In this document: positions 1-64,000 of the stretch, one piece after another
Layout: each line of letters starts with the position of its first letter
How positions within the stretch are numbered: position 1 is the first letter of the stretch
DNA from: Escherichia coli
GTDB taxonomy: Bacteria; Pseudomonadota; Gammaproteobacteria; Enterobacterales; Enterobacteriaceae
Length of the DNA stretch: 64,000 bases
Assembly (NCBI RefSeq): GCF_050920415.1
Contig: NZ_CP169309.1
Direction: 5' to 3' (one strand)
Notes under the pieces: model-generated
Told to the model about the DNA's origin: nothing
Databases searched by the model: none
The model's input: only the letters and a program-made list of their open reading frames with translations
Made by a program: the position numbers and the translations under genes

Positions 1-643
1 CATTGACGGGATTATTCTTTCGGAAAAATATCACACCATCAGGACGGTGAAATTTCTGCGTTCAGCCACCATTCCGGTCGTGGAATTGATGGATGTACAG
101 GGAGAACGGCTGGATATGGAGGTCGGTTTTGATAATCGGCAGGCCGCTTTTGACATGGTGTGTACCATGCTGGATAAGCGAGTCAGGCGCAAAATTCTGT
201 ATCTCGGTTCCAAAGATGACACCCGCGATGAACAGCGTTATCAGGGGTATTGCGATGCGATGATGCTGCATAATCTTTCCCCGTTACGCATGAATCCACG
301 CGCCATCTCATCCATTCATTTAGGAATGCAATTAATGCGTGATGCCCTTAGCGCAAACCCGGATTTAGACGGTGTATTTTGCACCAATGACGATATTGCG
401 ATGGGTGCGCTTCTGCTGTGCCGCGAGCGAAACCTCGCCGTGCCAGAACAAATTTCCATTGCGGGTTTTCATGGGCTGGAGATTGGCAGGCAAATGATCC
501 CAAGCCTCGCCAGCGTAATTACTCCCCGTTTTGATATTGGTCGGATGGCCGCCCAAATGTTGCTGAGCAAAATTAAAAATAACGATCACAACCACAACAC
601 TGTTGACCTCGGGTATCAGATTTATCACGGTAACACGCTTTAG
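1..643 (+). CDS. idnR: LacI-family transcriptional regulator, 3' fragment (gene begins upstream of window); likely L-idonate regulator
   Basis: Open frame runs from position 2 with no stop to TAG at 641-643; C-terminal sugar-binding-like sequence; position immediately upstream of yjgR matches K-12 synteny. Confidence 0.6.
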
Positions 644-720
644 GTTATTTTCTCTTCATTACACGTATTCTCTTTGCCGGACGTTGCCTATACTCCAGGC
701 AGGAAACTGGAGGAAATCTC

Positions 721-2223
721 ATGAGCGAACCCCTGTTAATTGCCCGCACGTCGGACACAGAACTGTTTTTATTGCCGGGAATGGCTAACCGTCACGGGCT
801 GATTACTGGCGCAACGGGGACGGGTAAGACCGTTACGCTGCAAAAACTGGCGGAGTCATTGTCGGAAATCGGTGTACCGGTGTTTATGGCTGATGTAAAA
901 GGCGATCTGACCGGCGTCGCGCAGGCAGGAACTGCGTCGGAAAAACTGCTCGCAAGGCTTAATAATATCGGCGTCAATGACTGGCAACCACATGCTAATC
1001 CGGTGGTGGTGTGGGATATCTTTGGCGAGAAAGGCCACCCGGTGCGGGCGACGGTTTCAGACCTGGGGCCGCTGTTGCTGGCACGACTGTTGAATCTCAA
1101 CGATGTGCAATCTGGCGTGATGAATATTATCTTCCGCATTGCGGACGATCAGGGATTGTTGCTGCTCGACTTTAAAGATTTGCGGGCGATTACCCAGTAC
1201 ATCGGCGATAACGCCAAATCCTTCCAGAATCAGTACGGTAATATCAGTAGCGCATCGGTTGGTGCCATCCAGCGCGGGCTGTTATCGCTGGAACAGCAAG
1301 GCGCAGCACACTTCTTTGGTGAGCCGATGCTGGATATCAAAGACTGGATGCGTAGCGATACCAAAGGTAAAGGCGTTATCAATATCCTCAGCGCTGAGAA
1401 GCTTTATCAGATGCCGAAACTGTACGCCGCCAGCCTGCTGTGGATGCTTTCAGAGTTATATGAACAATTGCCGGAAGCGGGCGATCTGGAGAAACCAAAA
1501 CTGGTGTTTTTCTTCGACGAAGCACATCTGCTGTTTAACGATGCGCCACAGGTACTGCTGGATAAGATTGAGCAGGTGATAAGGCTTATTCGCTCAAAAG
1601 GCGTGGGCGTCTGGTTCGTTTCGCAAAACCCGTCAGATATTCCGGATAATGTGCTCGGACAGCTCGGTAATCGCGTTCAACACGCTTTGCGGGCTTTTAC
1701 GCCCAAAGATCAGAAAGCAGTAAAAGCTGCGGCGCAAACCATGCGGGCCAATCCGGCGTTTGATACCGAAAAGGCAATCCAGGAACTGGGGACCGGCGAG
1801 GCGTTAATCTCGTTTCTCGATGCGAAAGGAAGTCCTTCAGTGGTGGAACGGGCGATGGTTATCGCGCCTTGTTCGCGAATGGGGCCGGTGACGGAAGATG
1901 AGCGTAACGGCCTGATTAATCACTCCCCGGTGTATGGCAAGTACGAGGATGACGTGGACCGGGAATCCGCCTATGAGATGTTGCAAAAAGGCTTTCAGGC
2001 CAGTACCGAGCAGCAAAATAATCCTCCCGCGAAAGGGAAAGAGGTGGCGGTGGATGACGGTATTCTTGGTGGATTGAAGGATATTTTGTTTGGCACTACC
2101 GGACCACGCGGCGGGAAGAAAGATGGTGTGGTGCAAACAATGGCGAAAAGCGCCGCCCGCCAGGTGACGAATCAGATTGTACGCGGTGTGCTGGGGAGTT
2201 TGCTGGGGGGGAGAAAAAGGTAA
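721..2223 (+). CDS. yjgR: P-loop NTPase of the DUF853 / HerA-like family, uncharacterized
   Basis: 500-aa ORF with Walker A GATGTGKT near N-terminus; SD ggagg 7 nt upstream of ATG; recognised YjgR sequence. Confidence 0.85.
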
Positions 2224-2243
2224 GTCAGGTGCGATTTGTCTTT

Positions 2244-2282
2244 GCCTGATGCGACGCTGGCGCGCCTTATCATGCCTACACT
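2244..2282. repeat. REP-like palindromic unit
   Basis: gcctgatgcgacgctggcgcgccttatcatgcctaca resembles the REP consensus seen elsewhere in the window. Confidence 0.5.
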
Positions 2283-2383
2283 ACTGCAATATATTGAATT
2301 TTCATGATTTTTCAGGCATGAACGAAGCACACTTTGCTAACAATAATAAAGGGAGCTTTCGCTCCCCTTATACGTTCATCCAG

Positions 2384-3466
2384 TTACGATTTTCTCATTA
2401 ACAGCCACAGGCTGATTAAGAAGAAGCTGGCGCTTGGCAACAGTGCGCCGATGATCGGCGGGATGCCGTAAACCAGCGTCAGCGGGCCGAAGATCTGGTC
2501 CAGTACGTAGAAGACAAAACCGAAGCTGATACCGGTGACCACACGCACGCCCATCGGCACGCTACGCAGTGGGCCGAAGATGAACGACAGCGCCATCAGC
2601 ATCATCACCGCCACGGATAACGGCTGGAAGATTTTGCTCCACATGTTGAGCTGATAACGTCCGGCATCCTGACCGCTCGACTTCAGATACTTCACGTAGT
2701 TGTGCAAACCACTGATGGAGAGTGCATCCGGGTCCAGCGCCACCACGCCCAGTTTGTCTGGCGTGAGGTTGGTTTTCCAGGTGCCGCTCACCGTCTGCGA
2801 ACCGGTGATCTGTTTCGGATTGGTCAGATCAGATTCATCAACCTGCGACAGACGCCAGACTTTATGTTCCGGGTCAAACTTCGCGGTAGCGGCATAGCGT
2901 ACAGATTCCAGACGACGATTCTCATTAAAGGCATAGATACTGATGCCACCTAACTCTTCGTCACCTTTAACCCGCTCAATGTAGACGAAGTTGTTGCCAT
3001 CTTTTGCCCATAAACCTTGCTGGGTAGAGAGCAACGAGCCACCGTACATCGCCTGCGCACGGTAGTTACGCGCCATCTGCTCGCCCTGCGGTGCGACCCA
3101 TTCGCCAATCGCCATCGTCAACAAGACCAGCGGAATGGCGGTTTTCATCACCGACAGCGCCACCTGCATACGGGTAAAACCAGAAGCCTGCATGACCACC
3201 AGTTCGCTGCGCTGCGCCAACATCCCAAGACCAAGCAACGCCCCAAGCAGAGCCGCCATCGGGAAGAAGATTTGCACATCTTTCGGCACGCTCAGCAAGG
3301 TATACATTCCTGCGCCTAACGCGTCGTAACTCCCCTGCCCGGCTTTTTTCAGCTGATCGACAAACTTGATAATGCCCGACAGCGACACCAGCATGAACAG
3401 CGTCATCATGATGGTGGTGAAAATAGTTTTACCGATATAGCGGTCAAGTACGCCAAAAGGTTGCAT
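2384..3466 (-). CDS. lptG: LPS export ABC transporter permease LptG
   Basis: 360-aa membrane protein starting MQPFGVLDRYIGK; ATG overlaps lptF stop by 1 nt. Confidence 0.9.
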   Translation of the reverse strand: MQPFGVLDRYIGKTIFTTIMMTLFMLVSLSGIIKFVDQLKKAGQGSYDALGAGMYTLLSVPKDVQIFFPMAALLGALLGLGMLAQRSELVVMQASGFTRMQVALSVMKTAIPLVLLTMAIGEWVAPQGEQMARNYRAQAMYGGSLLSTQQGLWAKDGNNFVYIERVKGDEELGGISIYAFNENRRLESVRYAATAKFDPEHKVWRLSQVDESDLTNPKQITGSQTVSGTWKTNLTPDKLGVVALDPDALSISGLHNYVKYLKSSGQDAGRYQLNMWSKIFQPLSVAVMMLMALSFIFGPLRSVPMGVRVVTGISFGFVFYVLDQIFGPLTLVYGIPPIIGALLPSASFFLISLWLLMRKS

Positions 3467-4566
3467 CACACCGCTCCTTTACGCGAAAAACTGGCGCGCA
3501 GGCGGCGGACCGGCACGGTGTCCCAAAGGTTGAGAACAATCGCCAAAGCCAGATAAATCAGGTTTACGGTCCACATCCACAGCGTCGGGTCCAGCTTACC
3601 TTTACCGCCGTTCGATTTCAGGGAGGTCTGGATCAGGAAGAACAACAGATACAGCAGCATGGCTGGCAGCATCGACAGTACGCGCCCCTGACGCGGGTTA
3701 ACCACGCTCAGCGGAACGACCATAAGCGCCATCATAAACACGGTGAATACCAGCGTGATACGCCAGTTCAGTTCTGCGCGGGCACGATCGGTGTCAGTGT
3801 TCCACAATGTGCGCATGTCCATCTGGTCAGTATCGTTCGGGTCGAGCGCCACCGCCTGGTGACCAATGATCGCCTGATAATCCTGGAAGTCCGTAATGCG
3901 AAAATCACGTAACAGTGCAGTGCCTTCGAAACGCGTTCCCTGGTTGAGAGTGACGACCTGGGAGCCGTCGCGCAGCTGGGTTAAATGTCCGGAATCGGCC
4001 ACCACCACAGAAGGACGTGCATTACCTTTTGGTCGAATTTGCGCGAGGAACACATCTTTGAAATCGCTGCCGTCAACGCTTTCGATGAACAGCACCGAGC
4101 TGCCATTAGTCGCTTGCTGGAATTGCCCTTGCGCCAGCGCCGCCATGCCAGGGTTCGCTTTCGCTTCTGCTAACACTTCATCCTGATGACGCGATGACCA
4201 CGGTCCCGCCCACATCACGTTAACCGCCGCGACGATTGCCGTGAATACCGCAAGGATCATTGCCGCTTTCACCAGAACCGCTTTGCTCAAGCCGCAGGCA
4301 TGCATTACCGTAATTTCACTTTCGGTATACAGTTTGCCCAGCGTCATCAGCAGCCCGAGGAACAGGCTTAATGGCAGGATAAGCTGCGCCATTTCCGGCA
4401 CGCCCAACCCGAGAAGGGAGAGCACCAGATTCGCCGGAATATCGCCGTCAACCGCTGCGCCGAGGATCCTCACTAACTTTTGACAGAAGAAGATCAAAAG
4501 CAAGATGAAGAGTATCGCCAGCTGGCTTTTGAGCGTCTCCCGCACCAGATATCTTATGATTATCAC
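3466..4566 (-). CDS. lptF: LPS export ABC transporter permease LptF
   Basis: 366-aa membrane protein MIIIRYLVRETLKSQ...; GTG start; operon with lptG. Confidence 0.9.
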   Translation of the reverse strand: MIIIRYLVRETLKSQLAILFILLLIFFCQKLVRILGAAVDGDIPANLVLSLLGLGVPEMAQLILPLSLFLGLLMTLGKLYTESEITVMHACGLSKAVLVKAAMILAVFTAIVAAVNVMWAGPWSSRHQDEVLAEAKANPGMAALAQGQFQQATNGSSVLFIESVDGSDFKDVFLAQIRPKGNARPSVVVADSGHLTQLRDGSQVVTLNQGTRFEGTALLRDFRITDFQDYQAIIGHQAVALDPNDTDQMDMRTLWNTDTDRARAELNWRITLVFTVFMMALMVVPLSVVNPRQGRVLSMLPAMLLYLLFFLIQTSLKSNGGKGKLDPTLWMWTVNLIYLALAIVLNLWDTVPVRRLRASFSRKGAV

Positions 4567-4829
4567 TTTAAATACGCCCGTAAAAACTCGTCTTTTGCAG
4601 GATTTTAGCTTGTTTCATGGCTTAAACGTCATTTATTCTCTTGAGTCGTCGAAATCGTCGCTAAGATAATTATACTCAACGGATTCACCTCTCAGATTTT
4701 GTTCTGACGTGCCAATGCCGTAATAACGTTAAGATTAACACGAAGTCATCGCAACAGCGGACATGAGTTACGAAAGCTTGCAATTCTATCTGTAGCCACC
4801 GCCGTTGTCTTTAAGATTCAGGAGCGTAG

Positions 4830-6344
<1,515 letters not shown>

Positions 6345-6354
6345 TTGCATCAGG

Positions 6355-6560
<206 letters not shown>

Positions 6561-6604
6561 TATTACCAAATGCATATTTAAATCCACCACAAGAAGCCCC
6601 ATTT

Positions 6605-7048
6605 ATGAAAAACGCAACGTTCTACCTTCTGGACAATGACACCACCGTCGATGGCTTAAGCGCCGTTGAGCAGCTGGTGTGCGAAATTGCCGCAGAACGT
6701 TGGCGCAGCGGTAAGCGCGTACTCATCGCCTGTGAAGATGAAAAGCAGGCTTACCGACTGGATGAAGCCCTGTGGGCGCGTCCGGCAGAAAGCTTTGTTC
6801 CGCATAATTTAGCGGGAGAAGGACCGCGCGGCGGTGCACCGGTGGAGATCGCCTGGCCACAAAAGCGTAGCAGCAACCCGCGCGATATATTGATTAGTCT
6901 GCGAACAAGCTTTGCAGATTTTGCCACCGCTTTCACAGAAGTGGTAGACTTCGTTCCTTATGAAGATTCTCTGAAACAACTGGCGCGCGAACGCTATAAA
7001 GCCTACCGCGTGGCTGGTTTCAACCTGAATACGGCAACCTGGAAATAA
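6605..7048 (+). CDS. holC: DNA polymerase III chi subunit
   Basis: 147-aa [49 protein letters not shown]; stop overlaps valS start. Confidence 0.95.
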
Positions 7049-9903
7049 TGGAAAAGACATACAACCCACAAGATATCGAACAGCCGCTTTACGAGCACTG
7101 GGAAAAGCAGGGCTACTTTAAGCCTAATGGCGATGAAAGCCAGGAAAGTTTCTGCATCATGATCCCGCCGCCGAACGTCACCGGCAGTTTGCATATGGGT
7201 CACGCCTTCCAGCAAACCATCATGGATACCATGATCCGCTATCAGCGCATGCAGGGCAAAAACACCCTGTGGCAGGTCGGTACTGACCACGCAGGGATCG
7301 CTACCCAGATGGTCGTTGAGCGCAAGATTGCCGCAGAAGAAGGTAAAACCCGTCACGACTACGGCCGCGAAGCTTTCATCGACAAAATCTGGGAATGGAA
7401 AGCGGAATCCGGCGGCACCATTACCCGTCAGATGCGCCGTCTCGGCAACTCCGTCGACTGGGAGCGTGAACGCTTCACCATGGACGAAGGCCTGTCCAAT
7501 GCGGTGAAAGAAGTTTTCGTTCGTCTGTATAAAGAAGACCTGATTTACCGTGGTAAACGCCTGGTAAACTGGGACCCGAAACTGCGTACCGCTATCTCTG
7601 ACCTGGAAGTGGAAAACCGCGAATCGAAAGGTTCGATGTGGCACATCCGCTATCCGCTGGCTGATGGCGCGAAAACAGCAGACGGTAAAGATTATCTGGT
7701 GGTTGCGACTACCCGTCCGGAAACCCTGCTGGGCGATACCGGCGTGGCCGTTAACCCGGAAGATCCGCGTTACAAAGATCTGATTGGCAAATATGTCATT
7801 CTGCCGCTAGTTAACCGTCGTATTCCGATTGTTGGCGACGAACACGCCGATATGGAAAAAGGCACCGGCTGCGTGAAGATCACTCCGGCGCACGACTTTA
7901 ACGACTATGAAGTCGGTAAACGTCACGCCCTGCCGATGATCAACATCCTGACCTTTGACGGTGATATCCGTGAAAGCGCCCAGGTGTTCGATACTAAAGG
8001 TAACGAATCTGACGTTTATTCCAGCGAGATCCCGGCAGAGTTCCAGAAACTGGAGCGTTTTGCCGCGCGTAAAGCAGTCGTTGCTGCGGTTGATGCACTC
8101 GGCCTGCTGGAAGAAATTAAACCGCACGACCTGACCGTTCCTTACGGCGACCGTGGCGGCGTAGTTATCGAACCGATGCTGACCGACCAGTGGTACGTGC
8201 GTGCCGATGTACTGGCGAAACCGGCAGTTGAAGCGGTTGAGAACGGCGACATTCAGTTCGTACCGAAGCAGTACGAAAACATGTACTTCTCCTGGATGCG
8301 CGATATTCAGGACTGGTGTATCTCTCGTCAGCTGTGGTGGGGTCACCGTATCCCGGCATGGTACGACGAAGCGGGTAACGTTTATGTTGGCCGCAACGAA
8401 GACGAAGTGCGTAAAGAAAATAACCTCGGTGCCGACGTTGCCCTGCGTCAGGACGAAGACGTTCTCGACACCTGGTTCTCCTCCGCGCTGTGGACCTTCT
8501 CCACGCTCGGCTGGCCGGAAAACACCGACGCACTGCGCCAGTTCCACCCAACCAGCGTGATGGTATCCGGCTTCGACATCATCTTCTTCTGGATTGCCCG
8601 CATGATCATGATGACCATGCACTTCATCAAAGATGAAAATGGCAAACCGCAGGTGCCGTTCCACACCGTTTACATGACCGGCCTGATTCGTGATGACGAA
8701 GGCCAGAAGATGTCCAAATCCAAGGGTAACGTTATCGACCCGCTGGATATGGTTGATGGAATTTCTCTGCCGGAACTGCTGGAAAAACGTACCGGCAATA
8801 TGATGCAGCCGCAGCTGGCGGACAAAATCCGTAAGCGCACCGAGAAGCAGTTCCCGAACGGCATTGAGCCCCACGGCACTGATGCCCTGCGCTTTACCCT
8901 GGCCGCACTCGCTTCTACCGGTCGTGACATCAACTGGGATATGAAGCGTCTGGAAGGTTACCGTAACTTCTGTAACAAGCTGTGGAACGCCAGCCGCTTT
9001 GTGCTGATGAACACAGAAGGTCAGGATTGCGGCTTCAACGACGGCGAAATGACGCTGTCGCTGGCGGACCGCTGGATTCTGGCGGAGTTCAATCAGACCA
9101 TTAAAGCGTACCGCGAAGCGCTGGACAGCTTCCGCTTCGATATCGCCGCAGGCATTCTGTATGAATTCACCTGGAACCAGTTCTGTGACTGGTATCTGGA
9201 GCTGACCAAGCCGGTAATGAACGGTGGCACCGAAGCAGAACTGCGCGGTACTCGCCATACGCTGGTGACTGTACTGGAAGGTCTGCTGCGCCTCGCGCAT
9301 CCGATCATTCCGTTCATCACCGAAACCATCTGGCAGCGTGTGAAAGTACTTTGCGGTATCACTGCCGACACCATCATGCTGCAACCGTTCCCGCAGTATG
9401 ATGCATCTCAGGTTGATGAAGCCGCACTGGCCGACACCGAGTGGCTGAAGCAGGCGATCGTTGCGGTACGTAACATCCGTGCAGAAATGAACATCGCACC
9501 GGGTAAACCGCTGGAGCTGCTGCTGCGTGGTTGCAGCGCGGATGCAGAACGTCGCGTAAATGAAAACCGTGGCTTCCTGCAAACGCTGGCGCGTCTGGAA
9601 AGCATCACCGTGCTGCCTGCCGATGACAAAGGTCCGGTTTCCGTTACGAAGATCATCGACGGTGCAGAGCTGCTGATCCCGATGGCTGGCCTCATCAACA
9701 AAGAAGATGAGCTGGCGCGTCTGGCGAAAGAAGTGGCGAAGATTGAAGGTGAAATCAGCCGTATCGAGAACAAACTGGCGAACGAAGGCTTTGTCGCCCG
9801 CGCACCGGAAGCGGTCATCGCGAAAGAGCGTGAGAAGCTGGAAGGCTATGCGGAAGCGAAAGCGAAACTGATTGAGCAGCAGGCTGTTATCGCCGCGCTG
9901 TAA
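7048..9903 (+). CDS. valS: Valine--tRNA ligase
   Basis: 951-aa ORF with class I aaRS HMGH and KMSKS motifs. Confidence 0.97.
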
Positions 9904-9923
9904 TCAACACCGTGATGAAAACG

Positions 9924-9951
9924 AAGGCCGGAGCATGCTCCGGCCTTTTTT
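9924..9951. terminator. Intrinsic terminator hairpin downstream of valS (bidirectional with yjgN)
   Basis: aaggccggagcatgctccggcctt perfect stem followed by T-run. Confidence 0.8.
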
Positions 9952-9956
9952 ATCTC

Positions 9957-11153
9957 TTACAGAAATGGTAAAGAAGGCATAACTCCCCGAGAAATACTGG
10001 CTAAGAAGCCTTTATCTGGTTGTTCTTCTTTATTGATTAAAGGAAGGTCATCCAAATCGCCCAGCAAATACGTATTTTTTGCCTGCCAGTCAATCATCCA
10101 TATTTTCAACAGTGGATAAGCCAGACCGCCCGTAATCCCGGATATCACCACCAACGCACACATGCGATAAAGCATACCGTGGTACGTTAAAGTTGAGCGA
10201 AAACGAATACGCCCATCATTCAGTGATAGGTTGCTCATAAAATGGTTTCGCAACGACACCGTTAAATAACTGGTGCTAACAGCAATCCCAAAATAATAGA
10301 TTAACTGCGCGATTATCATTTTACGTTGCATTTCCATAAATTGCTGTAAATTCTCAATGTCATCATTTGCATATACAGAACTATCATACGCATTTAATAT
10401 TTGATCGAAGATAATATAACCAGCAACAGCGAGAAAAGGCAATAAAGCTAAAAATGCGAGAATGGCATATTTTATACAATACGTAGTATCTAATTTCACC
10501 TTGAAACGATGTATACCGAAACTGGTATTGCTCCAGAGAAAACTCATTACCAGACTATATAAAGTACCATTAAAAATACCAATGGAAACAATACCAACTA
10601 TTGCCATCAGAACCATAGATATAATAACACTACTTGAACTATTGGCATGTAGCATCTTTGTCGAGATAAAGAAAACAGTCCCCATCCCAACGGCCATTAA
10701 AATCGGCAAGAAAAAGGTCACCCACCAGAACCCTTTCATAGAGCAATTAAAACTAAATCTTACGCCGTTGAGACTGGTCATTAAGGCCTGATGACGCAGT
10801 CCTTTTGCTGCCATAAATATAAGCAAAACCAACAGTAACAAAGTCAAAACACAACCAACAAGCGGCATATCTGCTGACACTGTCATTAAGATTGCGAAAT
10901 AGAAAAAAACAAAAACAAGACAACTAACAAAAACATTCCCACCGGTAATTCCATAAGAAAATCGTTGTCCGTTAACTTCCATATTAGCATAAAGATAACG
11001 CTTACATTTCATTAATGCCCATGGTAAATAGATACCTAACGTTATAATCGTTAACAACACATTCACCACACAAATAAGAAAATACCTCTCACCTGTACCA
11101 TGAAAAACAAACGAATGGGACGGAACATCCATTTCATTAATAACTTGAGCCAT
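9957..11153 (-). CDS. yjgN: Inner membrane protein, DUF898 family
   Basis: 398-aa polytopic membrane ORF starting MAQVINEMDVPSHSF (internal ATG of the 407-aa track ORF). Confidence 0.85.
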   Translation of the reverse strand: MAQVINEMDVPSHSFVFHGTGERYFLICVVNVLLTIITLGIYLPWALMKCKRYLYANMEVNGQRFSYGITGGNVFVSCLVFVFFYFAILMTVSADMPLVGCVLTLLLLVLLIFMAAKGLRHQALMTSLNGVRFSFNCSMKGFWWVTFFLPILMAVGMGTVFFISTKMLHANSSSSVIISMVLMAIVGIVSIGIFNGTLYSLVMSFLWSNTSFGIHRFKVKLDTTYCIKYAILAFLALLPFLAVAGYIIFDQILNAYDSSVYANDDIENLQQFMEMQRKMIIAQLIYYFGIAVSTSYLTVSLRNHFMSNLSLNDGRIRFRSTLTYHGMLYRMCALVVISGITGGLAYPLLKIWMIDWQAKNTYLLGDLDDLPLINKEEQPDKGFLASISRGVMPSLPFL

Positions 11154-11345
11154 AAAAAATCCCTGAATTAAAAAATCCATTGATATAACTTATATATACA
11201 GACAGTAAAATGTTCTGCCACGTTACAATACTCTTATCAGTAATAGACTGGCAAAAACTTTATTACTTTATAAGTCGCTTGCGCACGTAAGAAGAGAGTG
11301 GTATTAAACAAATGTATAATTACTTTATTTTTATTGGGTTAAACT

Positions 11346-11849
11346 ATGAATAACATTGCGCCGCAATCACCTGTAATGCGTCGCCTGACGCTGCAGGATA
11401 ATCCTGCTATCGCCCGCGTCATTCGTCAGGTATCCGCCGAATACGGTCTTACCGCTGATAAAGGCTACACCGTCGCCGATCCGAATCTTGACGAGCTGTA
11501 TCAAGTGTATAGTCAGCCTGGCCATGCATATTGGGTAGTTGAGTACGAGGGTGAAGTGGTCGGCGGCGGTGGGATAGCGCCATTAACCGGGAGTGAGTCG
11601 GACATTTGCGAACTGCAAAAGATGTATTTTCTTCCGGCTATCCGCGGCAAAGGGCTGGCAAAAAAACTGGCCTTAATGGCGATGGAGCAGGCGCGAGAGA
11701 TGGGTTTCAAACGCTGCTATCTGGAAACGACAGCTTTTTTAAAGGAAGCCATTGCGCTTTATGAGCATTTGGGCTTTGAGCATATCGACTATGCGCTTGG
11801 CTGCACGGGCCATGTCGATTGTGAAGTGCGGATGTTGCGCGAACTCTAA
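11346..11849 (+). CDS. yjgM: GNAT-family N-acetyltransferase
   Basis: 167-aa ORF with acetyl-CoA binding-like motif RGKGLAKKL. Confidence 0.85.
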
Positions 11850-11854
11850 AAAAA

Positions 11855-11881
11855 TGCCCGCGTGTTCAACTCGCGGGCATT
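11855..11881. terminator. Terminator hairpin between yjgM and rraB
   Basis: atgcccgcg tgttcaact cgcgggcat inverted repeat flanked by an A/T run. Confidence 0.6.
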
Positions 11882-11904
11882 CGAACATTAACAACGTACG
11901 TTTT

Positions 11905-11985
11905 GTTTATGCCGGATGTGACATGAATGCCTTATCCGGGCAACAAATTCACCAGGTTGCAGGAACTACCTGGGCCTGATGCGCT
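11905..11985. repeat. REP element
   Basis: gccggatgtgacatgaatgccttatccgggc ... ggcctgatgcgctacgc REP-like palindromes. Confidence 0.7.
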
Positions 11986-11993
11986 ACGCTTAA

Positions 11994-12410
11994 TTAGTGG
12001 CGAACTCCGTCATCGTCTTCATCGACAAAATCTTCATCGTCGCCATCTTCGCCGTTAGGATCTTCAAAGTAAGTGCCCCAACCGTCGTACTCAACGTCAA
12101 ATTTCTCTGCCAGCGTCATCAGTTGTTCAACCTGGGCATCGATCAGATCGGCATTCAACGCGCACTCGCTGAGGATGTCGCAGCAAATCACCACATCACC
12201 ATCCTCTACTTCCAGTTCTTCCGGATCGGTGACTTCATATCCGAGTTTAAACGCTTCTACCGCTGCTTTCTCCAGCGTTTCAAGGTCGTCTGCGGAAAGA
12301 TGGTGCTCAATGGTGTACAGCGCATCTGGATCGCTGCCATCTTCCAGTAATTCTTCAATAATTAAACGTGTTTCTTCACGCTGTTCTTCCAGTTGTTCCG
12401 GGTTTGCCAT
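11994..12410 (-). CDS. rraB: RNase E inhibitor protein RraB
   Basis: 138-aa highly acidic [32 protein letters not shown]. Confidence 0.9.
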
Positions 12411-12507
12411 GGCTCATTCCTCTTAATGTCCTGCCGATACTCTTATTGTCACACACCACTGACATTGCCTCCACCTTTGTGATAAAGATTTATGCTTTAG
12501 ACTTGCA

Positions 12508-12546
12508 AATGAATAACCATACATATAAATTGAATTTTAATTCATT
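12508..12546. promoter_or_regulatory. ArgR operator (tandem ARG boxes) in argI promoter
   Basis: aatgaataaccatacata and attgaattttaattcatt match the 18-bp ARG box pattern wnTGAATwwwwATTCAnw, 26 bp upstream of argI ATG. Confidence 0.75.
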
Positions 12547-12571
12547 TAGGCGTTAGCCACAGGAGGGATCT

Positions 12572-13576
12572 ATGTCCGGGTTTTATCATAAGCATTTCCT
12601 GAAATTACTCGATTTCACGCCAGCTGAACTTAACAGCCTGCTGCAGTTAGCCGCGAAGCTGAAAGCCGATAAGAAAAGCGGTAAAGAAGAAGCCAAACTC
12701 ACTGGTAAAAACATCGCGCTCATCTTCGAAAAAGACTCGACCCGTACCCGATGCTCTTTCGAAGTTGCCGCATATGACCAGGGTGCTCGCGTTACTTATC
12801 TCGGTCCAAGCGGCAGCCAAATTGGTCATAAAGAGTCGATTAAAGACACTGCCCGCGTGCTTGGTCGCATGTATGACGGTATTCAGTATCGCGGCTATGG
12901 TCAGGAGATTGTCGAAACACTGGCGGAATACGCTGGCGTGCCGGTATGGAACGGCCTGACCAATGAGTTTCACCCCACGCAGCTGCTGGCGGATCTCCTC
13001 ACCATGCAGGAGCATTTGCCCGGCAAAGCGTTCAACGAAATGACGCTGGTCTATGCAGGTGACGCACGTAACAACATGGGCAATTCGATGCTCGAAGCTG
13101 CAGCGCTTACCGGTCTGGATTTGCGTCTGGTCGCGCCACAGGCGTGCTGGCCAGAAGCTGCGCTGGTTACGGAATGCCGCGCCCTGGCACAACAAAATGG
13201 CGGGAATATTACGCTGACGGAAGATGTAGCTAAAGGAGTTGAAGGTGCTGACTTTATCTATACCGATGTATGGGTGTCGATGGGTGAAGCAAAAGAAAAA
13301 TGGGCTGAACGCATTGCATTACTGCGTGATTATCAGGTGAACAGCAAGATGATGCAGTTGACCGGTAACCCGGAGGTCAAATTCCTCCACTGCCTGCCCG
13401 CGTTTCATGACGACCAAACGACGCTTGGCAAAAAAATGGCGGAAGAGTTTGGCCTACATGGCGGAATGGAAGTGACTGATGAGGTCTTCGAATCTCCCGC
13501 CAGCATTGTATTTGATCAGGCGGAAAACCGCATGCATACCATCAAAGCGGTGATGGTCGCGACGCTCAGTAAATAA
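12572..13576 (+). CDS. argI: Ornithine carbamoyltransferase chain I
   Basis: 334-aa ORF with STRTR carbamoyl-phosphate binding motif; SD aggagg upstream. Confidence 0.95.
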
Positions 13577-13592
13577 TTGACATCTCTATAAA

Positions 13593-13625
13593 GATGCCGG
13601 GAAATACAAAAAATATCCCGGCATC
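13593..13625. terminator. Bidirectional terminator hairpin between convergent argI and yjgL
   Basis: gatgccggg aaatacaaaaaatat cccggcatc inverted repeat. Confidence 0.7.
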
Positions 13626-13633
13626 ATATTATT

Positions 13634-23850: not shown

Positions 23851-24798
23851 ATGCAAAATCGGCTGACCATCAAAGACATCGCGCGCTTAAGCGGCGTGGG
23901 GAAATCTACGGTTTCCCGAGTGCTGAATAACGAAAGCGGCGTGAGTCAGCGCACGCGCGAGCGCGTGGAAGCAGTGATGAATCAGCATGGATTTTCCCCT
24001 TCCCGCTCCGCACGCGCTATGCGTGGGCAAAGCGACAAAGTCGTCGCCATCATCGTGACCCGTCTGGATTCGTTGTCAGAAAATCTCGCCGTCCAAACCA
24101 TGCTGCCAGCGTTCTATGAACAAGGTTACGACCCGATCATGATGGAAAGTCAGTTTTCTCCGCAATTAGTTGCCGAACATTTGGGGGTGCTGAAACGGCG
24201 TAATATCGACGGCGTAGTGCTGTTCGGTTTTACCGGCATAACCGAAGACATGTTAGCCCACTGGCAGTCATCGCTGGTTCTGCTGGCGCGTGACGCAAAA
24301 GGCTTTGCTTCGGTCTGTTATGACGACGAAGGGGCAATCAAAATCCTGATGCAACGGCTGTATGACCAGGGACATCGTAATATCAGTTATCTCGGCGTGC
24401 CGCATAGTGACGTGACGACCGGTAAGCGACGTCACGAAGCCTACCTGGTGTTCTGCAAAGCGCATAAACTGCATCCCGTTGCCGCTCTGCCAGGCCTTGC
24501 GATGAAGCAAGGCTATGAGAACGTAGCAAAAGTGATTACGCCTGAAACTACCGCGTTACTGTGCGCAACCGACACGCTGGCACTTGGCGCAAGTAAATAC
24601 CTGCAAGAGCAACGCATCGACACCTTGCAACTGGCGAGCGTCGGTAATACGCCGTTAATGAAATTCCTCCATCCGGAGATCGTCACCGTTGACCCAGGTT
24701 ACGCCGAAGCTGGACGCCAGGCGGCCTGCCAGTTGATCGCGCAGGTAACCGGGCGCAGCGAACCGCAACAAATCATCATCCCCGCCACCCTGTCCTGA
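23851..24798 (+). CDS. treR: Trehalose operon repressor (LacI family)
   Basis: 315-aa ORF from ATG at 23851 (MQNRLTIKDIARLSGVGKSTVSRVLN), N-terminal LacI-type HTH. Confidence 0.95.
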   Translation: MQNRLTIKDIARLSGVGKSTVSRVLNNESGVSQRTRERVEAVMNQHGFSPSRSARAMRGQSDKVVAIIVTRLDSLSENLAVQTMLPAFYEQGYDPIMMESQFSPQLVAEHLGVLKRRNIDGVVLFGFTGITEDMLAHWQSSLVLLARDAKGFASVCYDDEGAIKILMQRLYDQGHRNISYLGVPHSDVTTGKRRHEAYLVFCKAHKLHPVAALPGLAMKQGYENVAKVITPETTALLCATDTLALGASKYLQEQRIDTLQLASVGNTPLMKFLHPEIVTVDPGYAEAGRQAACQLIAQVTGRSEPQQIIIPATLS

Positions 24799-24916
24799 TC
24801 GTTTCCTGAACGATAAATTGTGATCTTCGCTGCGTTTCGGGAACGTTCCCGTTTTTAAATTTTTCCGCGCACTATATTCTGCAGCCAACCAAAAATGTCA
24901 TCTGCCATGGGGCTTT

Positions 24917-26338
24917 ATGATGAGCAAAATAAACCAAACGGATATCGATCGGTTGATTGAACTGGTCGGCGGGCGCGGCAACATTGCGACGGTGAGCCAC
25001 TGTATTACTCGCCTGCGCTTTGTCCTCAACCAACCGGCCAATGCCAGACCGAAAGAAATTGAGCAACTCCCCATGGTGAAAGGCTGTTTCACCAATGCCG
25101 GGCAATTTCAGGTGGTAATTGGCACCAACGTGGGTGATTACTATCAAGCGCTGATAGCGACGACCGGACAGGCGCAGGTTGATAAAGAGCAGGTGAAAAA
25201 AGCCGCCCGGCAGAATATGAAATGGCATGAGCAGTTGATCTCTCATTTCGCGGAGATCTTCTTCCCGCTGCTGCCCGCGTTGATTAGTGGTGGTTTGATC
25301 CTCGGTTTTCGCAATGTGATCGGCGATTTGCCCATGAGCAACGGTCAAACGCTGGCGCAAATATACCCTTCCCTGCAAACGATCTACGATTTTCTATGGT
25401 TGATCGGTGAAGCGATCTTCTTCTACCTGCCGGTCGGAATTTGCTGGTCAGCGGTGAAAAAAATGGGCGGCACGCCGATCCTCGGTATCGTGCTTGGCGT
25501 GACGCTGGTTTCCCCACAGTTGATGAACGCTTATCTGCTCGGGCAGCAGCTGCCGGAAGTATGGAACTTTGGCATGTTCAGCATCGCCAAAGTGGGCTAT
25601 CAGGCACAGGTTATTCCGGCATTGTTAGCCGGGCTGGCGCTGGGCGTGATAGAAACTCGCCTTAAGCGTATCGTGCCGGATTACCTCTATCTGGTGGTGG
25701 TGCCGGTCTGTTCGCTGATCCTCGCGGTCTTCCTCGCCCATGCGCTGATCGGTCCGTTTGGTCGCATGATTGGCGATGGCGTTGCCTTTGCGGTGCGTCA
25801 CCTGATGACCGGCAGCTTTGCCCCCATTGGTGCGGCATTGTTTGGCTTCCTTTACGCACCGCTGGTGATCACCGGCGTACACCAGACCACGCTTGCTATA
25901 GATTTGCAGATGATTCAAAGCATGGGTGGCACGCCAGTATGGCCGCTTATTGCGCTGTCGAATATCGCTCAGGGCTCCGCCGTGATAGGCATTATCATTT
26001 CCAGCCGCAAGAGCAATGAACGCGAGATCTCCGTACCTGCCGCTATCTCCGCCTGGCTTGGGGTCACTGAGCCTGCAATGTACGGCATCAACCTGAAATA
26101 TCGCTTCCCGATGCTGTGCGCGATGATTGGTTCTGGTCTGGCTGGATTGCTATGTGGTCTGAACGGCGTTATGGCGAATGGCATCGGCGTAGGCGGCCTG
26201 CCGGGAATTCTCTCTATTCAACCGAGCTATTGGCAAGTGTTTGCGCTGGCAATGGCTATCGCCATCATCATCCCGATTGTACTCACCTCATTTATCTACC
26301 AGCGGAAATACCGCCTGGGTACGCTGGACATTGTTTAA
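24917..26338 (+). CDS. treB: PTS trehalose-specific EIIBC component
   Basis: 473-aa membrane ORF with EIIB cysteine motif near N-terminus (VSHCITRLRF). Confidence 0.95.
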   Translation: MMSKINQTDIDRLIELVGGRGNIATVSHCITRLRFVLNQPANARPKEIEQLPMVKGCFTNAGQFQVVIGTNVGDYYQALIATTGQAQVDKEQVKKAARQNMKWHEQLISHFAEIFFPLLPALISGGLILGFRNVIGDLPMSNGQTLAQIYPSLQTIYDFLWLIGEAIFFYLPVGICWSAVKKMGGTPILGIVLGVTLVSPQLMNAYLLGQQLPEVWNFGMFSIAKVGYQAQVIPALLAGLALGVIETRLKRIVPDYLYLVVVPVCSLILAVFLAHALIGPFGRMIGDGVAFAVRHLMTGSFAPIGAALFGFLYAPLVITGVHQTTLAIDLQMIQSMGGTPVWPLIALSNIAQGSAVIGIIISSRKSNEREISVPAAISAWLGVTEPAMYGINLKYRFPMLCAMIGSGLAGLLCGLNGVMANGIGVGGLPGILSIQPSYWQVFALAMAIAIIIPIVLTSFIYQRKYRLGTLDIV

Positions 26339-26346
26339 TTTTCTTC

Positions 26347-26364
26347 GGGGCGCAATTGCGCCCC
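26347..26364 (+). other. Intercistronic perfect palindrome between treB and treC
   Basis: GGGGCGCAATTGCGCCCC, an 18-bp perfect palindrome with no following T-run. Confidence 0.6.
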
Positions 26365-26387
26365 CTCGCATTTGCAGGAATAACGTA

Positions 26388-28043
26388 ATGACGAATCTTC
26401 CCCACTGGTGGCAAAACGGCGTTATCTACCAGATTTATCCCAAGAGTTTTCAGGACACCACGGGCAGCGGCACCGGCGATTTACGTGGCGTTATCCAACG
26501 CCTGGACTATCTGCATAAACTGGGCGTCGATGCTATCTGGCTAACCCCCTTTTATGTCTCTCCCCAGGTCGATAACGGATACGACGTAGCGAACTATACG
26601 GCGATAGATCCCACTTACGGTACGCTGGACGATTTTGACGAAATGGTGACGCAGGCGAAATCGCGCGGCATTCGTATCATTCTCGATATGGTGTTTAATC
26701 ATACTTCTACCCAACATGCCTGGTTTCGTGAGGCGCTGAGCAAAGAAAGCCCTTACCGCCAGTTTTATATCTGGCGCGATGGTGAACCAGAAACGCCACC
26801 GAATAACTGGCGTTCAAAATTTGGCGGTAGTGCGTGGCGCTGGCATGCGGAAAGCGAACAGTACTATTTGCATCTCTTTGCACCAGAACAGGCGGATCTC
26901 AACTGGGAGAATTCGGCGGTACGCGCCGAGCTGAAAAAAGTCTGTGAGTTCTGGGCCGATCGCGGGGTCGACGGGTTACGCCTGGATGTAGTGAATTTGA
27001 TCTCTAAAGATCTGCGTTTTCCTAATGACCTGGATGGCGATGGGCGTCGCTTCTACACCGACGGGCCACGAGCACACGAGTTTTTGCATGAGATGAACCG
27101 CGATGTGTTTACGCCTCGCGGTTTAATGACCGTGGGTGAAATGTCCTCCACCAGCCTTGAGCATTGCCAGCGATACGCGGCACTAACAGGCAGTGAATTG
27201 TCGATGACCTTTAATTTTCATCACCTGAAGGTCGATTATCCCGGTGGTGAAAAATGGACGCTGGCTAAACCTGACTTTGTGGGGTTGAAAGCATTGTTCC
27301 GCCACTGGCAACAAGGAATGCACAACGTGGCATGGAATGCCTTGTTCTGGTGTAACCACGATCAGCCGCGCATTGTTTCTCGTTTTGGTGATGAAGGGGA
27401 CTACCGCGAACCTGCGGCAAAAATGCTGGCGATGGTGCTGCATGGCATGCAGGGAACGCCATATATCTATCAGGGCGAAGAGATTGGCATGACTAACCCA
27501 CATTTCACGCGCATTACTGACTATCGCGACGTGGAGAGCCTCAATATGTTTGCCGAACTGCGCAACGATGGGCGTGACGCCGAGGAGTTATTGGCAATCC
27601 TCGCCAGTAAATCCCGTGACAATAGTCGCACGCCAATGCAATGGAGCAACGGCGATAATGCCGGGTTTACAACGGGTGAACCGTGGATTGGCCTGGGCGA
27701 TAACTATCAAGAAATCAACGTAGAAGCCGCGCTGGCCGATGAGTCCTCGGTGTTTTACACCTACCAAAAGTTAATCGCACTGCGTAAGCAAGAAGCCGTC
27801 CTGACATGGGGCAATTACCAGGATCTGCTGCCAGACAGCCCTGTATTGTGGTGCTATCGCCGTGAATGGAAGGGGCAAACCTTGCTGGTCATTGCCAACC
27901 TTAGCCGTGAGACCCAACCCTGGCAGCCAGGGCAAATGCGCGGCAACTGGCAGTTGCTGGTGCATAACTACGAAGAAGCCTCAGCACAACCCTGTGCCAT
28001 GACTTTACGGCCTTTTGAGGCCGTCTGGTGGTTACAGAAGTAA
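26388..28043 (+). CDS. treC: Trehalose-6-phosphate hydrolase
   Basis: 551-aa ORF from ATG at 26388 (MTNLPHWWQNGVIYQIYPKSF), GH13 alpha-amylase family. Confidence 0.95.
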   Translation: MTNLPHWWQNGVIYQIYPKSFQDTTGSGTGDLRGVIQRLDYLHKLGVDAIWLTPFYVSPQVDNGYDVANYTAIDPTYGTLDDFDEMVTQAKSRGIRIILDMVFNHTSTQHAWFREALSKESPYRQFYIWRDGEPETPPNNWRSKFGGSAWRWHAESEQYYLHLFAPEQADLNWENSAVRAELKKVCEFWADRGVDGLRLDVVNLISKDLRFPNDLDGDGRRFYTDGPRAHEFLHEMNRDVFTPRGLMTVGEMSSTSLEHCQRYAALTGSELSMTFNFHHLKVDYPGGEKWTLAKPDFVGLKALFRHWQQGMHNVAWNALFWCNHDQPRIVSRFGDEGDYREPAAKMLAMVLHGMQGTPYIYQGEEIGMTNPHFTRITDYRDVESLNMFAELRNDGRDAEELLAILASKSRDNSRTPMQWSNGDNAGFTTGEPWIGLGDNYQEINVEAALADESSVFYTYQKLIALRKQEAVLTWGNYQDLLPDSPVLWCYRREWKGQTLLVIANLSRETQPWQPGQMRGNWQLLVHNYEEASAQPCAMTLRPFEAVWWLQK

Positions 28044-28187
28044 GTATCCGCTAAGCCCCGGTAATACTGGTCATTCCGGGGTTTTGCCTTTCAGCATGTT
28101 GTTTTTGTTGATTTTATAATCAAAAAATTCATTAAAAAATTTACATAACGCTGTAGCGCCCGTCATCCGTACGCTCTGCTTTTTACT

Positions 28188-28232
28188 TTGAGCTACATCA
28201 AAAAAAGTTCAAACATCCTTGATGCAAAGCAC
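28188..28232 (+). promoter_or_regulatory. Putative tandem FNR sites in nrdDG promoter
   Basis: TTGAGctacATCAA (28188-28201) and TTGATgcaaAGCAC (28219-28232), centres exactly 31 bp apart; TAAAAT -10-like hexamer at 28246-28251. Confidence 0.5.
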
Positions 28233-28436
28233 TATATATAGACTTTAAAATGCGTCCCGACCCAATATGTTGTATTAATCGACTATAATTGCTACTACAA
28301 CTCCCCACGAAAAAGGTGCGGCGTTGTGGATAAGCGGATGGCGATTGCGGAAAGCGCCGGAAAACGAAACGAAAAAACCGGAAAACACCTTTCCCAATTT
28401 CTGTGGATAACCTGTTCTTAAAAATATGGAGCGATC

Positions 28437-30575
28437 ATGACACCGCATGTGATGAAACGAGACGGCTGCAAAGTGCCGTTTAAATCAGAGCGCATCAAAG
28501 AAGCGATTCTGCGTGCAGCTAAAGCAGCGGAAGTCGATGATGCAGATTATTGCGCCACTGTTGCCGCGGTTGTCAGCGAGCAGATGCAGGGCCGCAGCCA
28601 GGTGGATATCAACGAGATCCAGACCGCCGTTGAAAACCAGCTGATGTCGGGTCCATACAAACAACTGGCTCGTGCTTACATCGAGTACCGTCACGATCGC
28701 GACATTGAACGTGAAAAACGCGGTCGCCTGAATCAGGAGATCCGTGGTCTGGTCGAGCAGACCAACGCCTCGTTGCTCAACGAAAACGCCAACAAAGACA
28801 GCAAGGTGATTCCAACCCAGCGCGACCTGCTGGCCGGGATTGTGGCTAAACACTATGCACGTCAGCACCTGCTGCCGCGTGACGTGGTGCAGGCGCATGA
28901 GCGTGGCGATATTCACTATCACGATCTCGATTACTCGCCGTTCTTCCCGATGTTCAACTGCATGTTGATCGACCTGAAAGGTATGCTGACCCAGGGCTTT
29001 AAGATGGGGAACGCCGAGATTGAACCACCGAAGTCGATCTCTACGGCAACCGCGGTAACTGCGCAGATTATTGCTCAGGTCGCCAGTCATATTTATGGCG
29101 GCACCACCATTAACCGTATCGATGAAGTGCTGGCACCGTTTGTCACCGCCAGCTACAACAAACACCGCAAGACCGCAGAAGAGTGGAATATCCCGGACGC
29201 CGAAGGTTACGCTAACTCTCGTACCATCAAAGAGTGCTACGATGCCTTCCAGTCGCTGGAGTACGAAGTAAACACCCTGCACACCGCCAACGGTCAAACA
29301 CCGTTTGTGACCTTTGGTTTTGGTCTGGGCACCAGCTGGGAGTCTCGCCTGATTCAGGAGTCTATCCTGCGTAACCGTATCGCGGGCCTCGGTAAAAACC
29401 GCAAAACTGCGGTGTTCCCGAAACTGGTGTTTGCGATTCGCGATGGCCTGAACCATAAAAAAGGCGATCCGAACTACGACATCAAACAGCTGGCGCTGGA
29501 GTGCGCAAGCAAGCGCATGTATCCGGATATCCTGAACTACGATCAGGTAGTGAAAGTCACCGGTTCGTTTAAAACCCCGATGGGCTGCCGTAGCTTCCTC
29601 GGCGTGTGGGAAAATGAAAACGGCGAACAGATCCACGATGGTCGTAACAACCTCGGCGTGATCAGCCTGAACCTGCCGCGCATTGCTCTGGAAGCGAAAG
29701 GCGATGAAGCCACCTTCTGGAAGCTGCTGGATGAACGTCTGGTGCTGGCACGTAAGGCGCTGATGACCCGTATCGCTCGTCTCGAAGGCGTTAAAGCGCG
29801 CGTGGCCCCGATCCTCTATATGGAAGGTGCTTGTGGCGTTCGTCTGAATGCTGACGACGACGTTTCTGAAATCTTCAAAAACGGTCGTGCGTCTATTTCG
29901 CTGGGTTACATCGGCATCCACGAAACCATTAACGCGCTGTTTGGCGGCGAGCATGTGTATGACAACGAGCAGCTGCGCGCGAAAGGTATCGCCATTGTTG
30001 AACGTCTGCGTCAGGCGGTGGATCAGTGGAAAGAAGAAACGGGTTACGGTTTTAGCCTTTACAGCACGCCAAGTGAAAACCTGTGCGACCGCTTCTGCCG
30101 TCTCGATACCGCAGAGTTTGGCGTGGTGCCGGGCGTGACTGATAAAGGTTACTACACCAACAGTTTCCACCTCGATGTGGAGAAGAAGGTGAACCCGTAC
30201 GACAAGATCGACTTTGAAGCGCCTTACCCGCCGCTGGCGAACGGTGGCTTCATTTGCTACGGCGAATATCCAAACATTCAGCACAACCTGAAGGCGCTGG
30301 AAGATGTCTGGGATTACAGCTATCAGCATGTACCGTATTACGGCACCAATACGCCGATTGATGAGTGTTACGAGTGTGGTTTTACCGGTGAGTTTGAGTG
30401 CACCAGTAAAGGCTTCACCTGCCCGAAATGCGGTAACCATGACGCCTCCCGTGTGTCGGTGACTCGCCGCGTGTGCGGATATTTAGGTAGCCCGGATGCG
30501 CGTCCGTTTAACGCTGGTAAGCAGGAAGAAGTTAAGCGCCGCGTTAAACATTTGGGAAATGGGCAGATCGGTTAA
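28437..30575 (+). CDS. nrdD: Anaerobic ribonucleoside-triphosphate reductase
   Basis: 712-aa ORF with C-terminal glycyl-radical region and Zn-binding cysteines (CYECGFTGEFECTSKGFTCPKCGNHD). Confidence 0.97.
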   Translation: MTPHVMKRDGCKVPFKSERIKEAILRAAKAAEVDDADYCATVAAVVSEQMQGRSQVDINEIQTAVENQLMSGPYKQLARAYIEYRHDRDIEREKRGRLNQEIRGLVEQTNASLLNENANKDSKVIPTQRDLLAGIVAKHYARQHLLPRDVVQAHERGDIHYHDLDYSPFFPMFNCMLIDLKGMLTQGFKMGNAEIEPPKSISTATAVTAQIIAQVASHIYGGTTINRIDEVLAPFVTASYNKHRKTAEEWNIPDAEGYANSRTIKECYDAFQSLEYEVNTLHTANGQTPFVTFGFGLGTSWESRLIQESILRNRIAGLGKNRKTAVFPKLVFAIRDGLNHKKGDPNYDIKQLALECASKRMYPDILNYDQVVKVTGSFKTPMGCRSFLGVWENENGEQIHDGRNNLGVISLNLPRIALEAKGDEATFWKLLDERLVLARKALMTRIARLEGVKARVAPILYMEGACGVRLNADDDVSEIFKNGRASISLGYIGIHETINALFGGEHVYDNEQLRAKGIAIVERLRQAVDQWKEETGYGFSLYSTPSENLCDRFCRLDTAEFGVVPGVTDKGYYTNSFHLDVEKKVNPYDKIDFEAPYPPLANGGFICYGEYPNIQHNLKALEDVWDYSYQHVPYYGTNTPIDECYECGFTGEFECTSKGFTCPKCGNHDASRVSVTRRVCGYLGSPDARPFNAGKQEEVKRRVKHLGNGQIG

Positions 30576-30597
30576 TCTTCACTCTGCGCTAAGCAAA

Positions 30598-30690
<93 letters not shown>

Positions 30691-30732
30691 CCTGATACCG
30701 CCTACACGCGGACTGATAAGCCAGGCGAAATA

Positions 30733-31197
30733 ATGAATTATCATCAGTACTATCCTGTCGACATCGTCAACGGTCCCGGCACTCGCTGCACCCTGTTTGT
30801 CTCCGGGTGTGTTCATGAATGCCCCGGTTGCTATAACAAAAGCACCTGGCGGGTAAATTCCGGTCAGCCATTTACCAAAGCAATGGAAGACCAGATCATT
30901 AACGATCTGAACGACACCCGCATCAAACGCCAGGGTATTTCCCTCTCCGGCGGCGATCCGCTGCATCCGCAAAACGTGCCGGATATTCTGAAACTGGTAC
31001 AACGCATCCGCGCCGAATGTCCGGGTAAAGACATCTGGGTGTGGACAGGCTATAAACTCGACGAACTCAACGCTGCGCAAATGCAGGTTGTTGATTTGAT
31101 TAACGTGCTGGTCGACGGCAAATTTATGCAGGATCTAAAAGACCCTTCCCTGATCTGGCGCGGCAGCAGCAATCAGGTGGTGCATCATTTGCGATGA
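30733..31197 (+). CDS. nrdG: Anaerobic ribonucleotide reductase activating protein (radical SAM)
   Basis: 154-aa ORF from ATG at 30733 (MNYHQYYPVDIVNGPGTRCTLFVSGCVHECPGCYN) with CxxxCxxC cluster motif. Confidence 0.95.
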   Translation: MNYHQYYPVDIVNGPGTRCTLFVSGCVHECPGCYNKSTWRVNSGQPFTKAMEDQIINDLNDTRIKRQGISLSGGDPLHPQNVPDILKLVQRIRAECPGKDIWVWTGYKLDELNAAQMQVVDLINVLVDGKFMQDLKDPSLIWRGSSNQVVHHLR

Positions 31198-31201
31198 TAA
31201 G

Positions 31202-31233
31202 TTCCCTGTTACCTGAGTGCAGGCAACAGGGAA
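31202..31233. terminator. Bidirectional terminator hairpin between nrdG and cybC
   Basis: ttccctgtt acctgagtgcaggc aacagggaa inverted repeat. Confidence 0.6.
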
Positions 31234-31241
31234 ATAAGGAA

Positions 31242-31628
<387 letters not shown>

Positions 31629-31680
31629 TGCTCACTTCCTTTTTCTTATTAAGATTTGGCGCGGCAGGTCGCGCCTTTTT

Positions 31681-33033
31681 TTACTGCCCGGCGATTTTCA
31701 TCTCCGGCAACAGCACAGAACCACACTGTATATTGCTGCGTGTTTCAATATCGTTACCGACGGTGACAATATTGCGCCACATATCTTTTAAATTACCTGC
31801 GATGGTGATTTCGCTAACCGGATACTGAATTTCGCCATTCTCTACCCAGAAGCCCGCAGCACCACGGGAATAATCACCGGTAATGGCACTCACGCCCTGG
31901 CCCATCAGCTCCGTCACCACCAGCCCGGTGCCCATCTCTTTGAGCATTTGTTCGAAGCTTAGCCCTTGCCCGGCAATCCGCCAGTTGTGAATACCGCCCG
32001 CATGTCCGGTGCTTTTCAGCCCCAGTTTCCGCGCCGAATAGCTGGTCAGCAGCCACTGAGTCAGGATACCATCTTTGACGATATCGCGGCGCTCGGTGCG
32101 CACACCTTCGCTGTCGAATGGTGTAGATGCCAGTCCTTTCAGCAGATGCGGATGCTCTTCAATGGTCAGCCAATCCGGCAGAATTTGTTTACCCAGCGAA
32201 TCCAGCAGGAAGGTGGATTTACGGTAAACCGATCCACCCGCTATCGCCCCCACCAGATGCCCAAAAAGTCCGGTTGCCACTTCATTGGCAAAAATTACCG
32301 GCGCTTTCATGGTGGAAAGTTTACGCGGTGACAGGCGCGATAAAGTACGACGAGCACAATCGGCCCCGACCCACTCTGGCGTCTGCAGATCGCTCATCGC
32401 GCGACCAATGGTGTAGGCGTAATCACGCTCCATATCGCCATTTTCTTCGGCAATTACGCAGCTTGAGAGTGAATGACGCGTTGAGCAATAACCCTGCAAC
32501 ATGCCGTGGCTGTTGCCAAAAACTTTTACGCCGTAGTGGCTGTTAAAACTGCCACCTTCGGTATTGGTAATACGCTTGTCCGCCTGTAATGCTGCCTGTT
32601 CTGCGCGAGCCGCCAGTTCAATAGCTTCATCCGGGGAAACTTCCGCAGGGTGAAACAAGTCGAGATCCGGCGCGTCAAAGGCCAGCAGCTCTTTGTCTGC
32701 CACGCCGGCACAGGGATCTGGCGAGGTATAACGGGCAATATCCAGCGCTGCCTGTACGGTGCGGGCAATGGCCTGCGGACTTAAATCGGTAGACGATGCG
32801 CTGCCTTTGCGGTTCTGGTGATAAACAGTGATCCCCAGCGCGCCATCGCTATTGAATTCGACATTCTCCACTTCGCCATATCGCGTGCTAACGCTAATGC
32901 CGGTGGTCTTGCTGACGGCAACTTCCGCACCGTCCGATTTGCCTGAGGCCAACTCCAGCGCAGTGGAAACTGCTTCTTCCAGAATCTTGCGCTGCGCTTC
33001 AACTTGAGAGATTACTTTCATTGCAAGTGCCAT
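31681..33033 (-). CDS. pmbA: Metalloprotease PmbA (TldE)
   Basis: 450-aa [34 protein letters not shown]. Confidence 0.95.
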
Positions 33034-33126
33034 AATGTAGAGAGTTTCTCTGAAGTCTAACAGAGAACCGTTTTTCAGTGCGCATCTTAACTGGTAACAT
33101 TAGCCTCTTTTTTTAAGGAGCCTGAG

Positions 33127-33678
33127 ATGACTAAGCAGCCCGAAGACTGGCTCGACGACGTTCCCGGTGATGACATCGAAGACGAAGACGATGAAATTAT
33201 CTGGGTCAGTAAAAGTGAAATTAAACGTGATGCCGAGGAGCTAAAACGCCTTGGCGCAGAAATTGTTGATCTGGGGAAAAACGCGCTGGATAAGATCCCG
33301 TTAGACGCGGATCTGCGCGCGGCTATTGAGCTCGCCCAGCGTATTAAGATGGAAGGTCGCCGCCGCCAGTTGCAGCTCATCGGTAAGATGCTGCGCCAGC
33401 GCGACGTAGAACCGATCCGTCAGGCGCTGGATAAGCTGAAAAACCGCCACAACCAGCAAGTGGTGTTGTTCCATAAACTGGAAAACCTGCGCGATCGTCT
33501 GATCGAGCAAGGTGATGACGCCATCGCTGAAGTATTGAATCTGTGGCCCGATGCCGATCGTCAGCAACTGCGAACTCTGATCCGCAACGCGAAGAAAGAG
33601 AAAGAAGGGAATAAGCCGCCGAAATCCGCGCGCCAGATTTTCCAGTATCTGCGTGAGTTAGCGGAAAACGAAGGGTAA
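33127..33678 (+). CDS. yjgA: Ribosome-associated protein YjgA (DarP)
   Basis: 183-aa ORF with acidic N-terminus and basic C-terminus. Confidence 0.9.
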
Positions 33679-33694
33679 TTTTCGTTGTTGATGT

Positions 33695-33832
33695 GAGTAT
33701 GGTTTGCCGGATGCGGTGCACCTGTAGGCCTGATAAGACGCATCAAGCGTCGCATCAGGCACTATGCTCAAATGCCGGATGCGGCGTGAACGCCTTATCC
33801 GGCCTACACACACTATATCAGGCTGAGGCCGA
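33695..33832. repeat. REP/BIME cluster between yjgA and mpl
   Basis: gccggatgcggtgcacctgtaggcctgataagacgcatcaagcgtcgcatcaggc ... gccggatgcggcgtgaacgccttatccggcctaca. Confidence 0.85.
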
Positions 33833-33833
33833 A

Positions 33834-35207
33834 TTACTGCGCGGCTTCCGCTTTCTTCGCTAGCCCATCCAGCAGTTTCTGATGAATTCCACCAAAACCG
33901 CCGTTGCTCATCACCAGAATATGGTCGCCAGGCTGAGCGGTTTTCACCACCATATCTGCCAGCGTATCAACATCGCCACTCCAGTGTGCAGGCTGAACGC
34001 AGGCTTCTGCCACTTCTGCGACCTGCCACGGAATATGCGCCGGTTGCAGCAGGAAGACTTCATCGGCACGACCTAATGAAGGTGCCAAATCGTCTTTGCA
34101 GATCCCCATTTTCATGGTGTTTGAGCGCGGTTCCAGCACGGCAATAATGCGCGCCGTACCGCCAACTTTGCCGCGCAGCGCAGCCAGCGTTGCCAGAATC
34201 GCCGTCGGGTGATGGGCAAAATCGTCATACACCGTCACGCCATTTGCTTCACCGCGCAACTCCAGACGACGACGAGCGTTAATAAACGAACCCAGCGCGT
34301 TAGCAGCATCTGCCGGCGCTACGCCAACATGACGGGCCGCCGCAATCGCCATCAGGCCGTTATGCATATTATGTTCGCCCACCAGCGACCATTTCACTTC
34401 GCCCACTTTTTCGCCATCCAGCAAGACTTCCCATTCGGAAGCGTCAGTGGTCAGCTTTTTCGCCTGCCAGTGCCCCTGCTCGCCCACCAGCTCCTGCTCG
34501 CTCCAGCAGCCCATCGCCATGGTTTGTTTCAGGTTGATGTCGTTTTCCGGCCAGATAATACGCCCCTGCCCCGGAACGATACGCACCAGATGGTGGAACT
34601 GTTTCTGGATCGCTTTCAGGTCGTCAAAGATATCGGCATGATCGAACTCAAGGTTGTTGAGGATCAGCGTACGCGGGCAGTAATGGACAAATTTAGAGCG
34701 TTTGTCGAAGAAGGCGCAGTCATACTCATCCGCTTCGATAACAAAGAAGTCGCTTTCGCCTAAACGTGCCGAAACGTCAAAGTTCCCCGGAACACCGCCG
34801 ATCACAAAACCCGGTTTATAGCCACACTGTTCCAGAATCCAGGTCGCCATTCCCGCGGTGGTGGTTTTGCCGTGTGTACCGGCAACGGCCAACACCCAGC
34901 GGTCACGCAGCACAAAATCGTGCAGCCACTGCGGGCCAGACATATAAGGGATGTTTTTTTCCAGTACCGCTTCCACACACGGATTTCCACGGGTCATGGC
35001 GTTGCCAATGATCACCAGATCCGGCTGCGGGTCGAGCTGGCTGGCATCGTAACCCTGAATCAGTTCAATGCCTTGCTTCTCAAGTAAGGTGCTCATCGGC
35101 GGATACACATTGGCGTCCGAACCCGTTACTTCATGGCCTAACTGGCGCGCCAGCATCGCCAGACCGCCCATAAATGTGCCACAAATTCCTAAAATATGAA
35201 TGCGCAT
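33834..35207 (-). CDS. mpl: UDP-N-acetylmuramate:L-alanyl-gamma-D-glutamyl-meso-diaminopimelate ligase
   Basis: 457-aa Mur ligase family ORF MRIHILGICGTFMGGLAMLARQLGHEVTGSD. Confidence 0.95.
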   Translation of the reverse strand: MRIHILGICGTFMGGLAMLARQLGHEVTGSDANVYPPMSTLLEKQGIELIQGYDASQLDPQPDLVIIGNAMTRGNPCVEAVLEKNIPYMSGPQWLHDFVLRDRWVLAVAGTHGKTTTAGMATWILEQCGYKPGFVIGGVPGNFDVSARLGESDFFVIEADEYDCAFFDKRSKFVHYCPRTLILNNLEFDHADIFDDLKAIQKQFHHLVRIVPGQGRIIWPENDINLKQTMAMGCWSEQELVGEQGHWQAKKLTTDASEWEVLLDGEKVGEVKWSLVGEHNMHNGLMAIAAARHVGVAPADAANALGSFINARRRLELRGEANGVTVYDDFAHHPTAILATLAALRGKVGGTARIIAVLEPRSNTMKMGICKDDLAPSLGRADEVFLLQPAHIPWQVAEVAEACVQPAHWSGDVDTLADMVVKTAQPGDHILVMSNGGFGGIHQKLLDGLAKKAEAAQ

Positions 35208-35382
35208 ACGTCACTATCCTTTTTTAATCTGCCGCTCATTTTACGCATATGTCGGGCAAGTGAGAAACGCATTTCAGGATAATCCGTAATTTGCTGGCGC
35301 GATTCACCTGAGCGCGACATTGAGATTATTTGTTAAGATTGTTGCGGTCGCTTTACTCCATAAACATTGCAGGGAAAGTTTT

Positions 35383-36381
35383 ATGAAAACGTTAGGTGAA
35401 TTTATTGTCGAAAAGCAGCACGAGTTTTCTCATGCTACCGGTGAGCTCACTGCTTTGCTGTCGGCAATAAAACTGGGCGCCAAGATTATCCATCGCGATA
35501 TCAACAAAGCAGGACTGGTTGATATCCTGGGTGCCAGCGGTGCTGAGAACGTGCAGGGCGAGGTTCAGCAGAAACTCGACTTGTTCGCTAATGAAAAACT
35601 GAAAGCCGCACTGAAAGCACGCGATATCGTTGCGGGCATTGCCTCTGAAGAAGAAGATGAGATTGTCGTCTTTGAAGGCTGTGAACACGCAAAATACGTG
35701 GTGCTGATGGACCCACTGGATGGCTCGTCCAACATCGATGTTAACGTCTCTGTCGGTACCATTTTCTCCATTTACCGCCGCGTTACGCCTGTTGGTACGC
35801 CGGTAACGGAAGAAGACTTCCTCCAGCCTGGTAACAAACAGGTTGCGGCAGGTTACGTGGTATACGGCTCCTCTACCATGTTGGTTTACACCACCGGATG
35901 CGGTGTTCACGCCTTTACTTACGATCCTTCGCTTGGCGTTTTCTGCCTGTGCCAGGAACGGATGCGCTTCCCGGAGAAAGGCAAAACCTACTCCATCAAC
36001 GAAGGGAACTACATTAAGTTTCCAAACGGGGTGAAGAAGTACATTAAATTCTGCCAGGAAGAAGATAAGTCTACCAACCGCCCGTATACCTCACGTTATA
36101 TCGGTTCACTGGTCGCGGATTTCCACCGTAACCTGCTGAAAGGTGGGATTTATCTCTACCCAAGCACCGCCAGCCACCCGGACGGTAAACTGCGTTTACT
36201 GTATGAGTGCAACCCGATGGCGTTCCTCGCGGAACAAGCGGGCGGTAAAGCGAGCGATGGCAAAGAGCGTATTCTGGATATCATCCCGGAAACCCTGCAC
36301 CAGCGCCGTTCGTTCTTTGTCGGCAATGACCATATGGTTGAAGATGTCGAACGCTTTATCCGTGAGTTCCCGGACGCGTAA
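35383..36381 (+). CDS. fbp: Fructose-1,6-bisphosphatase class 1
   Basis: 332-aa ORF from ATG at 35383 ([15 protein letters not shown]...). Confidence 0.95.
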
Positions 36382-36413
36382 TCTCCTGCGCCTCTCCACA
36401 CGGAGAGGCGTTA

Positions 36414-37409
36414 TTATTCCTGCGCAATATTGATTCTTGTCACTGGCGAACTCTGGCGATTCTCCCACAGCACCGTTAATCCACGCTGTAAGGCAATAAA
36501 AATGAACAGCAAAATGCCGATAGCGATTTTCGTCCACCATGAGCTCAGCGTGCCATCAAAGTTTATGTAAGTCTGAATTAGCCCCTGAATCGCCACGCCA
36601 AAAAGCGTCCCTAATACCGTTCCAACGCCGCCGCTCAAAAGTGTACCGCCAATCACCACCGACGCGATAGCGTCCAGTTCCACACCTACGCCCGCCAGCG
36701 CATATCCAGCCTGGGTATAAATCGAGAAGACTATCCCCGCCAGTGTTGCCAGCCCGGTGGAGAGCATATAAATGCGTATAGTGGTGCTGCGAGTGGAAAT
36801 CCCCATCAGGTTCGCCGACGTCGCGTTGCCACCAATGGCATATACCTGATTACCAAAACGGGTACGATGCGCGAGGAATATGCCGATAACTACCACCGCC
36901 AGCATCAGTAGCCCCATCGCACTTAAGCGACCGCCGCCAGGGATTTTCCATGCAAGGCTTGAGAGCGTGTCATAAACAGGATGGTTTATCGGGATCGATT
37001 CTTCCGAAACGAGATAGCTGACGCCGCGCAAAAAGAACATTCCTGCCAGGGTAATGATAAACGCCGGGATCTTCAGGGCGTCGATCAGAAGCCCCATAAA
37101 TGCGCCGAAGGCACAGCCCATCACCAGCACCAGTGGAAACGCCAGCAGCGGCGAGAGGCCGAAATCGCCAATCACTTTTGCCAGAAACACGCCGGTAAAG
37201 GCGATCACCGAACCGACGGAGAGATCGATCCCACCGGAGAGGATCACAAAGGTCATGCCAACGGCGATGATCCCCAGAAAAGCGTTATCGGTCAGGATAT
37301 TGCAGATCACTCTTGTGGAAGCAAAACCGGGAAACTGCGTCAGACAGTAGAGATAACCCAGCACAAAGACGCCGATGGTGATCATAAGCGGCAGGTTACG
37401 TTTTATCAC
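36414..37409 (-). CDS. yjfF: Galactofuranose ABC transporter permease
   Basis: 331-aa polytopic membrane ORF; start overlaps ytfT stop. Confidence 0.85.
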   Translation of the reverse strand: MIKRNLPLMITIGVFVLGYLYCLTQFPGFASTRVICNILTDNAFLGIIAVGMTFVILSGGIDLSVGSVIAFTGVFLAKVIGDFGLSPLLAFPLVLVMGCAFGAFMGLLIDALKIPAFIITLAGMFFLRGVSYLVSEESIPINHPVYDTLSSLAWKIPGGGRLSAMGLLMLAVVVIGIFLAHRTRFGNQVYAIGGNATSANLMGISTRSTTIRIYMLSTGLATLAGIVFSIYTQAGYALAGVGVELDAIASVVIGGTLLSGGVGTVLGTLFGVAIQGLIQTYINFDGTLSSWWTKIAIGILLFIFIALQRGLTVLWENRQSSPVTRINIAQE

Positions 37410-38421
37410 GGCTACGCACTCCTTTAATCAGACTGATAAAGCGTTGCGACTGAACAATCAGCACGCAAAGCACCACCACTGCTTTCACTACCTGGTTCAT
37501 CTCTGGCGGAAAGCCAGAAAGTAAAATTCCGGTGTTCATCCCCTGAATAATCAGCGCCCCTACCACTGAGAGCAGCAGGTTAAAACGCCCGCCCATCAGC
37601 GATCCACCGCCAATCACCACCGCAAGAATGGCGTCCAGCTCCAGCCATAATCCGGCGTTGTTGGCATCGGCACCGCGAATATCCGCCGCCACGATAATGC
37701 CCGCAATCGCCGCACACAGCCCGCTCAACACATAAGTGAGCATGACGATGATTCGTGTGTTGACTCCGGCATTTTTTGCCGCCCGAATGTTGATACCAAC
37801 GGCTTCGATAAACATCCCCAGTGCCGTTTTGCGGGTCAACAGCCAGAAGAGGAGAAGCGTCAGTACCGCAATAATGACTGGTGTTGGCAGGAACACCAGC
37901 GATCCGCTGCCAAACCATGAGAGATCCGGCGAGTTAAACGTGACGATCTGTCCGGAGGTGATCAGTTGCGCCACGCCGCGCCCGGCGACCATCAGGATCA
38001 GGGTGGCGACAAACGGCTGAATTTTGAGGATCGCTACAAGTATGCCGTTCCACAACCCCGCCAGGATGCCGGTGCCCAGGGCGCTTAACAAAACAATCGG
38101 CAGGCTGAATCCCGCGACCGTCATCGCAGCCGTTGTGGCTCCGGCGATAGCCATCACCGCCCCTACGGAGAGATCGATACCACCGGTGGCGATAACCAGC
38201 GTCATACCGATAGCCAACAGCGCAACGGGTGCCGCACGGTTAAGAATGTCGATGGGGCTACCGAACAAACGCCCATCCTGAAGCACGACCTGCCAGAAAT
38301 GCGGGGCCACCAGGCTATCGACCAGCAGCACCAGCAATAGCGCCGCCAGCTGCGGCATTCCCGTTGGCCAGCGAAAGCGCCTTTTCGGCGGCGTAGTGTC
38401 CGGGAGAGATTGAGGCATCAC
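37396..38421 (-). CDS. ytfT: Galactofuranose ABC transporter permease
   Basis: Membrane ORF; GTG at 38421 gives 341 aa, ATG at 38418 is the alternative; track ORF starts at an upstream TTG. Confidence 0.8.
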   Translation of the reverse strand: MMPQSLPDTTPPKRRFRWPTGMPQLAALLLVLLVDSLVAPHFWQVVLQDGRLFGSPIDILNRAAPVALLAIGMTLVIATGGIDLSVGAVMAIAGATTAAMTVAGFSLPIVLLSALGTGILAGLWNGILVAILKIQPFVATLILMVAGRGVAQLITSGQIVTFNSPDLSWFGSGSLVFLPTPVIIAVLTLLLFWLLTRKTALGMFIEAVGINIRAAKNAGVNTRIIVMLTYVLSGLCAAIAGIIVAADIRGADANNAGLWLELDAILAVVIGGGSLMGGRFNLLLSVVGALIIQGMNTGILLSGFPPEMNQVVKAVVVLCVLIVQSQRFISLIKGVRSRDKT

Positions 38422-38431
38422 ACAGTTCTCC

Positions 38432-39934
38432 TTACGCCGCAATGGCGTTCATGATCGCCGGAACGGAAAGCTCTGCCAACGGGATCTCCGCAACCTGTTT
38501 GCGATCGCGCATGATAATCACCCGGTCGGCATAGCCCACCAGCTCTTCCAGTTCGGAGGAGATCACCAGCAGCGCCAGACCATCGGCGCATAGCGTTTCG
38601 ATCAGGCGGATGATCTCAGCGTGGGCGCCAACGTCAATGCCACGCGTTGGCTCGTCGAGGATCAGAAATTGCGGCCGGGTCAGTAGCCAGCGTGAGAGCA
38701 GCACTTTTTGCTGATTGCCACCGGAGAGAAACTCAATCGGCTGTTCGCTGGAAGGTGTGCGAATGCCAAGCTGGCGGATAAAGCGTTCGGCAATCTCTTG
38801 CTGTTCTTTGCGCGAAATTGGCCGTAACCAGCCGCGCTGGGCCTGGAGAGCGAGGATGATATTTTCCCGCACCGAGGCGGCGGCGATGATGCCATCGGTT
38901 TTCCTGTCTTCCGGGCAGAAGCCGATACCCAGTACCGAAGCCTGATGTGGCGATCGCAGGGTTTGCTGTTTGCCTTTGATCAACGCCGTGCCGCTGTCAG
39001 CAGGTTTGATCCCGAAGATCACTTCGGCGGTTTCGGTACGTCCTGATCCCAGCAAGCCTGCCAGGCCAACGATCTCGCCGGGGCGTACTTCGAGATCAAA
39101 CGGTGCGATCGTTCCTTTTTTGCCGTAATTTTTGAACGCGGCAACGGGTTTGTCGCTCAGCAATGTTCGTCCGGCACGCTGTAGCGCGTGGGTGTCCAGC
39201 TCGCGCCCCAGCATCATTTTTACCAGTTCGATCTGCGGTAGCTCGCGGGTTTCCCGACAGCCTACGAAACTGCCGTTGCGTAAGACGGTGATCCGATCGC
39301 TGACCTGATAGACCTGATCGAGAAAGTGAGTGACAAAGATCAGGCTGACGCCGCGATCGCGCAATTGACGCATCAGGCCAAACAGTAACTCTACTTCCTG
39401 AGTGTCGAGGCTGGCGGTGGGTTCATCGAGGATCAGCACTTTGGCGGAGAGATCGATGGCCCGGCAAATGGCGACGATTTGCTGCATCGCGACTGAAAAG
39501 CGGTTGAGCGGTTCCCGCACGTCGAGGGAGAAACCGTAAGATGCCATCAGTTCGGTGGCGCGCTTTTCCATCTCTTTACGGCGTAGAAGGCCGAAACGTT
39601 TGGGTTCGCGACCTATGAATAGATTATCAGCGACCGACATATTGGGTAGCAGGTTGACTTCCTGATAGACGGTGCCGATGCCGAGTTGTTGTGCGTGGGC
39701 GGTATTTTTCGGTGAGATAGTCTGGCCTTCCAGCCAGATGGTGCCACGATCGGCGTGGTAGACACCGGTTAATGCTTTGATTAGCGTTGATTTTCCCGCC
39801 CCGTTTTCACCGAGCAGCGCCATAATTTCACCACGGCGCAGGCTGAAATCAACGTTGTCTAACGCTTTGACGCCGGGGAAAAATTTACTTAATCCTTCGG
39901 TGCGGAGGATTTCCTGGTGTTGGTTAGTATTCAT
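38432..39934 (-). CDS. ytfR: Galactofuranose ABC transporter ATP-binding protein (duplicated ATPase)
   Basis: 500-aa ORF from ATG at 39934 (MNTNQHQEILRTEGLSKFF) with two Walker A motifs (GENGAGKST, GLLGSGRTE). Confidence 0.9.
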   Translation of the reverse strand: MNTNQHQEILRTEGLSKFFPGVKALDNVDFSLRRGEIMALLGENGAGKSTLIKALTGVYHADRGTIWLEGQTISPKNTAHAQQLGIGTVYQEVNLLPNMSVADNLFIGREPKRFGLLRRKEMEKRATELMASYGFSLDVREPLNRFSVAMQQIVAICRAIDLSAKVLILDEPTASLDTQEVELLFGLMRQLRDRGVSLIFVTHFLDQVYQVSDRITVLRNGSFVGCRETRELPQIELVKMMLGRELDTHALQRAGRTLLSDKPVAAFKNYGKKGTIAPFDLEVRPGEIVGLAGLLGSGRTETAEVIFGIKPADSGTALIKGKQQTLRSPHQASVLGIGFCPEDRKTDGIIAAASVRENIILALQAQRGWLRPISRKEQQEIAERFIRQLGIRTPSSEQPIEFLSGGNQQKVLLSRWLLTRPQFLILDEPTRGIDVGAHAEIIRLIETLCADGLALLVISSELEELVGYADRVIIMRDRKQVAEIPLAELSVPAIMNAIAA

Positions 39935-39954
39935 AGTTTCCCCCGTAGTAAAGC

Positions 39955-40060
39955 GTGCGCCAGATAAGACACAACAGCGTCGCATCAGGCATCTCGCACA
40001 ACCGCCGGATGCGGCGTGAATGCCTTATCCGGCGGCCCACAAGTCGGCATCAGGCATTGA
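39955..40060. repeat. REP cluster between ytfR and ytfQ
   Basis: cagataagacacaacagcgtcgcatcaggc ... gccggatgcggcgtgaatgccttatccggc. Confidence 0.85.
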
Positions 40061-40066
40061 TGCCCC

Positions 40067-41023
40067 TCAATACCCCATGTTTTTCTTCTTCTCTAACTCT
40101 TCTTTTGCAGTATCAGGCAGATAAAGGGTGGACTTGGTCAGGGTCAGCTTTTCAGGCAGGGTGCCGTCTTTTTTATATTTCTCCAGCGCATCAAAAGCGG
40201 GGCCTGCCATGTTCGGCGTCAGTTCAACGCTGGCGTTCGCTTCGCCATCAATCATCGCTTTGTAGATGTCCGGCACGCCGTCGATAGAGCCTGTCAGGAT
40301 ATCTTTGCCCGGTTTCAGGCCCGCTTCTTTAATTGCCTGAATTGCACCAATCACCATGTCATCGTTATGGGCGTAAACCATGCAGATGTTTTTGCCGTTG
40401 TTTTCCGCTTTGATAAAGCTCTCCATCACTTCTTTGCCTTTACTACGGGTAAAGTCACCTGACTGCGAGCGGATAATTTTGATATTTGGCGCATTCTTAA
40501 TGGCTTCGGCAAAGCCTTTCTTACGGTCAATGGCGACACTGGCCCCAACGGTGCCCTGCAGCTCCACCACGTTACACGGTTTGCCATTCACTTCTTTTAC
40601 CAGCCAGTCACCGATCAATTTGCCTTCGAGGATGTTGTCGGCAGTGACGGTGGTCATATAGAGAGATTTGTCTTTCACATCGATGGAACGGTCAAGCAAG
40701 AAGACCGGGATTTCGGCATCTTTCGCCTCTTTTAATACCGGCTCCCAACCGGTCGCTACCACCGGAGCGATAAAGATCGCATCCACCCCTTGCGCGACGA
40801 AGGAACGTACCGCTTTAATCTGGTTTTCCTGCTTTTGCTGACCATCGGCAATTTTCAACGTAATTCCGCGCTTTTCGGCTTCACTTTTCGCCACATTGGT
40901 TTCTGCGGCGCGCCAGCCGGATTCCGATCCGACCTGCGAAAATCCAACGGTTAATGGAGCAGCCAACGCCATAGACGACATGGCTGCCGAGACTGCAGAG
41001 ACTACAAGTAAGCGTTTCCACAT
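40067..41023 (-). CDS. ytfQ: Periplasmic galactofuranose-binding protein
   Basis: 318-aa ORF with signal peptide MWKRLLVVSAVSAAMSSMALAAP. Confidence 0.9.
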   Translation of the reverse strand: MWKRLLVVSAVSAAMSSMALAAPLTVGFSQVGSESGWRAAETNVAKSEAEKRGITLKIADGQQKQENQIKAVRSFVAQGVDAIFIAPVVATGWEPVLKEAKDAEIPVFLLDRSIDVKDKSLYMTTVTADNILEGKLIGDWLVKEVNGKPCNVVELQGTVGASVAIDRKKGFAEAIKNAPNIKIIRSQSGDFTRSKGKEVMESFIKAENNGKNICMVYAHNDDMVIGAIQAIKEAGLKPGKDILTGSIDGVPDIYKAMIDGEANASVELTPNMAGPAFDALEKYKKDGTLPEKLTLTKSTLYLPDTAKEELEKKKNMGY

Positions 41024-41332
41024 AGGGTTGTCCTCGTCGGGGTAATTATTATTGGTGAAAAGATGTTCGCGAAAAAACTATAGACAATTCGTTATGTAAC
41101 GGATTGCGTTACATCACACTTCAAAAAAGTAAATAAAACGTTAATCACAAGTTTGTAATCGCTTTCATCTCACTATGAAAAATGCGGCTACGGTTATGGA
41201 TTTTCCTGCTCTGTAAACCTTCTTAAAACTGGCGAAAAAGGAAAATGAAGACGAAAACAAGCGAAGACATTCGGCGCGAGTTGGCTATAATACTCGGCAC
41301 TTGTTTGCCACATATTTTTAAAGGAAACAGAC

Positions 41333-41863
41333 ATGAGCTTACTCAACGTCCCTGCGGGTAAAGATCTGCCGGAAGACATCTACGTTGTTATTGAGATCCC
41401 GGCTAACGCAGATCCGATCAAATACGAAATCGACAAAGAGAGCGGCGCACTGTTCGTTGACCGCTTCATGTCCACCGCGATGTTCTATCCGTGCAACTAC
41501 GGTTACATCAACCACACCCTGTCTCTGGACGGTGACCCGGTTGACGTACTGGTCCCGACTCCGTACCCGCTGCAGCCGGGTTCCGTGATTCGCTGCCGTC
41601 CGGTTGGCGTTCTGAAAATGACCGACGAAGCCGGTGAAGATGCGAAACTGATTGCTGTTCCGCACACCAAGCTGAGCAAAGAATACGATCACATCAAAGA
41701 CGTTAACGATCTGCCTGAACTGCTGAAAGCACAGATCGCTCACTTCTTCGAGCACTACAAAGACCTCGAAAAAGGCAAGTGGGTGAAAGTTGAAGGCTGG
41801 GAAAACGCAGAAGCCGCTAAAGCTGAAATCGTTGCCTCCTTCGAGCGCGCAAAGAATAAATAA
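41333..41863 (+). CDS. ppa: Inorganic pyrophosphatase
   Basis: 176-aa [41 protein letters not shown]. Confidence 0.97.
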
Positions 41864-41878
41864 GTTCTTCTAGTGCCA

Positions 41879-41917
41879 TAACCCTGAACGCCGGGCTTCG
41901 GTTAGTAAGGGTTTTTT
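41879..41917 (+). terminator. Probable ppa terminator
   Basis: aaccct ... agggtt stem followed by TTTTTT. Confidence 0.5.
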
Positions 41918-42210
41918 ATGCCCGCGATAAATAAACTGTCTATTCCCCTATCATTATTCTCAGCGCTTGCAAGGCTTGAACGGTAAGAACAAGCAAACAC
42001 GACCACCATTTTGCTGTTCATAGCCGCTTGCTGGAAATTAGCCGACCTCACTCATTCTCACCGTTCAAAGCATGCCCCCGTTTTACCCCTACGTAATTGT
42101 GAACGCCAGCAGAGTTTTTTATGCGTTTACGGATATGGAAAGCGGCTCGGAGAGAAAAGCTAAAGATAGGGAAGTTACAAAAAAAATCGCGAGATACATC
42201 GCATAAAACA

Positions 42211-42236
42211 ACGCCACCCGAAGGTGGCGTGCTTTT
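42211..42236. terminator. Hairpin terminator adjacent to ytfP 3' end
   Basis: gccacc cgaa ggtggc followed by T-rich tract. Confidence 0.6.
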
Positions 42237-42240
42237 ATTA

Positions 42241-42582
42241 TTACTTATCCCTGTCTAACCAGTCGCCGCTTTCAATTAGCTTTAATCCATCGACGGGTCG
42301 TTGATAAACGTACATCCATGCACTCCCGTACGGCGTCTGAATCAACTGGCGCGCGTATTCACCGCCCCTGGTGCGCAAGGCATCAAGTTCGGCCAGCGTG
42401 GCGTTGTCAATACGATAAACTTCACCGTGTACTGTTCCGTTCCCCGGAACTGCGCCTGGATAGTGGCCCAGGCTATACAACTGGTAGTTATCGATACTGA
42501 AATCGCCCAGTAACTGGGCATTGGTCATCCAGTGACTGTTGCCTTGTTTGTGGCGTAAACTGCCGTAGACAAATATTCGCAT
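42241..42582 (-). CDS. ytfP: Gamma-glutamylcyclotransferase-family protein
   Basis: 113-aa ORF MRIFVYGSLRHKQGNSHWM (GGCT-like YGSL motif). Confidence 0.9.
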   Translation of the reverse strand: MRIFVYGSLRHKQGNSHWMTNAQLLGDFSIDNYQLYSLGHYPGAVPGNGTVHGEVYRIDNATLAELDALRTRGGEYARQLIQTPYGSAWMYVYQRPVDGLKLIESGDWLDRDK

Positions 42583-42584
42583 TG

Positions 42585-48133
<5,549 letters not shown>

Positions 48134-48296
48134 TTAAACGGCTTAACAAAAATCCAGTAATATGGATTAAAAAGCAGACTAAACCCCAAATATTTCTTAT
48201 GTTTTACTTTAGACCTATTCACGGTGGTTATTGTGTGCAAATACGTCTCTTGTTACAACCTTAACCCCAATGACCGATTTTCGGGAGAGCGACACC

Positions 48297-48935
48297 ATGA
48301 GTTTATTTGATAAAAAGCATCTGGTTTCCCCCGCCGATGCCCTGCCTGGACGTAACACCCCGATGCCCGTAGCCACGCTGCATGCGGTCAATGGTCACTC
48401 AATGACCAATGTACCTGACGGAATGGAGATTGCCATTTTTGCGATGGGTTGTTTCTGGGGTGTGGAGCGTCTGTTCTGGCAGTTACCCGGCGTTTACAGC
48501 ACCGCCGCAGGTTACACCGGCGGATATACGCCAAACCCCACTTATCGGGAAGTGTGCTCCGGTGATACTGGTCATGCCGAAGCGGTACGCATTGTTTACG
48601 ATCCTTCCGTCATCAGCTATGAGCAGTTGCTACAGGTATTTTGGGAGAATCACGATCCCGCCCAGGGAATGCGTCAGGGCAATGACCACGGCACGCAGTA
48701 TCGTTCAGCGATTTATCCGCTGACCCCAGAACAGGATGCCGCCGCTCGTGCCAGTCTGGAGCGTTTTCAGGCGGCGATGCTTGCCGCCGATGACGATCGT
48801 CACATCACCACGGAAATCGCTAACGCCTCACCATTTTATTATGCCGAAGATGACCACCAGCAATATCTGCATAAAAACCCATATGGTTACTGTGGAATTG
48901 GCGGAATTGGCGTCTGTCTGCCGCCGGAAGCATAG
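48297..48935 (+). CDS. msrA: Peptide methionine sulfoxide reductase A
   Basis: 212-aa ORF from ATG at 48297 with GCFWG active-site motif. Confidence 0.95.
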
Positions 48936-48974
48936 CGTTACGGTTACAAATTCAGATTGTTGATAAAGTGAGCT

Positions 48975-49095
48975 TTGTATATGCCGGATGCGGCGTAAAC
49001 GCCTTGCCAGGCCTACAAAACCCTCAAAATTCAATGCATTGCAGAGACTTCGTAGGCCTGAACAGCATAGCGCATCAGGCAGTTTTGCATTTATC
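48975..49095. repeat. REP cluster between msrA and ytfL
   Basis: gccggatgcggcgtaaacgccttgccaggcctaca ... gtaggcctgaacagcatagcgcatcaggc. Confidence 0.8.
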
Positions 49096-49257
49096 AGTCG
49101 TCTGAATTTTAACCCTCTGGCGACTTTACAGTACCTTACGCTATACTAGCCACTGAAAATGCCGGTTCACTTTCTTCGAATCGGCTTTCAATGTGTATTT
49201 CACACAAATTAATCAACTTCCCCTTCCGAGGATCTGGCCTGAAAGGTCGGATAAGAT

Positions 49258-50601
49258 ATGTTAAACAGTATTTTTGTCATACTCTGCTTGATCGCTGTAA
49301 GTGCGTTCTTCTCGATGTCCGAGATCTCACTTGCCGCTTCACGCAAAATCAAACTAAAACTGCTGGCTGATGAAGGCAATATAAATGCCCAACGCGTTCT
49401 GAATATGCAAGAAAATCCTGGCATGTTCTTTACCGTGGTACAAATCGGTCTTAACGCAGTGGCGATTCTCGGCGGTATTGTCGGTGATGCGGCGTTTTCT
49501 CCAGCTTTTCACAGCCTGTTCTCCCGCTATATGTCGGCGGAACTCTCTGAGCAACTGAGCTTTATTCTCTCTTTCTCGTTAGTAACTGGCATGTTTATCC
49601 TGTTTGCGGATTTAACTCCGAAACGCATCGGTATGATTGCGCCAGAAGCGGTGGCTTTGCGTATCATCAACCCGATGCGCTTCTGCCTGTACGTTTGCAC
49701 CCCGTTGGTGTGGTTCTTCAACGGCCTGGCGAACATGATCTTCCGTATCTTTAAACTGCCAATGGTACGTAAAGATGACATCACTTCTGATGACATCTAT
49801 GCAGTTGTGGAAGCAGGTGCACTGGCGGGCGTGTTACGTAAACAGGAACACGAGCTGATAGAAAACGTCTTTGAGCTGGAATCCCGTACCGTTCCGTCGT
49901 CAATGACACCGCGTGAAAACGTGATTTGGTTTGATCTCCACGAAGATGAGCAAAGTCTGAAGAATAAGGTGGCGGAACATCCGCACTCGAAATTTCTCGT
50001 CTGTAATGAAGATATTGACCACATCATCGGCTATGTCGATTCTAAAGACCTGCTGAACCGCGTGCTGGCTAACCAAAGCCTGGCACTGAACAGCGGCGTA
50101 CAAATTCGCAACACACTGATTGTGCCGGATACATTAACCCTTTCAGAGGCATTGGAAAGTTTTAAAACTGCGGGTGAAGACTTCGCGGTGATCATGAACG
50201 AGTACGCGCTGGTCGTTGGGATCATCACCCTCAACGACGTAATGACCACACTAATGGGCGATCTGGTCGGTCAGGGACTGGAAGAGCAGATTGTCGCCCG
50301 TGATGAGAACTCATGGTTGATTGATGGCGGCACCCCGATTGACGACGTAATGCGTGTGCTGGATATTGATGAGTTCCCGCAGTCAGGCAACTACGAAACC
50401 ATCGGCGGCTTTATGATGTTTATGCTGCGTAAAATCCCGAAACGCACCGACTCGGTGAAATTCGCCGGCTACAAATTTGAAGTGGTGGATATCGATAACT
50501 ACCGCATCGACCAGTTGCTGGTAACGCGGATCGACAGCAAGGCCACCGCCCTTTCGCCCAAACTGCCTGACGTTAAAGATAAAGAAGAAAACGTCGCGTA
50601 A
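49258..50601 (+). CDS. ytfL: CNNM/CorC-family membrane protein (DUF21-CBS-CorC)
   Basis: 447-aa ORF MLNSIFVILCLIAVSAFFSMSEISLAASRKIKLK. Confidence 0.9.
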   Translation: MLNSIFVILCLIAVSAFFSMSEISLAASRKIKLKLLADEGNINAQRVLNMQENPGMFFTVVQIGLNAVAILGGIVGDAAFSPAFHSLFSRYMSAELSEQLSFILSFSLVTGMFILFADLTPKRIGMIAPEAVALRIINPMRFCLYVCTPLVWFFNGLANMIFRIFKLPMVRKDDITSDDIYAVVEAGALAGVLRKQEHELIENVFELESRTVPSSMTPRENVIWFDLHEDEQSLKNKVAEHPHSKFLVCNEDIDHIIGYVDSKDLLNRVLANQSLALNSGVQIRNTLIVPDTLTLSEALESFKTAGEDFAVIMNEYALVVGIITLNDVMTTLMGDLVGQGLEEQIVARDENSWLIDGGTPIDDVMRVLDIDEFPQSGNYETIGGFMMFMLRKIPKRTDSVKFAGYKFEVVDIDNYRIDQLLVTRIDSKATALSPKLPDVKDKEENVA

Positions 50602-50616
50602 CCCCAAGAAACATCA

Positions 50617-50645
50617 ACGGCTCCTGAATCAGGAGCCGTCTTATT
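50617..50645. terminator. Bidirectional terminator between convergent ytfL and ytfK
   Basis: acggctcctgaatcaggagccgt perfect hairpin followed by T-rich tract. Confidence 0.8.
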
Positions 50646-50663
50646 TACTGCATAGCACTTTGG

Positions 50664-50870
50664 TTAAGCCATCTCTGTTTGCAGACGCATAACCTGACGG
50701 TTAACTTCGGACATCACTGACAAATGCAGCTTATCCTTCACTTTTGGGATAAGAATCTTACCCTTATCAAATTCAAAAGCGCCAACGTCCTTGATGTATA
50801 ACCGTCCACGGAACAGGATCTTTACGTACTTCGCCACCTGCAGTGGGTTGTACCGTTGGAAAATTTTCAT
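50664..50870 (-). CDS. ytfK: DUF1107 small protein YtfK
   Basis: 68-aa ORF from ATG at 50870 ([30 protein letters not shown]) with SD caggag. Confidence 0.85.
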
Positions 50871-51195
50871 TGTTATCTCCTGCTGAGTATTACGCCTTTG
50901 CGGTGCCACAATCGGCCCAACTATTATGAGGCGCAAATTTTAATGCTTAGTGACTATAGACTATCCGGGTAATGTTTCCACCGCGTATAACTTTTTTTAC
51001 CTAAAGGTTACAATTATTCAGAATTATCTTTTTACCGAAGCGCGGTCTTCAGTATAAGCATTCATTTTTCATATGATTTGTGCGCTTGACCGCAAACTGG
51101 CATCACACTTGCGGGAAATTCGATAAATAGCACATATGATTAAAATTCAGACCCCAAGTGGTCGGATCACCTGCATATCATAAGAAGGATACACC

Positions 51196-51750
51196 ATGAC
51201 CCTACGTAAGATTCTGGCACTCACCTGCCTGCTGTTGCCGATGATGGCTTCCGCACATCAGTTTGAAACCGGTCAACGAGTGCCACCGATAGGCATTACC
51301 GATCGGGGCGAGTTGGTGCTTGATAAAGATCAGTTTAGCTACAAAACCTGGAACAGCGCGCAGTTAGTGGGAAAAGTGCGAGTACTGCAACATATTGCTG
51401 GTCGCACCTCTGCAAAAGAGAAAAACGCGACGCTGATTGAAGCGATTAAATCAGCAAAGTTACCGCACGATCGTTACCAGACCACCACCATTGTGAACAC
51501 CGACGACGCGATTCCGGGTTCTGGCATGTTTGTGCGCAGCAGTCTGGAGAGTAATAAAAAGCTTTATCCCTGGTCGCAGTTTATTGTCGATAGCAATGGC
51601 ATCGCGCGCGGTGCCTGGCAGCTAGATGAAGAAAGTTCCGCTGTAGCGGTGCTGGACAAAGACGGTCGAGTGCAATGGGCCAAAGACGGTGCGCTCACTC
51701 AGGAAGAGGTGCAGCAAGTGATGAACCTGCTGCAAAAGTTGCTCAAATAA
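51196..51750 (+). CDS. ytfJ: Periplasmic protein YtfJ
   Basis: 184-aa ORF with signal peptide MTLRKILALTCLLLPMMASA. Confidence 0.85.
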   Translation: MTLRKILALTCLLLPMMASAHQFETGQRVPPIGITDRGELVLDKDQFSYKTWNSAQLVGKVRVLQHIAGRTSAKEKNATLIEAIKSAKLPHDRYQTTTIVNTDDAIPGSGMFVRSSLESNKKLYPWSQFIVDSNGIARGAWQLDEESSAVAVLDKDGRVQWAKDGALTQEEVQQVMNLLQKLLK

Positions 51751-51781
51751 TGTTAATAACATAAATTCTGGAAAAATAAAT

Positions 51782-51812
51782 TTCCCCTATCGATATATAT
51801 GGGATAGGGGAA
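51782..51812. terminator. Bidirectional hairpin between convergent ytfJ and ytfI
   Basis: ttcccctatc gatatatatgg gataggggaa 10-bp perfect stem. Confidence 0.7.
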
Positions 51813-51850
51813 TTAAGTCTCTGAGTTTTTACGCCGAACTCATACTAGTA

Positions 51851-52774
51851 TCAATAACCCTTATTCGCGTTTAACGGTTTTACCTCTTTTTTAAACGCTT
51901 CAATGGTAGATTTATATTTCTTGTGAATCTTGTCTTCGGTATAATTACCGTTTGCGGCCAGATTTGCACTTACAATCGCTTCCACTTGCTCGGTTATTTC
52001 CACTTGTTGGTAACCTGCATTAACCAGAAAATTATAAATAAGAGAGTAATCTTCACCCTGCAAAAAAATATAAGAGCCAGTTCGAAGTTCCTCATCCCCT
52101 CCATAGATTTTAAGAGCAAAGCCCAAAGATTCTATGACCATGGCATAATTTCCATTATTTATTTTCTCGCAAAAATACCATCCTTCACATTCTTTAATGC
52201 TACCTCCTGGCCCTTCAAGTTCAAATTTACCCCGTTTTAATTTGCTTACTACATTCTCCAAATAAGCAGAATCGTAAGATAAGTTACCCGCCGCCTTCCG
52301 AAAATAACCGTTAATCCTTTCAGGTATGTCAGACTGTTTTTTCTGCAAAATATCATAGGCATACAATCTTCTATTTTGTGCTAGTGGAAATTCACGGTTT
52401 TTAAAGTCTATAAATGAGTTATACTCATTTATTGTTATAGGGATTTCTTCGTATTCAAATCCAGTGCCTCGCAATGTCATTGTATATTCGGCACCGTTAT
52501 CTTTAAGGCGGAAGCTGATAAGAAAATTATCCATGGAGTGAACGGTTTCATCTTTTAATGAAAGCACCTGATAACTATTTTTATCGATCTGTGTTGCTCT
52601 AAGAAAGAACTCCCTTAAAATTAACAGACTATCATAATTCGAAATCCAATCCCTTTTCTTAAATGCATGCTGAATATTATTAAAGAAATTATTTGAATGT
52701 ATTTTTGTATGCGATGACTTTACAAATAACTCCACTGCACCAAAAAAATTATTGTGTCTAATCTTGGGTAACAT
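51851..52774 (-). CDS. ytfI: Uncharacterized AT-rich protein YtfI
   Basis: 307-aa ORF MLPKIRHNNFFGAVELFVKSSHTKIHSNNFF; no recognisable motifs. Confidence 0.75.
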   Translation of the reverse strand: MLPKIRHNNFFGAVELFVKSSHTKIHSNNFFNNIQHAFKKRDWISNYDSLLILREFFLRATQIDKNSYQVLSLKDETVHSMDNFLISFRLKDNGAEYTMTLRGTGFEYEEIPITINEYNSFIDFKNREFPLAQNRRLYAYDILQKKQSDIPERINGYFRKAAGNLSYDSAYLENVVSKLKRGKFELEGPGGSIKECEGWYFCEKINNGNYAMVIESLGFALKIYGGDEELRTGSYIFLQGEDYSLIYNFLVNAGYQQVEITEQVEAIVSANLAANGNYTEDKIHKKYKSTIEAFKKEVKPLNANKGY

Positions 52775-52986
52775 ATGACAACCTTATTATATTTGGTTAT
52801 TCTATGTCGCCATTAAATATCTTGTTAAAGAAGTAAACTATCAAAAAATGCTCATTATTAAGATATAACTCATTAGCGTTAGAATATTTACACTTTAAAT
52901 ACAATCCCTTTATATCTATAACTTTTTAGGTTGGAAACAAATCAGGATGGCAGAATCAGGAAATACACTGTTTCTGCCATATATAT

Positions 52987-53727
52987 TTAATAAATAGAGA
53001 CTCTGAACCCAGGATTCAGGAACGACTCGCGCGGGGTATAATCCAGCGGTTTACCCTGCCAGTCGTGAACGTGCGCTCCGGCCGCTGCCGCAACTGCGTG
53101 ACCGGCGGCGGTGTCCCAAATATTGGTTGGCCCGAAACGCGGGTAAAGCTGCGCCTGCCCTTCCGCCACCAGGCAGAATTTCAGCGAAGAGCCGATAGAC
53201 GTGGTTTGATGTTCGCCAAGCTGTTGCAGATACTCTTTCAGCTCCGCATCCGCATGGGAACGGCTGATCACCACCAGCGGCGGGCGCGCATCGCGGACCT
53301 GAATCTGCTTGCGTACACCGCACTCTTCTTTCCAGGCTTTGCCGTCTGCCGCGCTGTACATTACGTTCATTACCGGCGCATACACCACACCTAAAATCGG
53401 TTTGCCGTGGTCGATGAGCGCAATATTAACGGTGAATTCACCATTACGTTTAATAAACTCTTTAGTACCATCCAGCGGGTCTACCAGCCAGTAACGCTGC
53501 CAGTGTTGACGGACTTCCCAACCGGGAGGATCTTCTTCAGAAAGGACCGGAATATCCGGTGTCAGCGTACGTAAACCGTCCATGATAACGGTGTGTGCGG
53601 CAATATCCGCTGCCGTTACCGGAGAATTGTCCGCTTTGCTGACGACGTCCATCGGTTTCGTCCCGTCGTAGACCTGCATAATGGCATCGCCTGCATTCCG
53701 TGCAAGCTGGCATACTTGATCTAACAT
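52987..53727 (-). CDS. cysQ: 3'(2'),5'-bisphosphate nucleotidase
   Basis: 246-aa ORF with inositol monophosphatase family motifs (DPLDGT, WDTAAG). Confidence 0.95.
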
Positions 53728-53916
53728 TTCTCCACCTCGTCTCTGTGAGCGGTGTTAACTTATTGTTTTACTTATACCCTATCGTTAAAGAATGCGCCAA
53801 CTGTGATAGTGTCATCATTTTCAAAGCGTTAAATTGTGGCATTCTTCACTGTTCTAAAAGTAAGAGGTTTATTCTCCCTTTTCTTTCGAATTCCCGATGA
53901 TAAAAGGATGTCCCTG

Positions 53917-55860
53917 ATGATTAAGTTTAGCGCAACGCTCCTGGCCACGCTGATTGCCGCGAGTGTGAATGCAGCGACGGTCGATCTGCGTATCATGGAA
54001 ACCACTGATTTGCATAGCAACATGATGGATTTCGATTATTACAAAGACACCGCCACGGAAAAATTCGGACTGGTACGTACGGCAAGCCTGATTAACGATG
54101 CCCGCAATGAAGTGAAAAACAGCGTACTGGTCGATAATGGCGATTTGATTCAGGGGAGTCCGCTGGCCGATTACATGTCGGCGAAAGGATTAAAAGCCGG
54201 AGATATTCATCCGGTCTATAAGGCATTGAATACGCTGGACTATACCGTCGGCACACTCGGTAACCACGAGTTTAACTACGGTCTGGATTACCTGAAAAAT
54301 GCACTGGCAGGAGCGAAATTCCCTTATGTAAACGCCAACGTCATTGACGCTAAAACCAAACAGCCCATGTTTACACCGTATTTGATTAAAGACACCGAAG
54401 TGGTCGATAAAGACGGAAAAAAACAGACGCTGAAGATTGGCTATATTGGCGTCGTACCGCCGCAGATTATGGGATGGGATAAAGCTAATTTATCTGGCAA
54501 AGTCACCGTTAACGATATAACGGAAACTGTGCGCAAGTACGTACCTGAAATGCGCGAGAAAGGTGCCGATCTCGTTGTCGTTTTGGCGCATTCTGGTCTC
54601 TCTGCCGATCCGTATAAAGTGATGGCAGAAAACTCAGTTTATTACCTCAGTGAAATTCCGGGCGTTGATGCCATTATGTTTGGCCATGCTCACGCCGTCT
54701 TCCCGAGTAAAGATTTTGCGAATATCAAAGGGGCTGATATCGCCAAAGGCACGCTGAACGGCGTTCCGGCGGTAATGCCGGGCATGTGGGGCGATCATCT
54801 CGGCGTGGTCGATCTGCAACTCAATAATGACAGCGGAAAATGGCAGGTGACGCAGGCGAAAGCGGAAGCACGGCCAATTTACGATATCGCCAATAAAAAA
54901 TCCCTCGCGGCGGAAGACAGCAAGCTGGTAGAAACACTTAAAGCCGATCACAACGCCACACGCCAGTTTGTCAGCAAACCAATCGGTAAATCTGCCGACA
55001 ATATGTATAGCTATTTGGCGCTGGTGCAGGACGATCCGACCGTGCAGGTGGTGAATAATGCACAAAAAGCGTATGTCGAACATTACATTCAGGGCGATCC
55101 GGATCTGGCAAAACTGCCGGTGCTTTCAGCTGCCGCACCGTTTAAAGTCGGTGGTCGCAAAAATGATCCGGCAAGCTATGTGGAGGTGGAAAAAGGTCAG
55201 CTGACTTTCCGTAATGCTGCCGATCTTTATCTCTATCCCAATACGCTGATTGTGGTGAAAGCCAGCGGTAAAGAGGTGAAAGAGTGGCTGGAGTGCTCCG
55301 CCGGACAGTTTAACCAGATTGATCCTAACAGCACGAAACCGCAGTCACTCATCAACTGGGATAGTTTCCGCACCTATAACTTTGACGTCATTGATGGTGT
55401 GAATTATCAGATTGATGTTACTCAGCCCGCCCGCTATGACGGCGAGTGCCAGGTGGTTAATGCCAATGCGGAAAGAATTAAGAACCTGACCTTTAACGGC
55501 AAGCCGATTGATCCGAACGCGATGTTCCTCGTTGCCACCAATAACTATCGCGCTTACGGCGGCAAATTTGCAGGTACGGGCGATAGCCATATCGCTTTTG
55601 CTTCACCGGATGAGAACCGCTCGGTGCTGGCAGCGTGGATTGCAGATGAGTCGAAGCGTGCGGGAGAAATTCACCCGGCGGCAGATAACAACTGGCGTTT
55701 AGCACCGATTCCCGGCGATAAGAAACTGGATATCCGTTTCGAAACCTCTCCGTCAGATAAAGCCGCAGAGTTTATTAAAGAGAAAGGGCAGTATCCGATG
55801 AATAAAGTCGCGACCGATGATATCGGCTTTGCGATTTATCAGGTGGATTTGAGTAAGTAA
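53917..55860 (+). CDS. cpdB: 2',3'-cyclic-nucleotide 2'-phosphodiesterase / 3'-nucleotidase
   Basis: 647-aa ORF from ATG at 53917 with signal peptide [20 protein letters not shown] and metallophosphatase motifs. Confidence 0.95.
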
Positions 55861-55884
55861 AACACTTTTCCCGTCTATAGATAT

Positions 55885-55980
55885 GAACCGCATCCGGCAT
55901 TTATTGGCGGATGCGGTGCTGCTGCATCTTATCCGCCCTACAGGTCATGAACCGTAGGCCGAATAAGCGCAGCGCATCCG
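55885..55980. repeat. REP cluster between cpdB and ytfH
   Basis: gcatccggcatttattggcggatgcggtgctgctgcatcttatccgccctacaggtcatgaaccgtaggccgaataagcgcagcgcatccggc. Confidence 0.8.
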
Positions 55981-55984
55981 GCTG

Positions 55985-56365
55985 TTATGCCGCACGTTCA
56001 TCCCGCACTGCCAACACCTCAGGCAAATTCAACTCAATCCAGTCCGCCAGTGCAGCAACCTTTTCGCTCACCTGCTCGCCCAGCGGCGTGAGGCTGTATT
56101 CCACATGCGGCGGCACCACCGGATAAGAGATACGGTTAAGAAACCCATCCTGCTCTAACGCCTGTAACGACTGCGCAAGCATCTTTTCACTCACCCCACC
56201 CATCTTGCGGCGCAGGTCGCTAAAACGGTGCGTACCTTCGCGAAGCGCGACCAGAATCAATACCCCCCAACGGCTGGTGACGTGTTTCAACACCTCGCGC
56301 GACGGGCACTGTTCGGCGAAGAGGTTACCCTCTTTCAGTTGTTGCGACAGGCTAGCCTGGCTCAT
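55985..56365 (-). CDS. ytfH: HxlR-family transcriptional regulator
   Basis: 126-aa ORF; HxlR-type winged helix. Confidence 0.85.
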   Translation of the reverse strand: MSQASLSQQLKEGNLFAEQCPSREVLKHVTSRWGVLILVALREGTHRFSDLRRKMGGVSEKMLAQSLQALEQDGFLNRISYPVVPPHVEYSLTPLGEQVSEKVAALADWIELNLPEVLAVRDERAA

Positions 56366-56452
56366 TCATACTTACCTTTTTGTACGTACTTACTAAAAGT
56401 AAGTTTAGGTGGTAGCGTATTTAAACACAAGACAAACCGATGGAGGCTTCCC

Positions 56453-57313
56453 ATGATCGCAATTACCGGCGCAACCGGCCAACTTGGTCACCATGTTATT
56501 AACTCCTTACTGAAAACCGTTCCTGCCAGCCAAATAGTGGCTATCGCGCGTAACCCGGCAAAAGCACACGCACTGACAGCACAAGGCATTACTGTACGTC
56601 AGGCTGACTACGGCGATGAAGCCGCACTGACATCTGCGCTTCAGGGTGTGGAAAAACTGCTGCTGATCTCTTCCAGCGAAGTGGGGCAACGTGCCCTGCA
56701 GCATCGAAATGTTATTAATGCCGCTAAGGCGGCGGGCGTGAAATTTATCGCTTATACCAGCCTGCTACATGCTGATACCTCCCCGCTCGGCCTCGCCGAT
56801 GAGCACATCGAGACGGAGAAAATGCTGGCTGTTTCTGGCATCGCTTACACCTTGCTGCGCAACGGCTGGTACACCGAAAACTATCTCGCCAGCGCCCCGG
56901 CAGCACTGGAGCACGGCGTATTTATCGGTGCCGCGGGCGATGGCAAAATTGCCTCAGCTACGCGAGCTGATTATGCGGTAGCTGCGGCGCGCGTAATTAG
57001 CGAAGCAGGTCACGAAGGCAAGGTTTATGAACTGGCAGGTGATAGCGCCTGGACACTGACACAGTTAGCGGCGGAACTCACCAAACAGAGCGGCAAACAG
57101 GTTACCTATCAAAACCTGAGCGAAGCTGATTTCGCCGCGGCGCTGAAAAGCGTCGGTCTGCCTGACGGGCTGGCGGATATGCTGGCAGATTCTGACGTTG
57201 GCGCATCGAAAGGCGGCCTGTTTGATGACAGCAAAACGCTGAGCAAATTGATTGGCCGCCCAACGACAACATTAGCCGAGAGCGTAAGCCATCTTTTTAA
57301 TGTTAATAACTAG
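56453..57313 (+). CDS. qorB: NAD(P)H:quinone oxidoreductase, NmrA-like
   Basis: 286-aa ORF from ATG at 56453 (MIAITGATGQLGHHV) with SD tggagg; Rossmann GATGQLG. Confidence 0.9.
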   Translation: MIAITGATGQLGHHVINSLLKTVPASQIVAIARNPAKAHALTAQGITVRQADYGDEAALTSALQGVEKLLLISSSEVGQRALQHRNVINAAKAAGVKFIAYTSLLHADTSPLGLADEHIETEKMLAVSGIAYTLLRNGWYTENYLASAPAALEHGVFIGAAGDGKIASATRADYAVAAARVISEAGHEGKVYELAGDSAWTLTQLAAELTKQSGKQVTYQNLSEADFAAALKSVGLPDGLADMLADSDVGASKGGLFDDSKTLSKLIGRPTTTLAESVSHLFNVNN

Positions 57314-57411
57314 TTAATTAAAGTGGCATCCTCCCGTATCCTCTCTGATAATGACGGGATGCGGGGAGCAATCATGTCTGCTTCCTGAACTTTCTTCTGA
57401 CAGACCAATGG

Positions 57412-58386
57412 ATGCCAGTAATGATTAGCGGCGTGCTGTACGCCCTGTTAGCAGGGTTGATGTGGGGGCTTATATTTGTCGGGCCGTTGATCGTGCCGGA
57501 ATACCCGGCGATGTTGCAGTCGATGGGGCGTTATCTGGCGTTAGGGTTAATTGCGCTACCCATTGCCTGGCTGGGGCGCGTGCGTCTGCGTCAGTTAGCG
57601 CGTCGCGACTGGCTTACGGCCTTGATGCTCACTATGATGGGCAACCTTATCTATTACTTCTGTCTTGCCAGTGCCATTCAACGTACTGGCGCGCCTGTTT
57701 CCACGATGATTATCGGCACCCTGCCGGTGGTTATTCCTGTCTTCGCCAATCTGCTTTATAGCCAGCGTGACGGTAAACTCGCGTGGGGGAAACTCGCCCC
57801 GGCGCTGGTTTGTATTGGCATCGGCCTGGCATGTGTAAATATTGCTGAGTTAGACCACGGACTCCCCGATTTTGACTGGGTACGTTATGCCTCAGGCATC
57901 GTACTGGCGCTAGTCTCCGTGGTCTGCTGGGCGTGGTATGCCTTGCGCAACGCCCGTTGGCTGCGGGAAAACCCAGACAAACATCCGATGATGTGGGCGA
58001 CGGCGCAGGCGCTGGTCACGCTGCCGGTTTCGCTCATCGGTTATCTTGTCGCCTGTTACTGGCTGAATACGCAAACGCCGGACTTCTCCCTACCTTTTGG
58101 CCCCCGTCCGCTGGTGTTTATTAGTCTGATGATTGCGATAGCCGTGCTTTGCTCATGGGTTGGCGCACTTTGCTGGAACGTCGCCAGCCAGCGATTACCA
58201 ACGGTGATTCTCGGGCCGCTGATTGTCTTCGAAACGCTGGCAGGTTTGCTGTACACCTTTTTGTTACGCCAGCAAATGCCGCCGCTGATGACGCTGAGCG
58301 GTATCGCGCTGTTAGTGGTTGGCGTGGTCATTGCGGTCAGAGCAAAACCGGAAAAACCCTTAATTGAACCTGTCTCTGAAAGTTGA
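57412..58386 (+). CDS. ytfF: EamA/DMT-family inner membrane transporter
   Basis: 324-aa polytopic membrane ORF. Confidence 0.85.
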   Translation: MPVMISGVLYALLAGLMWGLIFVGPLIVPEYPAMLQSMGRYLALGLIALPIAWLGRVRLRQLARRDWLTALMLTMMGNLIYYFCLASAIQRTGAPVSTMIIGTLPVVIPVFANLLYSQRDGKLAWGKLAPALVCIGIGLACVNIAELDHGLPDFDWVRYASGIVLALVSVVCWAWYALRNARWLRENPDKHPMMWATAQALVTLPVSLIGYLVACYWLNTQTPDFSLPFGPRPLVFISLMIAIAVLCSWVGALCWNVASQRLPTVILGPLIVFETLAGLLYTFLLRQQMPPLMTLSGIALLVVGVVIAVRAKPEKPLIEPVSES

Positions 58387-58444
58387 CACGCTTGCAGTGA
58401 GTTAAATAAGCCTCTGCTACGTAAGGGTTATAGCATTCACCTTA

Positions 58445-58467
58445 AAGATGCATTTAAAATACATCTT
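58445..58467. promoter_or_regulatory. NsrR-type operator in ytfE promoter
   Basis: aagatgcatttaaaatacatctt, near-perfect 11-1-11 inverted repeat 27 bp upstream of ytfE ATG. Confidence 0.8.
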
Positions 58468-58493
58468 ATCTTATTAAGAATGAGGTATCAGCT

Positions 58494-59156
58494 ATGGCTT
58501 ATCGCGACCAACCTTTAGGTGAACTGGCGCTCTCTATTCCTCGCGCTTCGGCTCTGTTTCGTAAATATGATATGGATTACTGCTGTGGCGGTAAGCAAAC
58601 GCTGGCGCGCGCGGCGGCACGTAAAGAACTGGATGTTGAGGTCATTGAAGCCGAACTGGCAAAGCTTGCTGAACAACCGATTGAGAAAGACTGGCGTAGC
58701 GCCCCACTGGCAGAAATCATCGACCATATCATCGTGCGCTACCACGATCGTCACCGTGAACAACTGCCGGAACTGATTCTGCAAGCGACTAAAGTCGAAC
58801 GCGTTCACGCCGACAAACCGAGCGTGCCAAAAGGGCTGACAAAATACCTGACCATGCTGCATGAAGAGCTTTCCAGCCACATGATGAAAGAAGAGCAGAT
58901 CCTCTTCCCGATGCTCAAACAAGGCATGGGTAGCCAGGCGATGGGGCCAATTAGCGTAATGGAAAGCGAGCACGATGAAGCGGGTGAACTGCTGGAAGTA
59001 ATCAAACACACTACCAATAACGTCACACCGCCGCCGGAAGCCTGCACCACCTGGAAAGCGATGTATAACGGTATTAATGAACTGATTGATGACCTGATGG
59101 AGCACATCAGTCTGGAAAACAATGTGCTGTTCCCGCGCGCGCTGGCGGGTGAGTGA
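58494..59156 (+). CDS. ytfE: Iron-sulfur cluster repair di-iron protein (RIC)
   Basis: 220-aa [45 protein letters not shown]. Confidence 0.95.
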
Positions 59157-59163
59157 TCTAAAA

Positions 59164-59188
59164 GCTGGATGGCATTGCGCCATCCAGC
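59164..59188. terminator. Hairpin between convergent ytfE and cycA
   Basis: gctggatggc attgc gccatccagc perfect 10-bp stem. Confidence 0.7.
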
Positions 59189-59200
59189 ATGATAAAGCCG

Positions 59201-60613
59201 TTACTTCCGCAGTTCAGCAGTCCGCTTCTTACCAATAAACAACCAGCCCAACCCCAGCGCGATAAACCACAGCGGGGTAACCAGCAGCGCCTGGCGAGTG
59301 TCATCTTCCAGTGTCAGCAGCACGATCACGAACACAAAGAACGCCATACATACCCAGCACATCAGCTTACCGAGCGGCATCTTGTAGATTGATTTCTCAT
59401 GCAGGTGCGGACGCTGTTTGCGATACACCAGGTATGAGCAAAGGATAATCGTCCAGACGAACATAAACAGAATCGCGGAAACAGTCGTGATCATCGTGAA
59501 CGCGCCAATTACACTTGGATTCACATACAACATCACCACGCCGCCGAGCAGACAGATACAAGAGAAGGTCAGCCCTTTCGCTGGTACGGCGCGCTTAGAA
59601 AGTTTAGCGAACGCTTTCGGCGCAACACCTTCCTGGGCCAGACCAAACAGCATACGGCTGGTAGAGAAGACGCCGCTGTTAGCGGAAGACGCCGCAGAGG
59701 TCAGCACCACAAAGTTGATTACGCTGGCAGCCGCAGGCAAACCCACCAATACAAAAAGTTCAACGAACGGGCTTTTCTCCGGGACTACCGAACTCCACGG
59801 CGTCACGGACATAATCACAATCAGCGCGAAGACGTAGAACATAATGATACGGATCGGAATGGAGTTAATCGCACGTGGCAGTGATTTCTCCGGATCTTTC
59901 GTTTCCGCAGCGGTTGTACCGACCAGCTCAATCCCCACGAAAGCGAAAACCGCTATCTGGAATCCGGCAAAGAAGCCACTTAAACCTTTCGGGAACCAGC
60001 CGCCGTCATTCCACAAATGCGCAAACGACGCTTCCACACCGGTCGGTGACTGGAAGTGCATCATGACCATGACCAGGCCGACGACAATCAGTGACACGAT
60101 GGCGACAATTTTGATCATCGCAAACCAGAACTCCATCTCACCGAACATTTTCACGGTAGCGAGGTTGAGCGTCAGCAGCAGCACTATCACCGCCAGCGAG
60201 GCAACCCAGTCGGAGAGATCGGGGAACCAGAACTGAGCATAGGCAGTGATGGCCACCACGTCCGCCATACCGGTAACCACCCAGCAGAACCAGTAGGTCC
60301 AGCCAGTGAAATATCCCGCCCATGGCCCCAGTAAATCGGAAGCGAAGTCACTAAAAGATTTGTATTCCAGATTCGAAAGCAGCAATTCCCCCATTGCCCG
60401 CATCACGAAAAAGAGCATAAAACCGATGATCATATAAACGAAGATGATCGACGGTCCGGCAAGGCTGATTGTTTTACCGGACCCCATAAACAACCCCGTA
60501 CCAATGGCCCCACCAATGGCAATAAGCTGAATATGTCGGTTTGTGAGATTGCGCCGTAGCGACTGTTCAGCCGGAGCCTGATCATCGGCAACGACTTTTA
60601 CCTGATCTACCAT
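59201..60613 (-). CDS. cycA: D-serine/D-alanine/glycine transporter (APC family)
   Basis: 470-aa polytopic membrane ORF MVDQVKVVADDQAPAEQSLRRNLTNRHIQLIAIGGAIGTGLFMGSG. Confidence 0.95.
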   Translation of the reverse strand: MVDQVKVVADDQAPAEQSLRRNLTNRHIQLIAIGGAIGTGLFMGSGKTISLAGPSIIFVYMIIGFMLFFVMRAMGELLLSNLEYKSFSDFASDLLGPWAGYFTGWTYWFCWVVTGMADVVAITAYAQFWFPDLSDWVASLAVIVLLLTLNLATVKMFGEMEFWFAMIKIVAIVSLIVVGLVMVMMHFQSPTGVEASFAHLWNDGGWFPKGLSGFFAGFQIAVFAFVGIELVGTTAAETKDPEKSLPRAINSIPIRIIMFYVFALIVIMSVTPWSSVVPEKSPFVELFVLVGLPAAASVINFVVLTSAASSANSGVFSTSRMLFGLAQEGVAPKAFAKLSKRAVPAKGLTFSCICLLGGVVMLYVNPSVIGAFTMITTVSAILFMFVWTIILCSYLVYRKQRPHLHEKSIYKMPLGKLMCWVCMAFFVFVIVLLTLEDDTRQALLVTPLWFIALGLGWLFIGKKRTAELRK

Positions 60614-60921
60614 GTTTTTTTCTTCCTGTACCTGTCTGTGTTGTTCAGGCTCTGCGGCCTTTAGTCAGTCTATGATACGACGAATCTGTATCGGGACTCA
60701 TCGATATTAGGTAACAATACGCGGGATGAATACTAAGATTTAGATCTAATGTTAATTTTATGTTTAAAGTGAGTGTCATATCACGGTGATAACGCGAAAC
60801 AGCTCACAAAAATACACGCTTACGTGGTCTTTGCAACACAAAATAGCGCCATTTGGCAAACTGAAGGGTTTATTGCTGAATGCCTGCTCCCCTCTGGCTC
60901 GAGGGGAACAGAATGCGCTGC

Positions 60922-61542
60922 TTAGAGGATTTCCAGCAGTTCGACTTCAAACACCAGGGTGCTGAACGGAGGGATGGACGCGCCTGCGCCACGCTCGCCA
61001 TAGGCCAGTTCCTGCGGGATAGTCAGTTCCCATTTAGAACCTACCGGCATCAGAGTCAGTGCTTCAATCCAGCCAGGGATCACGCCGTTAACCGGGAATT
61101 CAGCTGGCTCGCCACGGGCAACAGAGCTGTCAAACACAGTGCCGTCGATCAGTTTACCGGTGTAATGAACACGAACGCGGTCAGTGCGTGCCGGAATTGC
61201 GCCTTCCCCCTGATTGATCACGCGGAATTGCAGGCCAGATTCGGTGCTATTCACACCTTCTTTTTTGGCGTTTTCTTCCAGGTATTTCACACCTTCAGCA
61301 GCCATCGCCTGGAAACGCTGACGACGAACGGCATCGGCGCGTTCGTGGATTTCACGCAGCGCGCGGTGCACCACATCAACCGGAACAGCCGGATGTTTGC
61401 CTTCCAGCGCATCGGCAATGCCTGCAACCAGGGCTTCTGGCAGCAGCCCTTCCAGGCCTGATTCACTCAGTTGTTGCCCTACCTGCAAACCAATGCCGTA
61501 GCTTGCTTGCGCTTCGATGGTGTCAAAAGTTGGGGTGGTCAT
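60922..61542 (-). CDS. fklB: FKBP-type peptidyl-prolyl cis-trans isomerase
   Basis: 206-aa ORF from ATG at 61542 ([18 protein letters not shown]...). Confidence 0.95.
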
Positions 61543-61759
61543 CGTATTTCCTTTCTTAGGGTATAAAGTAGCGGGCAGCATATCAGCCACACTTCTTTGG
61601 GTAAAACTTTGTCGCGGGAATGATGACAAATCCCGGGGAAAAAGAAACAATAGCAATATCCCGTATGAATATAATAAAGGCGGGTTTACCACGGACATCA
61701 TAGCGTTAGCTTATTCATAGGCTATGATTGAGGAACAAGACGCGGAGCAGGAGGAAACC

Positions 61760-62398
61760 ATGCCCGGGCGCTTTGAACTAAAACCAACCCTGGAGAAAGT
61801 CTGGCACGCGCCGGACAATTTTCGCTTCATGGACCCGCTACCGCCGATGCATCGTCGGGGGATCATTATTGCCGCTATTGTATTGGTGGTCGGATTTCTA
61901 CTCCCGTCGGATGATACGCCAAACGCGCCGGTGGTGACGCGTGAAGCACAGTTAGATATTCAGTCGCAATCACAACCGCCGACAGAAGAACAGCTGCGGG
62001 CGCAATTAGTCACACCACAAAATGATCCTGATCAGGTGGCTCCGGTCGCTCCAGAACCGATACAGGAAGGCCAACCGGAAGAGCAGCCGCAAACCTCGCA
62101 AGTGCAACCTTTCCAGCCAGATAGCGGAATTGACAATCAATGGCGCTCTTATCGTGTCGAACCCGGTAAAACAATGGCGCAGCTGTTCCGCGACCACGGA
62201 CTGCCCGCTACCGATGTCTATGCAATGGCGCAGGTAGAAGGCGCGGATAAGCCACTGAGTAATTTGCAAAATGGGCAGATGGTGAAAATCCGCCAGAACG
62301 CCAGCGGCGTGGTGACGGGCTTAACCATTGATACGGGAAATAATCAACAGGTTCTGTTTACCCGCCAGCCGGATGGCAGTTTTATTCGCGCGCGGTAG
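61760..62398 (+). CDS. ytfB: OapA/LysM-domain cell-division-associated protein
   Basis: 212-aa ORF from ATG at 61760 ([23 protein letters not shown]) with membrane anchor and Pro/Gln-rich linker. Confidence 0.85.

Positions 62399-64000: not shown

Follow-up and report, generated by a model that had tools for sequence, protein, structure and literature searches.

What does the ring ATPase encoded by yjgR do in Escherichia coli, and where in the cell does it act? The gene is already known, and it is among the best-conserved E. coli genes without an assigned function. In the 64,000-nucleotide stretch of E. coli DNA analysed here (contig NZ_CP169309.1; hereafter the window), it lies downstream of idnR, whose stop is at position 643, and is followed by the convergent lptG (2384-3469, minus strand). 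The initial annotation, made from the letters of the window, had described a 500-aa P-loop ATPase of the DUF853 family with kinship to HerA-type ATPases.

721-2223, plus strand: yjgR coding sequence, ATG start, 500 aa plus stop (ORF list, Pfam, RefSeq annotation, PDB 11kk match)

The reading frame is intact, and a chance ORF is excluded by the family match, the structure match, and near-universal annotation; the ORF list, Pfam, the 11kk match, and the RefSeq yjgR annotation all agree with the 500-aa assignment. The DUF853 assignment is likewise sustained by a full-length match to PF05872 (HerA_C, formerly DUF853; E=1.5e-252, 839 bits, cut-off 22), in which aa 5-500 of YjgR correspond end to end to profile positions 3-502 of 502, and DUF87, the HerA central domain, also lies above its Pfam cut-off. 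PDB 11kk ("HerA like helicase YjgR", the K-12 protein, six chains) is approximately 98% identical to the window protein, with 10 aa substitutions. K-12 YjgR (UniProt P39342) is encoded at the same idnR-lptG locus, and nothing of substance differs between the two proteins. Thus, the window gene is the known E. coli yjgR, a YjgR-family (PF05872) member in the HerA clade of FtsK-HerA ring ATPases, and the family comprises thousands of sequence clusters. The proposed kinship with HerA-type ATPases holds for HerA, FtsK, VirB4, and VirD4, at the superfamily level only (profiles, Foldseek). The statement that no role is established in E. coli still describes the literature, which contains 'uncharacterized' mentions, lists, localisation tables, one ATP-binding proteomics report, and a structure without a paper; in the literature searched, we found neither a functional study of YjgR, DUF853, or the HerA-like helicase nor a paper accompanying 11kk.

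Four elements define the catalytic part of the protein:

721-2010, plus strand: ATPase core, aa 1-430 (AlphaFold2, Foldseek, profile alignment)
808-831, plus strand: Walker A GATGTGKT, aa 30-37 (sequence, family alignment)
1501-1521, plus strand: Walker B LVFFFDE, aa 261-267, followed by A268 and H269 (family alignment, HerA alignment)
1591-1638, plus strand: putative arginine finger R291, plus a strand whose last residue is the polar Q302, aa 291-306 (family and HerA alignments)

The core consists of a RecA-like P-loop domain, a helical insertion at approximately aa 112-215, and a small C-terminal beta subdomain, and the AlphaFold2 model has a pLDDT above 90 for most of aa 1-410. In a family alignment of 30 diverse sequences (38-58% identity), the motifs Walker A, DxKGD, Walker B DEAH, and RSKG...SQ all fall in invariant or nearly invariant columns of YjgR. 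Within the Walker A, previously reported as GATGTGKT and read again as such at aa 30-37, no sequence departs from G30 or K36, whereas G33, G35, and T37 are nearly invariant; HT-PELSA proteomics places ATP-stabilised YjgR peptides in or beside the P-loop (bioRxiv 10.1101/2025.04.28.650974). At Walker B, A268 is invariant and D266 and E267 are nearly invariant, and the stretch aligns with IIAVIEEAH of Sulfolobus HerA. Within aa 291-306, G294 is invariant, R291, S292, and Q302 are nearly invariant, and the segment aligns with REGRKFGVGLTIVSQRP of Sulfolobus HerA, where R291 stands opposite HerA R381, a residue that we take to be the arginine finger of the enzyme in 4d2i. By this alignment, R291 is likely the arginine finger of YjgR.

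Structure prediction, which had been suggested as a check, returned a HerA-like core. Using the AlphaFold2 model of YjgR as the query, HerA hexamers were the best Foldseek matches (E ~1e-14, TM ~0.5), with DndH-C, TrwB, and DotL also matched, and the structural alignments between YjgR and HerA contain 13-17% identical residues. The HerA proteins of Sulfolobus (4d2i), Thermococcus (9x1m), and Deinococcus (7wrw) have the RecA-like core and the same Walker A in common with YjgR, and the two groups further share D-x-(K/H)-G-(D/E), the Walker B (D/E)EAH, an R-K-x-G...SQ-x-P block, and a GEA(l/i) strand. With respect to oligomerization, both the core fold and R291 align with HerA, and 11kk contains six chains, the number expected of a HerA-like ring. 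However, HerA carries an N-terminal HAS barrel, which YjgR lacks, beginning about 125-135 residues 'late'; in the profile alignments, YjgR position 8 corresponds to residue 127 of Sulfolobus HerA and position 22 to residue 157 of the 8wiv HerA. The NCBIfam HerA equivalog models also fail for YjgR (38 bits versus 800 for NF040937, 29 versus 970 for NF040819). Whereas HerA is partnered by NurA, often together with Mre11 and Rad50, yjgR has no such neighbours, and relative to HerA the protein has an added linker and a basic amphipathic tail.

FtsK/SpoIIIE belongs to the same superfamily, and the Pfam FtsK_SpoIIIE profile reaches 21 bits on YjgR (cut-off 24), covering the P-loop at aa 18-47 only. 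In FtsK, N-terminal TM helices provide the anchor, and a C-terminal gamma domain reads KOPS sites. In contrast, YjgR has neither the N-terminal TM anchor nor the gamma domain, and its putative anchor would be C-terminal and peripheral. Approximately 29 residues precede the YjgR Walker A and form two short beta strands in the model, leaving no room for a TM helix.

The C-terminus had been characterised as a Gly/Lys-rich tail. Its composition is confirmed (G 18%, K 10%, and R 7% in aa 430-500), and the tail can be divided more precisely into a variable linker and, after it, a conserved motif that is basic and amphipathic:

2011-2127, plus strand: variable low-complexity linker, aa 431-469 (family alignment, AlphaFold2)
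2059-2094, plus strand: short hydrophobic helix in the linker, aa 447-458, in E. coli and close relatives
2128-2220, plus strand: conserved basic amphipathic C-terminal motif, aa 470-500 (64-sequence consensus, hydrophobic moment, AlphaFold2)

The linker is unalignable and length-variable across the family, the tail past aa 425 ranging from 25 to 278 aa with a mode near 72-75, and AlphaFold2 models it with a short helix at 450-457 and a pLDDT below 50. The consensus of the motif, GRxhxRGhhGshKK in 64 sequences, falls at aa 478-500 of YjgR, and the motif persists among relatives whose overall identity is 38-58%. Its hydrophobic positions are 81-100% conserved, and its anchor position is occupied by R in 58 and by K in 6 of the 64 sequences, in a set picked by a regular expression that fixes K/R at this position. 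The low-confidence AlphaFold2 model of this part (pLDDT below 50) has a helix at 470-494, and the hydrophobic moment of 0.75 is among those of the top 11-residue windows of YjgR (the third distinct segment, after aa 278-293). The motif is about 24 aa long and has a period of 4 residues, not 3.6; placed as a whole on a standard helical wheel, it is only weakly one-sided (0.30). Both features, like the low model confidence, count against a tether.

Comparison across the family indicates that the nature of this C-terminal end varies. A basic amphipathic end, either the motif or a similar one, is present in 67 of 91 family members with a complete core, and six of the 91 carry a TM-like hydrophobic segment in the tail, which in five lies at the C-terminal end. 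RcZahn gp71 and Klebsiella phage N133 gp059, both phage proteins, have TM-like segments at the C-terminal end. In some relatives, TerD, Ltp, or GYF_2 domains replace the tail motif, and a generic targeting or partner-binding module therefore fits as well as a lipid anchor. The new comparative point is a modular, predicted C-terminal targeting element, which in most cases is a basic amphipathic helix and in some a transmembrane segment, and in YjgR itself the motif is probably a membrane-targeting or docking helix.

The closest comparison for such an element is provided by the targeting sequences of MinD and FtsA, which are short C-terminal basic amphipathic helices ending in h-h-G-x-h-K/R, as in YjgR; the C-terminus of MinD reads ...KKGFLKRLFGG. 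However, the folds of MinD and FtsA are unrelated to that of YjgR, whose motif is longer (~24 aa, with the four-residue period) and whose membrane binding is predicted. STEPdb places YjgR among the peripheral inner-membrane proteins, and published proteomics recorded 17 YjgR peptides in membrane preparations. In the sucrose gradient of Sueki et al., the YjgR profile was called 'soluble', a call shared by MinD, MreB, and FtsY, and the cytoplasmic control YjgM received the same call with a broadly similar profile. Because the YjgM profile is alike, the gradient data are non-discriminating and constitute no proof of YjgR membrane binding.

The genomic distribution of yjgR was examined at the levels of species, order, plasmid, and phage. 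Of 5426 complete E. coli genomes, 5425 carry the gene, with a median of one copy at a fixed locus, and it belongs to the core genome of the species. Odd identity bands among E. coli genomes reflect a generally divergent window strain, and the idea of a special yjgR allele was rejected. Conservation of the neighbourhood, also named as a check in the initial annotation, was followed in 80 genome loci by ORF clustering and in 6 distant contigs, and no partner gene is conserved across orders; nor were NurA, Mre11, Rad50, Sir2, nuclease, or T4SS genes found near yjgR in the window, the 80 loci, or the 6 contigs. YebC, HemF, PurD, RlmH, RsfS, and Upp were discarded as candidate partners, their proximity being Burkholderiales synteny only and absent outside that order. 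Adjacency to lptG is lost in Enterobacter and Yersinia. On true plasmids yjgR is rare: of the 31 plasmid records that match, 27 are non-mobilizable, and among the 15 listed at least 6 are chromosome-sized (3.7-5.4 Mb). Phages carry close YjgR homologues, with the N133 copy located near a primase-helicase and a recombination exonuclease, and the RcZahn copy near RecA-like, resolvase, Cas4, and ligase genes.

We propose that YjgR, a stand-alone housekeeping member of its family, is a hexameric motor held reversibly at the membrane and probably working on DNA, a reading to which we assign a probability of about 50%. Six YjgR subunits would form a ring in which ATP is hydrolysed at the subunit interfaces, with R291 acting in trans, and the ring would draw a polymer, of which DNA is the most probable, along or through itself. 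A flexible linker of approximately 40 aa would join this motor to the basic amphipathic C-terminal helix, which, by comparison with the helices of MinD and FtsA, may reversibly hold the motor at the cytoplasmic face of the inner membrane. The proposed layout would resemble that of FtsK in combining a ring motor, a long flexible linker, and an inner-membrane tether, with the order reversed to motor, linker, anchor. DNA is favoured as the substrate because of the superfamily precedent and the location of the phage copies in replication and recombination modules, although the support from the phage modules is weak, since early phage regions consist mostly of DNA genes anyway. A broader proposal, which we advance tentatively and with considerable doubt, is that the YjgR family could represent a hitherto unrecognised kind of DNA pump, tethered to the membrane by its C-terminus and thus a counterpart of FtsK with reversed topology, conserved as a single-gene housekeeping function across Proteobacteria and several other phyla and borrowed by phages, with true TM anchors, for handling DNA at the membrane.

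The tail result turns an 'unknown ATPase' into a concrete and cheaply testable idea, namely a DNA motor whose membrane localisation would depend on its tail. If this is true, E. coli would possess a second membrane-tethered ring translocase besides FtsK, and the deposited YjgR structure would acquire a physiological frame; if it is false, yjgR stays an ordinary uncharacterised housekeeping ATPase.

The HerA-aligned core and the label 'helicase' given by the 11kk depositors would also suit a soluble cytoplasmic enzyme, a helicase or translocase of DNA repair or recombination comparable to HerA of the HerA-NurA system, whose nuclease or other partner is encoded elsewhere and whose tail, instead of binding the membrane, binds DNA or that partner, or braces the neighbouring subunit. 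The terminal extensions of the HerA in 4d2i reportedly embrace neighbouring subunits, which would provide a precedent for such a brace. The Arg-rich tail with its regular four-residue spacing, the 'soluble' gradient profile (Sueki et al.), and the recombination genes adjoining the phage copies point in the same direction. However, no NurA, Mre11, Rad50, or other nuclease neighbour accompanies yjgR in the lineages examined, the HAS barrel is absent, the hydrophobic TM-like tails of several relatives and phages are unexpected for a DNA-binding element or a brace, and a long, length-variable linker is unusual for a structural brace; we consider this soluble enzyme a serious but unlikely alternative. 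Distinctly less probable is a membrane-associated motor with a non-DNA substrate, which might, for instance, pull out or reshape proteins or parts of the envelope at the inner membrane. The indications that the tail is an anchor would suit such a motor as well, E. coli yjgR adjoins lptFG, and VirB4 and some other clade members are thought to act on proteins. Against this reading, the adjacency to lptG is lost even within Enterobacterales, no envelope gene recurs beside yjgR across orders, and the superfamily members that have been characterised mostly move nucleic acids.

As a core chromosomal gene without conserved effector or secretion neighbours, yjgR offers no support for a role in either defence or conjugation. 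As an anti-phage ATPase, YjgR would be the equivalent of the HerA of Sir2-HerA or DUF4297-HerA, or of mad8 of MADS, with which it shares the HerA-clade core. PADLOC yields partial matches, in which mad8 covers aa 23-366 (E=1e-19) and several HerA models cover aa 257-369 (E of 1e-13 or weaker), and the fold is like that of the defence HerA hexamers. However, a gene found at a fixed locus in 5425 of 5426 E. coli genomes is not patchy or island-like. It stands outside any eight-gene mad operon and has no adjacent effector, and no Sir2, DUF4297, nuclease, or mad1-7 neighbours occur in the window or the related loci. With the NCBIfam anti-phage HerA models, whose cut-offs are 800-850 bits, YjgR reaches 17-18, the protein has no HAS barrel, and close homologues occur in phages themselves, all of which makes a defence function very improbable. 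Descent from, or membership in, a conjugation or type IV secretion system, as a coupling protein or VirB4-like component, deserves almost no credence and is effectively refuted by the genomic context. Although TrwB_AAD_bind, TraC, VirB4, and TraD give weak matches and TrwB and DotL appear among the Foldseek matches, the profile matches are limited to the P-loop, spanning about 40 residues around Walker A (aa 20-64 for TrwB_AAD_bind), and with the TraC, VirB4, and TraD models the scores are 15-22 bits, where more than 500 is required. There is also no N-terminal TM segment and no T4SS or relaxase neighbour, and the plasmid records with a match are largely non-mobilizable (27 of 31) and, in at least 6 of the 15 listed, chromosome-sized.

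The initial view was also that yjgR stands alone with its own SD. Two upstream elements bear on this view:

689-694, plus strand: -10-like hexamer TATACT, probable own yjgR promoter (upstream alignment)
709-713, plus strand: Shine-Dalgarno GGAGG, 7 nt before the yjgR ATG (read from sequence)

The Shine-Dalgarno and the lack of a conserved partner bear the view out, and the -10-like hexamer is kept from E. coli to Yersinia; the part that does not stand firmly is the separation from the genes upstream, as the interval from idnR to yjgR yielded no terminator and read-through from the idn operon into yjgR is therefore possible. A simple promoter scan detected no full sigma-70 -35/-10 pair upstream of yjgR. 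When the sequences upstream of the gene in E. coli, Citrobacter, Enterobacter, and two species of Yersinia are aligned, however, the best-conserved block is GTTGCCTATACTC / GTGCTTATAATC, and the GGAGG/GAGG block is also kept. On the basis of this conservation, yjgR probably has its own promoter at TATACT. An Rfam scan of positions 1-5000 returned just two sub-threshold matches, both REP-related and located downstream of yjgR.

YjgR is an ATP-binding P-loop ATPase of the HerA clade, encoded by a stand-alone gene and carrying a modular C-terminal element. The initial annotation had read here a 500-residue protein with a Walker A motif and a Gly/Lys-rich tail, standing alone between idnR and lptG with a Shine-Dalgarno sequence of its own and belonging to the HerA-related DUF853 family; these observations are confirmed in every particular (aa 430-500 contain 18% Gly and 17% Lys+Arg), and their interpretation is supported. 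The ORF is annotated as yjgR in E. coli MFDS1022581, which is 100% identical to the window, and 5425 of the 5426 complete E. coli genomes carry the gene. The features of the locus are as follows:

721-2223, + strand: yjgR CDS, uninterrupted ORF with ATG start and 500 codons
808-831 (aa 30-37), + strand: Walker A motif GATGTGKT, read from the sequence
7 nt before the yjgR ATG, + strand: Shine-Dalgarno GGAGG, read from the sequence
stop at 643, + strand (as yjgR): idnR, upstream neighbour
2384-3469, opposite strand, convergent with yjgR: lptG, downstream neighbour
689-694, + strand: TATACT/TATAAT within the conserved upstream block, from a five-species upstream comparison
2128-2220 (aa 470-500), + strand: tail segment, with the tail motif at aa 478-500, from alignment
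2230-2290, directly past the yjgR stop: REP-like palindromic element, from sub-threshold Rfam matches
2346-2371, - strand: strong hairpin terminator of convergent lptG, after the REP-like element

Upstream of yjgR, five enterobacterial species have in common a single strongly conserved block with TATACT/TATAAT inside, which points to a promoter of its own for yjgR; a search of the idnR-yjgR interval for a terminator found none. The sub-threshold Rfam matches in the REP-like element are naRNA4 at 2243-2275 (+, E=0.46) and ES036 at 2272-2311 (-, E=0.001).

Membership of PF05872 (HerA_C, formerly DUF853) is near certain, with an end-to-end match at E=1.5e-252, and the DUF87 ('HerA central domain') cut-off is also passed. 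The K-12 protein structure is deposited as PDB 11kk ('HerA like helicase YjgR'; 503 residues, six chains), to which the window protein is ~98% identical with ten substitutions; a literature search for a paper on this structure found none. Structure prediction, which the initial annotation had proposed, places the core beside HerA hexamers: an AlphaFold2 model based on 30 diverse relatives has high confidence over aa 1-430 (mean pLDDT 87, pTM 0.82) and low confidence in the tail, and Foldseek matches the core to HerA hexamers from Thermococcus (9x1m), Sulfolobus (4d2i) and Deinococcus (7wrw), to Sir2-HerA complexes, and to the DndH C-domain, TrwB and DotL, with TM-scores near 0.5 at 13-17% identity.

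At the motor level YjgR would work like HerA or FtsK, although it scores as a member of neither. Against the NCBIfam equivalogs nothing comes near a cut-off (best CedD, 50 bits versus 600), and the HerA models among them give 29-38 bits where 800-970 are required; the FtsK_SpoIIIE score likewise falls under its cut-off. Unlike FtsK, YjgR has neither an N-terminal TM anchor nor a gamma domain, and unlike HerA it has no NurA partner and no HAS barrel. The family profile aligns with Sulfolobus HerA in two blocks; in the P-loop block, YjgR position 8 faces HerA residue 127, so that the ~125-residue HAS barrel is missing. In the second block, comprising the Walker B and sensor region, YjgR LVFFFDEAH is paired with HerA IIAVIEEAH, and HerA DVGEAII is among the other paired stretches. 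In this profile alignment R291 stands opposite HerA R381, which we take to be the arginine finger of HerA, and R291 is on that ground a candidate arginine finger. In E. coli lysate, HT-PELSA detected binding of ATP to YjgR, with the stabilised peptides in or beside the P-loop (bioRxiv 10.1101/2025.04.28.650974).

An exhaustive HMMER search returned 7822 clusters (50% identity) at E<=1e-3 and 1666 at E<=1e-30. Neighbourhood conservation across genera was assessed by calling and clustering ORFs in 80 loci from a scan with one genome per species, which covered Enterobacterales, many Burkholderiales, Alpha- and Gammaproteobacteria, Acidobacteriota, Verrucomicrobiota, one spirochaete and one Negativicute; for six distant members the neighbours were read from precomputed Pfam annotation. 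The sole recurrent neighbours over the 80 loci (a YebC-family gene, HemF, PurD, RlmH, RsfS and Upp) occur exclusively or almost exclusively at betaproteobacterial loci, most of them from Burkholderiales, and the six distant members have entirely different neighbours. The YebC/PmpR-family gene lies directly upstream and divergent at 23 loci (including genome loci L010, L013 and L014; median gap 59 bp); since this adjacency occurs beyond the Betaproteobacteria only at one Bradyrhizobium locus, it is probably local synteny. Within Enterobacterales, lptG adjacency is found in Citrobacter and is absent from Enterobacter and Yersinia. Relatives occur on only 31 of 72,556 plasmid records, 27 of them non-mobilizable, and at least 6 of the 15 records listed are chromosome-sized (3.7-5.4 Mb). 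Taken together, distribution, neighbours and plasmid data identify yjgR as a stand-alone housekeeping gene that belongs to no HerA-NurA, defence or secretion module. A defence ATPase is very improbable, as yjgR is a core gene, an effector neighbour was not found and close homologues occur in phages; that YjgR is a conjugation component is scarcely credible. One metagenome-assembled contig (locus L087) carries two family genes in tandem, at 2194-3672 and 3812-4268.

In the 30-relative alignment the conserved core stops near aa 425 (...DRESAxE), followed by an unalignable stretch of variable length, and conservation returns in the last ~25 residues. The consensus of 64 tails, picked out and anchored with a regular expression fixing the core [KR][GSN][h][h][GENKS], is [KR]-S-h-h-R-S-h-G-R-x-h-G-R-x-h-h-R-G-h-h-G-S-h-K-K. 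Conservation is informative outside the fixed core, where hydrophobic residues occupy -6 (81%), -2 (91%) and +6 (93%) and basic residues -12, -8 and -4 (41-55%); within the selected core, the anchor is R in 58/64, with G at +1 in 75% and at +4 in 86%. AlphaFold2 predicts, with low confidence, a helix at 470-494. The motif's 11-residue hydrophobic moment of 0.75 is among the protein's highest, third after overlapping windows at aa 278-293; the full-length motif repeats its basic, small, hydrophobic and variable stripes every four residues exactly, versus 3.6 for a simple amphipathic helix, and plotted on a standard helical wheel it is only weakly one-sided, at 0.30. Among 91 representative complete-core members, 47 carry the motif, 20 another basic amphipathic end, 6 a TM-like hydrophobic segment in the tail (in five of them at the very C-terminus), 13 other tail types and 5 short tails. 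Long C-terminal extensions contain a TerD domain, Ltp (Lipoprotein_Ltp) repeats or a GYF_2 domain. In the representative proteins P0142, P0152, P0146 and P0235 one of these stands where the motif would, which suggests that the C-terminus may be an exchangeable targeting module.

Relatives are encoded in 31 phage records, and core homologues at three phage loci (L089, 6935-8431; L090, 6956-8305; L091, 6001-7365) share 44-51% identity. Their C-termini are TM-like in Rhodobacter phage RcZahn gp71 (...AEVLGVLLIGVLIGVGLTLIMT) and in Klebsiella phage N133 gp059, which has two hydrophobic segments there, and a basic amphipathic stretch in Xanthomonas jumbo phage Xoo-sp13 gp68. The N133 and RcZahn homologues sit in replication/recombination modules. 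The N133 gene comes after a primase-helicase and a methyltransferase, and behind it are an exonuclease associated with recombination and a nucleotide kinase; the RcZahn gene is surrounded by a RecA-like recombinase, a pair of resolvases, a Cas4 exonuclease and a ligase. Around the Xoo-sp13 gene there are hypothetical proteins that carry no annotation.

We propose that YjgR subunits would form a hexameric ring with inter-subunit catalysis via R291, that a C-terminal helix on a ~40-residue flexible linker would attach the ring reversibly to the inner membrane, and that the ring would translocate or remodel DNA; this whole chain, a hexameric, reversibly membrane-attached motor acting on DNA, has a probability of about 0.5. 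By superfamily precedent and the position of the phage copies, DNA is the probable substrate. A membrane motor with a non-DNA substrate is unlikely. As the amphipathic helix is conserved and interchangeable with transmembrane segments, a membrane anchor would be its simplest reading, and we hold a tether function to be slightly better than an even bet. Experimental annotation from an independent source is in partial agreement: the supplement to Sueki et al. 2020 (PMC7055658) lists YjgR in membrane preparations (17 peptides) with the STEPdb class peripheral inner-membrane and calls its sucrose-gradient pattern 'soluble'. The accepted amphipathic-helix membrane binders MinD, MreB and FtsY were given this call too, on profiles nearly identical to that of YjgR, and FtsA was assigned to IM; because plain cytoplasmic YjgM is also 'soluble' with a broadly similar profile, the gradient neither proves nor disproves the tether. 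A soluble repair helicase, whose tail would bind to DNA, to a partner or to the adjacent subunit, is a less probable alternative to the membrane-attached motor.

YjgR is a plain member of its family, and with gene and family already known and a structure deposited, little is new in yjgR itself; added here are the evidence against defence and conjugation roles and a hypothesis on the conserved tail that can be tested. In published genome-wide lists, SELEX peaks of the RpoH and RpoE holoenzymes fall within yjgR and its transcript is among those processed by MazF, without follow-up in the papers concerned. The window strain is unusually divergent over 721-6344 (yjgR, lptG, pepA), where only 1-3 of the 5426 complete E. 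coli genomes reach 99% identity or more in these genes; usual identities are 97.3-97.8% for lptG, 95.8-96.3% for pepA and 94.3-96.2% for yjgR, and YjgR protein identity stays at 97-98%.

Follow-up and report, generated by a model that had tools for sequence, protein, structure and literature searches.

Organization of the treB-treC locus

The sequence analysed was a 64,000-nucleotide stretch of Escherichia coli DNA (hereafter the window), in which the genes for the trehalose transporter (treB) and the trehalose-6-phosphate hydrolase (treC) follow one another on the same strand. The region matched in 5,425 of 5,426 complete E. coli genomes with the annotated gene order treR-treB-treC-nrdD, and the two flanking genes are named after the RefSeq records of E. 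coli loci that are identical to this one or nearly so. The spacer between them (26339-26387) is 49 nt long, and the features of the operon relevant to it are the following.

24917..26338, + strand: treB (PTS trehalose EIIBC) coding sequence, from the ORF list and the RefSeq annotation of matching E. coli loci; stop codon TAA at 26336-26338
26339..26346, + strand: pyrimidine tract UUUUCUUC from the stop codon to the stem; mean pairwise identity 0.55
26347..26353, + strand: hairpin 5' arm GGGGCGC; mean pairwise identity 0.967 across species
26354..26357, + strand: tetraloop AAUU; variable, identity 0.55
26358..26364, + strand: hairpin 3' arm GCGCCCC; identity 0.963
26365..26380, + strand: U-poor tail beginning CUCGCAUUUG, which contains the mapped RNA 3' ends and equals the whole published TRS region 4464717-4464732
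26376..26379, + strand: treC Shine-Dalgarno sequence AGGA, with 8 nt between it and the ATG; orthologues keep CAGGA with hardly any change
26388..28043, + strand: treC (trehalose-6-phosphate hydrolase) coding sequence, from the ORF list and the RefSeq annotation of matching E. coli loci; ATG at 26388-26390
28056..28087, + strand: canonical operon-end terminator, stem CCCCGG...CCGGGG and then UUUU; the K-12 3' end 4463010 corresponds to about 28087

The spacer contains the perfect 18-bp palindrome GGGGCGCAATTGCGCCCC (26347-26364), with TTTTCTTC before it and CTCGCATTTGCAGGA after it, and has no T-run directly 3' of the stem, as the first-pass annotation of this DNA had described. From the stem to the treC start the sequence reads CTCGCATTTGCAGGAATAACGTA-ATG, where a TTT lies 7-9 nt downstream of the stem. 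The structure starts 8 nt past the treB stop codon and stops 11 nt short of the treC Shine-Dalgarno sequence, and the segment between hairpin and Shine-Dalgarno sequence is well conserved. A calculation of folding energy, which the same annotation had suggested as a check, predicted a stable RNA hairpin: the 18-mer gave -15.0 kcal/mol (z = -3.5) for a 7-bp stem, composed entirely of G-C and C-G pairs, that closes a loop of 4 nt, and with short flanks the value was -16.1 kcal/mol (z = -3.7) with 95% of the ensemble in the hairpin structure. No promoter-like site was found in the spacer by a consensus scan, and treC is therefore expected to depend on read-through from the treB promoter.

Several known classes of element were considered for the palindrome and rejected. 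It is not a REP/BIME sequence or other dispersed repeat, as it occurs at a median of one place per E. coli genome and in one copy in the window. A covariance scan of 23400-28600 against Rfam 15 (E<=10) returned only the Mg2+ riboswitch of mgtA and two chance matches elsewhere, none of them at the hairpin, and the lack of an Rfam match together with the single copy indicates that the element is not a riboswitch, an sRNA or a REP element. The riboswitch itself (RF01056, 125.8 bits) lies at 23568-23683 on the - strand and represents the mgtA leader, beside which mgtL is annotated in matching E. coli records. A TreR operator at the hairpin was rejected as well, because the likely operator is a different, perfect 14-bp palindrome, CGGGAACGTTCCCG (24838-24851), located in the gap between treR (stop at 24798) and treB (start at 24917). 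We take this palindrome to be the probable operator of TreR (LacI family) from its resemblance to operators of that family; a simple scan flagged it as terminator-like owing to the TTTTT after it.

Perfect palindromes of at least 18 bp occurred twice in the 64-kb window against 0.28 expected by first-order Markov resampling (100 samples, maximum 2). The second, AAGGCCGGAGCATGCTCCGGCCTT (9924-9947), is flanked by AAAACG upstream and TTTTTAT downstream, sits between the convergent open reading frames 7048-9903 (+) and 9957-11180 (-), and looks like a textbook bidirectional intrinsic terminator. It resembles the treB-treC palindrome in being perfect, GC-rich and intergenic, but is preceded by an A-tract, followed by a T-tract and bordered by convergent genes, whereas the treB-treC hairpin has a U/C tract before it, no T-tract and co-directional cistrons.

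Conservation of the stem across Enterobacteriaceae

A scan of one genome per species yielded 80 Enterobacteriaceae treC loci. With the window and four further E. coli alleles counted in, 82 treB-treC junctions were analysed. Sampling was confined to this family; a search for homologous proteins gave close relatives only, and a wider one in a 50%-clustered library returned matches of about 60% identity or less, save one short fragment, and no intermediate-range orthologues. Of the 82 junctions, 79 had a hairpin at the same place, invariably 5-15 nt downstream of the end of treB, and 63 of these 79 had exactly the stem GGGGCGC/GCGCCCC. The loop showed about 25 variants, of which AGUU was the commonest, while AAUU was limited to E. 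coli, Kluyvera and Enterobacter soli. Since AAUU alone makes the palindrome perfect and is confined to few taxa, palindromy is an accident of one loop sequence. The stress that the first-pass annotation had laid on perfect palindromy is thus unsupported, the loop being AGTT or another sequence in most relatives, and judged from the alignments the selected feature is the stem and not the perfect palindrome.

Mean pairwise identity by region was compared among 69 species. The stem arms gave 0.967 and 0.963, against 0.55 for the loop, 0.55 for the 8 nt upstream of the stem and 0.51-0.56 for the tail; third codon positions of the flanking treB and treC sequences gave 0.53-0.55 and first and second codon positions 0.72-0.86. 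The tract before the stem is U/C-rich in essentially all orthologues, with an exact sequence that is not fixed.

In an alignment of 73 sequences 98.6% of cells were paired, and double changes occurred at two pairs. Further compensatory stems, identified by eye and lying out of alignment register, were GGGGUGC/GCACCCC in the Citrobacter gillenii group, GGGGCCA/UGGCCCC and GGGGCCG/CGGCCCC in Buttiauxella, and GGGCGCGG/CCGCGCCC in 'Enterobacter' pulveris. One-sided changes in the stem led mostly to G.U pairs on the sense strand (L006, L063, L082 and F070). The element therefore behaves as a generic conserved structured RNA, in which pairing is kept through compensatory and wobble changes and unpaired positions drift; independent double changes are few (about four lineages) because the stem is almost invariant.

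In Buttiauxella brennerae the spacer measures 118 nt (L084, 2383-2500), has no GGGGCGC hairpin and carries a dispersed repeat whose fold is a long hairpin with an energy of about -29 kcal/mol; parts of this repeat, which we take to be ERIC-like, match E. coli genomes at 8,034 places. In Citrobacter sp. Res13-Sevr-PEB04-36 (L017, about 2414-2447) the treB frame stops 33 nt early in comparison with its relatives and the normal C-terminal coding sequence runs on in another frame, reflecting a frameshift or a sequencing error.

Variation within E. coli

K-12 and the window have the same hairpin, and 4,963 of 5,423 E. coli genomes share the surrounding 37 nt without a difference. Sampled variants retained the stem, with a C-run one base shorter (S43), a closing G.U pair (F070) or a change in the tail (N61). 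A deletion of 16 bp (TTGCGCCCCCTCGCAT), which lies between direct TTGC repeats, was found in 13 genomes from human, pig, chicken and swan sources, among them the strains SL124 (L003, 2529-2563) and 2012EL-2448; it takes out the 3' arm, abolishes the structure and reduces the spacer to 33 nt. As treB and treC are still annotated as intact in all 13, the element is dispensable for viability.

The treBC allele of the window is itself unusual, since over 26100-26650 one strain (MFDS1022581) matches it at 100% and only 11 genomes reach 99% identity or more, with about 5,400 genomes at 95-99%. This suggests a minority lineage or a recombinant segment.

Mapped 3' ends and transcript coverage

Published 3'-end maps place strong RNA ends at the base of the hairpin in two independent K-12 data sets, where the first-pass annotation had asked for such ends to be sought. 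Coordinates of MG1655 were transferred to the window through a K-12 record of identical length and checked against the printed Term-seq sequence. The Term-seq end 4464728(-), with 425,606 reads and classified as 'primary' for treB (Adams et al. 2021, PMC7815308, Supplementary file 1, LB OD 0.4), corresponds to window position 26369, 5 nt past the stem, the printed sequence putting it at ...GCGCCCC-CUCGC. The TRS terminus region 4464717-4464732, an 'alternative primary in TU' for treB, has its peak at 4464726 (Bar et al. 2023, PMC10687069, Supplementary Data 2), which is window position 26371, 7 nt past the stem. The end at the treC terminator (4463010) had 64,109 Term-seq reads (PMC7815308), so that the hairpin end exceeds it 6.6 times, and the read-through-based TRS measure was 0.973 at the hairpin vs 0.954 at the treC terminator (PMC10687069). 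Neither Term-seq nor RNAtag-seq can tell termination from processing. Literature searches found no dedicated description of the treB-treC hairpin; its 3' end is already catalogued, uncommented, in these two data sets, and the hairpin is otherwise uncharacterised.

Within treB, five further Term-seq ends were recorded by Adams et al. (MG1655 4465154, 4465462, 4465875, 4465998 and 4466176; 24,000-49,000 reads each), none of them Rho-dependent. These are probably decay intermediates of an mRNA highly expressed in early LB growth.

Rho-dependent termination followed by trimming was rejected as the source of the hairpin end. There are no treB or treC entries in the Rho-termination table of Adams et al., and for an 800-nt window over the hairpin the bicyclomycin comparison gave upstream/downstream values of 589/531 vs 414/416, a Rho score of 1.1 and the call 'No' (PMC7815308). 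The unchanged coverage ratio across the site, together with the missing table entry, shows that the 3' end is not Rho-dependent.

Coverage runs on into treC, and the step across the hairpin is roughly two-fold by our own crude back-calculation from the 800-nt windows. This continuation, with the lack of a promoter-like site in the spacer, means that the hairpin cannot stop all transcripts, in agreement with the earlier view that it is unlikely to be a full terminator. The 3'-end reads and the crude coverage step would point to a more abundant upstream message, yet treC-treB, although among the 390 operons analysed by Dar and Sorek (2018, PMC5927463), is absent from their 47 differential-decay operons, and so a large difference in half-life between treB and treC is not documented.

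The tail of the hairpin and leaky intrinsic termination

The stem-loop has the form expected of an intrinsic terminator (GC-rich, a stem of about 5-14 bp and a loop of 3-8 nt), and its in vivo 3' ends fall within the usual distance of about 5-9 nt past the stem. The U-tract directly 3' of the stem is missing in E. coli. An absolute test by the d'Aubenton-Carafa discriminant (with modern energies) was dropped because the genuine treC terminator also scored negative, and only the T-tail score was used, as a comparative measure.

On this measure the E. coli tail CUCGCAUU(U/C), with a single U within its first three positions, scored 0.66-0.71 vs 3.4-3.8 for the treC terminator. Values were 0.05 for Salmonella enterica subsp. 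diarizonae (tail AACGCACUUG) and 0.3-1.0 for the Citrobacter freundii group, and no genuine U-tract follows the hairpin in Escherichia, Salmonella or Citrobacter. Genuine U-tracts were present in some orthologues (L056, L060, L063, L065, L011 and L036): the Kosakonia-like tail UUCUUUUUU and the Trabulsiella tail CUUUUUU scored 2.5-3.8, equal to the treC terminator, and in the Klebsiella michiganensis/spallanzanii group the U-run of the tail CCUUUUUU is displaced by two C and the score was 1.6-1.7. A semi-U-rich tail, UUCGCAUUU, was the commonest and scored 1.97.

These tails bear directly on a possible but, in our judgement, rather unlikely explanation, namely that RNA polymerase itself releases some transcripts at the hairpin despite the poor U-tract, perhaps aided by NusA. 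The mapped end would then be a primary termination product, and the treB:treC ratio would be set by transcription and not by decay. The combination of a 7-bp GC stem and a tetraloop is archetypal for a terminator, the mapped ends lie 5-7 nt past the stem as the bona fide treC end lies 6 nt past its own stem, and the U-rich tails of the genera named above, as well as the middling score of the commonest tail, are consistent with polymerase release. The insensitivity of coverage to bicyclomycin agrees with it also, and the absence of treBC from the differential-decay operons leans slightly towards termination. Against it, the stem is just as strongly conserved where the tail is without U, as in Salmonella, and the hairpin can therefore function in the absence of a U-tract. 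Where no U-tract lies close to a hairpin, termination by E. coli RNA polymerase is inefficient, and a consensus terminator scan made no call at the treB-treC hairpin. The terminator-motif filter of Dar and Sorek likewise left the operon in their set (PMC5927463). The first-pass annotation nevertheless calls for a correction here, as the real U-tracts of orthologous hairpins in several genera make leaky intrinsic termination a possible contributor.

Other explanations

A more elaborate role would be that of a translation-sensed attenuator, in which a ribosome finishing treB, or its absence, decides whether the hairpin forms in the wake of RNA polymerase, or of a docking site for a sequence-specific RNA-binding protein. 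Conservation of the stem sequence goes beyond the needs of a generic barrier and could mean more than a passive barrier, but selection for maximal GC stability also explains it, and we regard this role as improbable. If an attenuator were present, transcription of treC would be tied to the translation or membrane insertion of TreB.

Slightly less probable still is a 5' shield or insulator for treC, whereby RNase E would cut at UAA|UUUU and the stem would guard the new 5' end or simply keep the treC ribosome-binding site unpaired and unaffected by the sequence upstream. The sequence at the treB stop, UAA|UUUUC, fits the RNase E motif RN|WUU (a match made by eye, which provides a candidate site only), and the mechanism is documented for other operons (PMC5927463). 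The good conservation of CAGGA and of the segment leading to it from a stem 11 nt upstream also agrees with such a role. Unpaired 5' nucleotides give poor protection against 5'-end-dependent RNase E, however, and a cut at this site would leave eight of them. The direct experimental signal at the hairpin is moreover a 3' end and not a 5' end, and no treB or treC entries were found in the supplements of the Salmonella RNase E cleavage map, which is weak evidence as gene names are perhaps not used there.

We give very little credence to an element acting at the DNA level, such as a palindrome that forms a cruciform, or an inverted repeat (GGGGCGC-N4-GCGCCCC) serving as operator for a dimeric DNA-binding protein. 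Conserved arms around a free 4-bp centre would also fit a dimer binding site, and the palindrome is perfect in E. coli, but that perfection is confined to few taxa. The hairpin lies inside the transcription unit, 1.4 kb from the promoter, and is unlike the putative TreR operator. Changes in the arms are compensatory and mostly G.U-compatible on the sense strand, RNA 3' ends map to the base of the hairpin, and in B. brennerae the hairpin has been exchanged for an unrelated long hairpin element, all of which argue against a DNA element. A functionless chance palindrome, of which about 0.3 of 18 bp would be expected per 64 kb, can practically be dismissed, as over about 80 species conservation of the stem surpasses that of first and second codon positions, and 3' ends have been mapped to the stem.

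Proposed function of the treB-treC hairpin and comparison with known systems

The explanation that we favour, at somewhat better than even probability, is that the intercistronic stem-loop sets the 3' end of a transcript carrying treB alone and protects that end, whether by blocking exonucleases, by leaky termination or by both, with the remaining transcripts continuing into treC. The finding of a stable stem-loop downstream of treB with a 3' end at its base agrees with such a stabiliser. Transcription would start at a single treB promoter and the palindrome would work as a stem-loop in the treBC mRNA; much of the RNA at steady state would stop 5-7 nt past the stem as a treB-only message, and the rest would run on to the treC terminator. 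The stem would define and shield this internal 3' end, which in E. coli may be made mainly by 3'-to-5' exonucleases (PNPase, RNase II) trimming from a downstream cut and stalling at the stem in the manner of the malE-malF stabilisers, with weak hairpin-driven termination as a probable secondary route. We lean towards the processing route on account of the equal conservation of stems without U, the general requirement of E. coli RNA polymerase for a proximal U-tract and the high accumulation of the end; the two routes are not mutually exclusive. The net effect would be more, and longer-lived, message for the transporter than for the hydrolase from one promoter, with a presumed consequence for the ratio of the two proteins. 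The earlier proposal that the hairpin serves RNA stability or processing, or sets differential expression within the operon, is in this respect supported by the mapped ends and the crude coverage step, both of which it had named as checks.

Such a hairpin would explain unequal trehalose transporter and hydrolase messages from one promoter. It changes no concept, being a well-known kind of element and presumably an ordinary means, inside an operon, of producing more mRNA for treB than for treC. As a hairpin of 18 nt kept across a bacterial family, it does add a clean and minimal example to the 3'-end elements located within operons. Its natural series (U-tract present, U-tract absent, stem deleted) would be convenient for telling termination by the hairpin alone from trimming by exonucleases, two processes between which Term-seq catalogues do not decide.

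Three groups of known systems invite comparison. The leaky intrinsic terminators within operons, of which the rplL-rpoB attenuator and gltI-sroC-gltJ are examples, share with the treB-treC element a GC-rich tetraloop hairpin in the spacer, a 3' end 5-7 nt past the stem and a distal gene expressed through read-through, and the orthologues of some genera have the full U-tract. They differ in that the hairpins of E. coli, Salmonella and Citrobacter are without the U-tract that defines the class; polymerase release is a candidate mechanism there.

The processed 3' ends of Rho-terminated transcripts (Dar and Sorek 2018, NAR, PMC6061677) have in common with our element a stable hairpin without U and a 3' end a few nt downstream, a combination that implies exonucleolytic trimming to the stem. 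Unlike that class, treB and treC have no reported Rho-termination region and bicyclomycin was without effect on coverage.

The third group is that of the intercistronic stabilisers, represented by the malE-malF REP hairpins of malEFG and by the structures of Dar and Sorek (2018, PMC5927463). In common with these, a stable stem-loop lies between cistrons with a 3' end at its base, RNA ends of the upstream gene outnumber those at the operon end, and the structure is conserved in related enterobacteria. In contrast to the protective structures of Dar and Sorek, treBC was analysed in that study and not listed as differentially decaying. Compared with the malE-malF REP sequences, the treB-treC hairpin is single-copy, of unrelated sequence and, as a simple 18-nt hairpin, much shorter.

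What the first reader, a model, noticed from the sequence alone, without database searches (positions are those of the whole stretch)
28044..28436. Long nrdD upstream region with two FNR-like half-palindromes spaced 31 bp
TTGAGctacATCAA and TTGATgcaaAGCAC have centres exactly 31 bp apart, followed by a TAAAAT hexamer. This matches the dual FNR-site architecture reported for anaerobic nrdDG activation. The remaining ~180-bp leader is unusually long and purine-rich, and could carry extra regulation.
Basis: partly seen in the sequence, partly recalled or inferred. Interest (0 to 1): 0.2.

Follow-up and report, generated by a model that had tools for sequence, protein, structure and literature searches.

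The report
Known nrdDG promoter: FNR, NrdR, DnaA
This is the well-studied control region of the E. coli anaerobic ribonucleotide reductase operon nrdDG, with its two published FNR activator sites, and the "extra regulation" suspected in the long leader is two DnaA-binding sites that others have already mapped.

Summary
TTGAGctacATCAA (28188-28201) and TTGATgcaaAGCAC (28219-28232) have centres 31 bp apart and are followed by TAAAAT (28246-28251). The window is E. coli, and 28044-28436 is the whole treC-nrdD intergenic region.

These are the published FNR-2 (-64.5) and FNR-1 (-33.5) sites of the nrdDG promoter. They are identical to the oligonucleotide used in FNR binding work. The published FNR ChIP-seq summit and a top-scoring PWM hit both fall on FNR-2.

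They bracket the -10 and the start site, and box 1 overlaps FNR-1.

The 178-nt leader does carry extra regulation. It holds the only two perfect DnaA boxes in the 64-kb window (28325-28333 and 28402-28410; the second has a weak partner at 28413-28421). A published DnaA ChIP-seq peak (62-fold) lies between them.

In 80 Enterobacterales nrdD loci, the 31-bp FNR pair is kept in 62 of 67 Enterobacteriaceae-like loci. Two perfect DnaA boxes are kept in 58 of 67, and in 11 of 13 loci from other families, where they have inverted geometry. The rest of the leader is unconserved, and its purine richness is specific to E. coli.

No riboswitch-like RNA was found. Verdict: real, correctly interpreted and already known.

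The parts
28050..28087 (+). Probable intrinsic terminator of treBC: a GC stem (GCCCCGG / CCGGGGU) followed by TTTT at 28082-28085.
   Evidence: Fold gives -17.8 kcal/mol, z -2.3. It lies 7 nt after the treC stop. The simple terminator scan missed it, probably because of its long loop (my reading).
28188..28201 (.). FNR-2 site TTGAGctacATCAA, centred at -64.5. This is the high-affinity site, reported as necessary and sufficient for activation.
   Evidence: Identical to the published oligo. Myers PWM hit at 4460919 (.2 coordinates) and ChIP summit. A site is kept at this position in nearly all Enterobacteriaceae.
28202..28218 (.). Spacer between the FNR sites: an A-tract plus a conserved CAAACAT (28210-28216).
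   Evidence: Conservation profile of 63 distinct sequences. A role as an alpha-CTD or flank contact is inference only.
28219..28232 (.). FNR-1 site TTGATgcaaAGCAC, centred at -33.5. This is the weaker auxiliary site. Most other genera have the better match TTGATgcaaATCAC.
   Evidence: Published as site 1.
28229..28245 (.). NrdR box 1 (GCACTATATATAGACTT). It overlaps the right half of FNR-1.
   Evidence: Matches the 57-mer that binds NrdR-ATP/dATP with a KD of about 160 nM (PMC12176259). Conserved. The overlap with FNR is noted for Salmonella.
28246..28251 (+). -10 hexamer TAAAAT of the FNR-dependent promoter. There is no usable -35.
   Evidence: TTA(A/G)AAT is conserved across genera. No sigma-70 two-hexamer match was found, as expected for an activator-dependent promoter.
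28259..28259 (+). Transcription start, inferred from the published -33.5/-64.5 positions. It is G here and A in K-12.
   Evidence: Arithmetic. The start was not mapped here.
28260..28276 (.). NrdR box 2 (ACCCAATATGTTGTATT), 31 bp from box 1. The -10 and the start site lie in the 15-bp linker between the boxes.
28284..28289 (+). TATAAT at +26 to +31. It is conserved as CTAYnnT. It may be a second promoter or a sigma-70 pause element; this is unresolved.
   Evidence: There is no -35 match. No start-site data could be retrieved.
28325..28333 (-). DnaA box A: perfect TTATCCACA on the minus strand, at +67 to +75. It is a single box with no recognisable partner.
   Evidence: One of only 2 perfect boxes in 64 kb. 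Invariant in 58 of 67 Enterobacteriaceae-like loci. The ChIP-seq peak lies 25 bp downstream.
28334..28401 (+). Spacer between the DnaA boxes. Its sequence is free but its length is fixed at 67-70 nt. In E. coli it contains the purine-rich stretch and a predicted helix, 28343-28354 with 28389-28399.
   Evidence: The structure is inconclusive.
28402..28421 (-). Double DnaA box B. The strong box is at 28402-28410 (+144 to +152), followed by a 2-bp spacer and the weak box TTAAGAACA at 28413-28421.
   Evidence: It is the reverse complement of the 'double DnaA box' listed for nrdD in PMC11317965 Table 1. The block TCTGTGGATAACCTGTT is almost invariant.
28428..28439 (+). Shine-Dalgarno GGAG (28428-28431) and the nrdD ATG (28437-28439).

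Best explanation
The interval is the complete regulatory region of the E. coli class III (anaerobic) ribonucleotide reductase operon nrdDG. Three DNA-binding regulators share it.

(1) FNR. Under anoxia, [4Fe-4S]-FNR dimers bind FNR-2 (-64.5) and FNR-1 (-33.5) on the same face of the helix, 31 bp apart. They activate a promoter that has a -10 (TAAAAT) but no -35. Site 2 is essential, and site 1 boosts expression only when site 2 is filled (published).

(2) NrdR. [quoted passage not shown] These bracket the -10 and the start site, and box 1 overlaps FNR-1. NrdR therefore represses when dNTPs are plentiful. Binding is published. Occlusion of the promoter and competition with FNR are inferred.

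(3) DnaA. DnaA occupies the transcribed leader at a single perfect box (+67) and a double box (+144), the latter just upstream of the ribosome-binding site. This ties nrdDG output to replication-initiator status. Occupancy is published. My inference is that bound DnaA, probably DnaA-ATP, lowers expression by blocking elongating RNA polymerase.

The remaining leader sequence, including the purine-rich stretch, is spacer. Only its length is constrained.
For: Identity of the locus: 5425 of 5426 complete E. coli genomes carry the region, in the gene order treR-treB-treC | nrdD-nrdG. It differs from K-12 at 20 of 411 positions. Only 5 of these lie in the promoter plus leader, and none lies in a motif.

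FNR: the published 54-mer matches, and the site positions are published. The ChIP-seq summit and PWM hit fall on FNR-2, and expression drops in fnr-. The 31-bp pair is conserved in 62 of 67 loci.

NrdR: the published 57-mer with measured KD matches, and the boxes are conserved.

DnaA: the two perfect boxes are the only ones in the window, against 0.4 expected. The whole E. coli genome has 32 perfect boxes, and the 62-fold ChIP peak at 4462739 maps to about 28358, between the boxes. Two perfect boxes 76-79 bp apart occur in 58 of 67 Enterobacteriaceae-like loci and in 11 of 13 loci from other families. The flanks hold 1 perfect box in 285 kb. The boxes are the only conserved islands in an otherwise free leader. 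The module is kept whether or not treC lies upstream.

Against: The start site was not mapped here, and genome-wide start-site tables could not be retrieved. The positions -33.5 and -64.5 therefore rest on citations of Roca et al. 2008, which I could not read.

How FNR at -33.5 and -64.5 contacts RNA polymerase is called 'a remaining mystery' by PMC10425943.

No experiment shows that DnaA changes nrdDG transcription through these boxes. NrdD and NrdG also rise when DnaAcos is induced. That rise may be indirect via dNTP depletion and NrdR, and it clouds the sign of the DnaA effect.

Box A has no partner box, and the Wade-lab data suggest single boxes are often unbound.
Confidence: 0.85

Rival explanations
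1. The long leader encodes a cis-acting RNA element (riboswitch, attenuator or protein-binding stem-loop) that controls nrdD after initiation. The spacer between the DnaA boxes folds into a long hairpin (E. coli: 28343-28354 with 28389-28399).
For: Spacer length is fixed at 67-70 nt while the sequence drifts. Per-sequence folds often close the spacer into one hairpin, with mean z of -0.81. Pairing between the 5' and 3' arms exceeds shuffles, with mean z of +1.64. Other families have a GC hairpin between their two boxes. There is one apparent compensatory change: GGAAAG/CTTTCC in E. coli against GGGAAG/CTTCCC elsewhere.
Against: There is no Rfam match even at E<=1. The E. coli leader folds with z of only -1.13. 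RNAalifold over 24 genera gives -0.71 kcal/mol and no covarying pair. In the fixed-column count, 53% of cells pair, against 48% in shuffles and 39-48% when partners are slid. One of five control segments reached z of +1.25 on the same test. Cognate arms beat non-cognate arms only weakly, at rank 0.33 against a null of 0.5.
Confidence: 0.12
2. A second, FNR-independent promoter lies inside the 'leader'. Its -10 is TATAAT at 28284-28289, with a start near 28296. NrdR box 2 sits over its -35 region. Part of nrdDG mRNA would then have a leader of about 140 nt, and aerobic expression would come from this promoter.
For: There is a perfect TATAAT in E. coli. CTAYnnT and a following CAACAA are conserved across genera, although they lie beyond NrdR box 2. 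NrdD and NrdG are reported to be induced in aerobic cultures of replication mutants.
Against: No -35-like hexamer is present, and the promoter scan finds nothing. No start-site evidence could be obtained. The element could equally be a sigma-70 pause signal or an extension of the NrdR footprint.
Confidence: 0.2
3. The DnaA boxes do not regulate nrdDG. They serve DnaA itself, for example as titration sites or some other chromosome-level reservoir, and merely reside in this intergenic region.
For: DnaA is titrated by chromosomal boxes (PMC12371093). No direct transcriptional test exists for nrdD.
Against: The boxes travel with nrdD across the order Enterobacterales, whatever gene lies upstream. 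They are always inside the transcribed leader, next to the NrdR boxes or the SD. According to that paper, nrdD is outside the oriC-proximal region of high box density. The other RNR operon, nrdAB, is an accepted DnaA target.
Confidence: 0.1
4. The FNR-like sites are chance matches with no function.
For: Within the window such matches are as frequent as in shuffled sequence (41 against 34 +/- 5.8), and other close pairs exist.
Against: There is published binding, ChIP-seq occupancy and fnr-dependent expression. Spacing of exactly 31 bp is kept in 62 of 67 loci.
Confidence: 0.01

Closest known systems
E. coli K-12 nrdDG promoter (Boston & Atlung 2003; Roca et al. 2008; NrdR boxes of Torrents et al. 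2007; DnaA ChIP-seq of Stringer, Fitzgerald & Wade 2024)
   Same: It is the same locus. All motifs (FNR-2, FNR-1, both NrdR boxes, -10, both DnaA boxes, SD) are identical.
   Different: There are five single-base differences in the promoter plus leader: 28208, 28259 (the start-site base, G instead of A), 28300, 28356 and 28387. Fifteen more lie upstream in the terminator and AT-rich part.
E. coli nrdAB (class Ia RNR) promoter
   Same: It is also controlled by NrdR boxes and by a double DnaA box with a perfect TTATCCACA.
   Different: The nrdAB DnaA boxes are upstream promoter elements (my knowledge). Here both DnaA sites lie in the transcribed leader at +67 and +144. nrdAB has no FNR sites in E. 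coli.
Tandem-FNR promoters such as yfiD (an upstream plus a promoter-proximal FNR site)
   Same: Two FNR dimers occupy one promoter and tune the oxygen response.
   Different: In the class II type the proximal site is near -41.5 (my knowledge). Here the sites are at -33.5 and -64.5, and the distal site is the essential one.
DnaA boxes inside transcription units acting as elongation blocks (the asnC/mioC and guaB reports of the Messer laboratory; recalled from memory, not read here)
   Same: A perfect 9-mer sits downstream of a start site.
   Different: No roadblock has been shown for nrdD. The guaB box was not bound in the 2024 ChIP-seq, whereas the nrdD leader was bound 62-fold.

Membership tests
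FNR-activated nrdDG promoter (dual FNR sites) | Two TTGAT-N4-ATCAA-like sites with centres 31 bp apart upstream of nrdD | tested here: met
   Sites at 28188-28201 and 28219-28232. The pair is conserved in 62 of 67 loci.
FNR-activated nrdDG promoter (dual FNR sites) | Sites centred at -64.5 and -33.5 from the mapped start | not testable with these tools
   The positions are taken from papers citing Roca 2008. They are consistent with the conserved -10 at 28246-28251. The start-site tables were cut when stored.
FNR-activated nrdDG promoter (dual FNR sites) | FNR occupancy in vivo and FNR-dependent expression | not testable with these tools
   From the literature on K-12, whose sites are identical: a ChIP-seq peak in all data sets, and nrdD/nrdG at 0.36/0.27 in fnr-.
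NrdR operator | Two 16-bp NrdR boxes separated by about 15 bp (31-32 bp period) at an RNR promoter | tested here: met
   GCACTATATATAGACT and ACCCAATATGTTGTAT lie 31 bp apart. They match the NrdR-binding 57-mer except for one linker base.
DnaA regulon site (double DnaA box) | A consensus TTATCCACA with a second, weaker box 2-3 bp away in the same orientation | tested here: met
   Box B: 28402-28410, a 2-bp spacer, then TTAAGAACA (6 of 9 matches) at 28413-28421. Box A has no such partner.
DnaA regulon site (double DnaA box) | DnaA occupancy in vivo | not testable with these tools
   From the literature: a 62-fold ChIP-seq peak at 4462739, which maps to about window 28358.
DnaA regulon site (double DnaA box) | DnaA-dependent change in transcription of the adjacent gene | not tested
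   Only indirect proteome data are available.
cis-regulatory leader RNA (riboswitch, attenuator) | A match to a curated RNA family | tested here: not met
   No Rfam match at E<=1.
cis-regulatory leader RNA (riboswitch, attenuator) | A conserved secondary structure supported by covariation | tested here: inconclusive
   z of -1.13. No consensus structure. Weak and mixed signals.

The most novel reading that the evidence does not exclude
The nrdD leader may be a conserved DnaA-operated gate. Two perfect DnaA boxes sit at a fixed distance: 76-79 bp apart in the same orientation in Enterobacteriaceae, and 49-57 bp apart in opposite orientations in Yersinia, Serratia, Hafnia, Edwardsiella and Dickeya. 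They flank a spacer of free sequence that tends to fold into one hairpin. Box A would be a second, undescribed DnaA site. DnaA and the hairpin would act together on elongating polymerase. A second promoter at 28284-28289 may add an FNR-independent route. None of this geometry appears in the papers I could read.
Probability: 0.25. Interest if true: 0.35.

Novelty: already known. Interest (0 to 1): 0.1.

Why it matters
The region shows how one promoter combines three signals to set anaerobic dNTP supply: oxygen (FNR), the dNTP pool (NrdR) and replication-initiator status (DnaA). All three inputs are already in the literature, so the finding adds no new biology.

The comparative data gathered here add a modest point. 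DnaA boxes in the nrdD leader are as deeply conserved as the FNR and NrdR sites across Enterobacterales, and their spacing is fixed. This supports DnaA control of the anaerobic reductase as an old, selected feature rather than an E. coli quirk.

Tried and rejected
(1) Rfam scan of 27900-28600 at E<=1 found nothing.

(2) The simple sigma-70 scan found no promoter, which fits an activator-dependent promoter. It also missed the treBC terminator, which folding then showed.

(3) The perfect-arm palindrome TTGATtttataATCAA at 28108-28123 was considered as a third FNR-like site. It has N6 spacing, not N4, and is absent from K-12 (TTGATTTTTCAACCAG). It was rejected as strain-specific chance.

(4) I tested whether purine richness marks a functional element. 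It is not conserved.

(5) I tested for a conserved leader RNA structure. RNAalifold was negative. Further tests gave weak, mixed results and one control segment behaved similarly, so this is left as inconclusive.

(6) I tested the idea that 77 bp = 7 x 11 bp reflects an oriC-like array of low-affinity DnaA sites. Per-offset matching to the box consensus shows no 11-bp periodicity, so the idea was rejected.

(7) I looked for a partner box next to DnaA box A. There is none, only a semi-conserved GGG(C/T)C.

(8) Retrieving genome-wide start sites from the supplements of PMC4782308 and PMC3415461 failed because the files are cut. Boston & Atlung 2003, Torrents 2007 and Cendra 2013 are not held.

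(9) PurR-, NarL- and third-NrdR-box readings of the conserved blocks were checked by eye and did not fit.

Full report
**What the window is**

The 393-bp interval 28044-28436 is found in 5425 of 5426 complete E. coli genomes. One strain matches at 100%, and most match at 95-99%. In the annotated match the gene order is treR-treB-treC, then the interval, then nrdD-nrdG, followed by cybC and pmbA on the other strand. The interval runs from the base after the treC stop (28041-28043) to the base before the nrdD ATG (28437).

Against K-12 MG1655 it differs at 20 of 411 aligned positions. Fifteen of these lie upstream of 28150. Only five fall in the promoter and leader (28208, 28259, 28300, 28356, 28387), and none touches a motif described below.

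**Checking the observation**

- TTGAGCTACATCAA occupies 28188-28201 and TTGATGCAAAGCAC occupies 28219-28232.
- Their centres (28194.5 and 28225.5) are 31 bp apart.
- TAAAAT is at 28246-28251.

Motif counting does not make the sites remarkable. The window has 41 matches to TTGAT-N4-ATCAA with up to 2 mismatches, against 34 +/- 5.8 in shuffles, and other close pairs exist. The case rests on independent evidence.

- The 54-mer used to study FNR binding to the nrdDG promoter is identical to 28184-28237 except for one spacer base. That paper gives the sites as -33.5 (site 1) and -64.5 (site 2), citing Roca et al. 2008. It reports that site 2 binds more tightly and is necessary and sufficient, and that site 1 adds only when site 2 is filled.
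- Myers et al. 2013 list the PWM hit TTGATGTAGCTCAA at 4460919, scored 15.68. This is the reverse complement of FNR-2.
- The same study reports a ChIP-seq peak present in all data sets, with its summit at 4460925. It also reports nrdD and nrdG at 0.36 and 0.27 of wild type in an fnr mutant.
- Taking that listed hit as the same 14-bp site as FNR-2 (28188-28201) places the summit at about 28195, on FNR-2. The offset of 1977 bp that this implies between the two genome versions equals their length difference as I recall it (my knowledge).

With FNR-1 at -33.5 the start is 28259 and the leader is 178 nt. This agrees with the position of the -10.

Two NrdR boxes lie at about 28229-28245 and 28260-28276, 31 bp apart. 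They match the 57-mer that binds E. coli NrdR loaded with ATP plus dATP (KD about 160 nM) or ADP plus dATP, except for one linker base at 28259. Box 1 overlaps the right half of FNR-1. The 15-bp linker between the boxes contains the -10 and the start site. Occlusion of RNA polymerase and competition with FNR at site 1 are the natural reading. This is inference, though the overlap is discussed for Salmonella in PMC2892513.

**The leader**

The only two perfect DnaA boxes in the 64-kb window (TGTGGATAA on the plus strand) are at 28325-28333 and 28402-28410, against 0.4 expected per window. Stringer, Fitzgerald and Wade (2024) report 32 perfect boxes in the whole genome. They also report a DnaA ChIP-seq peak upstream of nrdD with 62-fold enrichment at 4462739. 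Their associated 'double DnaA box', tTTAAGAACAggTTATCCACAg, is the reverse complement of 28401-28422.

Their coordinates fit genome version .3 (nrdD ATG at 4462660), which puts the peak at about 28358, between the two boxes. They note that DnaA sites upstream of nrdD had been predicted earlier.

So the leader does carry extra regulation, and that regulation is already described. Proteome papers report more NrdD in a DARS2 deletion (which the paper groups among mutations lowering the DnaA-ATP fraction) and more NrdD and NrdG at very low DnaAcos levels. NrdD and NrdG also rise on DnaAcos induction. I read this as repression by DnaA, with an indirect dNTP/NrdR effect on hyper-replication. This is inferred, not shown.

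**Comparative test**

One scan of species-representative genomes with the first 300 residues of NrdD returned 80 Enterobacterales loci.

| Feature | Enterobacteriaceae-like loci (n = 67) | Other families (n = 13) |
|---|---|---|
| FNR-like pair exactly 31 bp apart | 62 | 0 (usually a single FNR-like site) |
| Two perfect DnaA boxes within 300 bp upstream of nrdD | 58 | 11 |
| Box spacing | 76-79 bp | 49-57 bp |
| Box orientation | same | opposite |

The 'other families' are Edwardsiella, Hafnia, Limnobaculum, Yersinia, Dickeya and Serratia. In these, the upstream box is a double box that directly abuts NrdR box 2. Outside these 300-bp regions the same loci contain one perfect box in 285 kb.

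A conservation profile of 63 distinct sequences gives three results:
- The core from 28181 to 28276 is almost invariant.
- The leader is essentially free except for two islands, TTGTGGATAA (28323-28333) and TCTGTGGATAACCTGTT (28400-28416), plus the SD.
- The module is kept whether or not treC is the upstream gene (43 of 80 loci).

E. coli has a better FNR-2 and a poorer FNR-1 than most genera, which carry TTGTTctgaATCAA and TTGATgcaaATCAC.

**Is the leader an RNA element?**

Purine richness is real only for the core 28300-28392 (64.5%, top 0.8% of windows). The whole leader is 56% purine. The richness is not conserved, with a mean of 52.7% in 58 spacers.

The evidence against an RNA element is as follows.
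- Rfam gives no hit at E<=1.
- The E. coli leader folds with z of only -1.13.
- RNAalifold over 24 genera gives -0.71 kcal/mol and no covarying pair.

The spacer length is nevertheless fixed at 67-70 nt, and single-sequence folds often close it into one long hairpin. In E. coli this pairs 28343-28354 with 28389-28399. Mean z is -0.81. Further tests were mixed.
- An alignment-free test of pairing between the 5' and 3' arms gave a mean z of +1.64. One of five control segments reached +1.25.
- A fixed-column pair count was barely above controls: 53% paired, against 48% in shuffles and 39-48% with slid partners.
- Cognate arms beat non-cognate arms only modestly, at rank 0.33 against a null of 0.5.

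I leave this as inconclusive. The idea that 77 bp = 7 x 11 bp hides an oriC-like array of weak DnaA sites was tested and found no periodic signal.

**Loose ends**

- TATAAT at 28284-28289 (+26 to +31) is conserved as CTAYnnT and is followed by a conserved CAACAA. It has no -35. It could be a second promoter whose -35 region is covered by NrdR box 2, a sigma-70 pause element, or part of the NrdR footprint.
- A GCCCG-centred block near -100 (28157-28163) is conserved without explanation.
- The treBC terminator hairpin is at 28050-28087.

**Verdict**

Everything central to it is already published: the dual FNR sites, the NrdR boxes and DnaA occupancy of the leader. What is new here is limited to comparative detail: the depth of conservation, the fixed spacing of the DnaA boxes and their inverted layout outside Enterobacteriaceae. 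Interest is low.

Noticed in passing
window 28284-28300: A perfect TATAAT lies at +26 to +31 of the nrdDG transcript. It is conserved across genera as CTAYnnT and is followed by a conserved CAACAA. It may be a second promoter, with NrdR box 2 over its -35 region, or a sigma-70 pause element.
   Followed up: partly
window 28334-28401; loci L004-L070: The spacer between the two DnaA boxes keeps its length (67-70 nt) while its sequence drifts to about 45% identity. It tends to fold into one long hairpin. The tests for a conserved RNA helix were mixed.
   Followed up: yes
L071-L083 (Edwardsiella, Hafnia, Limnobaculum, Yersinia, Dickeya, Serratia), about -130 to -30 from the nrdD start: The leader layout differs here. 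NrdR box 2 is followed directly by a double DnaA box (TTATCCACA-nn(n)-nCATCCACA). Next comes a GC-rich hairpin whose stem sequence differs between families, and then an inverted perfect box TGTGGATAA.
   Followed up: partly
L061 and L063 (Pseudescherichia), upstream of nrdD: The leader is about 103 bp shorter (FNR-like sites at -137 and -106 from the ATG). It lacks DnaA box A and keeps at most a 1-mismatch box B. L065-L067 lack DnaA boxes altogether.
   Followed up: no
window 28157-28163 (about -100 from the start): A GCCCG-centred block is conserved in most Enterobacteriaceae, including loci where treC is not the upstream gene. No known binding motif was recognised.
   Followed up: no
window 28108-28123: TTGATtttataATCAA is a 16-bp palindrome with FNR-like arms but N6 spacing. 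It is absent from K-12 (TTGATTTTTCAACCAG), so it is probably a chance feature of this strain.
   Followed up: yes
window 28357-28365 and 28378-28386: CCGGAAAAC occurs as a direct repeat, 21 bp apart, inside the purine-rich stretch. Among the aligned spacers it was seen only in this window and in E. albertii, so it may be a duplication remnant.
   Followed up: no
window 28259: The base at the inferred transcription start is G in this strain and A in K-12. It is also the single difference from the published NrdR-binding oligonucleotide.
   Followed up: no
window 28485-30440, minus strand: A 651-aa ATG-started ORF runs antisense through almost all of nrdD. It is probably a shadow ORF of the coding frame and was not examined.
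   Followed up: no
window 28188-28232 compared with L008-L070: E. coli has a near-consensus FNR-2 and a degenerate FNR-1 (AGCAC). Most other genera show the reverse, with FNR-2 as TTGTT/TTGTC...ATCAA and FNR-1 as TTGATgcaaATCAC. The relative strength of the two sites appears to have shifted.
   Followed up: partly

Follow-up and report, generated by a model that had tools for sequence, protein, structure and literature searches.

A conserved stem-loop between pmbA and cybC with the sequence of a plus-strand intrinsic terminator in some Escherichia coli

The window, i.e. the whole 64,000-nucleotide stretch that was analyzed, is DNA of an Escherichia coli other than K-12 and contains nrdD and nrdG on the plus strand, cybC and pmbA (tldE) on the minus strand, yjgA on the plus strand and mpl on the minus strand, in this order. 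The gene annotation was taken from NZ_CP169399.1, the closest complete genome (99.9% identical over 1 kb). The features around the boundary of cybC and pmbA are as follows.

28437-30575, plus strand: nrdD
30733-31197, plus strand: nrdG, which closes the nrdDG operon and is the nearest upstream plus-strand transcription unit; 461 nt from its stop to the stem
31202-31233, no strand assigned: 14-bp hairpin at the convergent nrdG/cybC junction, without a U-tract either way
31242-31628, minus strand: cybC (cytochrome b562), as annotated in NZ_CP169399.1
31561-31580, plus strand: competitor segment, complementary to 31652-31672 (duplex of -21.3 kcal/mol)
31629-31657, minus strand: cybC leader of 29 nt, from the stem to the cybC ATG, with the Shine-Dalgarno sequence AAGGAAG at ~31635-31641
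31658-31675, no strand assigned: GC hairpin GGCGCG-GCAGGT-CGCGCC with a 6-bp stem, read directly from the sequence; orthologues carry compensatory changes
31676-31682, plus strand: T7 run, the U-tract of the predicted plus-strand terminator; on the minus strand, the A-run after the pmbA stop
31681-31683, minus strand: pmbA (tldE) stop codon TAA, overlapping the last two T's, with the stem 5 nt further on in the pmbA sense
31681-33033, minus strand: pmbA/tldE coding sequence of 450 aa, from the open reading frame and the NZ_CP169399.1 annotation

The first-pass annotation had described the element as a canonical plus-strand hairpin with U7, which abuts the pmbA stop codon, is antisense to both neighbors and has no U-tract on the pmbA strand. 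Direct reading of the sequence agrees with this description: the hairpin and T7 are present (score d = 30.2, see below), TAA at 31681-31683 overlaps the last two T's, both cybC and pmbA lie on the minus strand according to the open reading frames and the annotation, and the minus-strand sequence 3' of the stem is AAAUCUUAAUAAG, not a U-tract (d = -50). The span given at that time, 31640-31682, has the correct end, as T7 ends at 31682 and is directly followed by A at 31683 on the plus strand, but it begins 18 nt before the stem, a harmless difference. In the plus-strand RNA the loop is GCAGGU, which a G·U pair can reduce to a CAGG tetraloop; the loop of the pmbA-sense RNA is ACCUGC. The cybC leader carries a motif, AATAATAAAAAAGGAAGTGAGCAATG, that is conserved across genera. 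As this leader comprises only 29 nt including the Shine-Dalgarno sequence, a separate cybC promoter would not fit between the stem and the gene. In the window, codon 3 of cybC is changed from AAA to TAA (31620-31622).

The built-in terminator scan finds the site (7 pairs, 6 of them GC, and a loop of 4), and its overall yield in the window is at the level of chance, 7 sites vs. 6.7 expected. Since this makes it uninformative as a significance test, we used a scored scan instead, in which a d'Aubenton-Carafa-type score, which takes into account the free energy of the stem per nucleotide and a weighted T-tail, was calculated for all perfect hairpins on both strands of the 64 kb. The plus-strand site has d = 30.2 with nT = 4.85 and ranks second among the only four sites of the window that have d ≥ 10. 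Among 60 dinucleotide-shuffled versions of the window, none contained a site with d ≥ 30, and the average number of sites with d ≥ 10 was 0.28. The remaining three of these four sites are:

9923-9948: site after valS
18293-18312: pyrBI leader attenuator, just upstream of pyrB-pyrI
59188-59164: site after cycA

All three are conventional, and hence high scores in this window mark real terminators; the site at 31658-31682 is the only one of the four where no co-oriented gene ends. The free energy of the hairpin is -11 to -12.5 kcal/mol (-12.2 for the plus-strand RNA and -12.5 for the minus-strand RNA). The plus strand thus has the sequence features of an intrinsic terminator, with six GC pairs and a G·U pair in the stem, a short loop and an abutting U7, and the pmbA strand lacks the U-tract 3' of the stem. 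We also considered a repeat element of the REP/BIME or ERIC type and rejected it, as the motif is present as a single copy in the window and at one place per genome; an Rfam search of the region gave no match at the hairpin, and REP-like naRNA4 matches were found elsewhere only. The feature is real, statistically solid and of a familiar kind, with an orientation that is unusual and specific to certain strains.

Any plus-strand RNA polymerase at this site would have to come from the left, and the only evident source is read-through from nrdDG. The nrdG stop at 31197 is separated from the cybC stop by a 44-nt spacer containing the 14-bp hairpin at 31202-31233, which has a free energy of -20.6 kcal/mol on the plus strand and -23.3 kcal/mol on the minus strand and the sequence 3' of it is AUAAGGAAUU on the plus strand and CUUAUCAUCG on the minus strand. 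From the nrdG stop to the stem (31198-31657), the scored scan found no plus-strand site with d ≥ -10, and the hairpin at 31202-31233 is absent from that list. Thus nrdDG lacks a canonical intrinsic terminator. Judging from the sequence, read-through of nrdDG antisense to cybC is plausible. The operon is little expressed in air and is induced by FNR under anaerobic conditions.

These observations raise the possibility of a dedicated antisense insulator: the plus-strand terminator would have been selected to end FNR-induced nrdDG read-through at the pmbA stop, with pmbA protected and cybC silenced in an excludon-like manner. The idea that read-through from nrdDG is blocked at this point had been put forward in the first-pass annotation, and it is physically plausible given the sequence. 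It is in line with the score of 30.2, reached in 0 of the 60 shuffles, with the position of the site as the first terminator downstream of nrdG on the plus strand, and with the predicted 3' end, which falls exactly on the boundary of cybC and pmbA. On the other hand, the plus strand has a C-rich stretch at 31278-31375 (C/G up to 1.8), whose composition could let Rho act on the untranslated plus-strand RNA and stop the read-through earlier.

It had also been proposed that the terminator marks the 3' end of an unannotated plus-strand transcript. In this case it would belong to an independent cis-antisense small RNA that starts inside cybC and base-pairs with the ribosome-binding site and the start codon of cybC. 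Indeed, the translation-initiation region of cybC would find its full complement in a plus-strand RNA with this 3' end, and a hairpin with a U-tail is the usual 3' module of small RNAs. However, the promoter scan of the plus strand at 31198-31657, which includes cybC, yielded no sigma-70-like site at the scan threshold, Rfam had no matching family, and the terminator is weakened in most E. coli (see below). Our literature search found pmbA and cybC named together nowhere, and the literature retrieved for cybC with "antisense" dealt with other matters, namely a K-12-specific sigma-54 site and RyhB targeting in Salmonella. A small RNA of this kind is therefore very unlikely, and the proposed transcript found no support.

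To see how the hairpin behaves in longer transcripts, we considered its pairing probability in context. In the pmbA-sense RNA, this probability is 0.97-1.0 in every context up to 300 nt on each side. In the plus-strand RNA, it is ∼0.99 with up to 80 nt of upstream RNA and, at equilibrium, falls to ∼0 with 100 nt or more, when the segment 31561-31580 is included; the three genuine terminators of the window keep 0.92-1.0 in the same test. The competing duplex of 31561-31580 with 31652-31672 contains two G·U pairs, which on the other strand become C·A. This competitor helix counts against a plus-strand terminator maintained by selection. Still, most of the segment 31561-31580 is predicted to be already paired by the time the terminator is made, and thus co-transcriptional folding may still favor the terminator. 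We treat the predicted equilibrium competitor as a caveat to the plus-strand terminator, not as its refutation.

To place the hairpin in a wider context, we retrieved 80 loci encoding the PmbA C-terminus from different species. In 34 of them, pmbA is followed by cybC, in genera ranging from Escherichia to Yersinia, Serratia, and Erwinia. An orthologous stem-loop is found just 3' of the pmbA stop in at least nine enterobacterial genera; its carriers include Escherichia, "Enterobacter" sp. Ag1, Cedecea, Mangrovibacter, Kluyvera, Pluralibacter, Pseudocitrobacter, and others. The stem differs among them by paired substitutions, the variants being GGCGCG/CGCGCC, GGCGCA/TGCGCC, GGGTGCG/CGCACCC, GGGCGCC/GGCGCCC, and CGGACGCG/CGCGTCTG, and the loop is similar in all orthologues (in the pmbA sense, a/tCCTGC). 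As the loop orientation is identical in all genera, a small inversion that flipped a terminator cassette is excluded as the origin of the E. coli arrangement.

In the alignment of 13 sequences, five of the eight stem pairs have changed on both sides, that is, in a compensatory manner. The covariation score is 0.346, compared to the mean of 0.182 in shuffled alignments, and none of 500 shuffles reached the observed value; controls with slid partners gave 0.04-0.13. The pairing is better in the pmbA-sense RNA (87.5% of cells paired) than in the antisense RNA (81.7%), and all six G·U cells are valid in the sense RNA only, with none in the antisense, a strand preference based on some four independent G·U events and on folding at equilibrium. 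Hence the orthologous position, the compensatory changes and the sense-favoring G·U pairs expected of a conserved structured RNA in the pmbA-cybC mRNA are all present.

The same data bear on the suggestion that the palindrome is a DNA operator for a dimeric regulator of cybC, for which a perfect 6-N6-6 dyad lies at the appropriate place, 29 nt upstream of the cybC ATG. In the orthologues, however, the two arms change together, as in GGCGCA/TGCGCC, GGGTGCG/CGCACCC or CGGACGCG/CGCGTCTG, and G·U pairs occur. This points to RNA pairing rather than to a fixed protein recognition sequence and makes an operator highly improbable.

In several genera, the T-tract lies on the pmbA side, and the sense score is above zero in nine loci (L007, L018, L023, L029, L031, L040, L044, L045, and L049); in Pluralibacter, for example, the sequence is GGGCGCC-aactgc-GGCGCC-TTTTTTAT. 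In these genera, the hairpin is therefore an ordinary terminator of pmbA. The A-run between the pmbA stop and the stem, which forms the plus-strand U-tract, was found among the 80 loci in Escherichia only. The sequence from the stop to the stem is TAAaaaaa in the window, TAAaaaa(a)CT in most E. coli, and TAAacaaaCT in E. albertii. A convergent nrdG within 2.5 kb of cybC is likewise restricted, among these loci, to Escherichia and Pseudescherichia. The coincidence of the two speaks for a selected insulator, and the A-run being found in the genus where nrdDG converges closely on cybC means that the plus-strand function could be selected. Pseudescherichia, on the other hand, has the convergent nrdG but not the hairpin, and neither Citrobacter nor Enterobacter cloacae has a hairpin between pmbA and cybC.

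The absence of the hairpin from these three taxa would also agree with a neutral relic, that is, a decayed pmbA terminator that persists by inertia and is used by neither RNA, the T-run being a chance homopolymer. Against this stand the compensatory changes in five of the eight pairs and the covariation score that no shuffle reached, which argue that the pairing is maintained, as well as the combined score of hairpin and T7, also never equaled in the shuffles. We regard a relic without function as unlikely, even though some of the variation described next would fit it.

Within E. coli, the allele of the window is rare: 21 of the 5234 matching genomes are identical to it over 31656-31735. The sampled alleles fall into two classes, with and without an ERIC-like element. 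At least 1538 of 5426 genomes (28%), SK1144 among them, are ERIC-less. The sampled ERIC-less alleles have the structure TTGGCGCG-gcaggt-CGCGCCAG followed by T6 or T7; there, the additional AG pairs with the upstream TT, so that the T-run still abuts the stem, now of 8 bp. The AG-bearing ERIC-less alleles have d = 21-29, and the window allele, from which the AG has been lost, has d = 30. That the score is held by a 2-bp stem extension again agrees with selection on the plus-strand terminator.

The other class, comprising at least 57% of the E. coli genomes, carries an ERIC-like element of ∼130 bp between the stem and cybC; K-12 and Nissle are among the sampled carriers, and E. albertii has the insertion too. 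In most sampled ERIC alleles (K-12, Nissle, 2014C-3061, and E. albertii), one stem base is changed, which leaves a G·U pair in the sense RNA and creates an A·C mismatch in the RNA of the plus strand; on that strand, these alleles score d = -51 to -56. In one ERIC allele, L003, the stem is intact but is followed by a spacer, and the plus-strand d is -7. Finally, in strain JNE141411 a deletion has taken out the hairpin together with the pmbA stop. Taken together, the allele spectrum and the scores indicate that a minority of E. coli has a strong plus-strand terminator and that the majority can dispense with it while keeping the sense pairing.

This is difficult to reconcile with a dedicated insulator, whose plus-strand version is degraded in the majority class and in E. 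albertii while the sense pairing persists, and which JNE141411 has lost altogether. The latter deletion, as a natural removal of the hairpin in E. coli, is what one would expect of a relic.

The published 3'-end maps for K-12 can be compared with these predictions. In the curated Term-seq data for MG1655 grown aerobically in LB or M63 (Adams et al., 2021; PMC7815308), there is no 3' end on either strand between 4457270 and 4463010. The same study lists Rho-dependent regions at 4460186 (plus strand) and 4462398 (minus strand). In MG1655, position 4460186 on the plus strand is antisense to nrdG and lies further downstream of the hairpin in the pmbA/cybC sense. It follows that in K-12 the transcription in the pmbA/cybC sense passes both hairpins, and the 3'-end data fit a hairpin that does not terminate pmbA. 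The missing pmbA-sense 3' end at the hairpin is subject to the expression threshold of Term-seq and to the different allele of K-12, and could be explained by low expression. For the plus-strand terminator, K-12 says little, as its ERIC allele is a weakened one and its nrdDG operon is poorly expressed under aerobic conditions. Accordingly, the lack of a plus-strand 3' end is a weak test of an insulator, and the lack of a 3' end on either strand would suit a relic as well. The supplements of SMRT-Cappable-seq (PMC6131387) and TERMITe (PMC12207403) have no entry for these genes or coordinates, and a search for literature on nrdDG and terminators returned, among the matches listed, nothing apparently relevant to this locus.

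We therefore favor, with moderate confidence, a reading in which the hairpin is a conserved stem-loop of the pmbA message, a former pmbA terminator that has become intercistronic between pmbA and cybC and lets sense transcription pass, its plus-strand termination being secondary. In the ancestor, the hairpin would have been the intrinsic terminator of pmbA itself, later turned into a stem-loop between the two genes. In the direction from pmbA to cybC, it would fold robustly and yet not terminate: the sense U-tract is gone, and the stem, which starts 5 nt after the stop codon, is within reach of the terminating ribosome, which is likely to hinder its folding, so that RNA polymerase should read on into cybC. 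The stem-loop itself may then contribute to the structure or the stability of the pmbA-cybC mRNA. A role in protecting the 3' end of pmbA is a candidate only, as the K-12 Term-seq data contain no sense 3' end.

On the opposite strand, the same stem followed by U6-7 would act as a canonical intrinsic terminator in the ERIC-less alleles, that of the window included. A plus-strand polymerase that arrives here, most obviously by read-through from nrdDG, would mostly be released at ∼31681-31684, at the pmbA stop codon. We infer that this activity is secondary and not essential. The insulator idea is thus mechanistically reasonable, but it probably describes a secondary property and not the reason why the stem is conserved. 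Two facts decide against it as the best reading: the hairpin is a conserved stem-loop of the pmbA transcript, serving as the terminator of pmbA in other genera, and the plus-strand U-tract occurs in Escherichia only and, in most E. coli, is compromised. We consider a dedicated insulator possible but rather doubtful.

A bolder version of the favored history is a switch of polarity, in which the U-tract on the pmbA side was lost, fusing pmbA and cybC into a single transcription unit, and the opposite one was gained in Escherichia, where nrdDG had become convergent with cybC, producing a one-way valve that lets pmbA-to-cybC transcription through and silences cybC. If it were true, the anaerobic nrdDG transcript would end after running antisense over all of cybC, and cytochrome b562 would be subject to oxygen-dependent, excludon-like silencing with pmbA shielded. 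To us this seems improbable.

In itself, the locus is of little importance, being one intergenic stem-loop of a familiar type. If the plus-strand activity is real under anaerobiosis, the nrdDG operon would have its 3' end here, and cybC would by implication be under antisense control. More generally, when a hairpin and its T-run point in the "wrong" direction, they can be a relic of the neighbor's terminator and need not be evidence of a hidden antisense transcript. Moreover, the strength of a terminator at one locus can differ sharply among E. coli strains, here by an ERIC insertion and a 2-bp indel. This means that Term-seq maps of K-12 are not transferable to other isolates.

Compared to a canonical Rho-independent terminator, the plus-strand element has the same GC-rich stem of 6-7 bp, the short loop and the directly adjoining U7, and its score is comparable to those of the valS and cycA terminators and the pyrBI attenuator of the window. 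Unlike such terminators, it has no co-oriented gene end, its stem is inherited from the 3' hairpin of a gene on the opposite strand, an upstream segment competes for the stem at equilibrium, and no 3' end has been mapped to it.

In the pmbA sense, the element is similar to the stem-loops without U-tracts that mark and protect the 3' ends of Rho-terminated mRNAs (Dar and Sorek, 2018; PMC6061677): it is a stable stem-loop just after the gene, it has no U's, and in K-12 Rho termination occurs further downstream. It differs in that no steady-state 3' end is mapped at the stem in K-12 and in that cybC starts 29 nt downstream in the ERIC-less strains. It may also be compared with the ribosome-repressed terminators, where a stop codon placed 5 bp before the terminator reduced the efficiency from ∼90% to below 10% (Li et al., 2015; PMC4824070). 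The distance of 5 nt between the pmbA stop and the stem matches the construct with less than 10% efficiency, but here the sense U-tract is missing as well, and so ribosome repression is not needed to explain the read-through.

Finally, bidirectional terminators have been described between convergent genes by SEnd-seq (Ju et al., 2019, as reported in bioRxiv 10.1101/2022.10.23.513370). As far as that account goes, the pmbA hairpin resembles them in being a single symmetric hairpin that can fold on both strands and faces the transcription of a convergent operon. By contrast, its flanking genes, pmbA and cybC, are co-directional, both lying on the minus strand, and its U-tract is on one side only, so that it is predicted to work one way. 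By the same account, the hairpin at 31202-31233 between nrdG and cybC seems to be closer to the bidirectional class than the pmbA hairpin is.

The pmbA-cybC spacer of E. coli looks like a hotspot of ERIC insertion adjoining a GC stem. Directly after the orthologue of the hairpin at 31658-31675, E. coli genomes carry an ERIC/IRU-like element of ∼130 bp in at least 57% of cases, and similar elements were found in the same spacer of other genera, where they apparently result from independent events. The comparison loci around the pmbA 3' end that carry such an element are as follows.

E. coli: L002 (K-12 MG1655), L085 and L086
E. albertii: L009
Cedecea: L015
RIT691: L017

In E. coli JNE141411 (L088, 380-410), a natural deletion extends from the ERIC interior to the pmbA 3' end, with its endpoints at a CCCGGC microhomology. 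Both the hairpin and the pmbA stop codon are gone, and PmbA is longer by five codons.

In the window, compared to NZ_CP169399.1, which is 99.9% identical, codon 3 of cybC has changed from AAA to TAA (31620-31622, base 31622). Therefore, barring a sequencing error at this codon, the strain from which the window comes probably has no cytochrome b562. In K-12, cybC has been inactivated another way, by loss of the start codon in a deletion of ∼27 bp. The junction of the K-12-specific deletion, AAGGAACTATTCTTGCA (∼4459490 in MG1655), is at the position of IS52, a sigma-54 ChIP site (Bonocora et al., 2015; PMC4591121), whose sequence is not present in the window. Given this coincidence, IS52 appears to be an artefact of the deletion.

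The cybC leader, AATAATAAAAAAGGAAGTGAGCAATG (31629-31652), is near-invariant in several genera (loci L004, L006, L019, L020, L022, and L026-L028), which exceeds the need of a Shine-Dalgarno sequence alone. As RyhB is reported to target cybC in Salmonella (PMC4228915), the conserved leader may serve as the target of a small RNA, or else as a promoter -10 element. On the plus-strand RNA, the segment antisense to the signal-peptide codons of cybC (31561-31580) is complementary to the terminator region (31652-31672), with 14 base pairs and -21.3 kcal/mol. The geometry of this predicted pairing is antiterminator-like, and the complementarity itself may be due to chance.

The highest terminator score in the window (d = 42.3, d'Aubenton-Carafa type) belongs to the classical pyrBI leader attenuator at 18293-18312, 30 nt upstream of pyrB-pyrI. 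Other elements are found in spacers closer to pmbA.

30562-30714: REP-like sequence (Rfam naRNA4) in the nrdD-nrdG spacer
31202-31233: 14-bp hairpin where nrdG and cybC converge, within the 44 nt that separate their stop codons
33727-33804: REP-like sequence (Rfam naRNA4) in the yjgA-mpl spacer, 86 bits, above the gathering threshold

The K-12 Term-seq 3' end 4457270 (+) falls in the spacer between yjgA and mpl. At the nrdG/cybC junction, Rho-dependent termination is seen in K-12 data only beyond the hairpin position, antisense to nrdG. This hairpin, missing a U-tract on both sides, resembles the hairpin-only bidirectional terminators of convergent E. coli genes.

What the first reader, a model, noticed from the sequence alone, without database searches (positions are those of the whole stretch)
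41864..42240. ppa-ytfP gap lacks the chpS-chpB toxin-antitoxin genes
In K-12 as I recall it, the chpSB (MazEF-like) module lies between ytfP and ppa. Here that interval is only 377 bp, carries two terminator hairpins and has no ORF of the right size in any frame. This strain therefore appears to be chpSB-negative, and the sequence may represent the empty insertion site.
Basis: partly seen in the sequence, partly recalled or inferred. Interest (0 to 1): 0.35.

Follow-up and report, generated by a model that had tools for sequence, protein, structure and literature searches.

The report
Decayed chpSB toxin-antitoxin remnant
This E. coli strain does lack the chpS-chpB toxin-antitoxin genes between ppa and ytfP, but the 377-bp gap is the eroded remains of that module and not an empty site, and it is a common, probably inert variant found in about 40% of E. 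coli.

Summary
It has a terminator hairpin at each end and no ORF longer than 50 aa. K-12 carries chpS-chpB at exactly this place in an 886-bp interval.

The "empty insertion site" reading does not hold. Window 41971-42069 (- strand) is a fragment of chpB (codons 7-40). It is 76% identical to K-12 chpB (E 7e-16, z = 24 against shuffles) and carries an in-frame stop and frameshifts. The roughly 130 nt upstream leader of chpS (86% identical to K-12) and the last bases of chpB are also retained. About three quarters of the interval therefore derives from the cassette.

The short allele equals the full allele minus two deletions of about 312 bp and 195 bp. Real empty sites in Citrobacter, Klebsiella, Kluyvera, Enterobacter and Salmonella are only 93-165 bp, consisting of two terminators and a short spacer.

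The short allele occurs in up to 2267 of 5426 complete E. coli genomes, including BL21(DE3). chpSB occurs in 3098, and an esiB-bearing derivative in 188. The same breakpoints are found in E. albertii and in another Escherichia lineage, so the decay is old and had a single origin.

The three-state polymorphism was published in 2013. I did not find the relic described. The result is ordinary, with a small evolutionary twist.

The parts
41333..41863 (+). ppa (inorganic pyrophosphatase), left flank of the interval
   Evidence: ORF of 176 aa. The identical record NZ_CP169399.1 annotates it as ppa.
41864..41936 (+). ppa-proximal spacer, homologous to the 79-bp chpB-ppa spacer of K-12. It contains the ppa terminator hairpin at 41880-41913 followed by a T-run.
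   Evidence: 93% identity to K-12 spacer positions 1-74. Fold energy -12.4 kcal/mol. Conserved in all Escherichia alleles.
41937..41970 (-). Degenerate tail of the relic (about chpB codons 41-45) and a remnant of the last codons and stop of chpB, on either side of deletion D2 (about 195 bp, chpB nt ~146-340).
   Evidence: In NCTC86 the homology to K-12 reaches 11 nt into the chpB 3' end, and the relic reaches chpB nt 145. Frame view. The evidence for this segment is weaker than for the core.
41971..42069 (-). chpB relic core, corresponding to chpB nt 19-119 (codons 7-40). It has an in-frame TAA and frameshifts, so it is non-coding.
   Evidence: blastn 77/101 (76%), E 7e-16 against the gap and 1.2e-13 against the whole window. 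Smith-Waterman score 74 against 18.1 +/- 2.3 in 1000 dinucleotide shuffles, z = 24. tblastn gives 'VG*FPASGYEQQNGGR'. The frame-corrected peptide is 18/29 identical to ChpB 15-43, E 6e-10.
42070..42078 (-). 9-nt junction at deletion D1. D1 removed 312 bp: 49 nt upstream of chpS including its inverted repeat, all of chpS, and chpB codons 1-6.
   Evidence: Alignment breakpoints. The breakpoint after GGGGTAAAACG is identical in six short alleles, including E. albertii. The K-12 inverted repeat at 3403-3447 lies inside the deleted part.
42079..42210 (-). Remnant of the chpS upstream leader, which is part of the cassette. It includes a small hairpin with a T8 run at 42188-42203.
   Evidence: 86% identity to K-12 leader positions 725-876 in window orientation. 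This segment is absent from empty sites of other genera but present upstream of chpS in Enterobacter asburiae and Kluyvera genomosp. 1.
42211..42230 (.). ytfP terminator, a bidirectional GC hairpin (ACGCCACC-loop-GGTGGCGT) conserved across Enterobacteriaceae. It marks the native boundary of the site.
   Evidence: z = -4.9 and -6.6. The same hairpin is present in Citrobacter, Klebsiella, Kluyvera, Enterobacter and Salmonella.
42241..42582 (-). ytfP (GGACT-family gamma-glutamylamine cyclotransferase), right flank of the interval
   Evidence: ORF of 113 aa. Pfam GGACT, E 1.2e-28. Annotated as ytfP.

Best explanation
The ppa-ytfP interval of this strain is a decayed chpS-chpB type II toxin-antitoxin cassette, not a site that was never occupied. 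An ancestral Escherichia chromosome carried chpSB here, between the ytfP and ppa terminators. Two deletions destroyed it. One, of about 312 bp, removed the operator-like inverted repeat, all of chpS and the first 6 codons of chpB. The other, of about 195 bp, removed chpB codons ~49-113. What remains is the upstream leader, a roughly 100-nt chpB fragment and the last bases of chpB. The fragment has since drifted to about 76% identity with intact chpB and acquired a stop codon and frameshifts (shown). The remnant most likely does nothing: it has no antitoxin, no toxin ORF and no recognisable promoter or RNA family, and the only working parts of the interval are the two flanking terminators (inferred). 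This allele coexists with the intact chpSB allele at intermediate frequency in E. coli and also occurs in other Escherichia species. The loss is therefore old and had a single origin, and it is not a feature of this strain (shown for the shared breakpoints; the age is inferred).
For: K-12 has chpSB at this site. Pairwise alignment shows the internal chpB match flanked by two large gaps. The match is significant at the DNA level (E 7e-16, z = 24) and at the protein level, and it lies in the same orientation and order as in K-12. The leader and the chpB-ppa spacer are also homologous to K-12. NCTC86, SF-173, the esiB-carrying strains, E. albertii NBRC 107761 and Escherichia L013 share the same structure and the identical D1 breakpoint. 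True empty sites are 93-165 bp and consist of terminator, spacer and terminator; chpSB cassettes in Enterobacter and Kluyvera sit exactly between those terminators. The relic is closest to Escherichia chpB and gives no hit to chpB of other genera. There is no Rfam hit, no sigma-70-like site and no conserved small ORF. PGAP annotates nothing in the gap.
Against: The relic core is only about 100 nt, so estimates of its age are imprecise. The lack of a promoter rests on a simple consensus scan that also finds no promoter upstream of the functional chpS in K-12, so transcription of the remnant is not excluded. The leader is better conserved (86-94%) than the relic (76%), which could reflect some constraint or simply recombination between alleles. 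Absence of chpSB elsewhere in this strain's genome was not directly tested.
Confidence: 0.88

Rival explanations
1. One reading: the interval is a virgin empty site, representing the state of the chromosome before chpSB was inserted.
For: There are no chpS or chpB ORFs, and both flanking terminators are intact. Many Enterobacteriaceae do have cassette-free ytfP-ppa intervals.
Against: Those cassette-free intervals are 93-165 bp, not 377 bp. The window interval contains a significant chpB fragment, the chpS leader and the chpB 3' end in the correct order and orientation. A coding sequence with a stop and frameshifts can only have derived from a gene, not the reverse.
Confidence: 0.03
2. A recent deletion of chpSB that is private to this strain or its clone.
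For: Over 12 kb the window is 100% identical to only one genome, MFDS1022581, and the next best match is 98.4%. The local haplotype is therefore unusual.
Against: The same allele with the same breakpoints is present in up to 2267 of 5426 E. coli genomes, including BL21(DE3) and NCTC86, and in E. albertii and another Escherichia lineage. The relic is 24% diverged from intact chpB, whereas intact chpB alleles differ by 0-5% over the same segment.
Confidence: 0.02
3. The remnant has been kept because it does something. For example, the leader plus relic might be transcribed as a non-coding RNA, or might act as a spacer or insulator between the convergent ppa and ytfP terminators.
For: The allele is at about 40% frequency and is retained across species without further erosion in length (377-379 bp in six alleles). 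The leader is 86-94% conserved.
Against: There is no Rfam family, no promoter-like site, and no ORF of conserved length or with conservative substitutions. Between-species divergence of the gap (87% E. coli to E. albertii) is greater than that of the neighbouring genes (90-95%), as expected for unconstrained DNA. Other genera manage with 93-165 bp between the same two terminators.
Confidence: 0.07

Closest known systems
chpS-chpB (chpBI-chpBK) type II toxin-antitoxin module of E. coli K-12 (MazE/MazF-PemI/PemK family)
   Same: Same chromosomal position between ytfP and ppa, and the same orientation. The window retains its upstream leader, codons 7-40 of chpB and the chpB 3' end.
   Different: There is no chpS at all. 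chpB is reduced to about 100 nt with a stop and frameshifts, and the inverted repeat upstream of chpS is deleted. It cannot function as a toxin-antitoxin system.
The three-state ytfP-ppa locus described by Pastorello et al. 2013 (mBio, PMC3735183): chpBS, esiB, or neither
   Same: The window is their 'both absent' class. My counts are 57% chpSB, up to 42% short and 3.5% esiB of 5426 genomes, against their 53%, 32% and 15% of 47 genomes. The direct repeats they saw around esiB are a 26-bp duplication of the ytfP terminator.
   Different: The passages retrieved from that paper describe the third class simply as lacking both genes. They do not mention that this class and the esiB class carry a chpB relic. 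I did not read the whole paper or its figures.
Decay of the chromosomal ccdO157 toxin-antitoxin system in E. coli (Mine et al. 2009, Genetics 181:1557; cited from the reference list seen and from my own knowledge; the paper was not available to read)
   Same: Both are chromosomal type II toxin-antitoxin systems at a fixed intergenic site that are polymorphic within the species and show inactivation or erosion, consistent with little or no selective value to the host.
   Different: The family (CcdAB versus MazEF-like) and the locus (folA-apaH) differ. Here the decay is by two large deletions shared across species, not by scattered inactivating mutations.

Membership tests
Functional type II TA module chpSB (MazEF/PemIK family) | Antitoxin gene encoding a MazE/AbrB-type protein (ChpS, 83 aa; Pfam MazE_antitoxin) | tested here: not met
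   tblastn with ChpS against the whole window finds nothing in the gap; the best hit is a chance match inside tamB, E 0.019. chpS lies inside deletion D1. K-12 ChpS itself matches PF04014.
Functional type II TA module chpSB (MazEF/PemIK family) | Intact toxin ORF with a PemK/MazF fold (ChpB, 116 aa) | tested here: not met
   Only codons ~7-45 remain, with an in-frame TAA and shifts between three frames. The frame-corrected peptide gives no Pfam hit even at E <= 10. K-12 ChpB matches PF02452, E 1e-25.
Functional type II TA module chpSB (MazEF/PemIK family) | Autoregulated promoter/operator upstream of the antitoxin | tested here: not met
   The 21-nt inverted repeat directly upstream of K-12 chpS (L001 3403-3447) lies within the 49 nt removed by D1. 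No promoter-like site was found in the window gap. Caveat: the same scan finds none in K-12 either.
chpB pseudogene relic (decayed TA locus) | Statistically significant nucleotide homology to chpB, at the syntenic position and in the same orientation | tested here: met
   77/101 nt, E 7e-16, z = 24. It is the only significant chpSB hit in 64 kb (E 1.2e-13; the next best is 0.031). It lies between the leader and the chpB-ppa spacer, as in K-12.
chpB pseudogene relic (decayed TA locus) | Disrupted reading frame or truncation | tested here: met
   Stop codon, frameshifts and two deletions.
Unoccupied (virgin) ytfP-ppa intergenic site | Consists only of the ytfP terminator, a short spacer and the ppa terminator, as in cassette-free relatives | tested here: not met
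   Cassette-free Citrobacter, Klebsiella, Kluyvera, Enterobacter, Raoultella and S. diarizonae have 93-165 bp. The window has 377 bp, of which about 280 bp align to the K-12 cassette.
Rho-independent terminators flanking the interval | GC-rich hairpin followed by a U-tract, downstream of the gene on its sense strand | tested here: met
   ytfP: stem 42211-42230, -24.5 kcal/mol, z = -4.9, followed by UUGUUUU. ppa: stem 41880-41913 followed by U6; its energy is not better than shuffles (z = -0.35) but it is conserved. Termination activity itself cannot be tested with these tools.

The most novel reading that the evidence does not exclude
The intact chpSB allele and its two-deletion 'ghost' may form an ancient presence/absence polymorphism that crosses species boundaries. 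The ghost has identical breakpoints in E. coli, E. albertii and a third Escherichia lineage. It differs by about 24% from intact chpB, whereas ghosts of different species differ by 10-17% and intact alleles by 0-5% over the same segment. Intact chpSB diverges between Escherichia species roughly in step with its flanks. Both alleles sit at 40-57% in E. coli, and both occur among well-known strains of very different backgrounds (K-12 versus BL21(DE3) and NCTC86; an ST131 isolate versus Nissle 1917). This pattern would mean either long-term balancing selection on carrying or lacking a MazF-like toxin, or repeated re-invasion of the ghost site by the selfish cassette through flanking homologous recombination. 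Either way it would give a natural system for measuring whether a chromosomal toxin-antitoxin module has a fitness effect.
Probability: 0.3. Interest if true: 0.45.

Novelty: new member of a known kind. Interest (0 to 1): 0.22.

Why it matters
The practical point is that "chpSB-negative" E. coli strains, including workhorses such as BL21(DE3), did not simply never receive the module. They carry a silent, unannotated scar of it. This matters for pan-genome and toxin-antitoxin surveys that score the locus as present or absent and infer gain by horizontal transfer.

In evolutionary terms the locus adds a clear example of chromosomal type II toxin-antitoxin decay, comparable to ccdO157. That supports the view that such modules are dispensable and often erode. 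It also marks the ytfP-ppa terminator pair as a recurrent cargo hotspot in Enterobacteriaceae. None of this changes current understanding of toxin-antitoxin biology.

Tried and rejected
- **Rfam.** A scan of 41000-43000 at E <= 1 gave no RNA family.
- **Promoters.** The scan found none in the gap but also none upstream of the functional K-12 chpS, so the negative result is weak.
- **Small ORFs.** ORFs of 44-50 aa in the gap do not keep their length across alleles, or they change mostly non-synonymously, so I rejected them as genes.
- **Pfam.** The frame-corrected relic peptide gave no hit because it is too short.
- **MAFFT.** The multi-allele alignment placed the relic against chpS instead of chpB. 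I relied on BLAST and Smith-Waterman coordinates instead.
- **Leader haplotypes.** I tested whether they separate short from full alleles, as an unrecombined ancient split would predict. They do not: B-766 (full) is 100% identical to NCTC86 (short), and L014 (full) is 96% identical to L013 (short). Recombination has therefore shuffled the leader, and the leader cannot date the split.
- **Source of the relic.** I tested whether it derives from a non-Escherichia chpB lineage. It does not, and it is closest to Escherichia chpB.
- **Literature.** Searches for a prior description of the relic found only the three-state locus description. Mine et al. 2009 could not be opened.
- **Whole genome.** I could not run ChpS/ChpB against the complete genome of the source strain, because the tools list at most 60 records per search and 50 kb per annotated region.

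Full report
**1. Observation**

The window is E. coli. Over 12 kb around the finding it is 100% identical to strain MFDS1022581 (NZ_CP169399.1), and no other complete genome exceeds 98.4%. ppa occupies 41333-41863 (+) and ytfP occupies 42241-42582 (-), followed by tamB. The gap 41864-42240 is therefore 377 bp, exactly as reported.

- The gap holds no ORF longer than 50 aa.
- A hairpin followed by a T-run lies behind ppa at 41880-41913. Its fold energy is -12.4 kcal/mol, which is unremarkable against shuffles, but it is conserved.
- A strong bidirectional GC hairpin lies behind ytfP at 42211-42230 (-24.5 and -22.9 kcal/mol, z = -4.9 and -6.6). A second small hairpin with a T8 run follows at 42188-42203.
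MG1655 has ytfP, 211 bp, chpS, chpB, 79 bp, ppa, an 886-bp interval (also tabulated in PMC5120126).

**2. What is really there**

A pairwise alignment of the window gap with the K-12 interval does not show one clean gap. It shows two large gaps separated by a block that aligns inside chpB.

- With sensitive blastn, window 41971-42069 (- strand) matches chpB nt 19-119 at 77/101 (76%). The E-value is 7e-16 against the gap and 1.2e-13 against the whole 64-kb window, where the next best chpSB hit has E 0.031. The Smith-Waterman score is 74, against 18.1 +/- 2.3 for 1000 dinucleotide-preserving shuffles, giving z = 24.
- At the protein level tblastn finds 'VG*FPASGYEQQNGGR' against ChpB 15-30. Reading across a 1-nt deletion gives 'LLVLTVQALQAL' against ChpB 'ALVLSVQAFNQL'. 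The frame-corrected peptide is 18/29 identical to ChpB 15-43 (E 6e-10). The segment passes through three reading frames and contains a TAA, so it is non-coding.
- No ChpS homology exists anywhere in the window.

The remainder of the gap is also homologous to the K-12 interval.

- Positions 1-73 of the gap match the chpB-ppa spacer at 93%.
- Positions 216-367 match the leader between the ytfP terminator and chpS at 86%.
- In the related allele of NCTC86 the homology reaches 11 nt into the 3' end of chpB, and the relic extends to chpB nt 145.

The short allele is thus the full allele minus two deletions.

- **D1** removed 312 bp: the 49 nt upstream of chpS, all of chpS, and chpB codons 1-6. It is replaced by 9 nt. 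The deleted upstream stretch includes a 21-nt inverted repeat that is a plausible operator.
- **D2** removed about 195 bp, corresponding to chpB nt ~146-340.
- The arithmetic (886 - 312 + 9 - 195, with a few small indels) reproduces the observed 377-379 bp.

**3. What a genuinely empty site looks like**

A scan of one genome per species for YtfP relatives returned 80 loci. In cassette-free Citrobacter, Klebsiella, Raoultella, Kluyvera, Enterobacter and Salmonella diarizonae the ytfP-ppa gap is 93-165 bp. It consists of the same conserved ytfP terminator hairpin, a short variable spacer and the ppa terminator.

chpSB at 63-78% protein identity sits at the same place in Lelliottia, Enterobacter asburiae, Pseudocitrobacter, Kluyvera genomosp. 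1 and an unnamed Enterobacteriaceae isolate. In all of them chpS starts about 211-216 nt after ytfP. Comparison with cassette-free congeners shows the cassette, leader included, begins right after the ytfP terminator T-run and ends right before the ppa terminator.

So roughly 280 of the window's 377 bp derive from the cassette, and only about 100 bp are native.

**4. Distribution and age**

| Allele at the ytfP-ppa interval | Complete E. coli genomes (of 5426) | Source |
|---|---|---|
| Full-length chpSB | 3098 | |
| At least 80% of the 377-bp short interval contiguous (includes some esiB alleles) | 2267 | |
| Short allele plus esiB inserted next to ytfP | 188 | |

- The esiB insertion is flanked by a 26-bp duplication of the terminator hairpin.
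- Carriers of the short allele include BL21(DE3), NCTC86 and SF-173.
- Carriers of chpSB include K-12, O157:H7 and an ST131 strain.
- Nissle 1917 carries the esiB allele.
- chpSB has 3101 places in 3100 genomes. The chpSB-positive genomes and the short-allele genomes together account for nearly all 5426. Second-site copies in short-allele genomes therefore look rare. This supports, but does not prove, that the source strain is chpSB-negative genome-wide.

All short alleles examined share the same architecture and the identical D1 breakpoint after GGGGTAAAACG. That includes E. albertii NBRC 107761 (L015) and a divergent Escherichia lineage (L013). The deletions therefore happened once.

The whole gap is 87% identical between the window and E. 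albertii. The corresponding values are 90% for tamB and 95% for ppa and ytfP, which is the behaviour expected of unconstrained DNA inherited alongside its flanks.

- Over the relic segment, relic copies differ by 1-17% and intact Escherichia chpB alleles by 0-5%.
- Relic versus intact differs by about 24% in the BLAST core, or about 30% when the ragged ends are included.
- Intact chpSB differs between Escherichia species by 6-9%, similar to its flanks.
- The relic is closest to Escherichia chpB, not to chpB of other genera.

Taken at face value, the decay predates the split of E. coli and E. albertii, and both alleles have persisted or been exchanged since. The estimate rests on about 100 nt. 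The leader haplotypes are shuffled between short and full alleles: B-766 (full) is 100% identical to NCTC86 (short), and L014 (full) is 96% identical to L013 (short). Recombination is therefore clearly active, and I regard the "ancient trans-species polymorphism" reading as possible but not shown.

**5. Function**

- The remnant has no antitoxin, no toxin ORF and no operator-like repeat.
- It has no sigma-70-like site and no Rfam match. The promoter scan is weak evidence, because it also misses the K-12 chpS promoter.
- It has no small ORF conserved in length or by conservative substitution.
- PGAP annotates nothing in the gap.

The most likely mechanism is none. The interval is inert DNA bounded by the two working terminators of the convergent ppa and ytfP genes. 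I give a residual 7% to some retained role, such as a transcript or a spacer.

**6. Comparison with what is known**

The three states of this locus were described by Pastorello et al. 2013, who found chpBS in 53%, esiB in 15% and neither in 32% of 47 genomes, and noted direct repeats around esiB (PMC3735183). The absence of chpSB in many E. coli is therefore already known.

The passages I retrieved from that paper, and my other literature searches, do not mention that the 'neither' and esiB classes carry a chpB relic. That detail may be new. It is one more instance of a known phenomenon, the decay of chromosomal type II toxin-antitoxin loci. The best-known example is ccdO157 (Mine et al. 2009, cited from the reference list seen and from my own knowledge; the paper itself could not be opened).

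Independent chpSB relics also exist at this site in Citrobacter sedlakii (ChpB residues 64-110) and Enterobacter cloacae DSM 26481 (ChpS residues 9-31).

**7. Verdict**

chpSB is absent from this locus, but the interval is a two-deletion ghost of the cassette and not an empty site.
- The allele is common, old and probably functionless.
- Interest is low. The main value is as a correction for presence/absence surveys and as a tidy case of toxin-antitoxin decay. There is also a modest chance (about 0.3) that the intact/ghost pair is a long-lived polymorphism worth a population-genetic look.

Noticed in passing
L006:6001-8035 and L009:1004-3038 (E. coli HM24 and GmF052; same locus as window 41864-42240): 188 of 5426 E. 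coli genomes, including Nissle 1917, carry the Sel1-repeat gene esiB (490 aa, 11 Sel1 repeats) between the chpB-relic interval and ytfP. The insertion is bounded by a 26-bp duplication of the ytfP terminator hairpin. The esiB allele is therefore a derivative of the relic allele, not of the chpSB allele. The locus states were described in PMC3735183.
   Followed up: partly
L016, L021, L022, L046, L060 (positions ~4340 to ppa in each locus): The ytfP-ppa terminator pair is a cargo hotspot in other Enterobacteriaceae. Cargo includes an Hcp-DUF6883 type VI effector (Citrobacter youngae, Salmonella arizonae), a methyl-accepting chemotaxis protein (Silvania, Pluralibacter) and a TonB-dependent receptor (Citrobacter gillenii), with gaps of 1.6-3.5 kb.
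   Followed up: partly
L032 (Citrobacter sedlakii, gap 347 bp) and L038 (Enterobacter cloacae DSM 26481, gap 1877 bp): Both carry independent chpSB relics at the same site. L032 has ChpB residues 64-110 (E 2e-6), and L038 has ChpS residues 9-31 next to ppa (E 1.5e-5). chpSB decay at this locus is therefore recurrent across genera.
   Followed up: no
L090:2198-2709 (E. coli HH45, NZ_CP116411.1): This is a short-type allele whose 101-nt relic core is 100% identical to intact K-12 chpB, while the outer breakpoints are those of the relic allele. It also has 131 nt of odd G/C-homopolymer-rich sequence at the D1 junction. PGAP calls it a partial PemK/MazF pseudogene. It is either a gene-conversion patch or an assembly or polishing artefact.
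   Followed up: partly
window 36000-48000: The local haplotype is unusual for E. coli. Only one complete genome (MFDS1022581) is at least 99% identical over 12 kb, and the tamB-ytfP stretch is only 95.3% identical to K-12. That is as far from K-12 as the separate-species representative Escherichia sp. MOD1-EC7003 (95.0%). This could be a recombinant segment or a rare lineage.
   Followed up: no
window 42072-42206 (+): A 44-aa ORF in the chpS leader, on the opposite strand to chpS, keeps its length in the window, SF-173 and E. albertii. It is 76 aa in NCTC86 and L013, and its differences are mostly non-synonymous, so it is judged not to be a gene.
   Followed up: yes
window 42211-42230 and the equivalent position in L018-L089: The ytfP terminator hairpin ACGCCACC-(TTCG-like loop)-GGTGGCGT is almost invariant from Escherichia to Klebsiella, Kluyvera and Enterobacter, although the rest of the intergenic DNA is not alignable. 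This is unusually strong conservation for a terminator, and the hairpin is also the repeat at which esiB is inserted.
   Followed up: no

Follow-up and report, generated by a model that had tools for sequence, protein, structure and literature searches.

A single-gene AT-rich islet, ytfI, inserted between ytfJ and cysQ and polymorphic among Escherichia coli genomes

Segments of the E. coli chromosome that are bound by H-NS have been described as AT-rich, missing from some strains and faster-evolving at non-synonymous sites than their neighbours (Higashi 2016; PMC4720273). The K-12 gene ytfI is one such case, as it was identified by ChAP-seq as an H-NS-bound strain-specific insertion (Higashi 2016, PLoS Genet, PMC4720273, S10 Fig). 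H-NS is also found in K-12 on the neighbouring genes cpdB, cysQ, ytfJ and ytfK, and the same four neighbours are without H-NS binding in SE11 and SE15, two strains without ytfI (PMC4720273). In a second report, ytfI came up as a match when ASKA clones were overexpressed to screen for HOCl resistance, its sole reported phenotype (PMC8228696). A reported sigma-32 ChIP signal at ytfI has been disputed as an artefact, and the literature yielded nothing further on the function of YtfI or on the ytfJ/cysQ junction as a hotspot. The feature analyzed here is already known, both as a named K-12 gene and as a published H-NS-bound insertion; the findings that follow are mainly confirmatory and their added value is modest.

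The locus was studied in a window of 64,000 nucleotides of E. coli DNA (the whole stretch analyzed, from contig NZ_CP169309.1). The region is 100% identical in NZ_CP169399.1 (strain MFDS1022581), whose annotation gives the ORF, lying between ytfJ and cysQ, as a hypothetical protein. Gene identities follow the RefSeq annotation of this identical record and of K-12, complemented with Pfam, and the gene order is paeA(ytfL)-ytfK-ytfJ-ORF-cysQ-cpdB. The ORF, taken from the ORF list, extends from 51851 to 52774 on the minus strand, encodes 307 amino acids and is a rare divergent allele of K-12 b4215. It corresponds to ytfI of K-12 MG1655 (b4215, YP_026285.1) in site, orientation and junctions, the invariant hairpin (see below) is common to both, and the two proteins align over their full length. 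Unlike K-12 YtfI, which has 312 residues, the window protein has 307 and another C-terminal tail, and the two alleles share only 83% nucleotide and 76-78% amino-acid identity, versus a genome background of about 95%. When compared with the 312-aa protein cluster, window YtfI gave E = 3.5e-149, with 78% identity over 97% coverage. The window as a whole is about 95% identical to K-12, and the islet, at 78-89%, stands out as the sharpest divergence peak in 20 kb.

The initial annotation had described ytfI and a 212-bp "downstream" spacer, together covering 51851-52986, as an AT-rich islet among core genes. As far as composition is concerned, this was borne out. The GC content of 51851-52986 is 0.333, as compared to 0.507 for the window mean (z = -3.55 against all 1136-bp windows), which is far from normal, as only 1.1% of equal-sized windows are as AT-rich. 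Windowed GC is 0.346 for the ytfI ORF (0.419/0.302/0.318 at the three codon positions, i.e., a GC3 of 0.318) and 0.274 for the 212-bp cysQ-ytfI spacer (52775-52986), versus 0.512 and 0.549 for the flanking ytfJ and cysQ genes. Likewise, A/T-only runs of at least 6 nt number 40 per kb in the islet and 9.8 per kb in the window. Two details had to be amended, however. First, the direction: because ytfI is on the minus strand, the 212-bp spacer is its upstream region, lying 5' of ytfI and 3' of cysQ. Second, the extent: the 100-bp ytfJ-ytfI spacer (GC 0.32) belongs to the AT-rich insert too, and a three-way alignment of the window, K-12 and ETEC-2265, combined with the outgroup junctions, places the whole islet at 51741-52985 (about 1,245 bp, GC 0.332). 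These borders are uncertain by about 10 bp since the AT-rich junction sequence is degenerately duplicated.

The flanking genes give the polarity of the event. In ETEC-2265, ytfJ and cysQ overlap tail-to-tail by 11 bp (TTAATAAATAG) with no DNA between them, and an identical overlap exists in Salmonella enterica, E. fergusonii and E. marmotae. As this 11-bp overlap is common to Salmonella, E. fergusonii, E. marmotae and most E. coli, the empty junction is the ancestral state, and ytfI a gain. In the window, ytfJ (51196-51750, plus strand) encodes a 184-aa "occupied-site" form with the C-terminus LLQKLLK, whereas ancestral YtfJ, whose gene overlaps cysQ, has 185 residues and ends in LLHKL(L/I)(N/S)K. 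On the other side, the 3' end of cysQ (52987-53727, minus strand) is unaltered by the insertion. The sequence of the overlap, of about 11 bp, is degenerate at the left end of the islet (CTCAAATAATG) and intact at its right end (TTAATAAATAG); this repetition could be a decayed duplication or just what keeps both genes intact. No terminal inverted repeats were seen at the islet ends, and there is no transposase, integrase or recombinase in the islet, where ytfI is the sole ORF and is devoid of such a domain. As neither a donor, nor an integrase, a transposase or a clear target-site duplication was found for the islet, the case for horizontal acquisition is that made by insertion polarity and composition. 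As read from the aligned junctions, it is insertion polarity rather than composition that establishes the gain of ytfI.

The distribution of the gene is in line with the existence of both states in present-day populations. The uninterrupted ytfJ/cysQ junction is found in 3,795 of 5,426 complete E. coli genomes (70%), and ytfI is present in 1,605-1,621 of the 5,426 (about 30%), with the window-type allele being rare (about 20 genomes of this set). Presence/absence across Enterobacteriaceae had been put forward as a check of foreign origin, and ytfI proved to be confined to Escherichia and absent from Salmonella, E. fergusonii, E. marmotae and 70% of E. coli. The same site holds a third allele, with 69% amino-acid identity, in a divergent lineage of Escherichia, whose cysQ shares 89-90% identity with E. 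coli cysQ and whose genome ranks as its own species representative. The left junction, with the 184-aa YtfJ ending in LLQKLLK, is common to the three alleles (its Q residue is derived, as H is present in every empty site), and so is the right junction with the invariant hairpin. These identical left and right junctions argue for a single insertion, and we infer that one event lies behind all three alleles.

This event is not recent. Across the allele pairs, dS is 0.37, 0.86 and 0.69 for ytfI and 0.19, 0.54 and 0.66 for cysQ in the same pairs; to the third allele, these values correspond to 0.69-0.86 for ytfI versus 0.54-0.66 for cysQ. As ytfI dS is within one- to two-fold of that of cysQ, the gene must be old and must largely have co-diverged with its hosts. 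The ancestral empty site, the three alleles with common junctions and the near-cysQ level of dS together lend support to the proposal that ytfI is an old horizontally acquired gene.

The account that we regard as probable, and by a good measure, is thus that of a single-gene cassette inserted once in an Escherichia ancestor, maintained as a presence/absence polymorphism and acting as an H-NS nucleation site. A cassette of about 1.24 kb, made up of ytfI, the constrained regulatory spacer upstream of it and one hairpin at either end, would have entered once, in an ancestor within the genus Escherichia and exactly at the 11-bp ytfJ/cysQ overlap, and would since have been retained as a polymorphism in about 30% of complete E. 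coli genomes. With 33% GC in a 51% GC genome, the islet would be a site where the xenogeneic silencer H-NS nucleates, and its product would be a soluble 35.6-kDa protein that is fast-evolving at non-synonymous sites yet under purifying selection. The overlapping ytfJ/cysQ junction being demonstrably ancestral when empty, this locus offers a clean and datable example of gene gain.

The pattern of substitutions indicates that ytfI is a genuine gene under significant purifying selection. Its frame is open in all three alleles (306-312 codons) while the other five frames are not conserved, and its dN/dS is 0.22-0.37, with dN lower than dS (Fisher p = 1e-7 to 2e-20). The neighbouring genes are more constrained, with a dN/dS of 0.01-0.02 for cysQ and about 0.09 for ytfJ, and the non-synonymous divergence of ytfI is about 10 times that of these genes. 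In addition, damaged alleles are found: ytfI is marked as "frameshifted" by PGAP in strain 164, and a cluster of 251-aa proteins has 729 members. Such frameshifted or truncated forms in some lineages suggest that selection on ytfI is weak or intermittent.

What the low GC content itself tells about origin is a separate matter. On the window branch, polarized substitutions go about equally in both directions (26 AT>GC versus 28 GC>AT), the per-site rates on this branch imply an equilibrium GC of about 0.33, which is the observed value, and GC3 is 0.29-0.33 in all three alleles despite a dS of up to 0.86. Balanced substitutions mean that the low GC is maintained and is not, in itself, a decaying donor signature; it may be upheld by mutation bias where selection is weak, or because H-NS binding is selected for. 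AT-richness at equilibrium also calls for caution in using low GC as an acquisition clock. On the K-12 branch, the slight excess of AT>GC changes (27 versus 15 GC>AT) hints at some amelioration.

Balanced changes and a uniformly low GC3 are also what would be seen if the AT-richness were not foreign at all, and ytfI were instead a young de novo or decaying gene of little function, made of weakly selected and poorly expressed DNA at an AT-biased equilibrium. The absence of a donor or relative from every database searched goes in the same direction, as does the existence of frameshifted and truncated alleles. We nonetheless consider this explanation unlikely: measured against an overlap that is conserved across genera, these 1.24 kb are inserted DNA, which must have come from somewhere. 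Furthermore, three lineages have kept the ORF whole, with a dN significantly lower than dS, divergence in the upstream spacer is about one third of that at synonymous sites, and the K-12 branch shows the slight AT>GC excess mentioned above.

Constraint is also seen in the non-coding DNA upstream of ytfI. The cysQ-ytfI spacer (52775-52986, minus strand), i.e., the putative ytfI regulatory region, has Jukes-Cantor distances of 0.13/0.25/0.19, and hence evolves about three times more slowly than ytfI synonymous sites (dS of 0.37/0.86/0.69). It includes the longest invariant run of the three-allele alignment, a 34-nt block at 52947-52980 (minus strand) that folds into a hairpin of -17 kcal/mol (z = -3.95) and begins 6 nt past the cysQ stop codon. 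This invariant hairpin is present in single copy and is restricted to the 1,619 islet-bearing genomes among the 5,426. Although it was not called by a simple terminator scan, it is probably a cysQ terminator or 3'-end stabilizer supplied by the cassette. A 12-codon ORF (MAETVYFLILPS) lies on the hairpin and was set aside as a probable by-product of the palindrome, which gives an ATG mini-ORF on either strand; it is not preceded by a visible Shine-Dalgarno sequence, and nothing is annotated at this place in the curated K-12 record.

Closer to the gene, the best match to a sigma-70-like promoter upstream of the ytfI start is at 52799-52828 on the minus strand (TTAACA-18-TAGAAT, 10 of 12 positions); since such matches are no commoner in the region than in shuffles, it is a candidate only. 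At the opposite end, where ytfJ and ytfI converge, the spacer between their 3' ends carries a hairpin with a 10-bp stem at 51782-51812 (UUCCCCUAUC...GAUAGGGGAA), the fold of 51745-51850 reaching -23.3 kcal/mol (z = -2.28). This hairpin, a candidate bidirectional terminator, is also conserved in the K-12 allele, while the third allele has a degenerate version of it. An Rfam search gave no match inside the islet.

In its AT-richness, its absence from some strains and its faster non-synonymous evolution relative to neighbouring genes, the window islet resembles the H-NS-bound segments reported for E. coli. It differs in that conservation is higher in its upstream spacer than in the coding sequence, while H-NS-bound upstream intergenic regions were found to be generally faster-evolving (Higashi 2016; PMC4720273). 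The H-NS occupancy was measured in that study on the K-12 allele, which is different from that of the window (PMC4720273). The gene had been proposed to be likely silenced by H-NS: the binding part of this proposal holds for the K-12 allele (PMC4720273), and silencing of the window allele would follow by analogy, as the latter is as AT-rich as the K-12 allele (GC of 0.346 versus 0.361). Given the binding seen in K-12, ytfI may be largely silent under laboratory conditions. The H-NS nucleation motif TCGATAAATT occurs six times in the islet, versus 3.4 expected; 123 of 1,000 shuffles reach six, so that this number does not go beyond what composition gives.

The protein encoded by the window allele (307 aa, 35.6 kDa, pI 7.0) is predicted to be soluble, without a transmembrane segment, and has a high content of N, K, E, I, F and Y, as AT-rich codons would lead one to expect. 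Comparison of its N-terminal and C-terminal halves by hhalign and BLASTP revealed no internal repeat. Searches of Pfam, NCBIfam, PADLOC and PHROGs gave nothing above curated thresholds. The LisH domain (PF08513) scored 19.9 bits, below its gathering threshold of 21.6, with matches in three of six alleles; the sole match in PADLOC-DB 2.0 was Cas6b, also sub-threshold (E = 0.0008-0.006, 14-17 bits over 41 residues); and phrog_3250, a phage family whose function is not known, matched five of six alleles below threshold (best E = 0.0015). A sequence profile search of the PDB returned only noise, with a nitrogenase as best match (E = 0.41). AlphaFold2 was run on shallow alignments and reached a pLDDT of 43 for the full-length protein (six alleles) and of 45 for the C-terminal half. 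With such values the models are unusable, a comparison of folds is not justified and matches to them would be meaningless; the structure prediction that had been suggested as a check was thus carried out, with a confidence too low for interpretation.

Relatives of YtfI were not found outside Escherichia. Among 5.8 billion clustered proteins, there are 17 YtfI clusters, and those with an organism name are all from E. coli or Shigella, while a profile HMM run against 1.84 billion representative proteins retrieved YtfI fragments alone. A survey of one genome per species (100,044 genomes) identified Escherichia only, plus a 1.5-kb contig binned in a Collinsella MAG, where it is almost certainly a contaminant from E. 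coli. The search for a donor among phages (by tblastn) and IMG/VR viral contigs gave no match. Four "plasmid" matches were rejected, as the corresponding records are 0.66-4.9 Mb in size (two of about 4.9 Mb and two of 655 kb) and are all predicted to be non-mobilizable. Within the scope of these searches, YtfI is a genus-restricted orphan that belongs to no characterized protein family, mobile-element class or defence system tested. The initial annotation had noted a protein with no recognizable domain and of no assigned function, and this description stands, no homology to a characterized family having emerged.

Like other Escherichia orphan genes, ytfI has no homologue outside the genus by profile HMM, no domain, AT-rich codons and a relaxed constraint. 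Unlike typical orphans, it is long (307 aa), old (three alleles, with dS up to 0.86) and preceded by a constrained regulatory region. The three deep alleles, the constrained promoter region and purifying selection argue that this orphan has some role, our best guess being that of an accessory factor whose expression is conditional and on which selection is weak or intermittent. Being an orphan of 307 aa whose simple presence/absence polymorphism occurs in a model organism, ytfI would also lend itself well to the study of how foreign genes are retained despite being silenced.

A more specific version of this role is that YtfI is a new single-gene defence or stress factor, abortive-infection-like or involved in oxidant tolerance, that H-NS would hold silent until it is required; such a proposal bears on the function of the protein and is compatible with the single-insertion account. 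Several features are reminiscent of such a factor, namely a variable, fast-evolving and AT-rich one-gene islet at a junction used twice independently, a constrained regulatory spacer and the recurrent sub-threshold matches to phrog_3250 and Cas6b, along with the match in the HOCl overexpression screen (PMC8228696). However, the PADLOC thresholds are not reached, and the recurring weak matches do not count as independent evidence because the alleles are all close relatives. Moreover, the HOCl match comes from overexpression only, pseudogenized alleles are common and the predicted structures are unusable, so that we view a defence or stress function as doubtful. An extended form of this idea would see in YtfI a functional Escherichia-specific protein of undescribed fold or family, preserved as a long-kept and possibly balanced polymorphism, with a selected regulatory region poised under H-NS, e.g., as a conditional stress or defence factor, and located at a junction that has captured AT-rich one-gene cargo at least twice. 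To this possibility we attach a low probability.

The reuse of the ytfJ/cysQ junction by unrelated cargo is seen in E. albertii. There, the junction is occupied by a 1,504-bp insert (GC 0.327) that contains a single AT-rich gene, encoding a pentapeptide-repeat protein, and YtfJ is also cut to 184 aa, as at the ytfI-occupied site. This cargo is unrelated to ytfI in sequence and in family (Pfam Pentapeptide) and has the opposite orientation; it is therefore an independent insertion. The E. albertii junction bears in turn on the proposal that ytfI was ancestral to Escherichia or to enterobacteria, and that a precise deletion removed it from 70% of E. coli as well as from the other species. In favour of such a loss are the age of the gene, its one fixed site and a dS that tracks that of the flanking genes. 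Yet the 11-bp overlap is one and the same in Salmonella, E. fergusonii, E. marmotae and empty E. coli, and independent deletions would not rebuild identical overlapping coding ends. The 185-aa "empty-site" form of YtfJ is moreover found in at least 10 further enterobacterial genera; Trabulsiella, Citrobacter, Enterobacter, Klebsiella, Raoultella and Lelliottia are among them. Together with the unrelated cargo of E. albertii, this makes ancestral presence followed by loss very improbable, and gain by a single insertion is the reading that we retain.

Spurious promoters and ORFs are frequent in H-NS-bound AT-rich DNA, and an antisense ORF of 105 aa is present at 51923-52240. That the ytfI ORF is a chance open frame in non-coding DNA, or that the true gene lies on the opposite strand, can nevertheless be dismissed as practically nil, as AT-rich sequence is rich in stops (2,000 composition-matched shuffles gave a mean of 45 open codons and a maximum of 122, versus 307 observed), antisense frames vary from 63 to 121 codons across the alleles (versus 306-312 for ytfI), the 105-aa ORF is not conserved between alleles and was rejected as a gene, and dN is well below dS. 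As a last minor observation, an IS5-like gene stands beside the third allele (L004/L005) and is specific to that lineage.

At the very same ytfJ/cysQ junction, E. albertii carries a different and unrelated insert of 1,504 bp (L009:3056-4559), with a GC content of 0.327. Its cargo is one gene, oriented opposite to ytfI, whose 385-aa product is a pentapeptide-repeat protein (Pfam PF00805, E = 7.6e-12). On at least two occasions, therefore, the ytfJ/cysQ overlap has taken up an AT-rich insert with a single gene.

At the cysQ end of the islet, comparison of the three ytfI alleles (the window type, the K-12 type and a third type from a divergent Escherichia lineage) revealed an invariant block of 34 nt, ATGGCAGAAACAGTGTATTTCCTGATTCTGCCAT, at window 52947-52980 on the minus strand. 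This block is identical in all three, including its loop, while the rest of the spacer differs by 12-21% among alleles. The same 34 nt double as a 12-codon ORF, MAETVYFLILPS, which starts 6 nt past the cysQ stop codon and whose last codon is altered in the third allele, the stop codon being nonetheless retained. Because the block is palindromic, this putative ORF is, as judged from the sequence, probably a by-product of the hairpin.

In some genomes with the third allele, ytfI is directly followed by an IS5-like transposase gene (DDE_Tnp_1 and DUF772), which replaces the ytfI-ytfJ spacer at two of the loci analyzed (L004:3967-4947 and L005:3967-4421). L007, another locus of this allele type, has an intact ytfJ at the corresponding position.

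The ytfI gene of E. coli strain 164 (L013:401-1338) is annotated as a frameshifted pseudogene. Among the matches listed, H33-H36, which include this strain and are 97.0-97.2% identical to the K-12 sequence, each span 938 bp versus 939. Truncated YtfI proteins also form clusters of their own, one of 251 aa with 729 members and others of 177-184 aa. These clusters point to recurrent inactivation of ytfI.

A K-12-type ytfI was also found on a 1,501-bp contig (JAIJJM010000759.1) binned in a metagenome-assembled genome of the actinobacterium Collinsella sp., its product being 78% identical to the window protein. We do not consider this a true occurrence beyond Escherichia, as the contig is almost certainly a mis-binned E. 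coli sequence.

Across about 48 kb (window 14720-62784), identity to K-12 MG1655 is just 94.5-96.5%, which places the strain in an E. coli lineage that branches deeply. This position probably explains the scarcity of the window ytfI allele type, present in about 20 of 5,426 complete genomes.

Just beyond the islet, in the cysQ-cpdB intergenic region, the ES239 sRNA (Rfam RF02756) is matched over its full length on the minus strand (window 53794-53916), with 149 bits for a gathering score of 62. Two more AT-rich genes are conspicuous in the window, with a GC content of about 0.29-0.39 in 500-bp windows, and are probably additional H-NS-type islets. Both lie on the minus strand: one encodes a 407-aa DUF898 protein (9957-11180), and the other is a 555-aa ORF at the position of K-12 yjgL (13634-15301), with a weak, sub-threshold match to a SopA-like central domain (E = 5.7e-4).

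What the first reader, a model, noticed from the sequence alone, without database searches (positions are those of the whole stretch)
58387..58493. Near-perfect NsrR palindrome in the ytfE promoter
aagatgcatttaaaatacatctt is an almost exact 11-1-11 inverted repeat, 27 bp upstream of the ytfE start. This fits the known nitric-oxide-responsive repression of ytfE by NsrR. It is not novel, but it is a clean confirmation that the locus is intact.
Basis: established knowledge. Interest (0 to 1): 0.15.

Follow-up and report, generated by a model that had tools for sequence, protein, structure and literature searches.

The report
Known NsrR operator before ytfE
This is the well-known DNA docking site for the nitric-oxide-sensing repressor NsrR in front of the E. 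coli iron-sulfur repair gene ytfE; it is intact, identical to the laboratory-strain site, and ordinary.

Summary
An 11-1-11 inverted repeat, AAGATGCATTT-A-AAATACATCTT, lies at 58445-58467. Ten of 11 arm positions are complementary, and 26 nt separate it from the ytfE ATG at 58494. It is unique in the 64 kb window and never arose in shuffles.

The window is E. coli (cpdB-ytfH-qorB-ytfF-ytfE-cycA-fklB), and the 23-mer is identical to E. coli K-12's. It differs by one base from the CFT073 ytfE site, which lies under an NsrR ChIP-seq peak. A weight matrix built from 25 other published NsrR sites scores it 29.9 of a possible 31.0 bits; the next best hit in the window scores 16.9 and the best shuffle 19.2.

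The single arm mismatch sits at the y/r position that the published consensus leaves degenerate. It is a G/A polymorphism within E. coli: about 4,200 complete genomes carry A and about 1,040 carry G.

The same 23-mer pattern precedes ytfE, hmp, truncated globin, tehB and nsrR-like genes in at least 120 genome stretches. nsrR is outside the window but present about 35 kb away in the genome that matches at 100%.

Two things remain open: the exact position of the -10 element relative to the operator, and the role of a conserved block just upstream. Verdict: already known, low interest.

The parts
58445..58467 (.). NsrR operator: 11-1-11 inverted repeat AAGATGCATTT-A-AAATACATCTT
   Evidence: Inverted repeat, 10 of 11 complementary. 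Unique in the window, 0 of 100 shuffles. PWM 29.94 of 30.97 bits. Identical to K-12. One base from the ChIP-seq-supported CFT073 site.
58461..58461 (.). The single arm mismatch (A here; G gives the perfect palindrome), a G/A polymorphism at the degenerate r position of the consensus
   Evidence: A G-allele 41-mer query hits 1,036 genomes and an A-allele query hits 4,202, out of 5,426 complete E. coli genomes. The consensus gATGyAT-N5-ATrCATc comes from PMC1274295. The allele costs 0.8 bit in the PWM.
58494..59156 (+). ytfE (RIC, iron-sulfur cluster repair di-iron protein), the regulated gene
   Evidence: 220-aa ORF. NCBIfam YtfE equivalog, 416.5 bits. Pfam ScdA_N plus Hemerythrin. RefSeq annotation.
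58483..58487 (+). Shine-Dalgarno-like GAGGT, 6 nt before the ATG
   Evidence: Read from the sequence. GAGGTA is conserved across genera.
58455..58460 (+). Best -10-like hexamer, TAAAAT (5 of 6, with A2 and T6), at the operator centre; candidate only
   Evidence: Relaxed scan. The strict consensus scan found no promoter. The orientation test at other targets does not support a general -10 role.
58423..58434 (.). Conserved block AAGGGTTATAGC (cross-genus consensus AAAGGGtTATa.C) upstream of the operator; role unresolved: promoter element or co-regulator site
   Evidence: 0.8-1.5 bits per column across 42 ytfE upstream regions from many genera. Also visible in the orthology-based alignment of PMC1274295 Fig S2, which marks a candidate NarP site.
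57412..58386 (+). ytfF (DMT-family transporter), the upstream neighbour on the same strand; the listed ORF starts 9 nt upstream of the RefSeq-annotated start
   Evidence: ORF. RefSeq annotation.

Best explanation
The 23-bp inverted repeat at 58445-58467 is the operator for NsrR, the iron-sulfur-cluster-containing Rrf2-family repressor, in the ytfE promoter. One NsrR dimer places one helix-turn-helix on each 11-bp arm. The site lies within or immediately next to the core promoter, 26 nt before the start codon, so bound NsrR blocks RNA polymerase and keeps ytfE off. Nitric oxide nitrosylates the Fe-S cluster, NsrR loses DNA binding, and ytfE is transcribed to deal with nitrosative damage to iron centres.

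Shown here: the sequence, its uniqueness, its identity to the K-12 site, its near-maximal score against independent NsrR sites, its conservation with fixed spacing before ytfE across genera, its co-occurrence with other NO-stress genes and with nsrR-like genes, and the presence of nsrR in the matching genome.

Taken from the literature: in vivo occupancy (ChIP-seq in CFT073), derepression in nsrR mutants, and loss of DNA binding on NO exposure.

Inferred: occupancy and repression in this particular strain, and steric occlusion of RNA polymerase as the mode of repression.
For: - Geometry and uniqueness.
- Locus identity.
- Identity to the K-12 23-mer.
- CFT073: an NsrR ChIP-seq peak lies about 50 nt upstream of the ytfE start codon (-log10 P 247, 9.65-fold enrichment). 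The ytfE site is the best PatSer hit in that genome (ln P -25.13), and ytfE rises 69.6-fold with nitrate (PMC5320621).
- A symmetrised matrix built from 25 other published sites scores the window site 29.94 bits. The maximum possible is 30.97, the best training site scores 26.1, the next window hit 16.89, and the highest maximum over 200 shuffles is 19.24.
- The exact pattern AAGATGYATTTNAAATRCATCTT occurs in at least 120 genome stretches. It lies directly upstream of hmp in 44 loci, ytfE in 42 (mostly 26 nt to the start codon), Rrf2/NsrR-like genes in 32, truncated globins in 22 and tehB in 5. Representative sequences of each group were confirmed with Pfam and NCBIfam.
- The orthology-based alignment in PMC1274295 Fig S2 shows the site conserved in E. 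coli, Klebsiella, Salmonella and Erwinia.
- ytfE mRNA is 544-fold higher in a Salmonella nsrR mutant (PMC2884951).
- An NsrR equivalog (290 bits against a cut-off of 182) is encoded about 35 kb away in the genome that matches at 100%.
- NO abolishes NsrR DNA binding through its Fe-S cluster (review PMC4601167).
Against: - No binding or expression data exist for this strain.
- The transcription start could not be retrieved, so whether the operator overlaps the -10 element rests on my recollection of the abstract of Bodenmiller & Spiro 2006, which is not held. The strict promoter scan found no sigma-70 consensus in the region.
- The genome-wide pattern scan selected loci by the site itself, so the perfect conservation of the 23 columns follows from how the loci were chosen. 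Only the flanks, the spacing and the gene content are informative there.
- nsrR is not in the window.
Confidence: 0.96

Rival explanations
1. The palindrome works at the RNA level, as a hairpin that terminates ytfF transcription or structures the ytfE 5' leader, rather than as a protein-binding DNA site.
For: It lies between two genes on the same strand, 58 nt after the ytfF stop codon, and is followed by a T-rich stretch, ATCTTATT.
Against: As RNA the region folds to only -6 kcal/mol, z = -1.4, and 20 of 200 shuffles fold at least as well. The stem is A/U-rich and needs its centre opened to make a loop. The terminator scan found nothing. The same 23-mer precedes unrelated genes in both orientations and in divergent intergenic regions, which fits a symmetric DNA operator and not a strand-specific RNA element.
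Confidence: 0.02
2. The palindrome is the site of a different regulator (Fur, FNR, IscR or NarL/NarP) that accounts for the reported effects of fur and fnr mutations on ytfE.
For: ytfE is derepressed in fnr and fur mutants (review PMC9268430). Rodionov et al. predict NarP co-regulation of dnrN/ytfE in enterobacteria.
Against: The same review states that no recognisable Fur or FNR sites are present in the ytfE promoter and that those effects are thought to be indirect. The 23-mer contains no TTGAT-N4-ATCAA, and by my own comparison with the recalled Fur-box consensus it matches 9 of 19 positions. It matches the NsrR matrix almost maximally and lies under an NsrR ChIP-seq peak. Any NarP site would more plausibly be the separate conserved block at 58423-58434.
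Confidence: 0.01
3. It is a chance palindrome in A+T-rich intergenic DNA with no function.
For: Intergenic DNA is A+T-rich, and the NsrR matrix picks up A+T-rich false positives. One example is 12516-12538 in the rraB-argF intergenic region, which scores 16.9 bits.
Against: No shuffle in 100 gives a match at up to 3 mismatches. The PWM score is more than 10 bits above the best of 200 shuffles. The site is conserved across genera at fixed spacing, while sequence further upstream is unalignable.
Confidence: 0.005

Closest known systems
E. coli K-12 ytfE NsrR operator (Bodenmiller & Spiro 2006; Partridge et al. 2009; predicted by Rodionov et al. 2005)
   Same: The 23-bp sequence, the distance to the ytfE start codon and the flanking genes are identical.
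   Different: Nothing differs within the operator. Four substitutions in the 107-bp intergenic region separate the window from K-12: 58393, 58435, 58438 and 58439, the last three just upstream of the operator.
E. coli CFT073 ytfE NsrR site (ChIP-seq, PMC5320621)
   Same: Same locus and geometry, with 22 of 23 bases identical. It is the top-ranked 11-1-11 site in that genome.
   Different: CFT073 carries G at the position equivalent to 58461, making a perfect palindrome. The window, like K-12 and about 78% of complete E. coli genomes, carries A.
hmp NsrR operator of E. coli and the hmp operators of Acinetobacter, Legionella and Bacillaceae
   Same: Same 11-1-11 motif. The identical 23-mer pattern precedes hmp in 44 scanned loci, commonly 27 nt before the start codon.
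   Different: The E. coli CFT073 hmp site has a weaker left arm, TTGATGTATCT, and hmp has additional FNR control. The target gene is different.
IscR type 1 and type 2 sites (the other Rrf2-family Fe-S regulator of E. coli)
   Same: Operators for a dimeric Rrf2 protein, with inverted-repeat architecture.
   Different: The IscR consensus is different (own knowledge). The regulator in the matching genome that fits this motif scores as the NsrR equivalog at 290 bits, against 52.8 bits for IscR, which is below that model's cut-off.

Membership tests
NsrR operator (11-1-11 inverted repeat bound by the Rrf2-family NO sensor NsrR) | [quoted passage not shown] | tested here: met
   Arms are AAGATGCATTT and AAATACATCTT, 1 nt apart, 10 of 11 complementary. 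The left arm equals the top-scoring published half-site. The only deviation is at the consensus y/r position.
NsrR operator (11-1-11 inverted repeat bound by the Rrf2-family NO sensor NsrR) | High score against a matrix built from independently identified NsrR sites, far above background | tested here: met
   29.94 of 30.97 bits with ytfE excluded from training. The best training site scores 26.1, the next window hit 16.89 and the shuffle maximum is 19.24.
NsrR operator (11-1-11 inverted repeat bound by the Rrf2-family NO sensor NsrR) | Sequence agreement with an experimentally occupied site | tested here: met
   Identical to the K-12 23-mer and 22 of 23 identical to the CFT073 site under an NsrR ChIP-seq peak. 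The K-12 ChIP-chip and mutagenesis papers were not held, so that part rests on citation in PMC5320621.
NsrR operator (11-1-11 inverted repeat bound by the Rrf2-family NO sensor NsrR) | Located in the promoter region of an NsrR-regulon gene | tested here: met
   26 nt upstream of an intact ytfE. ytfE is derepressed in nsrR mutants and induced by NO and nitrate.
NsrR operator (11-1-11 inverted repeat bound by the Rrf2-family NO sensor NsrR) | Overlap with core promoter elements (-10), as expected for a steric repressor | tested here: inconclusive
   The strict promoter scan found nothing. The relaxed scan gives three -10 candidates that overlap or flank the operator: TATAGC at 58429, TAAAAT at 58455 and TATCTT at 58467. 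No mapped transcription start could be retrieved.
NsrR operator (11-1-11 inverted repeat bound by the Rrf2-family NO sensor NsrR) | Cognate nsrR gene present in the same genome | tested here: met
   Not in the window. It is annotated at 4673079-4673504 of NZ_CP169399.1, the record 100% identical to the 1.3 kb of the window that was tested, and scores 290 bits on the NsrR equivalog model.
NsrR operator (11-1-11 inverted repeat bound by the Rrf2-family NO sensor NsrR) | Conservation upstream of orthologous genes and association with other NO-stress genes | tested here: met
   42 ytfE orthologues carry the site at nearly fixed spacing. The same pattern precedes hmp, nsrR-like, truncated globin and tehB genes. 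The orthology-based published alignment agrees.
NsrR operator (11-1-11 inverted repeat bound by the Rrf2-family NO sensor NsrR) | NO-sensitive binding of NsrR to this DNA and derepression in this strain | not testable with these tools
   This needs EMSA or footprinting, or reporter and nsrR-knockout experiments.

The most novel reading that the evidence does not exclude
Two minor points are not excluded.

1. The G/A polymorphism at 58461 (perfect palindrome in about 19% of complete E. coli genomes, imperfect in about 78%) may measurably change NsrR affinity. That would set lineage-specific NO thresholds for ytfE induction.

2. The conserved block AAAGGGkTATAkC at 58423-58434 may be a functional co-regulator site, for example a NarL/NarP heptamer, that has not been characterised experimentally at ytfE.

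The probability given is that at least one of the two holds.
Probability: 0.2. Interest if true: 0.25.

Novelty: already known. Interest (0 to 1): 0.08.

Why it matters
It matters little beyond annotation. The site confirms that the NO-responsive control of ytfE is intact in this strain, and it gives a clean positive control for NsrR motif scans. This operator is essentially the consensus: it scores above all 25 other published sites. The survey adds a small point. The exact 23-mer is reused across Enterobacterales, Acinetobacter, Legionella, Methylobacter and Bacillaceae in front of NO-detoxification and repair genes, often next to an nsrR-like gene. This agrees with the broad conservation of the NsrR motif reported in 2005.

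Tried and rejected
- Primary papers: I tried to read Bodenmiller & Spiro 2006 (PMC1347358), Filenko 2007 (PMC1913375) and Karlinsey 2012 (PMC3438343) for the mapped start site, mutagenesis and footprints. None is held.
- Full-text searches: 'ytfE + NsrR + transcription start site' and 'NsrR + 10 element + inverted repeat + hmp' each returned no papers.
- Genome-wide TSS tables: the Kim 2012 supplements do not list ytfE, and the Conway 2014 supplements are not held.
- Strict sigma-70 and terminator scan of 58300-58560: nothing found.
- Central-base test: I asked whether the operator's central TAAAAT is a general -10 by reading the free central base toward the downstream gene. ytfE gives 41 of 41 A, but those sites are orthologous. 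hmp gives T 24, A 15, C 2, G 1, so the idea gains no independent support.
- RNA hairpin or terminator reading: rejected.
- Other NsrR sites in the window: the runner-up hits at 12516 and 11124 fall within the shuffle range. One is in the rraB-argF intergenic region and the other is inside yjgN.
- I did not run the costly protein-seeded genome scan, because the DNA-pattern scan plus the published orthology-based alignment were sufficient.

Full report
**Observation**

Inside it, the only inverted repeat is at 58445-58467: AAGATGCATTT, one central A, then AAATACATCTT. Ten of 11 positions are complementary. Twenty-six nucleotides separate the repeat from the start codon. A GAGGT Shine-Dalgarno-like motif lies at 58483-58487. 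The idealised palindrome, allowing up to three mismatches, matches only here in 64 kb on both strands, and it matched in none of 100 dinucleotide-preserving shuffles.

**Locus**

A 1.3-kb piece around the site is 100% identical to E. coli strain MFDS1022581 (NZ_CP169399.1). It is present in 5,416 of 5,426 complete E. coli genomes at 90-99% identity. RefSeq annotation there reads cpdB, ytfH, qorB, ytfF, ytfE, cycA, fklB. The 220-aa ORF passes the NCBIfam YtfE equivalog model (416.5 bits, cut-off 254) and has the ScdA_N plus hemerythrin domain pair. The gene is intact.

**Comparison with defined NsrR sites**

- The 23-mer is identical to that of a K-12 derivative.
- In uropathogenic CFT073, Mehta et al. 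(PMC5320621) report an NsrR ChIP-seq peak about 50 nt upstream of the ytfE start codon. They list the ytfE site AAGATGCATTTAAAATGCATCTT as the best 11-1-11 match in that genome (ln P -25.13), and ytfE is induced 69.6-fold by nitrate.
- The window differs from that site at one base, 58461 (A instead of G).
- Rodionov et al. (PMC1274295) predicted the same site in 2005 with the consensus gATGyAT-N5-ATrCATc. It is their top-scoring E. coli site (5.99). They note a personal communication that the repeat is needed for NsrR repression of ytfE.
- The window's single arm mismatch falls exactly on the r position of that consensus, so the site matches the degenerate consensus in full.

**Polymorphism**

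Short queries that can only seed on one allele found the G form (perfect palindrome) in 1,036 complete E. coli genomes and the A form in 4,202, out of 5,426. In seven diverse E. coli sequences, this was the only variable column within the operator. Several columns just upstream (58435, 58438-58441) and one downstream (58470) vary.

I built a symmetrised matrix from the 25 distinct non-ytfE sites of Table 4 of PMC5320621. The window site scores 29.94 bits out of a possible 30.97, above every training site (best 26.1). The next best position in the window scores 16.89. Over 200 shuffles, the per-shuffle maximum averaged 13.1 (sd 2.1) and never exceeded 19.24. The runner-up, at 12516-12538, lies in the rraB-argF intergenic region and is within the shuffle range.

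**Comparative evidence**

By my estimate, well under one chance match is expected across the whole collection. The hits come from Enterobacterales, Acinetobacter, Legionella, Methylobacter, Bacillaceae and others. Genes starting just downstream of the site fall into a few groups:

| Downstream gene | Loci |
|---|---|
| flavohaemoglobin hmp | 44 |
| ytfE | 42 |
| Rrf2/NsrR-like regulators | 32 |
| truncated globins | 22 |
| tehB | 5 |

Representative sequences of each group were confirmed with Pfam and NCBIfam. In the ytfE loci the site-to-ATG spacing is almost always 26 nt. Two limits apply:

- These loci were selected by the site itself, so only the gene content, the spacing and the flanks are informative.

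The orthology-based alignment of Rodionov et al. (Fig S2) supplies the unbiased view. The operator is conserved in E. coli, Klebsiella, Salmonella and Erwinia, and degenerate in Yersinia.

**Repressor**

nsrR is not in the window. It is annotated about 35 kb beyond ytfE in the matching genome, and its product passes the NsrR equivalog model (290 bits, cut-off 182).

**Mechanism**

From the literature:

- NsrR is an Fe-S Rrf2-family repressor whose DNA binding is abolished by NO (PMC4601167).
- ytfE mRNA is 544-fold higher in a Salmonella nsrR mutant (PMC2884951).
- The effects of FNR and Fur on ytfE are considered indirect, because no such sites are recognisable in the promoter (PMC9268430).

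The most likely mechanism is therefore a holo-NsrR dimer on the 23-bp operator blocking RNA polymerase, with NO releasing it.

The one step I could not pin down is the promoter geometry. From memory, the abstract of Bodenmiller & Spiro 2006 says the inverted repeat overlaps the -10 element, but that paper is not held. The strict scan finds no sigma-70 consensus. A relaxed scan gives TAAAAT at the operator centre (58455-58460) as the best hexamer, with TATAGC (58429) and TATCTT (58467) as alternatives. A test of whether the central base is oriented toward the downstream gene at non-orthologous targets did not support a general -10 role for the operator centre.

**Rivals**

- RNA hairpin or terminator: weak, at -6 kcal/mol, z = -1.4, with no terminator call.
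- Site for another regulator: contradicted by the matrix score, the ChIP-seq peak and the literature.
- Chance palindrome: excluded.

**Side observations**

- A conserved block (consensus AAAGGGtTATa.C, window 58423-58434) sits about 10 nt upstream of the operator in many genera. It is also visible in the published alignment, where a candidate NarP site is marked, though the colours are lost in the text copy. On the minus strand it reads TAACCCT in E. coli and TACCCCT in several other genera, which resembles the NarL/NarP heptamer (own knowledge). Its role is unresolved.
- In genera where a chemoreceptor gene lies divergent from ytfE, a CRP-like TGTGA-N6-TCACA palindrome lies further upstream.

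**Verdict**

Both the observation and the interpretation are correct, and the feature has been known since 2005-2006. The operator is intact and close to the consensus. Interest is low.

Noticed in passing
window 58423-58434: A conserved block, AAGGGTTATAGC here and AAAGGGkTATAkC across genera, lies about 10 nt upstream of the NsrR operator. It persists across Enterobacteriaceae genera even where sequence further upstream is unalignable. On the minus strand it resembles a NarL/NarP heptamer (TAACCCT or TACCCCT). Rodionov 2005 Fig S2 marks a candidate NarP site in this alignment. It could be a promoter element or a co-regulator site; this is unresolved.
   Followed up: partly
L008, L012, L014, L025, L042, L062, L079, L102, L105 and others: about 30 nt upstream of the conserved block, 50-70 nt upstream of the operator: In genera where a methyl-accepting chemotaxis gene lies divergent from ytfE in place of ytfF (19 loci), a CRP-like palindrome TGTGA-N6-TCACA sits in the shared intergenic region. 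E. coli has no counterpart.
   Followed up: no
window 57900-59200: This ytfF-ytfE stretch is 100% identical to only one of 5,426 complete E. coli genomes (MFDS1022581, an animal-source food isolate from Korea), and the next best match is 97.3%. The 107-bp intergenic region alone is at least 99% identical in 186 genomes. This suggests a rare coding allele or a recombinant segment.
   Followed up: no
window 58461: There is a G/A polymorphism inside the operator: about 1,036 complete E. coli genomes, including CFT073, carry the perfect palindrome, and about 4,202, including K-12 and this window, carry the imperfect one. Any effect on NsrR affinity is unknown.
   Followed up: partly
window 12516-12538: The second-best NsrR matrix hit, ACCATACATATAAATTGAATTTT (16.9 bits), lies in the rraB-argF intergenic region, 34 nt before the argF start codon. 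The score is within the shuffle range. The region looks like A+T-rich arginine-operator DNA (own knowledge) rather than an NsrR site.
   Followed up: partly
L004 (NZ_CM151352.1, strain 09A19CPO004B), locus positions about 385-400: In this genome the sequence departs from ytfE shortly after the operator, and a truncated nikR pseudogene is annotated there. The operator has been left without its gene, either by rearrangement or by misassembly.
   Followed up: no
window 58384-58389: A perfect TTGACA hexamer overlaps the ytfF stop codon, but the best downstream -10-like hexamer, AATAAG (58405-58410, spacer 16), lacks the final T. It is probably not a promoter.
   Followed up: partly
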